Source: a virus (lineage: Duplodnaviria > Caudoviricetes). From it: DNA of 35,055 nt. A program made the position numbers and the translations under genes. Numbering within the stretch: position 1 is the first letter of the stretch; every line of letters begins with the position of its first letter. Shown piece by piece: positions 1 to 35,055 of this stretch. The stretch lies in IMG/VR virus record IMGVR_UViG_3300037458_000426, positions 1-35,055 of that record, one strand, 5' to 3'. The notes under the pieces are model-generated. The model worked only from the letters and a program-made list of their open reading frames with translations. It was not told the origin of the DNA and searched no databases.

Positions 1-94
1 CGGTGTTGAGCGCCAACTCGCCCGCCGTTAACGATCCGGCGGCTGGGACGGCTCCCGGCGTTGCAGACTTCTTAAGCAGAATTGTGTTCGGCAT
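1..94 (-). CDS. Tail fibre/receptor-binding protein, N-terminus only (runs off window)
   Basis: Not in the ORF track. ATG at 94 overlaps the upstream TGA. Reads MPNTILLKKSATPGAVPAAGSLTAGELALNT, the I-x-L-K-[KR]-S...P...L..GE-L-A-x-N motif typical of phage fibre (Mtd-N-like) N-termini. Confidence 0.8.
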   Translation of the reverse strand, partial: MPNTILLKKSATPGAVPAAGSLTAGELALNT

Positions 95-693
95 CAGTAG
101 CTCCCGCCGTCGAGCGTCAAGTTATGGACTTCCGTCGTCGTGTACGCCCCGACCTGCGCTGCGGTGACCATGTGCGGGTTGTCCGTCCGTGTGGCGTGAT
201 CCAACGCCAAGGGCGCCGACACGCCGATCTCCCAGCCCGTTTTAGGCCCGGTTCCGGTTGTCGCGACGATGTCGATAATCAGGATGCCGTTGATCCGGTC
301 GTAACTGAGCGGTTGCCCGAGCATCGAAGCAGCTTCGTCCGACGACGTCATCACCAGCGTATCGGTCACGATCCACTTGCCGCGCGTCTCCGGGGAAACG
401 ATAACCGTTTTTTCTCCGGTCGTGACCGTGAGCGTGTCGTTGCTGTGCGCCTCAAACGCGACGCCGATGTTCTGCAACGCGGCAATCGCGTCGTTAATGA
501 TCGGCGTCAGCGTTGTGTCGAGGCGCTGGAGCGCAACCGCTTCCAACGCGTTGACGGCGTTGTCGAGGGCGTCCCGGTCAAGTTCGGACGCGTGAAGACG
601 CACGTCGAGGTCGTTGAAACGCTGGTTCCAGAAATCGGGGTTCCCGAGATCGTCACCGCGCTTGATCTTATAGCTCTCGTAACGTCTCGCCAC
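94..693 (-). CDS. Tail fibre adaptor/short fibre protein
   Basis: Start moved to GTG 693 after a GAGGAG RBS; coiled-coil N-part, HATRTDNPHMVTAAQVG fibre motif, C-terminal LDGGSY. Confidence 0.7.
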   Translation of the reverse strand: MARRYESYKIKRGDDLGNPDFWNQRFNDLDVRLHASELDRDALDNAVNALEAVALQRLDTTLTPIINDAIAALQNIGVAFEAHSNDTLTVTTGEKTVIVSPETRGKWIVTDTLVMTSSDEAASMLGQPLSYDRINGILIIDIVATTGTGPKTGWEIGVSAPLALDHATRTDNPHMVTAAQVGAYTTTEVHNLTLDGGSY

Positions 694-697
694 GGCC

Positions 698-865
698 TCA
701 CTCCTCGATCTTCTCCGCGCTCTCGATCTCGGCTGCGATCGCCGCGCAATAGACCCCACGCAGTTGCACGTCTTGCCCGGCCCGCAGGATCATCCCGCCG
801 AAGGGGATGTCCCGCGTCAGGCGAACTTTGTAGGCCGCCTCGGGCTCGAAAAACTCCGGGGTCAT
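698..865 (-). CDS. Small hypothetical virion-module protein (55 aa)
   Basis: Not in track. MTPEFFEPEAAYKVRLTRDIPFGGMILRAGQDVQLRGVYCAAIAAEIESAEKIEE; ATGA overlap with upstream gene; fills the gap. Confidence 0.75.
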   Translation of the reverse strand: MTPEFFEPEAAYKVRLTRDIPFGGMILRAGQDVQLRGVYCAAIAAEIESAEKIEE

Positions 866-1026
866 TCAGTCACCAGCTTGTATTCGACCTTTTCGGAGGG
901 GAGCGTTGCGAGAACGCTCCCCGTCACCTTGACCTTGTCGCCGGGTCGCGCGAGCGAGAACGTAGACAAGCGCACAGGCTTGATGACCGTCACCTCATAG
1001 AGGGCGTCGGGGTTAATCTCGGCCAT
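862..1026 (-). CDS. Small hypothetical virion-module protein (54 aa)
   Basis: Not in track. MAEINPDALYEVTVIKPVRLSTFSLARPGDKVKVTGSVLATLPSEKVEYKLVTE; GGAG RBS; resembles 698-865. Confidence 0.75.
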   Translation of the reverse strand: MAEINPDALYEVTVIKPVRLSTFSLARPGDKVKVTGSVLATLPSEKVEYKLVTE

Positions 1027-1029
1027 GTC

Positions 1030-3300
1030 TTACTCCGTGTAAAAGACGCGTTCCGAAATATGGAACGTGTTCTGCGCGCTGTTCGTCGCCCCGTTGAACT
1101 CGATGCGGAACGAAGTCGTGGCCGTCGGGTTGAACGTCCACGTAAACTCATGCAGCGGGCGGTTGCTGATCTGCTTGACGACCGTTGACGCCGGGTTGAC
1201 GTAGATACCGTTGCTATGAATGCGGCAGGACAGATCGTGCGGCGTGTCGTTGAAGCCCTCAACCTGGGCAACCACCGTGATCGCCGTCGTGGATGGGCAG
1301 CTCAACACCTTTGAGACGTGCCGGAAGGCGAGCTTCGGACGCGCAACCTTGACCCGCGAACCCGTCAACTTGATTGCGGGCTGCATATCGGTCGTGCCGA
1401 TAAACCGCGCCCGGAACTGCGCCAAGGGAGGAGCAGTCGCAAGGGCGCCCGCCGTGTCCTTTGTCAGCGGGAGCCAAGCACCGGCACCGGATGGGCGAAC
1501 CTCGAACACAAGCTCCGTTGAGGCGGGAACCCACATATGTGACAGGATGTCGATGTACCGGAACCCGCCATCCAAGTTGATCGGCTGGAACTCAATCGCA
1601 ACCTGGGGAGCATGGAAGTATGCGCCTTCAATCGTGAAGGACATATCCTTCGTCAGGTCGCCGATGTAGTATTGCCCGTCCGTCGAATAGAAGAACGTCC
1701 CCTGGAGGTACGTGTTTGACGAGACGCCGCTGCTCATCGAGATTTCGTGGTTGGCGTTCGAGACGAGGCAGAGGGCGTACAGTTTACCCTTTTGCAGGAA
1801 CGTCGGCGGGACAGAGAGGAAGTTCCAGCCCATGACAATCGACGCGTGCGGGTATGTCACCAGCGCCATCGTCTTGTTCGTGTCGGGCATACCGTTCGTG
1901 ACTTCGCAGATCGCGATTTTGATGTCCGACGCGCCGCCCTTTTGCACGATGTTGAAGCCGACCCTCGTCATCCAGAAGTCAGACGGGGCGAGGAACGTCT
2001 GCGCAACCATCGCGCCGGAAATGGCGTGATTGGTTGTCTGCGCGTACATAAACGGCTCTTTCCAGTTATCGATCCAGAAGCCGTCCTCGCGGAACATAAT
2101 GTGCTGCGGATTGTTCGGATCAATCCACTCGACAGAGAGCGTTTCAACCTCGGTGCTTTCGAGGTCGTAAAGGTTCTGAGGCCCGACCCAGGTCGGGACG
2201 CCTTCGGTGTAGTACCAGTAACCGTTGTTACAGACGAGGAGGGTGTCGCTGTGCCGTACTCGCGTACGGCTCATGTACCCTTCCTTCATTGTGATGTTCT
2301 GGAAGCCGTACTGGGCAATGCCGAGCGACGAGCCACCATGCCAGTTCGCGACCTTAAAGACGTTGCTGTATTTCGGCAGGAGAACGCCGTTCGTGACAGA
2401 GGCGTTCGGGTCGTTGTTCGAGAACAGGGAAATCTCGAACTCGTCGGCGTTGGCGTCGGGGAAGCGAATGCCCTCCATCACCGCTGCGTCGTAACCGAGG
2501 GTGGACGCGTTGGTGGTGTCGGATGACTTGATGTCGAGGAACCTGTCCGCGCCGTACCCTGCTGCGCCCTCGGGAAACTCCAGGGCTTCCTTGACGCGGG
2601 CCATGTCCTTTTTCAGCTCGATGATTGAGCGACCACCTGCCATGCCGTTGACGCGGCGGGCAAGGTCGGACAAGTCGGACGCCAGCGCGTTGACGCGGGG
2701 TTCGACAGCGGTTTTCCAATCCTCGATGCTGTCTGTCCGGGCGTCGAGGTCTTCGGTCGAGGCGACCTCGTAGTCCTCAAGCATTGTGACGCTGACGACT
2801 TGGGTCGCATCGAGGACAATGCGGGCAATCGCAACGTGGGTAGACGGGATCGCCGGGCTCTGCGGGTCGGCGCTTTCCGCGCCCGTGACGAAGTTGATCG
2901 TCGCGGCGCGCTCGCGCACCGTTGCGACGGCGTCAGGCTCCGTCTGCCCGGTGTCGACGTTGACGAGAAAGTCCCGCTCCTCGACCTCGGTATCAACCTC
3001 GGCGCCGCTCGCCGTCACAAGGACGATGCGCTGCGAGACGGCCGGGAGATAGGCCAGCATCGACTGCGTGGTCGTTGCGGCTTTGTTATAGATCGCGCCG
3101 TCGGCGTCGTAGAAGCGACCGCCCGCGACTTGAACTTCCGCCTGCGACGACTTCACGGTGTTGAACCCGGCGTAGCGCCGGGACTTTGTCACCGCGTCGT
3201 AAACGAGGTGGTCGAAGCTATTCTGAGCGAAGTCCTGCAAGTCGGTATGGTCGGCCGCCTGCTGCTCCTGATAGTCGCGGAAGAGAACCTTCTTTTCCAT
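1030..3300 (-). CDS. Large baseplate/fibre-anchoring structural protein (756 aa)
   Basis: Long beta-rich ORF directly after gpI; position of a wedge/fibre-attachment protein. Confidence 0.65.
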   Translation of the reverse strand: MEKKVLFRDYQEQQAADHTDLQDFAQNSFDHLVYDAVTKSRRYAGFNTVKSSQAEVQVAGGRFYDADGAIYNKAATTTQSMLAYLPAVSQRIVLVTASGAEVDTEVEERDFLVNVDTGQTEPDAVATVRERAATINFVTGAESADPQSPAIPSTHVAIARIVLDATQVVSVTMLEDYEVASTEDLDARTDSIEDWKTAVEPRVNALASDLSDLARRVNGMAGGRSIIELKKDMARVKEALEFPEGAAGYGADRFLDIKSSDTTNASTLGYDAAVMEGIRFPDANADEFEISLFSNNDPNASVTNGVLLPKYSNVFKVANWHGGSSLGIAQYGFQNITMKEGYMSRTRVRHSDTLLVCNNGYWYYTEGVPTWVGPQNLYDLESTEVETLSVEWIDPNNPQHIMFREDGFWIDNWKEPFMYAQTTNHAISGAMVAQTFLAPSDFWMTRVGFNIVQKGGASDIKIAICEVTNGMPDTNKTMALVTYPHASIVMGWNFLSVPPTFLQKGKLYALCLVSNANHEISMSSGVSSNTYLQGTFFYSTDGQYYIGDLTKDMSFTIEGAYFHAPQVAIEFQPINLDGGFRYIDILSHMWVPASTELVFEVRPSGAGAWLPLTKDTAGALATAPPLAQFRARFIGTTDMQPAIKLTGSRVKVARPKLAFRHVSKVLSCPSTTAITVVAQVEGFNDTPHDLSCRIHSNGIYVNPASTVVKQISNRPLHEFTWTFNPTATTSFRIEFNGATNSAQNTFHISERVFYTE

Positions 3301-3309
3301 GTAATCCTC

Positions 3310-4524
3310 TTAGTTCGGGCGGCCGACGATATAGGGTTGATCCCCGGCGACGAAGCGACGGCCCGCGACGAACTTTTTCTCGGGGCCGGTCAATAGGAAG
3401 ATGCGATCTGTAAGCCGCTTGGCGGCACGGGCGGCCCGCAAGACGGGGCCGAGCTTGTCTTTATGCGGGAGCCAAAACTTGGTGTTCGGGGCCGCAATCC
3501 CGGCGCCTGCCGCAAACTTGCGTTTGGCGCACCGTATCTCGACCGTCACCCGCGCCGTATGAGCGGGGAGCCCGTAGCGGCCGACGCCCATAAAGTTGAT
3601 CGGCTGGCGGCTAATCTGCCGGGTGCCGTCGTTGACGGCGTAGCGCTCGTAAATCCGAAACCGCGCCGTTGACGGGACGAGAAACCCGGCCCGGCAAGGC
3701 AGGTCCGAGAACGTCCTCTTCCCCCGCGTCCCCGACACCTTGATCCGCTCCGGCTCGGCGGTTACCGCCTGCAAGGACGGCCCGAGCGCAATCCGCCAGG
3801 GCATCACGGCTTTTGGGGCGACGGTAATCAGGCGGCGCCATGCAGTCGAGACGACGTAGAACTTTTTCGGGCGGGCCGGGGTATCGCAAAAGACCCCGTA
3901 CTTCGAGACGCCCTTGATATGTAGCCGGAACGTCGTGCCGATGTTCGAGACGCGGGTTTCGGTTTCAACCCCGTTGACCACCCAGCGGGCGCGGCGCTTG
4001 AGGCGTTGGATCGCCGTCGAAGGGACGGGGAACGTGTACGCCTTGCCGGGGCCTTGCCAGAACGCGTTGTGGTGCTGCTTCGAGCCGTAGAACGACTTCC
4101 AGCGCGGCGCATCCCACGTCTCGCGCATCCGCCATGTGCGGATTTGCGGGAGGGTTTGCAGCCACGCCTCGCGCTCCTCGCGCGTGAGGGACGGCCCGCT
4201 AAAGATTGTTGCGGGCGGCTTTTCGATCTTGGTGACCTTGCCGCCGACGTAGCGGATATATTCCCGCAGCGCGTAAGCCGTGCCCTTCCGCTTGTGCAGC
4301 GGATACGACCGGGCGATGATGTTCCGCCGGGTTGCGTCGGGCCAGTTGGCTTCCCACAAATCGACGGAGCGTTCCCAAGAAAGGAACGGCAAGAAATCAG
4401 AGGGCGTCTCGTAAGGCCGGAACGCCCGGTCAAGGTCCGACGGAATATCCGTCAGGCGCCTTGTCGCCCCGCTGTACGACCGCTCTAGCGGCGTCGCGTT
4501 TGGGGGCAGCAAATCGTCCGCCAT
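3310..4524 (-). CDS. P2 gpI-like baseplate wedge (tail protein I) with long basic C-terminal extension
   Basis: LLPPNATPLER...FLPFLSWERSVDLW...HKRKGT motif of the gpI family. Confidence 0.9.
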   Translation of the reverse strand: MADDLLPPNATPLERSYSGATRRLTDIPSDLDRAFRPYETPSDFLPFLSWERSVDLWEANWPDATRRNIIARSYPLHKRKGTAYALREYIRYVGGKVTKIEKPPATIFSGPSLTREEREAWLQTLPQIRTWRMRETWDAPRWKSFYGSKQHHNAFWQGPGKAYTFPVPSTAIQRLKRRARWVVNGVETETRVSNIGTTFRLHIKGVSKYGVFCDTPARPKKFYVVSTAWRRLITVAPKAVMPWRIALGPSLQAVTAEPERIKVSGTRGKRTFSDLPCRAGFLVPSTARFRIYERYAVNDGTRQISRQPINFMGVGRYGLPAHTARVTVEIRCAKRKFAAGAGIAAPNTKFWLPHKDKLGPVLRAARAAKRLTDRIFLLTGPEKKFVAGRRFVAGDQPYIVGRPN

Positions 4525-4525
4525 C

Positions 4526-5425
4526 TCACGCCATCTCCACGACGTTGACCGTTAGCGAGGCCATGTACGGAATTTGGTAGTCGGCACACACGACATTGTT
4601 CGGACACGGCGAAGCGAGATTGAGCGTCTCAACACCTGATATGAAAGCCGCCGCGATGATCCCGGACCTGTAAACCTCAGCTGCGATCCGATACCGCTCG
4701 GCAGCGTAGGACCGGACCTTGGCTTCGATCTGGCTCTTGAGAAGAGACGTCGACAACCCGCGCTGGCACGTCACGTTGAGCACGACGTTGTAATCGACAC
4801 GCTCCGCGTTGTAGACGTAGACCGCGTCGGTTAAAGGCGTTACGTCCTCGCGCTTGAAGATTTCTATGACCTTACCGATCACCTCGTCAGAGATGGATGC
4901 CCCTGAGGCTCCGGCAAGCACAACGTCCGCACGACCAGGCTCTGGGCAGAATGCCCAGGCATCAGCAATAGACGGATCAGCCGATAGGGCATGAAAGATA
5001 TACGCCCCGCGGGCGCCTGCGGTCGAGAACGCTTCTGGCGCCAGTTGAACCCGGCGACGAAGTTCCTCGTCCGTCTCATAAATCGGCTTTGTTTCCTGCA
5101 GGTCCTCGTAGCCCATCAGGCGGCGCTGAACCTCAAAGTCTGTTGCTTTGTGGTCGAGGTCTGCGCCTTGTGCATATGCCAGCATAATCGCTTTGCATGC
5201 ACTATTGACGCGAGCTCTCAGGAGGAGCTCGCGGTATGCGGCGACCTCAAGAACCTTGACGATGGGGTCGCTCTCAATGTCTTGGACGTTGTACTCAATT
5301 CCCCTAGCCAAGAGGCGAGCGACGACGTCCGTCTTCAGCGCAGCGAGGATCGCCTCATAGTCGAGAGTCTCGGCGATGTCTGGAGCTGAAAGCTGGCTGA
5401 GATTGACGGCGGCAAATCCTGTCAT
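4526..5425 (-). CDS. Baseplate J-like protein (P2 gpJ/Mu gp47)
   Basis: LSQLSAPD..ETLDYE...ESDP..K.LE..AYRE..LR.RVN...ETDEELRRR..LAPEAFSTAG..GAY. Confidence 0.93.
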   Translation of the reverse strand: MTGFAAVNLSQLSAPDIAETLDYEAILAALKTDVVARLLARGIEYNVQDIESDPIVKVLEVAAYRELLLRARVNSACKAIMLAYAQGADLDHKATDFEVQRRLMGYEDLQETKPIYETDEELRRRVQLAPEAFSTAGARGAYIFHALSADPSIADAWAFCPEPGRADVVLAGASGASISDEVIGKVIEIFKREDVTPLTDAVYVYNAERVDYNVVLNVTCQRGLSTSLLKSQIEAKVRSYAAERYRIAAEVYRSGIIAAAFISGVETLNLASPCPNNVVCADYQIPYMASLTVNVVEMA

Positions 5426-5583
5426 CGGCTGTCCTCGTCATGAACACGGGCAAGGCCCGTCCCATGACAGGCCGCACAGGCGTAGGCGCCGTGGGTGTGA
5501 ATGATGACCCCAGCTCCGCGGCAGGGGCGGCACGTATGTGTTGGGAGAGGCCGCCAGAGGTAATCCCAGAGCCAGCCGATCAT
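5422..5583 (-). CDS. DnaJ-type zinc-finger mini-protein (53 aa)
   Basis: Not in track. MIGWLWDYLWRPLPTHTCRPCRGAGVIIHTHGAYACAACHGTGLARVHDEDSR; two CxxCxGxG motifs; ATGA overlaps at both ends. Confidence 0.8.
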   Translation of the reverse strand: MIGWLWDYLWRPLPTHTCRPCRGAGVIIHTHGAYACAACHGTGLARVHDEDSR

Positions 5584-5951
5584 CGCACGTACACAAGATT
5601 GCGTTCGGTCTCGACGACCGTGTAATCCCCAAGATGGCCGCGCGGGTAATAATCACCCATAACGGAGAGCGTCATCTCCCCATCGGCACCGGCATCAGAG
5701 ATGTAAACGGAGCTGAGACGAAAGCGAGGCTCCCATTTCTCGAGAGCCTCGCCGAGAGCGAGCGCGACCTCAAGAACAGTGTCTCTGCCTTGCGGTCTAT
5801 CGATAAGGTCCGGGATGTTCGAGCCATAGTCTCGACGCATCACGCGCGTGCCAATCGGCGTCGTCATGATATCGAGGATGCTCTGCATGACGTGCTCCCA
5901 GTCAGTCAGCACTTCCCCGGATGACCGATTGATGCCGACTGAGTTCGCCAT
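5580..5951 (-). CDS. Baseplate assembly protein W (gp25-like sheath initiator)
   Basis: HVMQSILDIMTTPIGTRVMRRDYGS...WEPR motif. Confidence 0.93.
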   Translation of the reverse strand: MANSVGINRSSGEVLTDWEHVMQSILDIMTTPIGTRVMRRDYGSNIPDLIDRPQGRDTVLEVALALGEALEKWEPRFRLSSVYISDAGADGEMTLSVMGDYYPRGHLGDYTVVETERNLVYVR

Positions 5952-5953
5952 GA

Positions 5954-6163
5954 TTACTTCTCCTCAGTCTTCGGAGCGGCAGCCTTTGGTTCAACCTTCT
6001 TAGCTGGAGCTGGAGCCGGAGCTGGCTTCGGCGCCTCGATGGGAGCAATCGTGCCGCTGTAGATTTCGTACTTTGCCTGCTTCGGGTTCAGATCGATCTT
6101 GTCGCCGACCTTGTACCACTTGCCGTACATCCAGCAGTTCGCGATGACGTTGTAGTGAGCCAT
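5954..6163 (-). CDS. Small hypothetical protein with P/A/K-rich tail (69 aa)
   Basis: Start moved to ATG 6163 after an AAGGA RBS; Y-x-V...GD-x-I-x-L beta motif. Confidence 0.65.
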   Translation of the reverse strand: MAHYNVIANCWMYGKWYKVGDKIDLNPKQAKYEIYSGTIAPIEAPKPAPAPAPAKKVEPKAAAPKTEEK

Positions 6164-6173
6164 TGTGATTTCC

Positions 6174-6446
6174 TTAGTCGGACAGGAACATGAATTTAGA
6201 ACCTGTCGTTGGGTGGCCGCAGCCCGCGAGGTGACCCTCGCGGCAGACGGGGATGCCATCGATGGTGATCCAAGATGAGCCCTGAACCATCTGGTCTGGG
6301 CCGGGAACGTGTGGGCTTTGCCCGTGGGGTTGGTTCACATCGCCGAGGATCATCCAAAGCTGGGACTCGACGGTGATCCACGTTTGGTTCGCACCAATTT
6401 GCGATCCGTGCGCAACGTCTGCGTTGCGCCTTGCTACACCGTGCAT
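6174..6446 (-). CDS. PAAR-like spike-tip protein
   Basis: GD...PH...PH...QGSSWITIDGIPVCREGH..CGH motif; AAGGAG RBS. Confidence 0.88.
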   Translation of the reverse strand: MHGVARRNADVAHGSQIGANQTWITVESQLWMILGDVNQPHGQSPHVPGPDQMVQGSSWITIDGIPVCREGHLAGCGHPTTGSKFMFLSD

Positions 6447-6455
6447 AGCTACTCC

Positions 6456-6827
6456 TTAGACGGCGTCAGGGAACCCAATGTCGAACTGAGCAAGCGTGAA
6501 TGTGTTGCCGGTCGTCACGGCCTGAGACGACGCAAGGGAACCGGTCGCCATAAGCGTTGAGCCGGTGGTCTTGACGATTGCCCAGTGGGTTGCCGTACCC
6601 GTACCAGTCACCGTGCCGTCGGTAATCGCGGACACCGTGACCTTGCGGCCATTGGGCGTGCGGTCAGACGGCGCGGCAACCGTGATTGGGGTTTTGTTGC
6701 CCAGCGCGTAGGTCGACGTCGCCTGCGTAAAGGTTGTCGGCTCCTGCGAGCAGATATAAAGGTGCGTCGCGTTGAGATCGAACTCAGCCAGGGCAAGGTC
6801 GAAGATGTAGTCGGCAATGAAAGCCAT
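6456..6827 (-). CDS. Small beta-rich virion fibre/decoration subunit (123 aa)
   Basis: Thr-rich; ...GT.TH.AI...L.A.G.L..SQ.V..GN.F..F.I pattern resembling 20869-21255. Confidence 0.6.
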   Translation of the reverse strand: MAFIADYIFDLALAEFDLNATHLYICSQEPTTFTQATSTYALGNKTPITVAAPSDRTPNGRKVTVSAITDGTVTGTGTATHWAIVKTTGSTLMATGSLASSQAVTTGNTFTLAQFDIGFPDAV

Positions 6828-6841
6828 CGAAGGTCCACCTG

Positions 6842-7699
6842 TTAAAGCTGGGCGATCAACTCAGCCTCCGCCGCCGCAAGGGCCGGGCCTGCTAACGCCT
6901 CGATTTTGGAGATCAAGCCGGGGTCTGGCGTTCGATACGTGAACGACCCTACGTACAGGCAAATGCTGTCGGAACTTTCTGTTAGGTCGCGGACAGCTGT
7001 GAAGCTGACGTTTGGCGAGCTCATTGAGTAGGCGATGTGCCCGTGGCCATTCTCATCCGTTAGCGGGCAGACGCCTGTTACAAACCACGCGTCCACATCG
7101 AGGGATGCTTTGAGGGTTGCAATGAAATGAGAAATCTCAACGGAGAGCGCCGGTACTCCAACAGTCGGAGCGGATGCAATCCCGTTGACAAGCCAAGACG
7201 AGTATGGAGCCCCAACCTTCGGGCTTGAAGAGATCCCCCAAGCGAAAATGTCATGCAGCTGCAGCAGCGCTGGGGAGGCAACCGTCGCGGTCGACTTGAC
7301 GCCGTTGACGCCGAAGTTGACAACGCGGACAAGGGCTGGAGCCCCGACCGATGGCGAAGCCGCGACGCCGTTTGCCGTGCAGTTGACAATCCGTGAAAGC
7401 GCAGGAGCCCCTACCGAGGGATTTGAGGCAATCCCGGTCGCGACGCAATTAGCAACGCGAACCAGCGCCGGGCTAGAAACAGCCGGGGCGGACGCAATGC
7501 CGTTGGCTGCAAGATGCGCCACCCGAACCAGCGCCGGGGCGGCAACCGTCGGGGAGGAGGTTACGCCCGTCGCGCCGAGGGCGTGAACTTGGCCAAGACC
7601 AGGGGCGCCCGTTGTCGGCGCCGCAGTTACCCCAGTCGCCGAGAGGCCATAGACGCCATTGAACGCGGTGTGCTCAAAGGCGCTAAAGTCGAAAGCCAC
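6842..7699 (-). CDS. Virion protein with eight ~22-aa repeats plus C-terminal domain
   Basis: Repeats of A-[TN]-G-[VI]-x-S-x-P-x-V-G-A-P-A-L; aromatic N-terminal FDFSAFEHTAF. Confidence 0.65.
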   Translation of the reverse strand: MAFDFSAFEHTAFNGVYGLSATGVTAAPTTGAPGLGQVHALGATGVTSSPTVAAPALVRVAHLAANGIASAPAVSSPALVRVANCVATGIASNPSVGAPALSRIVNCTANGVAASPSVGAPALVRVVNFGVNGVKSTATVASPALLQLHDIFAWGISSSPKVGAPYSSWLVNGIASAPTVGVPALSVEISHFIATLKASLDVDAWFVTGVCPLTDENGHGHIAYSMSSPNVSFTAVRDLTESSDSICLYVGSFTYRTPDPGLISKIEALAGPALAAAEAELIAQL

Positions 7700-7714
7700 C
7701 GCCGCCCCCCTAGG

Positions 7715-7930
7715 TTAGAAGCTCCCTCCGTCAATCGTGTCCGTCGTCTTGACGAAGTCACCGATAGGAATTTCCTCCGCCGCGCCGTCACCCGCCGTAA
7801 CCCGCCCGATTAGCTTCCCGGTTGCGAGTTGGAGCTGATGCTCCGCGTTCCAATCCGACGGCCGGACGAGGGTGCTGTCAGGCCCGTCCGGCTTGGCGGA
7901 GGTGAAGGCGTGTTTAAGAGAGATCGCCAT
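7715..7930 (-). CDS. Short fibre/adaptor protein (71 aa)
   Basis: AAGGAG RBS; KHAFTSAKPDG..TLVRPSDWNAEH N-terminal motif seen in phage fibre proteins; ends TIDGGSF. Confidence 0.6.
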   Translation of the reverse strand: MAISLKHAFTSAKPDGPDSTLVRPSDWNAEHQLQLATGKLIGRVTAGDGAAEEIPIGDFVKTTDTIDGGSF

Positions 7931-7939
7931 TCAAACTCC

Positions 7940-8347
7940 TTATGGGCAACGAATTCCATCTGGCCCGAACAGAACGGGCGCTCCAACAGCAGCCTCTGAT
8001 GTGACACCAGTTGCTGTGAGCTCGACCTCTGTCGGGCTTTCGCCTGAGTTGAGCTGGGCTATTAATTCCGCCTCGGCTTCAATGCTCGCCGGGATGGCCA
8101 TCGCCTCAATGAGGTAGTACAGATCCTCGTCTTCCGCCGTGTAGGCGAACCCATTGGCGAATATCCGAAGCTTGAATTCCGGCCAGGCTGTCTCGTGGGT
8201 TACGACAATCGTTAGACCAAGAACTGAGGATTGAAGCTGAAACGTGGACGCTGCCTCGCCGTCTGCCAAGGAAACGCCGATGACCTCCCAAGCTTTCGCT
8301 GGGTCGGCTAACGACGCCTTGAGCGCCGCGAGTAGCTCCGGGCTCAT
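7940..8347 (-). CDS. Hypothetical protein, paralogous to the C-terminal domain of 6842-7699
   Basis: Shared LKASL...AW.V.GV...IEA.A.PA...AEAELIAQL; one 22-aa repeat at the C-terminus. Confidence 0.65.
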   Translation of the reverse strand: MSPELLAALKASLADPAKAWEVIGVSLADGEAASTFQLQSSVLGLTIVVTHETAWPEFKLRIFANGFAYTAEDEDLYYLIEAMAIPASIEAEAELIAQLNSGESPTEVELTATGVTSEAAVGAPVLFGPDGIRCP

Positions 8348-9096
8348 GCCATGGTTCCTCCGTCGAAGCCGTCAAACGCTCCGGTGTTCTCTGGTCCGGA
8401 AGAGGCGACTTCCGTGGATCCTGTCGGGTCTTTTGCCCCTGCTGTCTTGGAGTAGGCGATCTTCGCGCAGTTCACAAAGCGAGATCCGCCCGGGTTTTGG
8501 TAGATGTCAGCGTTCGGGGTGTGGGTCTGCTGGTTCGTAACCCCGCCTGAGGTCTGCTTGTAGTTGAACGAAGCGTGCTTCGCACTCTGCGAAGCCGCGG
8601 CGACCTTTGTCGGGTTTTTGTATTTGTTCTGCGCCGACTTCGACTCCACAGCCTCGTCAGCCGTTGCGGACCAAGAAGCTATGTAGGCTGGCTTGTTGTC
8701 GTCGGGCTCTTCAGAACCGTCCTGGTTCTTTTTGTTTTCCCGGACCGTGGTTTTCTTCTCAGCCTTCTTATCGGACGGCGGCTTGTACTTGTTTGACCAA
8801 AGGGATGAGGTGATGAAGCTCATGGGGCCAACATCGCCACCAAGGTTCACCATCACAACCTGCTCATCTTTGGACGGGGGTTCCCACTTGTTGATCTCAC
8901 CAGCCCGTCCCGGGCTCCACGGGATCCAACCCGAAAGAACATCCTGATCCTGCTCATCGAGAGCATAGGCCACCTTGATCATGGCCTTCTTGGTATCAAC
9001 CTCTACAACCCGGGCTGGGCGGATAAGATTGTTGATGCGCCGTTCGGCTTCATAGAGCCTACGCGCCAACTCGATGACCATCGTCGGGAGATGCAT
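8344..9096 (-). CDS. Baseplate spike protein V (gpV/gp45-like)
   Basis: E.ERRINNLIR...V.EVD...SGWIPW...RAG....W.PPS..EQV OB-fold N-terminus; start probably ATG 9096. Confidence 0.85.
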   Translation of the reverse strand: MHLPTMVIELARRLYEAERRINNLIRPARVVEVDTKKAMIKVAYALDEQDQDVLSGWIPWSPGRAGEINKWEPPSKDEQVVMVNLGGDVGPMSFITSSLWSNKYKPPSDKKAEKKTTVRENKKNQDGSEEPDDNKPAYIASWSATADEAVESKSAQNKYKNPTKVAAASQSAKHASFNYKQTSGGVTNQQTHTPNADIYQNPGGSRFVNCAKIAYSKTAGAKDPTGSTEVASSGPENTGAFDGFDGGTMA

Positions 9097-9097
9097 G

Positions 9098-9238
9098 TCA
9101 CATTCCAAACTGAAGCAGTACCTGAAGGCCAGCTAAGACCATCAGCATATAGCGCAGCATCTTCTGGGCCAGAGGGTCCTCAATCTCTTTGGCGAGGCGC
9201 TCAAGCACAAGCTTTATGGCTGCAAATTTCTCTTTCAC
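9098..9238 (-). CDS. Small membrane protein (46 aa)
   Basis: Not in track. GTG overlaps the upstream TGA, GAGGA RBS; MKEKFAAIKLVLERLAKEIEDPLAQKMLRYMLMVLAGLQVLLQFGM. Confidence 0.6.
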   Translation of the reverse strand: MKEKFAAIKLVLERLAKEIEDPLAQKMLRYMLMVLAGLQVLLQFGM

Positions 9239-9879
9239 AGCGTCTCGTCCTCATCTGGGTGCGGACCACTCTCAGCGAAATCCTCTGGGAGGTCAGGAGT
9301 GATGACATTGGGCACCGCCAGGTTGGACGACGCGTTGCCCTGAATGTTCGCGGGCCATCCAGCCTCAAGAACCTCAGGATCGTAGAAGTCTGGGTAGAGC
9401 CCAGCCTCGTCAATGTCATGCCGTGACCGGCCGATCTGGATCTCTTGATCGAATGTGATCGCCACAAGAGCAGAGCCGATCTTGTCGACGGCCTCTGAGT
9501 AGATAGGCTCAATGTCCGTCACTTTGGCAGCCGCGGCCCATTCAATGCCGAACCGGTTCATGTCAATGAAGTCTGCCGTCTTTTCAGCAAGGTCGATGGC
9601 CGGGCCATAGGCCTCGTTCTGGTACGGGTCCTTGTGCAGGATGAAGACAGACATTGTGGCCGGGCCGATGAGCTGGCCGACGTTGTTTCTTGTGATGTTC
9701 CTCATGCCGAGGAACGAGACGCGAGCCGCAGGTGTGACAATCGTGAAGCGCTCAATGGTTTCCACCCCGAAGGAGCCCACATGGGGGCGAACATCGCGGA
9801 AATCCGGGACACCGATCTTAATCTGGTCTGCAACGATCTGCCGGAACTTGGTCAGTCGCAGTTCAAGCTCTATAGCCAT
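9235..9879 (-). CDS. Tail terminator/neck protein (Mu gp37-like)
   Basis: V.PH.G.F....I.R....PA.RV.FLG pattern; position after the virion morphogenesis gene. Confidence 0.65.
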   Translation of the reverse strand: MAIELELRLTKFRQIVADQIKIGVPDFRDVRPHVGSFGVETIERFTIVTPAARVSFLGMRNITRNNVGQLIGPATMSVFILHKDPYQNEAYGPAIDLAEKTADFIDMNRFGIEWAAAAKVTDIEPIYSEAVDKIGSALVAITFDQEIQIGRSRHDIDEAGLYPDFYDPEVLEAGWPANIQGNASSNLAVPNVITPDLPEDFAESGPHPDEDETL

Positions 9880-10346
9880 CCGAACCCTCTGCGCCAGTAC
9901 CAGTCTGTCATTCGCCAGACCTGAGCGACGTTCGCCGGAGAGAGACCCATGAATTCACGGGAAGGAAGAATGACGGACGTCTTGTGATACCAGCGCCCGT
10001 GGATCTCAAACCACATATTGCCGCTCATGCGGCCACCATTGTTCTGGATCCTGGCATAGTGAACGCCAGGACGAACGGTCGTCATAAAGAGAGAAGATCT
10101 CGCATTGATGCTGTTGACGAGGGCCCCGCTCAGAACGAGTGTCGGGTTGCCGCGGATGTTTGGTTTCCACGCCTCGCCATCGGGAGAGGTCTTCTCAGAC
10201 CTGATGCGGTGTTTAACTTGGCTTTCAATCAGCTTACCGACTGCTGGCATCATGCCCAGAACACCGCTGCGCATAACTGCCTGCGCGCGGTTGAGCTTCT
10301 GGACGATAAGAGCAACGTCGCCGCGGTCGATATGGACTGAGAACAT
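9870..10346 (-). CDS. Phage virion morphogenesis/tail completion protein (Mu gpG / P2 gpS-like)
   Basis: R..SEKTSPDGEAWKP...L..SG.L..SI...YARIQN.GG...LPSREFMGLS. Confidence 0.88.
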   Translation of the reverse strand: MFSVHIDRGDVALIVQKLNRAQAVMRSGVLGMMPAVGKLIESQVKHRIRSEKTSPDGEAWKPNIRGNPTLVLSGALVNSINARSSLFMTTVRPGVHYARIQNNGGRMSGNMWFEIHGRWYHKTSVILPSREFMGLSPANVAQVWRMTDWYWRRGFGWL

Positions 10347-10762
10347 TAGCCACGCTTCGCGCTGATGACGCGCGCCCCTGTTCCTGCGCCCTGTGTCGGA
10401 TCATCCCCGCCGCCGCCATCCCCGGTATCGGGGAGTTCGAATTTCCCGTCAGCAACCGATCTCAGGTAACTGATGGCGTCTGTATAGCGGAGGCGCATTT
10501 CTTCGGTTCGCGGGCCAACGTCGAGCGCCAGTCGATAGACGGCGATGTCGACGCAGACCATCTTGATGTACGGCGGGGGAGTCTCGAGCGGAACCGTGTA
10601 TCTGACGCCAAGGTAGGTGTCGATTTCGTCTGAAGCAGCCTGAAGGGCTGCCTCTACAGCCTCGTAGCTTTTCCGTCCGCTACCGTCGCGACTTGCCACC
10701 GCATCAAGGACGGCGTCGCCGTAAATGATCGTGATGTCAGCTTGGGTAGCGTAGGCGGGCAT
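10346..10762 (-). CDS. Head-tail adaptor (Mu gp36/gp436-like)
   Basis: YATQADI...AL..AS.EID.YL..RY.VPL...P....CVDIA.YRL...RY.DAI.YL..VA.GK. Confidence 0.9.
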   Translation of the reverse strand: MPAYATQADITIIYGDAVLDAVASRDGSGRKSYEAVEAALQAASDEIDTYLGVRYTVPLETPPPYIKMVCVDIAVYRLALDVGPRTEEMRLRYTDAISYLRSVADGKFELPDTGDGGGGDDPTQGAGTGARVISAKRG

Positions 10763-10763
10763 C

Positions 10764-11138
10764 TCACTTCACCTTTTCTTTGTAGAGCTCGATGAGACGG
10801 CCACGCGCTGTGGTCTTCGGAACTTCGAAGCCCTTGGCTTCGAGAGCATCACGAAGCTCTTTGTTCTCAAGCGTCTCAGGGTCGACTTCCCCGATGGCTT
10901 CATTGAGAAGCTCGGTCGAGGCTTCGATCTGATTGACGATGTCGTTGAGCTTGGACTCGGCTTCGAGCTTCTTGAGCTCTGCATCGATGTCATCTTCGCT
11001 CAACTCGACAGGCTCAGGAGGAAGCCCCTGGAATGCGCGCCAACGCTGTGCGTTGAGCGATGCCCGCGCTTCTTTCTCCTGCTTGCGGACAAGCGCCGCA
11101 GCCCGGCGATTGCGCCAGCCTTTGGGATTGGAAATCAT
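10764..11138 (-). CDS. Hypothetical head-associated protein (124 aa) with small helical C-terminal domain
   Basis: Start moved to ATG 11138 after a GAGGT RBS; C-terminal ELRDALEAKG.....T.R..LIEL (HeH/Rho-N-like). Confidence 0.65.
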   Translation of the reverse strand: MISNPKGWRNRRAAALVRKQEKEARASLNAQRWRAFQGLPPEPVELSEDDIDAELKKLEAESKLNDIVNQIEASTELLNEAIGEVDPETLENKELRDALEAKGFEVPKTTARGRLIELYKEKVK

Positions 11139-11147
11139 TAGTACCTC

Positions 11148-11636
11148 TTGACGGATGTGTATCCCCAGCGTAAGCAGCTGCGCATGCGCAAACTGCCTAC
11201 AGACTCCGTCCTCGACAGCTTCATGAAAAAGGTCCGAGTTGATCCGGACACTGAGTGCTGGGAATGGATTGCGGCCTACAATGAAGCCGGATACGGCGTT
11301 TTTTGGGACGGCCAGAGTGTTGGCTTGGCCCACCGCTTCTCCTACAAGGAGAGGAACGGAACATGCCCTAACACGCTAGATCACAAGTGTCGCAACAGAC
11401 GCTGCGTCAATCCGGAACACCTGCGCCCTATGTCTCGCGGCGACAACGTGATGATCGGTGACACCATCGCAGCCAGAAATAAGGCGAAGACGCATTGCAA
11501 ACGTGGGCACCCGCTCACCCAAGAGAATTGCAGGGCTTCTCTGTGGCCAAAGCACCGAGTCTGCCGCATTTGTTACAACGCAGCAAAGAATGAGTGCAGA
11601 TACAGGCGGGGCACCAGAAAGCGCCCCGCCTGCTGA
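11148..11636 (+). CDS. HNH homing endonuclease (antisense to the late operon)
   Basis: CWEW...GYG.F...AHRFSY...LDHKCRNRRCVNPEHL...N, plus a C-terminal KTHCKRGH...N...CRIC Zn-knuckle; start may be ATG 11184. Confidence 0.9.
   Translation: MTDVYPQRKQLRMRKLPTDSVLDSFMKKVRVDPDTECWEWIAAYNEAGYGVFWDGQSVGLAHRFSYKERNGTCPNTLDHKCRNRRCVNPEHLRPMSRGDNVMIGDTIAARNKAKTHCKRGHPLTQENCRASLWPKHRVCRICYNAAKNECRYRRGTRKRPAC
11602..11633 (-). terminator. GC-rich hairpin downstream of the capsid gene (terminator or mRNA-stabilising stem)
   Basis: CAGGCGGGGC 11603-11612 / GCCCCGCCTG 11623-11632 inverted repeat; weak U-tract. Confidence 0.5.
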
Positions 11637-11672
11637 TAGGCTATCTGTCCATATCAACCAGATGTATTCACA

Positions 11673-12644
11673 TTAGGTCTGGTTGAGGTTATGCTTGAAA
11701 GCCACGATCTTCACATTTTTTGGTTCCCACACGCGAGCCCAGTTCGTGGTCGTCGCGAGTTCGGCGTTCGTCGCTGTCGGACCAGTCGGCGTGCCCTGCC
11801 ACTTCACGCCACGCGGATGCATGACGAAGTGCTTGCGGTTGACGATGTAGTCGGTACCGCCGCCCTGCAGGGGCTCGCGGCCAACTTCGACCGGGGTCTT
11901 CGTCGGGGCCTGAGCAAAACCAACAGAGCCGTTGCCGAAGATGTAGGTCGTGTAGTTGACAGGGGTCGAACCATCCTTCGGAGCCGTGTCGTCGACCAGA
12001 ACGTAGTGACCCATCCAGGTCGGGATCGGCATGCCGCCGTCAGAGGGCTTGATGTAGTCAATGAGGTCAAGGCCCTTCATGACGCGATAGGTATCCGAGT
12101 GAACGAGGATACCAGCCAGCGTGTCCTGATGGTCGCCGAGCTTGGCGATGGCATCGAGGAACGAGTCGGCGTCGAAGTTCTGCGCAGCACCGGACAGGCC
12201 GGTGATGTCGAGCACGTTGCCAGCCATCGAAGCAGCACCCATCGCGCCTTCCAGCGTCTTGAGGAGAACTGTCTGCTCCTGGCGGGCCCACCACTCAGCG
12301 AAGAGGGTTGCGATAGCCGCCATCGGGTCGGCGCCGGAAAGGTCGGCCGACAGGTCGGTTGCACCGAACACCTTCGCACGGTACAGCTTGGCTGCAACGT
12401 CCTGAGAGGTCGTGATGTTGTTGATCGTCAGGTTCTGAGTGTCGTCAACGACATCATCGGTGCCTGTCAGATCCTTGAAGAAGGGCATGTTGACAGTCGT
12501 GCCGCCGAGCTTGTCGCCAAGCAGTTCAGACATGTCTTCAACGATCCCGGACTGGCGCAGCCGAGAGAGCTGGGCCGTACGCTCGATAACATAGTTGTTA
12601 AAGAGCTCGGGGATGATCATGTTCGACAACCGAGTTTCGGCCAT
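11673..12644 (-). CDS. Major capsid protein
   Basis: TRLSNMIIPELF..YV...QSG...G.T.NMPF..DL.G...DPM.AI...HPRG.KW...NW.RV...K; AGGAGA RBS; follows the scaffold gene. Confidence 0.92.
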   Translation of the reverse strand: MAETRLSNMIIPELFNNYVIERTAQLSRLRQSGIVEDMSELLGDKLGGTTVNMPFFKDLTGTDDVVDDTQNLTINNITTSQDVAAKLYRAKVFGATDLSADLSGADPMAAIATLFAEWWARQEQTVLLKTLEGAMGAASMAGNVLDITGLSGAAQNFDADSFLDAIAKLGDHQDTLAGILVHSDTYRVMKGLDLIDYIKPSDGGMPIPTWMGHYVLVDDTAPKDGSTPVNYTTYIFGNGSVGFAQAPTKTPVEVGREPLQGGGTDYIVNRKHFVMHPRGVKWQGTPTGPTATNAELATTTNWARVWEPKNVKIVAFKHNLNQT

Positions 12645-12673
12645 CAAAAGTCTCCTGAATTAATTGAGGGGCG

Positions 12674-13489
12674 TTAAGCGCCAGCCTGCTGTCGGAGCTT
12701 GTTGGCGAGTGCGGGGTTCTCCCGTGTCACTCGCATCTGCTCAGTCAGGTTGATGCTGCCTTTTGCCCATGGATTGTTCTGCGGAGCTCCGCTGCCGCCA
12801 GCGCTGCCGTTCGGCCTCGAACCGGAACCCGATGTGCCAGTGCCCTCGAACAGCGCGCTAAAGTCCGGATCGGCTTTCAGCTCCTGCACGAGTTCGCGAA
12901 TGCCCATGTCCTTGCCGTCTTTGGTAAGGCGAACCTCACCATCCTCATCGAGGACCCGGACGGCGTACTGACCGTTCTCCTTGACGAACGAGAGCTTGTT
13001 GAGCACGTAGGGAAGAAGAGGCTTGATCTTGCCCTTCTCCTCAGCGAGGGCCGCTTTCGCAGCGGACTCCATGAGGTGAGACTTCAGGGTGCTCTCCATC
13101 GCGGCGAGCTCCTGATCCTTCTTGGCAAGTGCCTCTTGCGAGGCTTTCTCAAGTTCCTTCTTAATCTTTTCGATCTTGCCAGCGCTGTCGCCCTTTTCAT
13201 CGATCAGCTTCTGGAGCTTATCGATCTCTTCGGCGTGCTTGGCTTCAATCGTGGAGAGCTTTTCCTTGACCTCTTCCGGAGAACCTCCAAGGTCGGCCCA
13301 GGCCTTCGCATCGCGCGAAGCATCCTTGGCGCGGGAGCGCTCCTTCTCAATGGTCTTTGCGAGCTTGTCGATCTTCGAGAAGAGATCATCTTCAAGCTTA
13401 AACTCACCGTCGTCTTCAACGTAAAGCGCACGGTATTTTTCGGGGACAGAGTTCAGATCTGCCACCGTCAAGGGAAATTCAAAAGGCAT
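12674..13489 (-). CDS. Capsid scaffolding protein
   Basis: Charged coiled-coil; L.SVPE.YRALY.E N-terminus; LF...SGSG...NPW...NLTEQ C-terminus; immediately upstream of the capsid gene. Confidence 0.85.
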   Translation of the reverse strand: MPFEFPLTVADLNSVPEKYRALYVEDDGEFKLEDDLFSKIDKLAKTIEKERSRAKDASRDAKAWADLGGSPEEVKEKLSTIEAKHAEEIDKLQKLIDEKGDSAGKIEKIKKELEKASQEALAKKDQELAAMESTLKSHLMESAAKAALAEEKGKIKPLLPYVLNKLSFVKENGQYAVRVLDEDGEVRLTKDGKDMGIRELVQELKADPDFSALFEGTGTSGSGSRPNGSAGGSGAPQNNPWAKGSINLTEQMRVTRENPALANKLRQQAGA

Positions 13490-13507
13490 GGGTTATCGTT
13501 ACCTCTA

Positions 13508-13597
13508 CGGGCTTCGCGCCCGCGGTTCGCCGCTGGCCTCGCGCCAGCAACACTTGGTTGAAAGAGAGGACCTGGCTGCCCATCGCAGGCGGTCAGG
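13508..13597 (-). promoter_or_regulatory. Tandem hairpins with GCGAN loops upstream of the scaffold RBS
   Basis: CGGGC-GCGAA-GCCCG, GCTGGC-GCGAG-GCCAGC and an imperfect stem with a GCGAT loop on the mRNA strand. Confidence 0.5.
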
Positions 13598-13645
13598 ATT
13601 TGCAGTGGGGGGTATTAAGGACTTGCGGAAACCGCAGAACGTCCG

Positions 13646-14059
13646 TTAGGTGGTCAGTGTGCCGTTGTGGTACAAAATCGTCCACTTGGCGCCCGTCCAT
13701 TCGAGAAGAGCGTAGTCACCAGCAGCGTCGAGCGTAAAGGCCGTGGCGCCGCCGGGGGTCATGCCAACGATCAAACCTTCTTCGACGTTGGTGACTGCAA
13801 TCCCAATCTTGTCGGATGCATGGGTCCGGGTCAGGAACCAGAGCAGCTTGCGCTGGCCAGGGTATTCGCCGGACGGCATCGTAACCGTCTCGGTTCCTGC
13901 GGAACCGGACGAGACGAGATTGGTTCTATATTCTGTAAGTGTCATAGCCGTAGGGGCTACACCGGTTGTGACGGTGTCAGCCATAGGCACGGTCCTGAGG
14001 TAGTCCGTGTCGAGTTCGTCCGGGCGGCCCCAGAGCAAACCGGATAGACCAAATTTCAT
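13646..14059 (-). CDS. Fibre-type beta-domain protein
   Basis: T.T.P.G...GQ.K...FTLDAAGD...L.W.G.KW.I resembles phage fibre repeat domains. Confidence 0.55.
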   Translation of the reverse strand: MKFGLSGLLWGRPDELDTDYLRTVPMADTVTTGVAPTAMTLTEYRTNLVSSGSAGTETVTMPSGEYPGQRKLLWFLTRTHASDKIGIAVTNVEEGLIVGMTPGGATAFTLDAAGDYALLEWTGAKWTILYHNGTLTT

Positions 14060-14250
14060 TCAATGATCTCCGCTAGAAAGCCCATCGGGGCCTTCTCGGA
14101 CCGATGGATCTCATTGCCTTCATGGTCGAGCAGCCCGGTAAAGACATACTCGTCGCTGTCATAGACGGTGAGGTCCTTCACCATGGGAAGACTGTCGTCA
14201 TCCCAATCCTCAACGTCGAATGCTTTTGGCTTCATCACGACGTAACGCAT
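14056..14250 (-). CDS. Hypothetical protein (64 aa)
   Basis: GAGGT RBS; ATGA coupling to the next gene. Confidence 0.6.
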   Translation of the reverse strand: MRYVVMKPKAFDVEDWDDDSLPMVKDLTVYDSDEYVFTGLLDHEGNEIHRSEKAPMGFLAEIIE

Positions 14251-14267
14251 GCGAAACCTCTCGGAGG

Positions 14268-14567
14268 TTACGGGTTAGGATTTGCGTTGTTCGCGATCAG
14301 CTGAAAACTGCCATCCTGCGCGGCCACATGGTCGGAAGTGTAGGCGTGCCACTCGACTGGGCCTGGGTCTGCTACATGGCTCTTCCAAGACGCGGTGAAG
14401 ACACCCTCACCCTCGGAAGTCATGTTGATGGTTTCAGTTTGTCTGGCGCCGCCAGTTAGGAACGAAATGCGCAGCATAGCTGCAGTCGGCGCCATTGGCT
14501 GTCGGTTGATATCAAGGAAAGTGACTTCAAAGAAGATTTCATTCCCGCGTGCTATATAGAGGCTCAT
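14268..14567 (-). CDS. Ig-like single-domain virion protein
   Basis: G......VTF.D....P...G.F...W....PG...W....G.F pattern of Ig-like adaptor domains. Confidence 0.55.
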   Translation of the reverse strand: MSLYIARGNEIFFEVTFLDINRQPMAPTAAMLRISFLTGGARQTETINMTSEGEGVFTASWKSHVADPGPVEWHAYTSDHVAAQDGSFQLIANNANPNP

Positions 14568-14568
14568 G

Positions 14569-15357
14569 TCAGACTATCCGAACCTCCGTTTCTGGGGCCG
14601 TCACTTTCGCTGTAACAATGCTGCCCCTTACTTGGGCGCTTGCGCCATTTGGCGTGACATTTGCTTCAACAAACGAGCTCTTGACGGAGACCTTGGTACG
14701 GCTTGCCGCCACCTTGGTCTTGATGAGATCTGACGGATTGCTCCACCCGCACTGGACGCAAGAGATCCATGCCTCAGCGCTGGGAGCGCTGAGCTTAGCC
14801 AGGCCAAGTCCACTCTTGATGGACACCTTGGCATCGGTTGGGACAATCTTTGTCTGGACAATCGTGCGCCCAATGGAGGCCAACGTGATGTTAGCCATCA
14901 CCTTGGTCTGGACAAACTCTGCCGGGTTGCCCCAGCCGCACTTGAGGGTCGAGCTGGCGACCATCCTGCAACTGAAGGCGTAGATCTTATTGGCCTCAGC
15001 TACGAGAGCTGAGTTCGCCACCAGATCAGCAGATCTTACCCACTGCGCATCCCACGAGCTTGACATACTCGAGAGCGCAGCAAGAGAAGCAGCAGCACTT
15101 CTGTTGCGGGCTGCTGTGGCTGACGCTGTCGCAGAGGCCTCAAGGGTCGCTTCTGCGAACCTTCCGACAAGCGCATTGCACGTCAGAGATGCAGAAACAG
15201 ATAGCGCCGCGGACCTGCCGCGGACCCTAGACGCTGATACGGTAACCGTAGCGGCTGTTGCCAGCGTTGCGGTTCCGTACTTGACTGAAGCTTCCTCGGC
15301 CCACGCTCCAGTAGACCATGTCCCGGGAGCCCATGAACCAGGAAGCCAAGCTGTCAT
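14569..15357 (-). CDS. Ala/Ser/Thr-rich repeat virion protein
   Basis: W-x4 repeats at the N-terminus, six ~20-aa alternating beta repeats, duplicated CGW.NP.....TKV. Confidence 0.6.
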   Translation of the reverse strand: MTAWLPGSWAPGTWSTGAWAEEASVKYGTATLATAATVTVSASRVRGRSAALSVSASLTCNALVGRFAEATLEASATASATAARNRSAAASLAALSSMSSSWDAQWVRSADLVANSALVAEANKIYAFSCRMVASSTLKCGWGNPAEFVQTKVMANITLASIGRTIVQTKIVPTDAKVSIKSGLGLAKLSAPSAEAWISCVQCGWSNPSDLIKTKVAASRTKVSVKSSFVEANVTPNGASAQVRGSIVTAKVTAPETEVRIV

Positions 15358-15866
15358 GTCGGCCCCCAGCTATCGCCGGACACGCCGGTCCCTTTGAGCT
15401 GCCGGTTATTGACCTGCTCGACGTTGACCGGGATCGGCGTACCGCTTTCGAGGCTCGACCGAACCGCCGTCGCAATCTCGGACGGCGTCGGGCCGCTGCC
15501 GGTTGCCACCGTTTGCGTCAAGGACGACACGGAGCGGGTAATCAGGACGTTGAAGGCCCCGAGCGTCGGGGTAAACACCGGCAGCGCCGGGTTCTCGCCG
15601 TATAGGTTGCCCGAGACCGTCAACTCGTGGTTCGCCTCTTGCGGGCGGATTTGCCAGCCGTCGACGTTGTTCAAGAAGTAGTAATCGCCCGCCGCAACGC
15701 CGCCGCCCAAAGGGTCGCCGCCGATGGTGCGGAAGGCCGGTGGGAAAGACGCGTTCCCGGCCGCGACCCATTCCTTCCACTTGGAGTAAAGGTCGGACGC
15801 GGCAAAGGCCGTCGTCCCGAGGGTCAAGACGATCAGCCGGTTTGCGCCGTCGAATTGATAGCCCAC
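15354..15866 (-). CDS. Virion structural protein (170 aa)
   Basis: FDG..R.I.L...DLYS.WKEW...FP.AF..GG...F..GW; homologous to the N-terminus of 18487-19938. Confidence 0.65.
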   Translation of the reverse strand: MGYQFDGANRLIVLTLGTTAFAASDLYSKWKEWVAAGNASFPPAFRTIGGDPLGGGVAAGDYYFLNNVDGWQIRPQEANHELTVSGNLYGENPALPVFTPTLGAFNVLITRSVSSLTQTVATGSGPTPSEIATAVRSSLESGTPIPVNVEQVNNRQLKGTGVSGDSWGPT

Positions 15867-15875
15867 GGGTCAACC

Positions 15876-18461
15876 TCAAGCGTTTGCATATTGCCGGTCC
15901 AAAATCTGCTGGACGGGGATGCTGACGTTTCCGCCGGACATATTGATCGCAAGCAGACGGGTGTTTTGATAGCCCAGCGCCAGGATCGAAATATCAACCG
16001 AGGGATACGAGCCAGCGTCGATCTGCGTCGTGAACGTCCCCGAGGTCACATCCTCCTGCCCGGCAATCTGCGTGGTCGTTCCCGCCTGGAATACCCGGAC
16101 CTCCGTCGGGTTCTTGAGGCCCGTCAGCGTCAAGGTGTTCGTATCCAGCGGGTACTGGTTCGTCGATTGCGCCGCCGAGGTCGTCACCGTATCCAAACGG
16201 ATGTTCGTCAGGAGGTTGCCCGCGTTCGCAACCGAGCAGGTCGCCCTGATCTTGAGCTTAATGCCGACCGCCGGATCAATGGCGCCGACGTTGTTCCAGT
16301 TCGTCTGGTTCAGCGTCAGCCAGGAGCCGTTATACCCGGCGCCTTCATCCCACTGAAATTCATACGTCAGGTTGCCGGTGTTCGTGCCCGTCAAGGTCGG
16401 AGCGGTGTTCGCCGCCGCCGTATGCCCCTTGATGAAGTAGGGCGTCTCCCACGTCACCTGATCGTTCAAGGCCGTCAAGGCAACCTGCCCCGACGAGTTG
16501 AACTTCGGAGTGCCTCCGGTAATCGCGCATTGCGCCGCCGTTCCGACCGTGGGTTCGTTGCAGAGGATTTCGATGCGGCCCGCGGTCGTCGAGGTAAACT
16601 TGTCGACCCAGTGCGTGCCGTAGACCGAAACCTGCCCCGCCGTGCCGCCGGTCATGCCGATAGAACGAAGGGTCGAGTTAAGCGCAGGAACGACCGTCGT
16701 GTCGGCGTAGTCGCCCTTGACGTTCTCCACCAGGATGTTGTTATCCGAGTTCAGTGTCGCGAAGACGTTCGAGCGGGTGTTCGAGCAGTAAAGCCGCTGG
16801 AGCTTGTGCCCGTCATTGTTGCCGCCGAGGTTGACAATACACGCGGCGGCGTTGGCAGACCCGAGGTTCAGGGGCGACGCATAGGTTCCGATGTTGCGGA
16901 CCTTGCAGTCGTAGCACGAGGTCAGGTTGACGATCCCGAGGTACGGGTGGACGTTGGTCAACCCGAGGAAGTCAACGCCGTTGATGACGCAGTCCGAGCA
17001 ACCGATCTGCAAGTCGATGGCATAATTGGAGTTCGACGTACCGGTCGTGCCGCTAAAGCCCTCCGCGTAACGCAAGTTCGTCCAAGTGCAGCGCGCGTTG
17101 GTCGTGCCGTAGAAACGGCCGCCGATCACGACGCAGTCCGTCCAGACGCAGTCCTGGCACAAGGACGTCAACCACGTTCCGGTTGTCGCGTTGCCTCGGT
17201 TGAGGAGGGTCTGCGACTTGACGTTCTGAAACGTGACGCCGGTATAGTTGAGGACTTGGCACACGTAAGCGCCGGACGCCGCCAGCGAGAAGCGGGCGAA
17301 CAGGCAGTTCTTGACCGTCCCGCCCGCGAAGCACGAGTTCCCGTTGAACGCCAAGTTCAACTGCGCCTGCGTCGGCCCCACAATGACGTTGTCCACGTCA
17401 AGGGGCGAGGCGATTTCCTGCATAATCAGGGTATCGTTGAAGGCGCTGTTATAGACCTTCGCGCGGTACGCCTGGAGGAAGTTGCCGTACCATTGAAAGA
17501 CGGCGTGCGAGATGTTGATGTCGCCTGCGGCCGTGGTCACGAACTCTTGCCGCGTACCGAGCGACGAGTTCGGCAAGACACGCGGGCCGGAACCCGAACC
17601 AGCGGTGCGGGTGCAGCACGTCAGGATCACGTTCGGAATGCGGACCCGGCAGCCCGTCGGCGGCAAAAAGCCGACGTTGTTCGTGCCGTCCGATCCGATA
17701 CGAATACCGGAGGTCGTCTGCCAGACGATCTTGCCGCGCTCGTCCGTCGGGATCGAGGACAGGGCCACAATCGAACCGGCGCCCGCAAAGCGCTCGTAAA
17801 CGCCGGAGCCAGCCGCCGTCTCAATCCACACGCCCGGGAATACACCGGCCACGGTCGCGGTCGTCGGGCAAGGCAAAACCTGCCCGCGCGTTCCGTTCGT
17901 CGTGCCGAGTTCAAACCAATCGCCAACGACCTCAAAGGCACCGATACGGGGAACCGTAATCTGTGCCGTGTCCGCGCCGCGTACCTCAATCCAGCCGACT
18001 ACGTCCGCGCCGGTTGCCGAGGCGCCAATGCCTCCCAAAGCACCGGCCGCGAAGTTGCCGCCCGTCTTGTTCTTGACCTTGATGAACCCGGTCGCGGGCA
18101 TTGCCGCGCCGGAGGCCGTCGGTTCCGCTTGCCAGCCGGACCAAACGCCAAGGAAGTAGGCACTGACGCCGCCCTGGGTAATCGACGTGCCGATGGCCGG
18201 GACGTTGCCCGTGCCGGTGTTATACGGGATCACCCGGACGTTCGTGCCGTCGATCTTGAGCTTGCCGCCGACGCCCGAGAAGGTGACGGTGTCAAGCGAA
18301 CCGAAGGCCGCCGAATGGTTCGCGCACTGGTAGCTGTCCGTGTCGATCAGGAGTGTTGTGTTGTTGCTGATCGCGTAGCTGTCCAGCGTCGCGTTGGTTG
18401 AGCCGCCGGTTAGAGTGTCCCAGTTCGTCGTTGCGCCGCCGTTGACGGTAAAGGCTGTCAT
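15876..18461 (-). CDS. Large fibre/spike protein, probable beta-helix with Ig-like C-terminus (861 aa)
   Basis: G/T/N-rich; central C.V.N./N...V.N repeats suggest a parallel beta-helix; ends TLTLTGL...TEVRV...DRQYANA. Confidence 0.65.
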   Translation of the reverse strand: MTAFTVNGGATTNWDTLTGGSTNATLDSYAISNNTTLLIDTDSYQCANHSAAFGSLDTVTFSGVGGKLKIDGTNVRVIPYNTGTGNVPAIGTSITQGGVSAYFLGVWSGWQAEPTASGAAMPATGFIKVKNKTGGNFAAGALGGIGASATGADVVGWIEVRGADTAQITVPRIGAFEVVGDWFELGTTNGTRGQVLPCPTTATVAGVFPGVWIETAAGSGVYERFAGAGSIVALSSIPTDERGKIVWQTTSGIRIGSDGTNNVGFLPPTGCRVRIPNVILTCCTRTAGSGSGPRVLPNSSLGTRQEFVTTAAGDINISHAVFQWYGNFLQAYRAKVYNSAFNDTLIMQEIASPLDVDNVIVGPTQAQLNLAFNGNSCFAGGTVKNCLFARFSLAASGAYVCQVLNYTGVTFQNVKSQTLLNRGNATTGTWLTSLCQDCVWTDCVVIGGRFYGTTNARCTWTNLRYAEGFSGTTGTSNSNYAIDLQIGCSDCVINGVDFLGLTNVHPYLGIVNLTSCYDCKVRNIGTYASPLNLGSANAAACIVNLGGNNDGHKLQRLYCSNTRSNVFATLNSDNNILVENVKGDYADTTVVPALNSTLRSIGMTGGTAGQVSVYGTHWVDKFTSTTAGRIEILCNEPTVGTAAQCAITGGTPKFNSSGQVALTALNDQVTWETPYFIKGHTAAANTAPTLTGTNTGNLTYEFQWDEGAGYNGSWLTLNQTNWNNVGAIDPAVGIKLKIRATCSVANAGNLLTNIRLDTVTTSAAQSTNQYPLDTNTLTLTGLKNPTEVRVFQAGTTTQIAGQEDVTSGTFTTQIDAGSYPSVDISILALGYQNTRLLAINMSGGNVSIPVQQILDRQYANA

Positions 18462-18486
18462 GCGCGGCCCTCATTCAAGTGCTTGA

Positions 18487-19938
18487 TTACGTTGCGTAAT
18501 TGCGCTCAAGAGCGGCAACGAGCGCGACGCTGTTCGAGGTCGTGCGTTGAAGCGTACCGGTCGCCTTCACGTACTGGCCCGTCGCAAGCCCGATGCCGAC
18601 AACCGTAATCGCCGCGTCCGTTGCGGCGGTTCTACCGCCCTGGACGTTGGTGTCGTAGGCGAACTGCTTCTGGATCGAGGACGCGCCGCCGACGTTGCCC
18701 GTGATCGGGTTGCCGTCCTTGTCGTTGACGATAATAGCCCCGGCCTCGCCGAAGTCGTTCCCGGCGCCGGGGAGGGTTGTGAAATAAACCCAGTATTTCG
18801 CAGACGCGTCGTTCTTGAGGTTGTCGCCGAAGTTGAGCGTCAGCACGGCGTTGTACGGATAGGTCCGCTCGGCCCCGGTGTTGTCCTTGAACACGAGCCG
18901 GGTTTCGTCGACCGACTGGTAGTTCGAGATGTAGACGCCGGTTCCGCCGCCTTCCGGGTTCGCCGCGTTCTTGGTCTTCAAGGTGTCGCCGACGAACTCA
19001 AGAAGCTCGTCTTGAACCTTGCCGATCAGCGAGGAGGCGCCCGCGTTGATGTCGACGTTCTGGCGTAGCGACCACTGGACGAACTGGTAAATCTGTTCGG
19101 CCGTGCCGCCGTTGCCGTCAATGATAATGCCGAAGTTTCGGTTTTGCCCGCCAATCGAAATGGCCTGCGGCGTGTCGTAGTAGGTAATCGACATGCCGGA
19201 GTAGGGCGCAACGTCCGCCGTCCCGTCCGAGTTGGCGTCAATCGCCGTGTCGAGCACGGAAATCTTGATCGCGTCGGACGAGGTCGAGATCGGGAACCGG
19301 TACGCCTGCGCGGCCATCGTGGTAACGCCGATGTCGGTCAGCGTCGCCTTGCCGTACTTCTGCGCCTGCTCGCGGCCGAACAGCGCAAAGTAAGAGCGCC
19401 GGTCGTAATCCGAACCCTCACCGACGTTGCCGTCGCCGTCATCGTCCCGGTAAATCTGGACGGCTTGGTTCACCTGACCCGTCAACTGGACGTTAATCGG
19501 AGAACCGCCAGCGACCTGCTGGTAATAGAGCTGGTCGTTGCTCTCAATCGCACCGAGGCCGATGATACCAGCCCACATTTGCGTCGTCGCGCCGGAGGTG
19601 TTCTTAACGGTCCACCCGGCGTCGCGGATAAGATACCGCGCAGCGTCGTTGAAGAGGTCCCAGCCCTCGACGAACTCGAACGCCTCGTCGGTAATCGGAA
19701 CCATCGGAAACGGGAACGCCGCGAGGTTCTTCGTGTGCGGGTCGTTCTTCCACTCTTCCTTCAAGAAGGAATAGAGGGCTTTCAGCGTCACGCCGTTCGT
19801 ATCTTGAACGCCCGTGTTCGACAGGTTGCCGGTGACGTTGAGCTTGATCGTCTTGGTCGAGGTATTGATATAAACCTCGGTTGTGCCGTTGTCCGTCGCG
19901 CCGTCAGTGAGCAGGTCGGGATCGGTAATCTTAGGCAT
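18487..19938 (-). CDS. Virion structural protein (483 aa)
   Basis: Long beta-rich ORF in the accessory block; ends ALERNYAT. Confidence 0.65.
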   Translation of the reverse strand: MPKITDPDLLTDGATDNGTTEVYINTSTKTIKLNVTGNLSNTGVQDTNGVTLKALYSFLKEEWKNDPHTKNLAAFPFPMVPITDEAFEFVEGWDLFNDAARYLIRDAGWTVKNTSGATTQMWAGIIGLGAIESNDQLYYQQVAGGSPINVQLTGQVNQAVQIYRDDDGDGNVGEGSDYDRRSYFALFGREQAQKYGKATLTDIGVTTMAAQAYRFPISTSSDAIKISVLDTAIDANSDGTADVAPYSGMSITYYDTPQAISIGGQNRNFGIIIDGNGGTAEQIYQFVQWSLRQNVDINAGASSLIGKVQDELLEFVGDTLKTKNAANPEGGGTGVYISNYQSVDETRLVFKDNTGAERTYPYNAVLTLNFGDNLKNDASAKYWVYFTTLPGAGNDFGEAGAIIVNDKDGNPITGNVGGASSIQKQFAYDTNVQGGRTAATDAAITVVGIGLATGQYVKATGTLQRTTSNSVALVAALERNYAT

Positions 19939-19963
19939 GTGGGCTTCTTCCCTTGCAACTCAA

Positions 19964-20233
19964 TCAGATCAGCCGGAATTCTGAACCGACCATCCTCAAA
20001 TCAGCGGGTCCTATTAGAGCGGCATGGCACACGGTAACGCGATACAGCGGGCCTTCGAGGTCCCGCTGCCAGAAGATCAGGAACTTGTTCAGCTCCGGAA
20101 AACCAGGAGCCAAGTCATAGTCCTGCCAGATGTACTCTTGGAGGATCGAGTGCGCGTCTGGGAGCCGATAAAGGATACTCGCTGTGGTCAGGCCGTAGCC
20201 ACGAACCTGAAGCAAGAAATCCCGGTCGGTCAT
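19964..20233 (-). CDS. usg: Usg-family protein
   Basis: GYGLTTA.I.YR.PD..S.LQ.Y.WQDYDLAP.FPEL..FL.FW...LEGPL..V.V.H..LI.P signature. Confidence 0.85.
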   Translation of the reverse strand: MTDRDFLLQVRGYGLTTASILYRLPDAHSILQEYIWQDYDLAPGFPELNKFLIFWQRDLEGPLYRVTVCHAALIGPADLRMVGSEFRLI

Positions 20234-20325
20234 GGGGCCGGGGGAGCTAGGTAGCGCTTACGAAAGCGCTGACGACGCGAAGCGTGGATCCAGTGCCATT
20301 GACGTAGTCTTCGGATGAGTTTCAT
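20230..20325 (-). CDS. Arg-rich peptide (31 aa) coupled to usg
   Basis: Not in track. GGAGG RBS; MKLIRRLRQWHWIHASRRQRFRKRYLAPPAP; ATGA overlap with the usg start. Confidence 0.6.
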   Translation of the reverse strand: MKLIRRLRQWHWIHASRRQRFRKRYLAPPAP

Positions 20326-20375
20326 GTAACCCTCCATGCCAACACCGTCGCCAGCTCGACGGCATAGGGATGGAG

Positions 20376-20395
20376 GCGGCGCCCGAAGGCGCCGC
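20376..20395 (-). terminator. UUCG-capped GC hairpin after 20403-20753
   Basis: GCGGCGCC-TTCG-GGCGCCGC on the minus strand with no U-tract, so more likely a stabilising or processing stem. Confidence 0.4.
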
Positions 20396-20402
20396 ACCCA
20401 AA

Positions 20403-20753
20403 TTAGTAGGTCTCGCCAGCAGGCGCTTCAGGGGCGGGTTCCACAGGAACCTCAGCCGGAGCTTCTGCAACCGGTGCGGGGACCTCAGCGGGAGCCTCAT
20501 AGACGGGGGCTTCCACAGGGGCTTCCACGGGGGCAGCAACCGTGTTCTCAGCCACAGCAGCGGCGAGCTTGTCGCCGTAGCTGTCGAGCTCAGAGACGAG
20601 GCTGTCAACCATTGCGGGGTCAACGCCAGCCTTCTCAAGCTTGGCCTTGAGGTCGAGGATCTCACCACGGAGACCGCCGATAAGAGCAACCGCGGATGCA
20701 ACCACGTCGCCCTGCTCGCGAACCTTCGCGGCAAGAGCTTCAAAGTTAGCCAT
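20403..20753 (-). CDS. Helical hypothetical protein with APVE-repeat tail
   Basis: GGAG RBS before ATG 20753 (in-frame upstream ATG at 20834 also possible); SA..LI.G...LAAAVAENT then P/A/E/V repeats. Confidence 0.7.
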   Translation of the reverse strand: MANFEALAAKVREQGDVVASAVALIGGLRGEILDLKAKLEKAGVDPAMVDSLVSELDSYGDKLAAAVAENTVAAPVEAPVEAPVYEAPAEVPAPVAEAPAEVPVEPAPEAPAGETY

Positions 20754-20868
20754 TATATTGTTCTCCAATTCATTGATGCGCGCTTGTAGGCGCTGCTCGA
20801 AGAGGTACGGGCCGAAGATGAAGTCAATCAGCATGGCCCCACCATTATACAAGGTGAATGTGTCAGCC

Positions 20869-21255
20869 TCAGTTCAAAACGATGTCCAAGGCACCAGAAG
20901 AAATCGTCAGGGAGTCGCCCACAGACATATCGACAGGCGAACTCAGCGCGCCATAAGCAAGGCAGTTGCCGTTTGAGGGGGCATCCCACACCGAGATGTG
21001 AGTGATCTCACCCCAAGGAGTGCCGGTGTTCGGCCCGAATGTCAGTGCGGTTGAATTCGAGGCCTCATTCCCGGAGACGGTCAACGTCGTAGACTGGCGA
21101 GCATAGCCATTTCCAGAAAGTTCGCCGACAGCACCAGTCTCGGTCGGGTCAGCAGTGTGCAGAGCCGTGTACCAAGTTGTTGGGCGGGCGGCGGCGCCGT
21201 TCGTAAACAACCAGGTCAGGGCAAGGTTCTCAGCGTGATTAGTGAACGCTGTCAT
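20869..21255 (-). CDS. Small beta-sandwich fibre/decoration subunit (128 aa)
   Basis: EN..L...Y.ALHTADP...E.SG.GYARQ...N...F......WG.ITH..VWDA..GN.L..G.L...GD pattern of a widespread phage 'tail fibre' family; GGAG RBS. Confidence 0.75.
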   Translation of the reverse strand: MTAFTNHAENLALTWLFTNGAAARPTTWYTALHTADPTETGAVGELSGNGYARQSTTLTVSGNEASNSTALTFGPNTGTPWGEITHISVWDAPSNGNCLAYGALSSPVDMSVGDSLTISSGALDIVLN

Positions 21256-21436
21256 AAAGTGCTCTCCAAGCGCCCATGAGCCATCCGCCCCTTCGGGAAG
21301 ATCGGCGCAAAGGCGGAAAAAATTCTAGGAAAGCGAGAGGCGCTGGAGGGGACAACGCCCCCCGCACAGTTGGCAAGAGGGCGTTTTACTTGCCCAAATG
21401 CAGTATTGCGCTGGCTATACTTATTCCAGCTTAGTA

Positions 21437-21465
21437 ATAATAGTATAGTTTACGCCCGGCGTCAA
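21437..21465 (-). promoter_or_regulatory. Sigma70-like promoter for the accessory/capsid operon
   Basis: TTGACG (21465-21460) - 17 bp - TATTAT (21442-21437) in an AT-rich intergenic region. Confidence 0.7.
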
Positions 21466-21471
21466 GCAATT

Positions 21472-21672
21472 TTATTGCTGAACAGCAACGGGCCAGAAGT
21501 GCCCAGCTACTATTCCAACAAAAAGCCCAAGTATAAATGGCAGGAGTGGCCATCTTTTACTCCACTCTACTACCTTAAAGGACAGGGATTTTGTCCCCGG
21601 CGTCAGGTAACAGTAGAGATCTAGAGTAAGCCAGACCGCGACCGTCAGGCCGATAACCCATTCCCACATCAT
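21472..21672 (-). CDS. Small two-TM membrane protein (possible holin-like)
   Basis: Two hydrophobic segments, GHFWP end; ATGA overlap with the portal stop. Confidence 0.6.
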   Translation of the reverse strand: MMWEWVIGLTVAVWLTLDLYCYLTPGTKSLSFKVVEWSKRWPLLPFILGLFVGIVAGHFWPVAVQQ

Positions 21673-23261
21673 GGGGTCAGGGCTACCTTCTGAGCGACAA
21701 GGCTGTTGTTGCCGCTCTTGGTCGGGCTTTCCGGGGCATTAGAGCTGTACGGGGCCCTGCCCTTGGCCGCCGCCTTGTTGCGGGCGTTGTTGATCTCTTG
21801 GAAGGTGTTCGTGATGTCCATGCCCTTATTGGCGTTCTTCTCGGACGCCGTCAGGGGAACGGTCGGGAGTTCCGCGGAGACCGTGAACGGGATCCGGCCA
21901 TTCTGCCACTCGAAGTCGAGCTGGGCCTGCTCTTCGTCGGCGTCGAACTCCGGAGAGAGAGTGCCGCGGCGCTTGAGCTCTTCCCAGAAGGTCCTTCTCG
22001 AGATCTCACCCGTGATGCGCGAGCGGATAAGGGAGTCGATCTCAGCGGTGTCGCGGATCGACAGGTTGAAGTCTCGGTTGACCTTGATCTGCTTGTCGAG
22101 GGTCGGTTCGCGGTTCAACCAGCGCTCGGTGAAGTCAGCCGCCCGGATGAGAGCATCCTCAAGGTTCATTGCCAAAACCTGAACCGCGGAGTACACGCGC
22201 GTCTCGTCGAGAGCGCGCGATGTGGCGGTCACGTTCTGATACTTGCCGACGATGGGCTGCAGACCCAAGATCCGCATTTCCTCTTTTAGGTCGTCGAGGT
22301 CCTTCCGTCCGGCTTCGATGGCATCGCCTTTGGGTTCGACATAATACCATTTGCCGTCCGCAGCCTCGGTGATAAGCACTCGAGACGGGCCAACGGTGAT
22401 CTCACTTTCGGACGTTCCACCAGCACCAGCGCAAGCCAGCATCGGGAACCGGGCAAACGAGAGGATGTTTCTCTGGTCAGAAGCCGACTGCCAGTGCTCG
22501 ACCTGTTTGTAAGCAAGGTCGATGAAGAGGGGTCTCACTTGGAAGCCGGTTTTTCTTTTGCCGAACCAGACCGGGACAACGGGCACTTCGTCCGTGATTG
22601 TCATCGGGCCCGAGTCTTCGATCTTCCACTCGCCCTTCTCTTTGATCCAGACCTCGTACTCTCCGGGCTTGTAGACCCGGATCCGCTCGACGGTTTCCTC
22701 CTCGTACTCTTCATTGATCCGAGTGGTCGTCTCTTTGTAGCGGAAGTGATAAATCTTCTCCCGGTCCCCAACGATCTCTGTATAACAGGCGACGACGTCA
22801 TCGGCCCTTATCATCGTCCAGTAGGGGCGCAGGGCTGCTTCCGTCTCAGACTTCAGGGTCCCGTCCGTGCTGTTTTTTGAATAATCGACGAGAATGAAGC
22901 CGAGACCCAGCAACCCACCATCATCTGATAGGATGCGGGAGAATTGGGTGATGTCGTTCCCAAGGAGGTCGATGTTCTTGAACAGCTCTTTCAAGTCGTC
23001 AGGGACATTATCCCCGACCTGGACGTCCTTGCGGAACGGCAACGCGACAGCGTTGCGTACAGCATCTTCGAGGTAGTTGGTGAGGACAGACCGTTTCAGG
23101 CGGTTCTCATACGTCGTGTCAGACTCACCATCGTACTTGGGGAGATAAGTCTCCCCCTGAGATCTCATCTCGGTCGTGCCGCCCATGATGGAGCGCAGCA
23201 ACAGCCAGTCTTCCGACATCGCTGCGAAATCCGAGGCAAGCTTGGATGGGTCGATTGCCAT
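21669..23261 (-). CDS. Portal protein (DUF4055-type)
   Basis: W...R..MGGT..MR..G..YLP....E....Y..RL..S.L.N...N.D..G...G..LVD; follows terL. Confidence 0.9.
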   Translation of the reverse strand: MAIDPSKLASDFAAMSEDWLLLRSIMGGTTEMRSQGETYLPKYDGESDTTYENRLKRSVLTNYLEDAVRNAVALPFRKDVQVGDNVPDDLKELFKNIDLLGNDITQFSRILSDDGGLLGLGFILVDYSKNSTDGTLKSETEAALRPYWTMIRADDVVACYTEIVGDREKIYHFRYKETTTRINEEYEEETVERIRVYKPGEYEVWIKEKGEWKIEDSGPMTITDEVPVVPVWFGKRKTGFQVRPLFIDLAYKQVEHWQSASDQRNILSFARFPMLACAGAGGTSESEITVGPSRVLITEAADGKWYYVEPKGDAIEAGRKDLDDLKEEMRILGLQPIVGKYQNVTATSRALDETRVYSAVQVLAMNLEDALIRAADFTERWLNREPTLDKQIKVNRDFNLSIRDTAEIDSLIRSRITGEISRRTFWEELKRRGTLSPEFDADEEQAQLDFEWQNGRIPFTVSAELPTVPLTASEKNANKGMDITNTFQEINNARNKAAAKGRAPYSSNAPESPTKSGNNSLVAQKVALTP

Positions 23262-24755
23262 TTACCACACCATCTGGACGGAGGCTGCGCCTGCGCGCGC
23301 CTCACTGAGTTCGTTGAACGCATCGGACGCGGCATCGACTTGGTCGTCGTGGCGCCCGTTCGGGAATGTGCAGAGCTCGCCGAGGAAGTCTTCATTCCAA
23401 GGGGCTCGAAGCATGCGGATGTTTCCGGCTTCACACTGAGAGGCGAAGGGGCCCGCTCGAGTTTCTTTGTCGCCTGTGGGCCGGTTGAACTTGACCCGGT
23501 ACCCGGTCAAAGACCGTGCGAGGTAAGAAACCTGAGCCTTGCCCGCGGACCCGGGGTCTTGGGGAAGGACAACAGTCGTATTCCGGCCATCGAGGAGGGC
23601 GGTCGCCTTGATCTGGCGCTCCACTTCACCGGGTGTGGCTCGGAACCGAACGATGTCTTCGACGTAGAGGAAGCCCTCTTTGTCCCGAGACATCAGAACG
23701 CCAACGGTCCAGTCCGGGTCGAAGCCGGTCAAAGACCCGGCAAGATCCCAAGCCCGAACCCTTACTCTGTTCGGAGGGAGCTGTTCGCAAACCCGGATCC
23801 AGTGCCGTTTGAAGAGACCACCTTCACGGGGTGCGGGTCTCTGCTGAACCTGACCAGCATAGGCATAGGCACCGAGGGACTTTCTCAGTTCCTCGATTTC
23901 GGTCCGGGTAATGTGGGTCGGCCAGAGCAGATCTCCGGCCTCTTTTCTGGGGTCGTCCTTCCAGACATGGGGGTGGTTCGGCTCGAACTCCGCTGGAAGG
24001 CAAAGATGCTCATACCCCAGCTCTTCGGCCAGGATGTAACCAGAAACATCCCGTTCGTGGACCCGCTGCATGACGACAACCATGGCGCCGCGGCGGGGAT
24101 CGTTGAAACGGGTGGGAAGGACTTCGGCAAACCAGCGCACGGTTTCTTCCCGGACCGTTTGGCTTTCGGCCTGTTTAACATTGTGGGGGTCGTCGACGAT
24201 CAAGATGTCGCCGCCTTCACCGGTCGCCATACCGCCAGTTGAGGTTGCAACCCGGTACCCACCCTTCACGAGGTCAAATCTGGACTTCGACTTCTGATCT
24301 GGTGAAAGTCTTACCCCGAACTGCCGCTGGTAAATCGAGGTCTGCACCAGCTGACGGGTGCGCAAGCTGTCACGAAGAGACAGGCGGTCAGAGTAAGAGG
24401 CACAAAGAAACCGCGCGCCCCGTCCCATTGTGGGGAGGGCGTAGCCGTCAGAACCCTTCATGGGGTCTTGGATCCAAGTCCATGCTGGCCAGAAAACCGA
24501 AACCACCAGCGACTTCGCATGGCGGGGCGGGATGTTGATCAGGAGGCGTCTGATCTCGCCGCGGTTTACCGCTTCGAGATGGTCACAGATCGCATCAATG
24601 TGCCAGTTCGACCGGAATTCGCGCGGCTCGATCCAGTTCCATGCCCAAGGGAGGAAGGCGCGCAGGCTGCGCTTGGCAAGCTGCGCTTGTACCTTCTCAA
24701 GAGTCGAGGCGCGAAGGCTTGGAGGGATCGAGCGAGCTATTGAGCTCGCGTCCAA
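23262..24755 (-). CDS. terL: Terminase large subunit
   Basis: NIPPRHAKS Walker A, G.GGD.LIVDDPH Walker B, MQR.HE.D, WDLA and HDDQVDA nuclease motifs. Confidence 0.96.
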   Translation of the reverse strand: MDASSIARSIPPSLRASTLEKVQAQLAKRSLRAFLPWAWNWIEPREFRSNWHIDAICDHLEAVNRGEIRRLLINIPPRHAKSLVVSVFWPAWTWIQDPMKGSDGYALPTMGRGARFLCASYSDRLSLRDSLRTRQLVQTSIYQRQFGVRLSPDQKSKSRFDLVKGGYRVATSTGGMATGEGGDILIVDDPHNVKQAESQTVREETVRWFAEVLPTRFNDPRRGAMVVVMQRVHERDVSGYILAEELGYEHLCLPAEFEPNHPHVWKDDPRKEAGDLLWPTHITRTEIEELRKSLGAYAYAGQVQQRPAPREGGLFKRHWIRVCEQLPPNRVRVRAWDLAGSLTGFDPDWTVGVLMSRDKEGFLYVEDIVRFRATPGEVERQIKATALLDGRNTTVVLPQDPGSAGKAQVSYLARSLTGYRVKFNRPTGDKETRAGPFASQCEAGNIRMLRAPWNEDFLGELCTFPNGRHDDQVDAASDAFNELSEARAGAASVQMVW

Positions 24756-25155
24756 GGGCTTCCAGCTCCTCTGTTGAAAGGGCCGAGAAGTCCTGGGTGT
24801 CGTCCTGCTTCTGAGGCGCCTCCCCCTTCTCGACGTAACCGCGCTGCTTACCCTGGGTCTTCAGGTAAAAGATGATGGCGGTCATATTCCCGTCCTTTAC
24901 CTTCTTGATCAGTTGGCTCTCCGCGAGGTCCAGGGTCTCTTCGCGGGTCTGGATGATGAGCTCCTGAAGGGTCGGGTACCGCCTCACATACCCGTTCAGG
25001 GTCGAGCGGGAACAGTTCAGGATCCGGGCGGCGTCGGCTTGAACGCCGCCAGCCGCCGAAAGGGCCTCTGCAACCTGATCCACGGTAAAACTCTCGCGGA
25101 CGTCGGTCCTAGACCCCTTCAAATCGTTCTTCCAGTTCACTGTATTCTTGGCCAT
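24697..25155 (-). CDS. terS: Terminase small subunit
   Basis: N-terminal HTH (AARILNCSRSTL), D.AE..L...AIIFYLKTQGK.RGY motif; upstream of terL. Confidence 0.85.
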   Translation of the reverse strand: MAKNTVNWKNDLKGSRTDVRESFTVDQVAEALSAAGGVQADAARILNCSRSTLNGYVRRYPTLQELIIQTREETLDLAESQLIKKVKDGNMTAIIFYLKTQGKQRGYVEKGEAPQKQDDTQDFSALSTEELEALGRELNSSLDPSKPSRLDS

Positions 25156-25163
25156 GGTTGCAC

Positions 25164-25192
25164 ATTATACCCTCCGTGAACAGAAAAAGCAA
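25164..25192 (-). promoter_or_regulatory. Sigma70-like promoter of the packaging operon
   Basis: TTGCTT - 17 bp - TATAAT, 8 nt upstream of the terS ATG. Confidence 0.7.
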
Positions 25193-25203
25193 GAAAATTA
25201 CTC

Positions 25204-25230
25204 TTGACACGTCCTAACCGTGTCTAAAGT
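25204..25230 (+). promoter_or_regulatory. Divergent promoter candidate overlapped by an inverted repeat
   Basis: TTGACA at 25204 with TAAAGT 15 bp later (non-optimal spacing); GACACG-N7-CGTGTC palindrome at 25206-25224. Confidence 0.4.
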
Positions 25231-25303
25231 TACAAAATAGGGGGTCCCCCATTTACTATCGGCAGAAATCCTGTATTCACAGGATGCAAGCAGAGAGGGA
25301 CCC

Positions 25304-25513
25304 ATGGAACTGGAAATCGAATACGAGCCTACCCCGGCCTTTAAGGAAGCCTACAACAAGCTGATTGAGGCCATTGAGAACCTGGAAAGGGTCCAAGGGG
25401 GTGAAATAGCAGCCATAACCAAGACCGAGATGGGCTGGGTTATTACCGCGGGTTTCTCCGCGGAGGGGTTCAATGCGTTCGGGTACACCAGCGGGCTTAA
25501 GCCGAGGAATTAG
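25304..25513 (+). CDS. Hypothetical protein
   Basis: GAGGG RBS; first gene of a tightly packed plus-strand operon. Confidence 0.65.
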   Translation: MELEIEYEPTPAFKEAYNKLIEAIENLERVQGGEIAAITKTEMGWVITAGFSAEGFNAFGYTSGLKPRN

Positions 25514-25514
25514 C

Positions 25515-25781
25515 ATGCAATTTGACGAATACTACCTCGAAATCGGGGACTTTTTCGCCAAGTGGTTCCCGGACGGGATCACTCAGACGGCCGCCGAGGC
25601 CGCCGCAAGGGCTCTGGAGCGGGAATTGGAGCCCCTGAGGGTGAACTTTGAGGTCAAAGCCGGAGCCCCGACAGAATTTAGGATGGCCATCCATAAGGAT
25701 GATCAGCTGAAGCTGCTGACGTGGGTCCGGGAACAGAAGATGGCGGTCACAGAGCTACCAAAGGTACGGGGGTTCGCATGA
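25515..25781 (+). CDS. Hypothetical protein
   Basis: GAGGA RBS before ATG 25515. Confidence 0.65.
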   Translation: MQFDEYYLEIGDFFAKWFPDGITQTAAEAAARALERELEPLRVNFEVKAGAPTEFRMAIHKDDQLKLLTWVREQKMAVTELPKVRGFA

Positions 25782-26245
25782 GCGAGCGGTTCATGGCGAA
25801 GGTGTCGCCAGAGCCGATCTCCGGGTGCTGGCTTTGGACAGCGCACTGCAACCGGGGTGGATATGGCGTCCACTCTGTCGGGAAGAAGCTCATTCTTGCC
25901 CACAGGTTCTCCTGGGAGATGAGGCACGGCCCAATCGAGGAAGGAAAGTACGTGCTTCATTTCTGCGACCAACCTTCTTGCGTGAACCCGGACCATCTCT
26001 GGCTTGGCACTAAGGCTGAAAACAACCGAGACAGGGCCATAAAGGGCCGGTCTAGCCGCGGGGCGCACAGGAACACCTCAAAGCTCTCCGAGACCCAGGC
26101 GCTGGAGATCAGAAGGCGGGCTCTGGCTGGTGAAACATTGGCCAGTCTTGGGAGGGAGTTCGGGGTCACCTGGCAAACGGTTCAGGGCATCAGAAACGGC
26201 AAATACTGGCACTGGTTGCCAGACATTGAGAGGGGAGCAGCATGA
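25778..26245 (+). CDS. HNH endonuclease with C-terminal HTH
   Basis: CWLW...GYG...AHRFSW...GPI...VLHFCDQPSCVNPDHL.LGT..EN..D...KGR; SKL...L.REFGV...V..I..G..W; ATGA-coupled start. Confidence 0.9.
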   Translation: MSERFMAKVSPEPISGCWLWTAHCNRGGYGVHSVGKKLILAHRFSWEMRHGPIEEGKYVLHFCDQPSCVNPDHLWLGTKAENNRDRAIKGRSSRGAHRNTSKLSETQALEIRRRALAGETLASLGREFGVTWQTVQGIRNGKYWHWLPDIERGAA

Positions 26246-26658
26246 CACATCTGGTCCACGAACACTTCTTTGGCCGGTTTGAGGTCAAGAAGCCGCCAAA
26301 GCATCGCGACGGGTCGGCGCTGGCATTGTGGATTACGCGCCTGATCGACCACATTGGCATGGAGCGGCTGAACGGCCCGCACCTGTCCTACGTCTCAGAC
26401 CCTGGAAACGTGGGCTGGACGGCTGTCTGCATCATCAAGACCAGCCACATGGCGATCCACGTCTGGGAAGAAATCGGGGTTATTCAGGTCGATTGCTACT
26501 CATGCTCGACGCTGGACCCGGAGAGGGTCATTGAGATGATGGCTGAGTTCGAGCCCACAGAGTGGGAGTGGTACTTCTACGACCGGGACAAGCCTATGCG
26601 CCTGCTTAGGACAGGCGGTGGTGAAAAACCGGCCTCGGTAAAGTGGGGTGGTGCATGA
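26242..26658 (+). CDS. speD: S-adenosylmethionine decarboxylase-like pyruvoyl proenzyme
   Basis: G.TA...I.TSH.AIH.W.E...Q.D.YSC motif with processing Ser-His and conserved Cys. Confidence 0.82.
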   Translation: MTHLVHEHFFGRFEVKKPPKHRDGSALALWITRLIDHIGMERLNGPHLSYVSDPGNVGWTAVCIIKTSHMAIHVWEEIGVIQVDCYSCSTLDPERVIEMMAEFEPTEWEWYFYDRDKPMRLLRTGGGEKPASVKWGGA

Positions 26659-26921
26659 CTACCTCCTCCTCTTCTAACGGCAAAAAACCCAACCCCCTGT
26701 CCCCAGCTTCACTGTCCCCAGAGGACCTCACGGACCTTCTCGAGATGATGTCAGCTCGGAGGGCGGCGCTGAACGCCGCCCAAACCCTCTTGGATGACAC
26801 CTATCCGGGTCTGAAGGCGGAGTATTCCATGACGGGTTTTCAGATTTCCGGACCGATGACCCAGCTCAACCGCCTGAAAGAGGACTTCGAGGCCTTCCAA
26901 GAGAAGAAGGAGAGCAAATGA
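26655..26921 (+). CDS. Hypothetical protein
   Basis: ATGA-coupled start at 26655. Confidence 0.6.
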   Translation: MTTSSSSNGKKPNPLSPASLSPEDLTDLLEMMSARRAALNAAQTLLDDTYPGLKAEYSMTGFQISGPMTQLNRLKEDFEAFQEKKESK

Positions 26922-27058
26922 AGCTCTACTCCACAGGGCTTTGGCTCATTGCCTGGTTTCTCTTCGTCGCGTGGCTGGTTGCAGGCGACCAGTGCGCAAA
27001 AAAGGACGGCAAGCTGGCTGGGTTCACCTGCATCAAGAAGGAGGTCGTTCTCAAATGA
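26918..27058 (+). CDS. Small membrane protein (46 aa)
   Basis: Not in track. AAGGAG RBS; MKLYSTGLWLIAWFLFVAWLVAGDQCAKKDGKLAGFTCIKKEVVLK; ATGA overlaps at both ends. Confidence 0.7.
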   Translation: MKLYSTGLWLIAWFLFVAWLVAGDQCAKKDGKLAGFTCIKKEVVLK

Positions 27059-27237
27059 AGCGCTACTTGATGGGCATGGACGCCAAGTATGGCCCCATGG
27101 AAGCGGTGATCACCGAAGACAAAGAGATCAGGATCGAAACAGGCGGGGTGGCTATCACCATGACCTTGGATGAGTTCTGGATCGTTCAGAGGTGGGTTGG
27201 GGCCATCGAGCACAAGCTGAACGAGTGGAACTCATGA
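27055..27237 (+). CDS. Hypothetical protein
   Basis: AGGAGG RBS; ATGA coupling. Confidence 0.65.
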   Translation: MKRYLMGMDAKYGPMEAVITEDKEIRIETGGVAITMTLDEFWIVQRWVGAIEHKLNEWNS

Positions 27238-27452
27238 TCGACATCATCGCAAAGGCCCTCCATGCTGCGGACGGGAAGGAGATTGCCGAGGTTTTTGGGG
27301 AGGACCCGGAAACCTGGGAGACCTCAGAACATAAGCACGTCTACCGGATGCAGGCCCACTACGTGCTGGATGCCCTCCGGGAGGCCGGGTACGTGGTGTT
27401 TTACCGCCCTGAGTACATTTTGGACCCGAACCCGCCGAAGGAGGGCGCATGA
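27234..27452 (+). CDS. Hypothetical protein
   Basis: ATGA coupling; W.......YR.QA..VL.AL..AGY phage-type motif. Confidence 0.65.
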   Translation: MIDIIAKALHAADGKEIAEVFGEDPETWETSEHKHVYRMQAHYVLDALREAGYVVFYRPEYILDPNPPKEGA

Positions 27453-27634
27453 TCAATAAGCAAACCACATATTACACCCAGTTCCGTGACACCTATGGGC
27501 ATGTGATCTATGTCGAGGGCGCCGAGGGTGGCGCCTCGATCACTTGTGACGGCAAGAACCTCAGGCTCCACTGGGGTGACTGGGACGAGCTTTATCGGAT
27601 CCTCAACGAGATTAAAGCGGAGTTGGGGAAGTGA
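27449..27634 (+). CDS. Hypothetical protein
   Basis: AGGAGG RBS; ATGA coupling. Confidence 0.65.
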   Translation: MINKQTTYYTQFRDTYGHVIYVEGAEGGASITCDGKNLRLHWGDWDELYRILNEIKAELGK

Positions 27635-28278
27635 GCGCGTACACCGTCCTTCTCCTCTGTCGGGTCCGCGGATCCAACTACTACATCGTCTTCCCGAGCT
27701 ACGGGAAGGTGTCAGACGAGCATCACGACTACTTCGTGAACGAGCACACCTGCCCGGCAAACCTCATCCGACACCCCTGCCTCTACATCGGGGAGGACAA
27801 AATCAACGATGACCCCCATGGGATGCTCGAATTCGTGGATGTGGCCGAAATCCCGGAGGATTTCGACCTCACATTTGGCCTCCCACAGAGAGGGCAGGGC
27901 ATAGACGCCGATGACGAGGACTGGACCAAGATCTTTCCCTGCATCTCAGAGCTCAAAAAGAGCGCTGAAGTCCGCAAAAGGGAGGCTGACGAGGCCTTGA
28001 GCCAGCAAATCGACATCGCCTTCAAGCGTGACGAGGAGGAGATAAAGGCGGTGGCCCGGAAGGCCATCGCCACCATCTGCGAGAAGTCAGGGATGGAGCT
28101 CTACGACAGCGTTTGTGGGCCAATGATCCGGGTAAAAGACCCGAACAGGGACCCCCTCACCAAGGCCGAGGCTATCCTTCAAGACCTAGCTGACTGCGCT
28201 GGGTCCTGTCAGCATGAGCCCTGCATCTGCAAGGAGGTGTGGGAGGCCATTAACCTGATCCGAGAGGCCAGGAAATGA
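27631..28278 (+). CDS. Hypothetical protein (215 aa)
   Basis: GTGA coupling; EHTCP.N motif; Cys cluster near the C-terminus. Confidence 0.65.
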   Translation: MSAYTVLLLCRVRGSNYYIVFPSYGKVSDEHHDYFVNEHTCPANLIRHPCLYIGEDKINDDPHGMLEFVDVAEIPEDFDLTFGLPQRGQGIDADDEDWTKIFPCISELKKSAEVRKREADEALSQQIDIAFKRDEEEIKAVARKAIATICEKSGMELYDSVCGPMIRVKDPNRDPLTKAEAILQDLADCAGSCQHEPCICKEVWEAINLIREARK

Positions 28279-28496
28279 CCCGTGAAGAAGCTATCGAGCG
28301 CTTCAACGCCAAGATGCCGAAGTCTGGGGCGTGCGTGGATGTCGCCGTTTACACGCGCTGGGCTGTGCAGGCCATGGTTGAGGTGATGGCAGAGGCTATC
28401 GCTGAGAAGACAGAGCCCAAGGGTAAAACCTCATCCGAGATGACCCCGGAAGAGTGGGATGAATGGTGGAAGAAAAGCGGGGAGCTGTTCCTGTGA
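28275..28496 (+). CDS. Hypothetical protein
   Basis: ATGA coupling. Confidence 0.6.
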   Translation: MTREEAIERFNAKMPKSGACVDVAVYTRWAVQAMVEVMAEAIAEKTEPKGKTSSEMTPEEWDEWWKKSGELFL

Positions 28497-28540
28497 CCGA
28501 CCAGATCCTGAAGTTTTGCTTCCCACCGGAGGAGAGACCC

Positions 28541-28819
28541 ATGAGCATACCCACCGTCGCCGTCTACAACCATGAAAACGAGCTCCTGCACGAGCAGGGC
28601 GTGGTTTTCGGACCCGGAGAACACACCGACACCCACTGGGTCTGGGAGAACAAGCACGGGTTTGAGTTCAAAGCCCAGTCACAGCCTGCTTACGGGTACA
28701 TCAAGTTCGATGGTGTTCCACTTCTGAAGGTGGAACTCACCCTAGACGGTGAGTTCAACCCCGAACAATACGTCCACTTCGCCAAGGGAGCTATCACAGC
28801 TGAGGAGCTGAAGGTTTGA
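28541..28819 (+). CDS. Hypothetical protein
   Basis: GGAGGAG RBS before ATG 28541. Confidence 0.65.
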   Translation: MSIPTVAVYNHENELLHEQGVVFGPGEHTDTHWVWENKHGFEFKAQSQPAYGYIKFDGVPLLKVELTLDGEFNPEQYVHFAKGAITAEELKV

Positions 28820-29046
28820 TTAAGGGGACCTACAAGGCCGAGAACCCGGACGACATCGAGTTCACCCTCACCATGACCATGACCATGAGTGAATGGAAGC
28901 ACCTCCGCAACCAACTTGATGATACCTGGCCCGGACATCGGGTCCGGGCCATGATCCTCAACATGATTTGGGATGCTGAGAAGGTTTTCACCGCCACAGC
29001 TGATGCTGAAACCCGAAAGAGGGATCCTCACAGTCATGAGGATTAG
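28816..29046 (+). CDS. Hypothetical protein
   Basis: GAGGAG RBS; TTGA overlap with the upstream stop. Confidence 0.6.
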   Translation: MIKGTYKAENPDDIEFTLTMTMTMSEWKHLRNQLDDTWPGHRVRAMILNMIWDAEKVFTATADAETRKRDPHSHED

Positions 29047-29090
29047 GGCTGGTTTTGTGGTTGGTGACAGCGAAATCCTTACGATCTTGG

Positions 29091-29237
29091 TTACTGGCTC
29101 AGCATCTTCTGATCCCACCACTCCCTAGCGGTCTCACAGTAGCCGTCCTTGTTTTGCGGGCAGTCGCCAGGTCTGCCGACCTTGGCTTCTGCCGGTGCTG
29201 CAATCACGAGTGCCAGTAGTGCAAGTGCAAGTTTCAT
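29091..29237 (-). CDS. Small secreted peptide (48 aa)
   Basis: Not in track. GGAGGAGG RBS; MKLALALLALVIAAPAEA/KVGRPGDCPQNKDGYCETAREWWDQKMLSQ with an AxA signal-peptidase site. Confidence 0.75.
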   Translation of the reverse strand: MKLALALLALVIAAPAEAKVGRPGDCPQNKDGYCETAREWWDQKMLSQ

Positions 29238-29381
29238 GGGTTACCTCCTCCCATGTACATGGTGATGGGGAACCGGACCCTCAAATTGATATACCGGGTG
29301 TATTTGATAGGATGTACCGATGAAGACTGTCGGATACGTGAGCCTCATATCCTACGATTTGTATCAGTGGGCCAAGAAGTA

Positions 29382-29606
29382 ATGGTTTGGATCATAGCCA
29401 AGGCAGACGAGGTTGGGTTTGTGTATGCCTTTAAGGGGGACCCAACCCCAAAAAAAGCCTACGCCCTATGGAAGAGCGGGGCCGCCTACTGCGGCCACCG
29501 CCTCCGCTTCATAAAACTGGTCAGAACTATGGAAGAGGCCTATGATTGGTGCGTTAAAAACAAAACCCACGTCTGCTTTGAAGACACATCAGGCTTCAAT
29601 GCATAA
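29382..29606 (+). CDS. Hypothetical protein
   Basis: Probable start ATG 29382; overlaps the start of the next gene. Confidence 0.5.
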   Translation: MVWIIAKADEVGFVYAFKGDPTPKKAYALWKSGAAYCGHRLRFIKLVRTMEEAYDWCVKNKTHVCFEDTSGFNA

Positions 29607-29928
29607 GCGCATTACATGGACAGAAGAGGCTGAAACCCTACTCGAAGCCCTCATACGCAGGGAAGGGGATGCCCCGTCACAGTCAGAAATGCTCAGAAGG
29701 CTCGTTTACCGGGCTTCAGACCTCCCAGACCCACCCAGACCCCTCCAGGGCAACCCAAAACTTCGTAAAAACAAGCCCGAAATCTCCCAACTAGGCCTCC
29801 GGGCGGGGACCCAGTCCATAATTTTAGGGATGGGGGTGTCAACCGTAGACCAACTCCGCCAGTTAGACCTAAAAACCCTGCCCAGTGCAGCACGCCGAGA
29901 GGTGGAGCGGGTTCTCTCCGAGCTCTAG
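29599..29928 (+). CDS. Putative DNA-binding regulator: RHH-like N-terminus plus alphaCTD-like C-terminus
   Basis: KRITWTEEA..LLE.L......SQSEMLRRLV (CopG/Arc pattern); Pro-rich linker; ISQLGL...MGVSTVDQL...EV..VL. Confidence 0.55.
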   Translation: MHKRITWTEEAETLLEALIRREGDAPSQSEMLRRLVYRASDLPDPPRPLQGNPKLRKNKPEISQLGLRAGTQSIILGMGVSTVDQLRQLDLKTLPSAARREVERVLSEL

Positions 29929-29948
29929 GGAGCCTCTCCGAGCTCTAG
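29914..29948 (+). repeat. 15-bp direct repeat with 20-bp period, decaying downstream
   Basis: CTCTCCGAGCTCTAG at 29914 and 29934; degenerate third unit follows. Confidence 0.85.
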
Positions 29949-29997
29949 CGAGGTTGTCGGAGCTGTAAGTAGGTTGCATGAGCATGTTATCTTAATA

Positions 29998-30451
29998 GAT
30001 CTCTGTTAGGTTGGTGGCTCTGATGGGGTTCACGCCCCATTTCCGTGAACGGATAATGCGTCATCATACAATCCGACATCAGATCGTCAGAACAAATCAT
30101 AAGTTATAAAGGTCAGAGCACTGATGATTGTCCATCAGTACACGTCACAATCCAGACAATGGACGATGATCAGTATAGATCAGATTGGTTCGGATCATCA
30201 GGGATCAGAGGATCAGAGATCATAACCAGGACGTGAACGGATCATCAGTGGGGTCCGGGTTTACACTGATAGTCGGCACACGGTAGAGCCGTGAGGGTAG
30301 ACAGATCATCAGATCACATCCGATCTGTAAGGATCAATCAATCATCAGTATAATGAACAGTGTACGGAGCAGATGATGGTCCTGGTACTGAACAGTACAC
30401 AGAGCAATGGATCGTCAGTGTAATGAACAGTGTAAGGATGACTGATCGATC
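29998..30451. repeat. GATC/ATCAG-rich non-coding repeat tract
   Basis: 16 GATC counted; GATC[AG]TCAG recurs five times; 28-bp direct repeat 30341-30368 / 30411-30438 (25/28 identical). Confidence 0.85.
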
Positions 30452-30549
30452 CGTGTACGTGGGAAGCCAACAGACAATCAGTAGACGGTGGTGCGGGGTG
30501 CCGCGCACATATAGAGAGAGGGTGCTAGGTACCGGGACGGCCCCGACGG

Positions 30550-30646
30550 GGTAACGCGATGGTAACAAATTATCACAAAGACGTGATGAGGCCAGGTAAC
30601 GCGGACATCACAGATTATCACAAAGACGTGATGAACCTGGTAACGC
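30550..30646 (+). repeat. ~45-bp tandem iteron-like repeat containing two ATCAC-N6-GTGAT palindromes
   Basis: ATTATCACAAAGACGTGATGA at 30569 and 30614; GGTAACGC at 30550, 30595 and 30639. Confidence 0.85.
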
Positions 30647-30808
30647 TTTCGTGATTGAGCGTGATCGTTTCGTGATTGGAAGTATGGCCATGGATGTGGG
30701 ATATTGAAATGGTCAGGCGGCGATGACGCCAAGCAACAAGCCTGACGGGGTGACAACCCGCACCGGACTGACTCAGCGTGTCATCCGATGTATGCAAACG
30801 GCTCCGGG

Positions 30809-30899
30809 ATCACAATGATGTGATCTAGACGGAGAGTACACGGGAAAGATAGCAAGGCTCCCATATCCGGCCTAAGACGGCCCATCACGGAAAGGTGAT
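30809..30899. promoter_or_regulatory. Two ATCAC-N6-GTGAT operator-like sites
   Basis: 30809-30824 ATCACAATGATGTGAT; 30884-30899 ATCACGGAAAGGTGAT. Confidence 0.65.
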
Positions 30900-30940
30900 G
30901 CAGCAAGGGAGGGACAAGAGCGCAGCGAGGCAATCCCGGA

Positions 30941-31029
30941 GCACATAGCGCGGTGAGGCTGACAACCATGGCCGCGCTAGTGGAGAGCCGCCCAGAAAGG
31001 ACGGCTCTCTATTAAAAGGATGTGCAAAC
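30941..31029 (+). promoter_or_regulatory. Structured leader (divergent two-hairpin element, copy E)
   Basis: TAGCGCGG/CCGCGCTA and GAGAGCCG/CGGCTCTC stems, closed by GCACAT/ATGTGC next to the AAGGA SD. Confidence 0.45.
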
Positions 31030-31326
31030 ATGAATGGAAAGCAACGCAAGGCCCGGTGCCTGGCAGAGATGGCAGACATTGAACGCCGTTTCACAGTGAC
31101 ACGGGAATTCCGGGACCATGCCAACCACTGGAGCGGACACGACGGCCGCACGCATAGAGAGGCGCGCGGTGAGGTGACGTTCAAGGGCGAGTGCCGGACA
31201 CGGGATCGCATGATTGCGGACCCGCACGGGAACGAGTTCCACGTCCGCAAGGGTGTGAGAGTAGAGAGACGGCCGACGCGGATCATACTCAAGCGTCCCG
31301 CGAGATGGTCTGTGAACGGGCTTTAA
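31030..31326 (+). CDS. Basic hypothetical protein
   Basis: AAGGA RBS; first gene after the non-coding repeat region. Confidence 0.6.
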   Translation: MNGKQRKARCLAEMADIERRFTVTREFRDHANHWSGHDGRTHREARGEVTFKGECRTRDRMIADPHGNEFHVRKGVRVERRPTRIILKRPARWSVNGL

Positions 31327-31574
31327 CGGCGCGGGGTAGAGGGTCGGCGAGCAACCGCCACCCAATCATTAATGAATTCAGCCGCACACGGACTAATTTT
31401 CCCGAGCGGCTGTTTCATTCCGCACACGTACTATTCCCCATTAGGTTCTATATAGGGACGCGGGCCTGTACGGGGTTCGCGAGATCACTGATGCAACCCA
31501 TAGCGCACTACGGCGCGCGCCTATTGACAGTATACGTTCTGTTAATGGCGCCCATCATACTATTCGCATAGCTG

Positions 31575-31649
31575 CACCGCTTGGCTGCCGGGTTCGCTCG
31601 GCAGCCATACCGTGCCGCTAGTGGCACGATGACAGGAAAGGTCATCACC
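31575..31649 (+). ncRNA. Structured cis-RNA leader, copy A
   Basis: P1 11 bp + UUCG loop, TAC linker, P2 CGTGCC/GGCACG, SD in the loop of a third stem. Confidence 0.7.
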
Positions 31650-31784
31650 ATGACAGTAGAGACTTGCACGGATTGCACGATCACCGTTCGGGAATTCCCG
31701 AATGAAAGCGCTGCACTGGCGTACGCCGTGGAACAATGGCGCGCGAACGGATGCGAGCGGTTCACAGTGTTCGTGGAGGACTAA
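31650..31784 (+). CDS. Hypothetical protein (44 aa)
   Basis: AGGAAAGG RBS before ATG 31650. Confidence 0.55.
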   Translation: MTVETCTDCTITVREFPNESAALAYAVEQWRANGCERFTVFVED

Positions 31785-31787
31785 CCC

Positions 31788-31943
31788 ATGCAGGTAGTTT
31801 ACCTTCACTTGCAGCTAGAAGGCGGGTTCGCCGATGACGGAGCAGCGCTCACGCTGCCAGCCGATCCCAGCGAAACGGATCAACTGCTACTGGACTTGCT
31901 AGGACCATATGACAGTGTGCTGATGGTTCCCGGCACGTTCTAA
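31788..31943 (+). CDS. Hypothetical acidic protein (51 aa)
   Basis: Not in track. GGAGGA RBS; MQVVYLHLQLEGGFADDGAALTLPADPSETDQLLLDLLGPYDSVLMVPGTF. Confidence 0.6.
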   Translation: MQVVYLHLQLEGGFADDGAALTLPADPSETDQLLLDLLGPYDSVLMVPGTF

Positions 31944-31976
31944 TTTTTCCCCGCTCTAGTTGTACGGGATACGCGA

Positions 31977-32050
31977 CACCGCTTGGCCGCTGGGGCAACT
32001 CAGCGGCCATACCGTGCAGCGTAGCACGATATCAACCGCAAGGTGTAAAC
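31977..32050 (+). ncRNA. Structured cis-RNA leader, copy B
   Basis: P1 11 bp + GCAA loop with two compensatory changes versus copy A, TAC linker, P2 CGTGC/GCACG. Confidence 0.7.
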
Positions 32051-32359
32051 ATGAATAAACGCAACCTGATGATGGTTGCGGCGGCAATGGCGTTCGCCAC
32101 ACCGCTGCAAGCCATGAACTACGAAGGCGCGCGCCTATCCGTCAACGTGGTTGACCTGCGCACACCGCAGAACGTCCCAGCATTCCCCGCTGACATAGTT
32201 GTATGTGAGGAGGGCGATGCACCGGGAGTGGATTGCAACTGCATCGACGGTGACGAGGACAGCTGCGCAACAGTTGCATGGACATCGTGCGACACAGACA
32301 CGGATTGCGAGATCCGTTCGCGTTCGCCGTACGGATGGCAGCCGTTCACGGAAAAGTGA
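32051..32359 (+). CDS. Secreted Cys-rich acidic protein
   Basis: Signal peptide MNKRNLMMVAAAMAFATPLQA; six Cys in an Asp-rich C-terminal half. Confidence 0.7.
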   Translation: MNKRNLMMVAAAMAFATPLQAMNYEGARLSVNVVDLRTPQNVPAFPADIVVCEEGDAPGVDCNCIDGDEDSCATVAWTSCDTDTDCEIRSRSPYGWQPFTEK

Positions 32360-32401
32360 TAGCGTTCACGGAACTGTGACCATAGATCACGAAAACGTGA
32401 T
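32345..32401. promoter_or_regulatory. Three tandem TCAC-N6-GTGA sites
   Basis: Half-sites at 32346, 32356, 32366, 32376, 32387, 32397 (10-11 bp phasing). Confidence 0.7.
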
Positions 32402-32463
32402 TTGAACTGTGGCCATAGTTATGACCATAATAGAGGTGCGATCAACAGAAAGGACCGCACATC

Positions 32464-32718
32464 ATGGTAGTAGGACACAGACATACAACATTAACAGACG
32501 TCGCAGTATTCCTAGCATTCGCTCCCATCTTCGCCGCAGTGTGGATATGGGACAAGGCAACAACCCGAAAGGCAAAGGCTCCAGAGCCGAAAGTGAAGCC
32601 CAAGGCGAAAAAGGCGAAAGCCAAACCAAGGGCGCCAAGAAAGCCCAAGGCACCGGAGCCTAAGCCAATGCCCGGGACAATCTGCGAAAAGTGCCAAGCT
32701 CATATGACAGTCCACTAA
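32464..32718 (+). CDS. Membrane-anchored K/P/A-rich protein
   Basis: AAAGGA RBS; one TM segment, KAKAPEPK-type repeats, CxxC end; followed by a terminator. Confidence 0.6.
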   Translation: MVVGHRHTTLTDVAVFLAFAPIFAAVWIWDKATTRKAKAPEPKVKPKAKKAKAKPRAPRKPKAPEPKPMPGTICEKCQAHMTVH

Positions 32719-32723
32719 CCAAG

Positions 32724-32754
32724 GCGGGGGCAGCGATGCCCCCGCTATTTTTTT
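32724..32754 (+). terminator. Rho-independent terminator
   Basis: GCGGGGGCA-GCGA-TGCCCCCGC followed by TATTTTTTT. Confidence 0.85.
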
Positions 32755-32951
32755 GTGCCCAATCCCAGACCATAGCAGGAGGTGACCCTCGGCCGGGTTT
32801 CGCTGCCTTTGCGCGCGCGCACGCGCGCGTGCGGGTGGCCGCACCTGGCCGCGTGTGCCTGGCCGCCGCGGCTCCAGTGCTGCCCTCGGCTGCCTTTCGC
32901 TGCCTTCTGATGCTCCCACGTTGCACCCCGTGTGCAGCGCGGCAGCCTCAG

Positions 32952-32967
32952 ATCACGCAATCGTGAA
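32952..32967. promoter_or_regulatory. TCAC-N6-GTGA site upstream of the 33025 gene
   Basis: ATCACGCAATCGTGAA, within a larger CCTCA...TGAGG inverted repeat. Confidence 0.55.
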
Positions 32968-33024
32968 TTGAGGACTGGCCAGTAATGGCGTATTTACAAA
33001 GCGTCTTCAGAAAAGGGAACGCTA

Positions 33025-33393
33025 ATGCCTTACATCTACAGCATGCAAGAGATGCCCGCGTCTCATCCGGCTATTCGCAAGCTTATCGCTGCGACTTTCC
33101 CGGATTATCGGCGCCGCAAGGTGATGATATGGGCCCGGAGCAATGTCACGCTTTCCGGGCTTAACTGGGACGGCGGCTCTCGCTCGGAATATGCGGGGTG
33201 TACGCTAGATGGGCAGCCGACAGGTAATGCCTCTCGCTTCCATCGCTTCCACCCTGCCGACAATCCGGGAGAGGGTAGAACTATCGCGGTGCCTACGGGT
33301 TGCGCGCTAGTGCAAGGCGGTACCTACTGCGGCCGTCCTGCTACCCTCTACATCTACGTCAACCCGGAAGACATGCCGCGCCTAATCTCTTGA
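33025..33393 (+). CDS. Conserved-type phage hypothetical protein
   Basis: FPDY..RK...WDGGSR..Y...G.YCG....L.IYV.P motif; AAGGGA RBS. Confidence 0.7.
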   Translation: MPYIYSMQEMPASHPAIRKLIAATFPDYRRRKVMIWARSNVTLSGLNWDGGSRSEYAGCTLDGQPTGNASRFHRFHPADNPGEGRTIAVPTGCALVQGGTYCGRPATLYIYVNPEDMPRLIS

Positions 33394-33440
33394 CATATCG
33401 CAAGCATGCCCGCGCCTACATGGCGCGGGCCTCTAGCGTA

Positions 33441-33501
33441 ACGGCTAGCTGCCGTCGGCGGCTATCCCCTGCGCTAGCAGGATAACAACGGAGTGAAATG
33501 C
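33441..33501 (+). ncRNA. Structured cis-RNA leader, copy C
   Basis: P1 TAGCTGCC/GGCGGCTA, TCC linker, P2 CCTGC-GCTA-GCAGG, then AT and a GGAG SD. Confidence 0.65.
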
Positions 33502-33801
33502 ATGAACAAGCTTCACTTTGACGGCGCCGACTTCGCCGTGTCTGCCTCGGAGCTATCAGACAACCTTCGCGCGGCGCTCATGGATTGCGGCGCGCCGGGA
33601 GATGCTCAAGAGGCGGTCGATTATGTCCGGGAAGCCTTCACCATCTCCGGCAACCCGGAAGCGTGCGCCGCATACCTGAAAGGTTATGGGGCGTGGGATG
33701 CCGAGGAATTGGCGGACCATGATCGCAACCTAGACCGCCTTGTCTGGCTGGCTGGCTGTGACCTTCGCGAGCAGGGTGAGATTTACTTCTGCACTTACTA
33801 A
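33502..33801 (+). CDS. Conserved-type phage hypothetical protein
   Basis: Start at ATG 33502; L..YGAWD.EEL.DH..NL.R..W.A motif. Confidence 0.7.
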   Translation: MNKLHFDGADFAVSASELSDNLRAALMDCGAPGDAQEAVDYVREAFTISGNPEACAAYLKGYGAWDAEELADHDRNLDRLVWLAGCDLREQGEIYFCTY

Positions 33802-33815
33802 CGAGCCTAGCTCAT

Positions 33816-33878
33816 TGGGCGCCCTCGCGGCGCCCTTTGACCTGCGCTTGCAGGGTAGCAAAAGAGAAAGGTGCTGCA
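33816..33878 (+). ncRNA. Structured cis-RNA leader, copy D
   Basis: P1 GGGCGCC/GGCGCCC, P2 CCTGC-GCTT-GCAGG, SD in the loop of a GTAGCA/TGCTGC stem. Confidence 0.6.
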
Positions 33879-34157
33879 ATGTCTTATAACGGTTGGACGA
33901 ATTGGGCCACATGGCAGATTAACCTGTGGCTCGATAGTGAGGAGCCGCTCTATCGGGAAAAGCAACGCTATCTGCGGCGGGCCTCGGATGAGATTGACGC
34001 TAAGGAGGCAGAGGCTTGGTGCCGAGCCGCCTTTATGTGTCACTTTGATCGGCCCTTCACTCCCGATATGACGCGAGCCGATCTCATGGCAGTGAATTGG
34101 CAAGAGATTGCCGATCATCTCAACGAGGAGGCGGCCGAATATGCTGATCCTCGCTGA
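33879..34157 (+). CDS. Early phage protein of the YNGW.N..TW family
   Basis: MSYNGWTNWATW.INLWL.....Y...VNW.EIA; GAAAGG RBS. Confidence 0.75.
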   Translation: MSYNGWTNWATWQINLWLDSEEPLYREKQRYLRRASDEIDAKEAEAWCRAAFMCHFDRPFTPDMTRADLMAVNWQEIADHLNEEAAEYADPR

Positions 34158-34347
34158 AAGCAAAACCTTACGGGACCGCGTCCAGCAAGTGGATAAGGCC
34201 CTCGACGGTCTAAGTGCAGCTGAGGCGGGCCAAGTGCTCGCCTCGGCGCTCCTCGTCGCCTTTTCGTTTCAAGATGAGGAACGGGGTCACGCTTACTGGT
34301 GTGATGTTTTCTGCGCTCTCATGGATGTGAGGGTGCGGGATGAATAG
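34141..34347 (+). CDS. Hypothetical protein
   Basis: GAGGAGG RBS before ATG 34141; F.....E.GH.YW motif. Confidence 0.6.
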   Translation: MLILAESKTLRDRVQQVDKALDGLSAAEAGQVLASALLVAFSFQDEERGHAYWCDVFCALMDVRVRDE

Positions 34348-34543
34348 GACAATCATAATCGACGGCGAAGAGCGCCGCTTTCGGGACATCGGCGAACGAT
34401 GGCCCGGCTGGACAGCCTTGCTGATCTACGACGCGACGGGACGCCCAACCTCGGAACACAAGCTGCCGCATTGGTTCATGCGCACGGGTGGCACCATCGT
34501 AACAGGCGGACACACCTACACGCTTAGGAGGCGATATGACTGA
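34340..34543 (+). CDS. Hypothetical protein
   Basis: GAGGG RBS; overlapping tiling with neighbours. Confidence 0.6.
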   Translation: MNRTIIIDGEERRFRDIGERWPGWTALLIYDATGRPTSEHKLPHWFMRTGGTIVTGGHTYTLRRRYD

Positions 34544-34829
34544 CTACGTACATGAACACCTCGCGACCGCGCCCATGCGGGAAGGCATGCCAGTGCGAGG
34601 GGGGCTTGTCCTCCCGGGCGGAGGCCTCCTCAGCATTCAAGCGTCGCATTTTCACTATTGCTCGCCTCGCGACGATGCCGGGCCTTACACCTCAGTTGAG
34701 GTGATGGCCATCGATTGCGACGACATTCCAGAGGAGTGGAGCGAGTACGATGACGGAGGCGTTTATGGCTGGATACCTGTGGCCCTCGTCAACGCCTACA
34801 TCGCTTCGCGCATGGTGCGCCATGACTGA
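34536..34829 (+). CDS. Conserved-type phage hypothetical protein
   Basis: AGGAGG RBS; LSIQAS..HYCSPR....Y.SVEV...VYGW.P motif. Confidence 0.7.
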   Translation: MTDYVHEHLATAPMREGMPVRGGLVLPGGGLLSIQASHFHYCSPRDDAGPYTSVEVMAIDCDDIPEEWSEYDDGGVYGWIPVALVNAYIASRMVRHD

Positions 34830-34935
34830 GGCCCTCATCCTCGAATGGATTGGCCGCCTCACGGTCGCCTCGTGGCTGATCTTGTGCGGCTGGCTTCTGA
34901 CCTGCCTTGTAGATGGAGAAGACTATGAAGATTGA
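34822..34935 (+). CDS. Small membrane protein (37 aa)
   Basis: ATG 34822; one TM segment; overlapping tiling. Confidence 0.5.
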   Translation: MTEALILEWIGRLTVASWLILCGWLLTCLVDGEDYED

Positions 34936-35055
34936 CGATACGATACTGTTAGACCTCCGCCACCTTGGACGGGATTTGTCCGAGGCCGCGATCCTCGCCT
35001 TCTATCAGACTGACACAACGCACCATGACGAGCGTGTGCGAAAGCTGATGGCAGA
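34925..35055 (+). CDS. Hypothetical protein, partial
   Basis: GGAG RBS; MKIDDTILLDLRHLG... open to the window end. Confidence 0.55.
   Translation, partial: MKIDDTILLDLRHLGRDLSEAAILAFYQTDTTHHDERVRKLMA

Follow-up and report, generated by a model that had tools for sequence, protein, structure and literature searches.

Repeated irregular hairpins in a phage early region as candidate sites of host RNase III processing

The window analysed here is the complete 35,055-nucleotide stretch of IMG/VR record IMGVR_UViG_3300037458_000426 (Caudoviricetes), the early region of which carries a repeated RNA element (Table 1). A preliminary description based on the sequence had reported four intergenic copies (A-D), each consisting of a hairpin P1, a short linker, a second hairpin P2, and a Shine-Dalgarno (SD) motif and start codon. 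All sequence claims made for these copies were confirmed, coordinates included, as were the distances from P2 to the ATG of 21 (A), 22 (B), 20 (C) and 24 nt (D). The four copies are thus real, but the set was incomplete since a fifth early copy, E, had been overlooked. On the coding strand, A-D each follow a stop codon and precede the SD-ATG, with 34-39 nt to the ATG, and copy E, on the same strand, follows a terminator, 82 nt upstream of an ATG. For E, the long fold described below has the same energy as the P2 fold, and P2 carries one of the TCAC-N6-GTGA palindromes, a DNA palindrome, at its top. A structural descriptor matched five copies on the plus strand of 30700-35055, where 300 shuffles gave 0.02 on average (maximum 1), a contrast that is partly circular because the descriptor was designed after inspection of A-D and two copies from a relative. 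A stricter descriptor gave two further matches in the window, both inside genes, which we take to be chance.

Table 1 Repeated hairpin elements and neighbouring features in the window; cut positions are predictions.
Feature	Position	Strand	Details
Copy A, long hairpin	31569-31620 (element 31569-31628)	+	P1 31582-31607; C·C 31578/31611; alternative P2 31611-31628
Copy A, predicted cuts	3′ strand before 31611; possible 5′ strand after 31580	+	
Copy A, downstream gene	31650	+	44-aa ORF
Copy B, long hairpin	31970-32023 (element 31970-32028)	+	P1 31984-32009; C·C 31980/32013; alternative P2 32013-32028
Copy B, predicted cuts	3′ strand before 32013; possible 5′ strand after 31982	+	
Copy B, downstream gene	32051	+	102-aa ORF
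Copy E, long hairpin	32906-32952 (element 32906-32977)	+	P1 32919-32939; C·C 32915/32943; alternative P2 32943-32977
Copy E, predicted cuts	3′ strand before 32943; possible 5′ strand after 32917	+	
Copy C	element 33433-33481	+	P1 33446-33464; P2 33468-33481
Copy C, predicted cuts	3′ strand before 33468; possible 5′ strand after 33444	+	
Copy D, long hairpin	33802-33850 (element 33802-33854)	+	P1 33817-33835; C·C 33811/33841; alternative P2 33841-33854
Copy D, predicted cuts	3′ strand before 33841; possible 5′ strand after 33813	+	
Late-strand copy	20331-20376	-	same mismatch core; without strong P2
Two small ORFs between A and B	31650-31943	+	44 and 51 aa
Intrinsic terminator-like hairpin ending the first early operon	32723-32756	+	control for contig ends

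Adjacent P1 and P2 hairpins, as originally described, are not the favoured fold of the intact RNA. The best fold of each element is a single irregular hairpin of about 22 bp, or about two helical turns, which comprises P1, a C·C mismatch and a lower stem of two short helices. Below the C·C are 9-10 columns, and its distance to the apical loop is 12-15 nt. When the upstream flank is included in folding, it pairs in A-D with the linker, the 5′ arm of P2 and the P2 loop, and because the lower stem uses the 5′ arm of P2, the two are mutually exclusive. The long fold is predicted to be more stable than the fold with a blocked upstream arm by 7.5 (A), 5.7 (B), 7.8 (C) and 2.5 kcal/mol (D), with lower-stem pairing probabilities of 1.0, 0.92, 0.96 and 0.89, respectively. 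Long-hairpin z-scores of -5.4, -5.6, -3.9 and -4.6 in the same order exceed chance expectation. Local fold energies of A, B and C (-37.6, -35.6 and -31.7 kcal/mol) are among the most stable in the region. The SD motifs and ribosome-binding sites of A-D lie outside both the long fold and P2. The extra-stable form of the UUCG tetraloop has a C-G closing pair; copy A does have a UUCG loop, as reported, but it is closed by G-C and cannot be counted as the extra-stable form.

Covariation of the long hairpin, including its lower stem, supports the earlier proposal of selection on RNA structure. The two compensatory pairs and one retained G-U pair reported for P1 of A and B were reconfirmed, and over the long hairpin 4 of 20 pairs differ on both sides between these copies (two in the lower stem) at a sequence identity of 80% over 44 nt. 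Copy E is a sequence homologue of G1 and G2, two early copies in the related phage G001; in the alignment of these three, 98% of cells are paired and 4 of 17 pairs are changed on both sides, again two in the lower stem, a number equalled in 1 of 500 shuffles (because the copies are related, this and the p-values below are optimistic). Among the seven early copies of the two phages, cognate lower-stem arms form 7.7 of 9 pairs against 3.5 for swapped arms, and the cognate pairing is the best of 5040 permutations. Since MAFFT did not align all seven copies structurally, the scripts took the C·C as the reference point for the register. Across copies the mismatch core is kept and the stems vary: in each case in seven of eight copies, the pair directly above the C·C is G-C or C-G, the column mirroring the C·C across the core is a mismatch, and the second pair below the C·C is A-U or U-A.

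The element does not belong to a known RNA family as far as Rfam 15 extends, with no match at the gathering score in the window, which agrees with the preliminary description; a relaxed search (E≤5, 30500-35055) returned one match (E 2.1), not on any copy. Copies were found in two relatives, G001 (early G1 and G2, a weak third early copy G0, and a late copy) and L003 (a late copy). Comparison of the region with 50,697 phage records by blastn gave no match, and copies A and E alone gave only short chance matches. IMG/VR scans yielded no relative with ORF 33025, 17 loci with ORF 33502 (none with a convincing copy), four loci with the A/B pattern (none with the long hairpin) and G001 only with the G1/G2 pattern. 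The protein family of ORF 32051 occurs in IMG/VR only in G001, with one weak 1.5-kb contig in metagenomes, and the terminase led to four distant loci in GTDB genomes. A lower-stem pattern hit 74 IMG/VR loci; two are G001, and the other 72, which lack a strong P1, were rejected, their model scores of 13-23 bits deriving from the search pattern itself. Model R1, built from E, G1 and G2, retrieves nothing beyond these three sequences and their reverse strands and thus misses A-D. The 121 kb of BDU-MI-1, read in three stretches, contain other repeats and no convincing copy, and a relaxed descriptor gave 23 matches in 2.0 Mb of other loci, one being the L003 late copy.

We consider it probable that the early-region hairpins are processed by the host RNase III and that they contain their own means of refolding, by which the 5′ end created by the cut would be shielded. 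A processing and stabilisation cassette like those of T7 was among the roles first suggested and is the best supported of them, although it would act via the long hairpin, which had not been seen, with P2 as the alternative fold. A host enzyme is implied because none of the three genomes inspected (the window, G001 and BDU-MI-1) contains an RNase III gene. Folding and covariation indicate that P1 and the lower stem, separated by the C·C, are favoured in the intact RNA, and sequence and folding that P2 can form only after release of the upstream arm. RNase III would bind such that the two pairs above the C·C, a core flanked by mismatches, occupy its two central positions, and would cut the 3′ strand directly before the 3′ C, possibly with an additional cut on the 5′ strand (Table 1). 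The downstream message is then predicted to adopt P2 as a small hairpin lying flush with the 5′ end left by the cut. P2 starts at the 3′ C of the C·C in each of the five early copies and, counting from this base, a hairpin begins at nt 1-2; a strict 5′-hairpin test was passed by four of the five, compared to 11% of positions. Because neither fold includes the ribosome-binding sites of A-D, such a switch would govern stability and not initiation. Against this reading, the G001 copies have a weak P2 and the late copies none, and the lower-stem probability of G2 is 0.31 in context.

Phage T7 carries several signals of this kind, R0.3, R0.5, R1 and R1.3 in addition to R1.1. Processing of the T7 early transcript is the precedent for RNase III action, the site being a duplex of ~22 bp with ~11 bp on either side (PMC3867540), and R1.1 lies between genes 1.0 and 1.1 (PMC6121014). 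Like T7 sites, the present elements recur between the genes of an early operon, span about two helical turns, are irregularly paired at the presumed cut and, by our proposal, depend on a host enzyme. Single cuts by RNase III can leave a 3′ hairpin (PMC3867540, PMC6121014), and a single 3′ cut here would likewise leave one on the upstream piece. However, R1.1 has an asymmetric 4/5 loop whereas the mismatches of the present elements, among them a C·C, are symmetric (1x1 and 2x2), and unlike in T7, an alternative hairpin starts at the cut, which is a predicted one, in a myovirus of a probable alphaproteobacterial host. Protection of RNA by 5′ hairpins is described in two reports (PMC3997798, PMC5371410), the latter proposing that the E. 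coli RNase III sites yajQ, pflB and ahpC leave stabilising hairpins. As proposed here, cleavage at those sites would place a protective hairpin at a 5′ or 3′ product end; they are, however, single host sites, and the available text describes no repeated module with a protective hairpin that excludes the substrate fold. We regard the elements as a variation on T7 early-message processing and not as a new class of system.

To evaluate the proposed register, we used the E. coli RNase III table (PMC6212723 Table S4; 24 positions, pseudocount of that paper), summed over eight copies, which leave out the weak G0 and the near-duplicate late copies of L003 and G001. The summed score peaks where the 3′ product starts at the C of the C·C (-230.5; next register -246.6), with p about 0.005 under a column-shuffle null, 0.025 after rethreading of pairs and 0.07 when pairs and mismatches are both randomised; two-fold symmetry of the column profile gave p 0.08. 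The eight copies score -23.2 to -27.6 in this register, compared with -28.1 to -37.8 for six further hairpins from the region, each taken in its best register. Scoring only the central 12 positions favours a register inside P1 (-96.2 versus -100.6 for the proposed one). Taken individually, the proposed register is best in one of five early copies (C only) with the paper's pseudocount and three of five with a larger one, or in 6 and 7, respectively, of all 11 copies; only copy C passes the paper's high threshold. The E. coli enzyme favours G-C/C-G at the two central positions and A-U/U-A at D/D′, mismatches (of 85) number 18 at B and 14 at B′ versus 3 at D and D′, and G-C/C-G at D is called disruptive (PMC6212723). 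Set against these data, the conserved columns around the C·C favour the proposed register, but the loop-side D position is G-C or C-G in five of the eight copies. The fit to the E. coli matrix is thus modest, and the preferences of S. meliloti RNase III likely differ from those of E. coli (PMC6121014).

An alternative that we consider unlikely is a switch without cleavage, in which a terminating ribosome, or a phage RNA-binding protein reading the C·C, would open the lower stem and let P2 form, tuning the stability or expression of the next gene. Predicted energy gaps of 0.3-7.8 kcal/mol are in a switchable range, and a conserved mismatch core between variable stems would suit such a reader. 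The stop codon upstream of D ends at 33801 and the stem begins at 33802, the same holds for stops at or in the lower-stem base of both G001 copies (G1, G2), and the stem base of A coincides with the end of a possible 26-aa ORF; in B and C, however, 27 and 39 nt separate the upstream stop from the stem. A switch of this type would have no direct output on initiation because the SD motifs of A-D lie outside both folds, and it leaves unexplained the two-turn length and the matrix peak at the first base of P2. A protein-operator role, also among those first suggested, is conceivable.

The region is present in seven metatranscriptome runs, and among the contigs listed for these runs no RNA contig crosses A or B, whereas a DNA run spans all five copies. 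Contigs end at 31977 in five of the seven runs (31975 and 31960 in one each) and at 31575-31578 in three, and start at 31624-31669 in all seven. In four runs (X4-X7) one RNA contig, with A and B as its boundaries, covers 31650-31943, and the other three runs contain parts of this interval; the RNA runs are empty over 29600-30650. Ends fall mostly 4-9 nt upstream of P1. However, there are also contig ends at 32704, 32713 and 32717, which precede the terminator hairpin by 6-19 nt, and others 6 nt ahead of the hairpin at 33409, and one contig has a loose end that corresponds to the U-tract following the terminator hairpin, as though this hairpin had been skipped. Since contigs stop before other strong hairpins too, library drop-out can explain the ends, and the gaps at A and B are a weak hint of processing; the contigs carry neither strand nor true molecule ends, and the runs may be one campaign. 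The comparison is confined to A and B, since depth is low at C, D and E and uncovered stretches there carry no weight as evidence; differences in contig depth did not enter into any ranking of segments.

The same contig pattern is equally consistent with stable segments that accumulate because uncut hairpins block 3′ exonucleases or steer RNase E or another single-strand nuclease. The stability of A, B and C within the region suits such passive barriers, but these would need neither a conserved C·C, nor a weaker lower stem, nor a P2 in fixed register, and we rate them slightly below the uncut switch. A put-like RNA antiterminator, another role first suggested, would use two adjacent stems to bind RNA polymerase. 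HK022 put is present twice, as ~70-nt elements that each follow an early promoter and contain two coexisting stems (PMC9378689), and the present P1 and P2 are likewise close in sequence and located in an early operon. Within that account, put acts on polymerase near promoters, whereas here five copies punctuate the operon between genes, none at a consensus promoter, and the lower stem, the arms of which are made first, is predicted to exclude P2 (A-D, 2.5-7.8 kcal/mol). In three runs, RNA contigs also end ahead of the terminator that follows A and B, a weak counterpoint. As coexisting stems are not predicted and no copy lies at a consensus promoter, we regard antitermination as very unlikely.

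We give similarly little credence to mobile promoter/terminator cassettes that enable gene shuffling, also raised initially. PeSL cassettes of T4-type phages are defined by a promoter and a terminator in the available text (PMC2839356). Like these, the present elements are repeated intergenic stem-loops before small early genes of unknown function in a variable region; homologous copies (E; G1 and G2) precede different genes in two phages, and the 80% similarity of A and B over 44 nt points the same way. However, none of six promoter-like sites in 29500-35055 overlaps a copy (in a sigma-70 scan, which does not cover alphaproteobacterial or phage promoters), no terminator was called on A-E, which lack a U-tract, and the fold is two-state, unlike PeSL elements as far as that text extends. 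RNase III processing would leave room for a side role in recombination. A DNA-level hairpin or cruciform signal for injection, packaging or replication is highly improbable: fold energies show no preference for the coding strand (A -34.2 versus -34.4; G1 -24.4 versus -29.4), but all early copies are on that strand, with A-D between stop codon and ribosome-binding site, the G-U pair is kept in A and B, the region is found in RNA libraries and folds are far weaker with DNA parameters (-12 to -19 kcal/mol).

If RNase III processing is the correct reading, the elements provide single-nucleotide cut predictions for an alphaproteobacterial RNase III with preferences apparently unlike those of E. coli; the monophosphorylated 5′ end left by the cut invites decay, and the refold would hide this end at once. 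A cut-and-protect part of ~60 nt could in that case also be used in balancing synthetic operons. While RNase III punctuation of early messages has been studied extensively in T7, we found no description of it in the literature for alphaproteobacterial phages. More tentatively, the element could be a self-capping module in which one RNase III cut flips a bistable hairpin and protects both products, with a ribosome terminating at the stem base gating the cut. P1 would then lie at the 3′ end of the upstream product and P2 flush at the downstream 5′ end, and processing of the early message would be coupled to translation of the preceding gene. In the late copy, the lower stem holds the SD of a 31-aa ORF (20230-20325), which is followed by a Usg-family gene, and a cut would instead release this buried SD. 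This copy is conserved in G001 and L003, its lower stem showing a compensatory change.

The window record (35 kb, 29% complete according to CheckV) carries head, portal, terminase and baseplate genes on the minus strand and, on the plus strand from ~31030, small unknown ORFs that almost all lack a family and that we infer from size, strand and position to be early genes. Its closest cultured phage is the Bradyrhizobium phage BDU-MI-1 (121 kb; capsid 54%, 756-aa structural protein 51%), and it encodes a Usg-family gene, the host range of which we take as a pointer to Alphaproteobacteria; together these make an alphaproteobacterial host likely. By terminase its relatives are G001/L004 (88%, 80.6 kb), L003 (89%, 8.3 kb) and L005 (64%). 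An S-adenosylmethionine decarboxylase-like gene adjoins an HNH endonuclease gene in the window, an integrase-like ORF was seen by eye in G001, and an integrase is annotated in BDU-MI-1.

With the upstream flank included, the early-region elements A to D each fold as one long irregular hairpin, which replaces the separate P1 and P2 hairpins of the preliminary description; the coordinates, arms and distances reported there are all present in the sequence, and absence from known RNA families is borne out by Rfam, which gave no match. From the upper stem P1 downwards, the hairpin comprises a 1x1 or 2x2 mismatch, 1-3 pairs, a C·C mismatch and the lower stem of 7-8 more pairs, arranged as one or two helices. 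The 5' arm and loop of P2, the alternative downstream hairpin, constitute the 3' strand of the lower stem, and the two are therefore mutually exclusive. Folding favours the long form by 7.5 (A), 5.7 (B), 7.8 (C) and 2.5 (D) kcal/mol, and both forms tie in energy in copy E, which was revealed by a descriptor scan. Sequence, folding and covariation establish repeated two-state hairpins in a fixed register ahead of ribosome-binding sites, and the elements are present in RNA libraries.

The scan identified a late copy in the window; G001 yielded two clear early copies (G1 and G2) together with a weak third and a late copy, and L003 likewise carries a late copy. E, G1 and G2 are homologous at the sequence level, with a mean column identity of 78%. 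The early region holds five descriptor matches against 0.02 in shuffles, with a descriptor that was written after six copies were known. No additional homologs were found in IMG/VR, metagenomes, GTDB or cultured phages, and BDU-MI-1 lacks a convincing copy.

Coordinates of the elements and of other features in the window phage and its relatives
Feature	Sequence	Position	Strand	Basis or count
Copy A	window	31569-31628	plus	
Copy B	window	31970-32028	plus	
Copy E	window	32906-32977	plus	descriptor scan
Copy C	window	33433-33481	plus	
Copy D	window	33802-33854	plus	
Late copy	window	20331-20376	late (minus)	descriptor scan
G1	G001, L084	18175-18197	minus	descriptor scan, clear early copy
G2	G001, L084	17280-17300	minus	descriptor scan, clear early copy
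CTCGC vs complement	window	32760-35055	coding	9 vs 4
CTCGC vs complement	L084	16800-19400	minus	31 vs 3
CTCGC vs complement	L097 (BDU-MI-1)	22500-25300	coding	15 vs 6
Repeats of two kinds	L097 (BDU-MI-1)	22578-25209, 20028-37647		
tRNA-like genes	L084	16366-16881	minus	three
S-adenosylmethionine decarboxylase-like gene	window	26242-26658	plus	
HNH endonuclease gene	window	25721-26245	plus	
GC-rich inverted repeat	window	32791-32870		-44.5 kcal/mol

Covariation supports the long fold. With the C·C mismatch as the anchor, lower-stem arms from seven early copies pair with their own partner in 7.7 of 9 columns and with another copy's in 3.5, and the true arm assignment ranks first of 5040. Two-sided changes affect 4/17 pairs among E, G1 and G2 (as high in 1/500 shuffles) and 4/20 pairs between A and B (32/500), two of the four lying in the lower stem in each comparison, and the late copies of the window and L003 differ there by one compensatory change. 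A/B and C/D differ in P2 by a single compensatory change, and E has a different P2 solution. Since G1 and G2 have a weak P2 and the late copies have none, the shared core is the long hairpin, and P2 is most developed in the window phage.

The elements are real, belong to no Rfam family and are probably a variant of the T7-type RNase III sites that have long been known. RNase III-type processing is their probable role, and we also favour, with slightly less assurance, the full account in which the long hairpin is cut before the 3' C of the C·C mismatch and the downstream RNA refolds as P2. Host RNase III would cut at the core, and P1 would then guard the 3' end of the upstream piece; single cuts in known substrates leave such a guard (excerpts of PMC3867540). 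P2 would guard the 5' end of the downstream piece, and 5' hairpins protect RNA (portions of PMC3997798 and PMC5371410). A 5'-strand cut alone, or cuts in both strands, would likewise release P2. Read without cleavage, the two forms would represent a switch or protein operator, which is unlikely, and a passive barrier is a little less likely still; a put-like element (PMC9378689, in part), a PeSL-like element (PMC2839356, in part) or a DNA signal would each be very surprising. In the open-access literature, where older phage papers are mostly missing, we found no description of early-region sites of this type, of a refold after cleavage or of such sites in alphaproteobacterial phages, and the accessible part of a B. 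subtilis mapping study (bioRxiv 2023.03.12.532304) adds nothing specific.

The first base of P2 is the 3' C of the C·C mismatch in each of the five early copies, and RNA starting at that C is predicted to form a hairpin from nucleotide 1 or 2. A strict test of five contiguous pairs is passed by 4/5 early copies against 11% of positions (E fails through a bulge), a partly dependent comparison as A-D were chosen partly for having P2. Around the C·C, eight copies (A-E, G1, G2 and the window's late copy) show three recurrent features, each in 7/8: G-C/C-G as the pair above it, a mismatch in the third column above and A-U/U-A in the second column below. Every register was scored with a position table of 85 double-cut stems of E. 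coli RNase III (PMC6212723, Table S4), with loops handled differently from the paper. Over 24 positions, the summed score of the eight copies peaks where the 3' product would begin at the C (-230.5; next -246.6), with p about 0.005 under column shuffling, 0.025 under pair rethreading and 0.07 when pairs and mismatches are randomised. With pairs randomised and mismatches kept, the same register is still top in 96% of trials, and the mismatch pattern therefore accounts for most of the matrix signal. Taken singly, C is the one early copy among the five that scores best at the proposed register (paper's pseudocount); C alone passes a threshold of -25.5, and 10/11 copies pass -33.8. The loop-side D position, mostly G-C/C-G, counts against this register, and the core-only score favours one inside P1, nearer the loop than the ~11 bp that the enzyme needs (PMC3867540, in excerpt). 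The RNase III of S. meliloti probably favours different motifs (part of PMC6121014), and no RNase III gene is encoded in the window, G001 or BDU-MI-1.

Part of the region occurs in 20 public runs, 15 of them RNA, of which seven RNA runs and one DNA run were examined as contigs; absences refer to the contigs listed. The DNA run covers all five copies. RNA contigs are present from 30690 onward, with none in 29600-30650 (entire stretch in three runs, 30500-30651 in four). Copies A and B are crossed by none of the RNA contigs listed for the seven runs, and weaker hairpins are often crossed. Contigs end upstream of B at 31977 in 5/7 runs and at 31975 and 31960 in the remaining two, and upstream of A at 31575, 31575, 31578 and 31492; they resume at 31624-31669 downstream of A and, once, at 32027 downstream of B. 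Contigs also end 6-19 nt short of the terminator at 32723 and before hairpins near 30975 and 33409, and one contig has a loose end that matches the U-tract following the terminator stem; strong hairpins are thus lost from the library. Six of the seven ends at B fall within the 5' arm of the lower stem, 7-9 nt short of P1, rather than ahead of the stem base, as if this arm were free; this leans towards processing, and fragmentation before priming could mimic it. The contig pattern is a weak hint of processing, perhaps from one sampling campaign only.

Just before the first early ORF lies a hairpin of 13 bp that is bulged at its top and has no C·C core (30972-31014, plus strand), upstream of which RNA contigs from six runs end at 30939-30957; it is possibly another processing site or a terminator. 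The preceding ORF-poor stretch (30691-30957, plus strand) has RNA contigs in 6/7 runs, most of which start at 30721-30731, beyond a promoter-like site seen by eye near 30676-30705, and is a candidate leader or small RNA of ~250 nt. The ORF-free, GATC/TGAT-rich stretch at 29930-30650, of low complexity with short direct repeats and devoid of RNA contigs where examined, may mark a genome end or serve in packaging or as an origin.

The palindrome TCAC-N6-GTGA occurs eight times in the window, always within 30573-32966 (0.57 expected), and five times in the corresponding early region of G001 (L084-L085); these are likely to be phage repressor operators. Three phages show an excess of CTCGC over its complement on the coding strand where the early region begins, and the motif also makes up the apical loop in copies D, G1 and G2; it may be a signal for protein binding or DNA transfer. 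BDU-MI-1 also carries repeats of its own: 4-5 copies of a 22-nt motif that contains CTCGC and directly precedes start codons, and 7 copies of a 19-21-nt motif located upstream of genes. The tRNA-like genes among the early genes of G001 have odd anticodon loops (ARAGORN '???', two at default and three at relaxed score; one Rfam tRNA match, 39.6 bits) and may act as decoys, as frameshift-type tRNAs or as processing signals. The very GC-rich inverted repeat of the window lies between the terminator and copy E, and a comparable CG-run block in G001 between the terminator and the second early block. A non-coding stretch with a hairpin (31328-31392) retains 75% identity in G001 despite different flanking genes.
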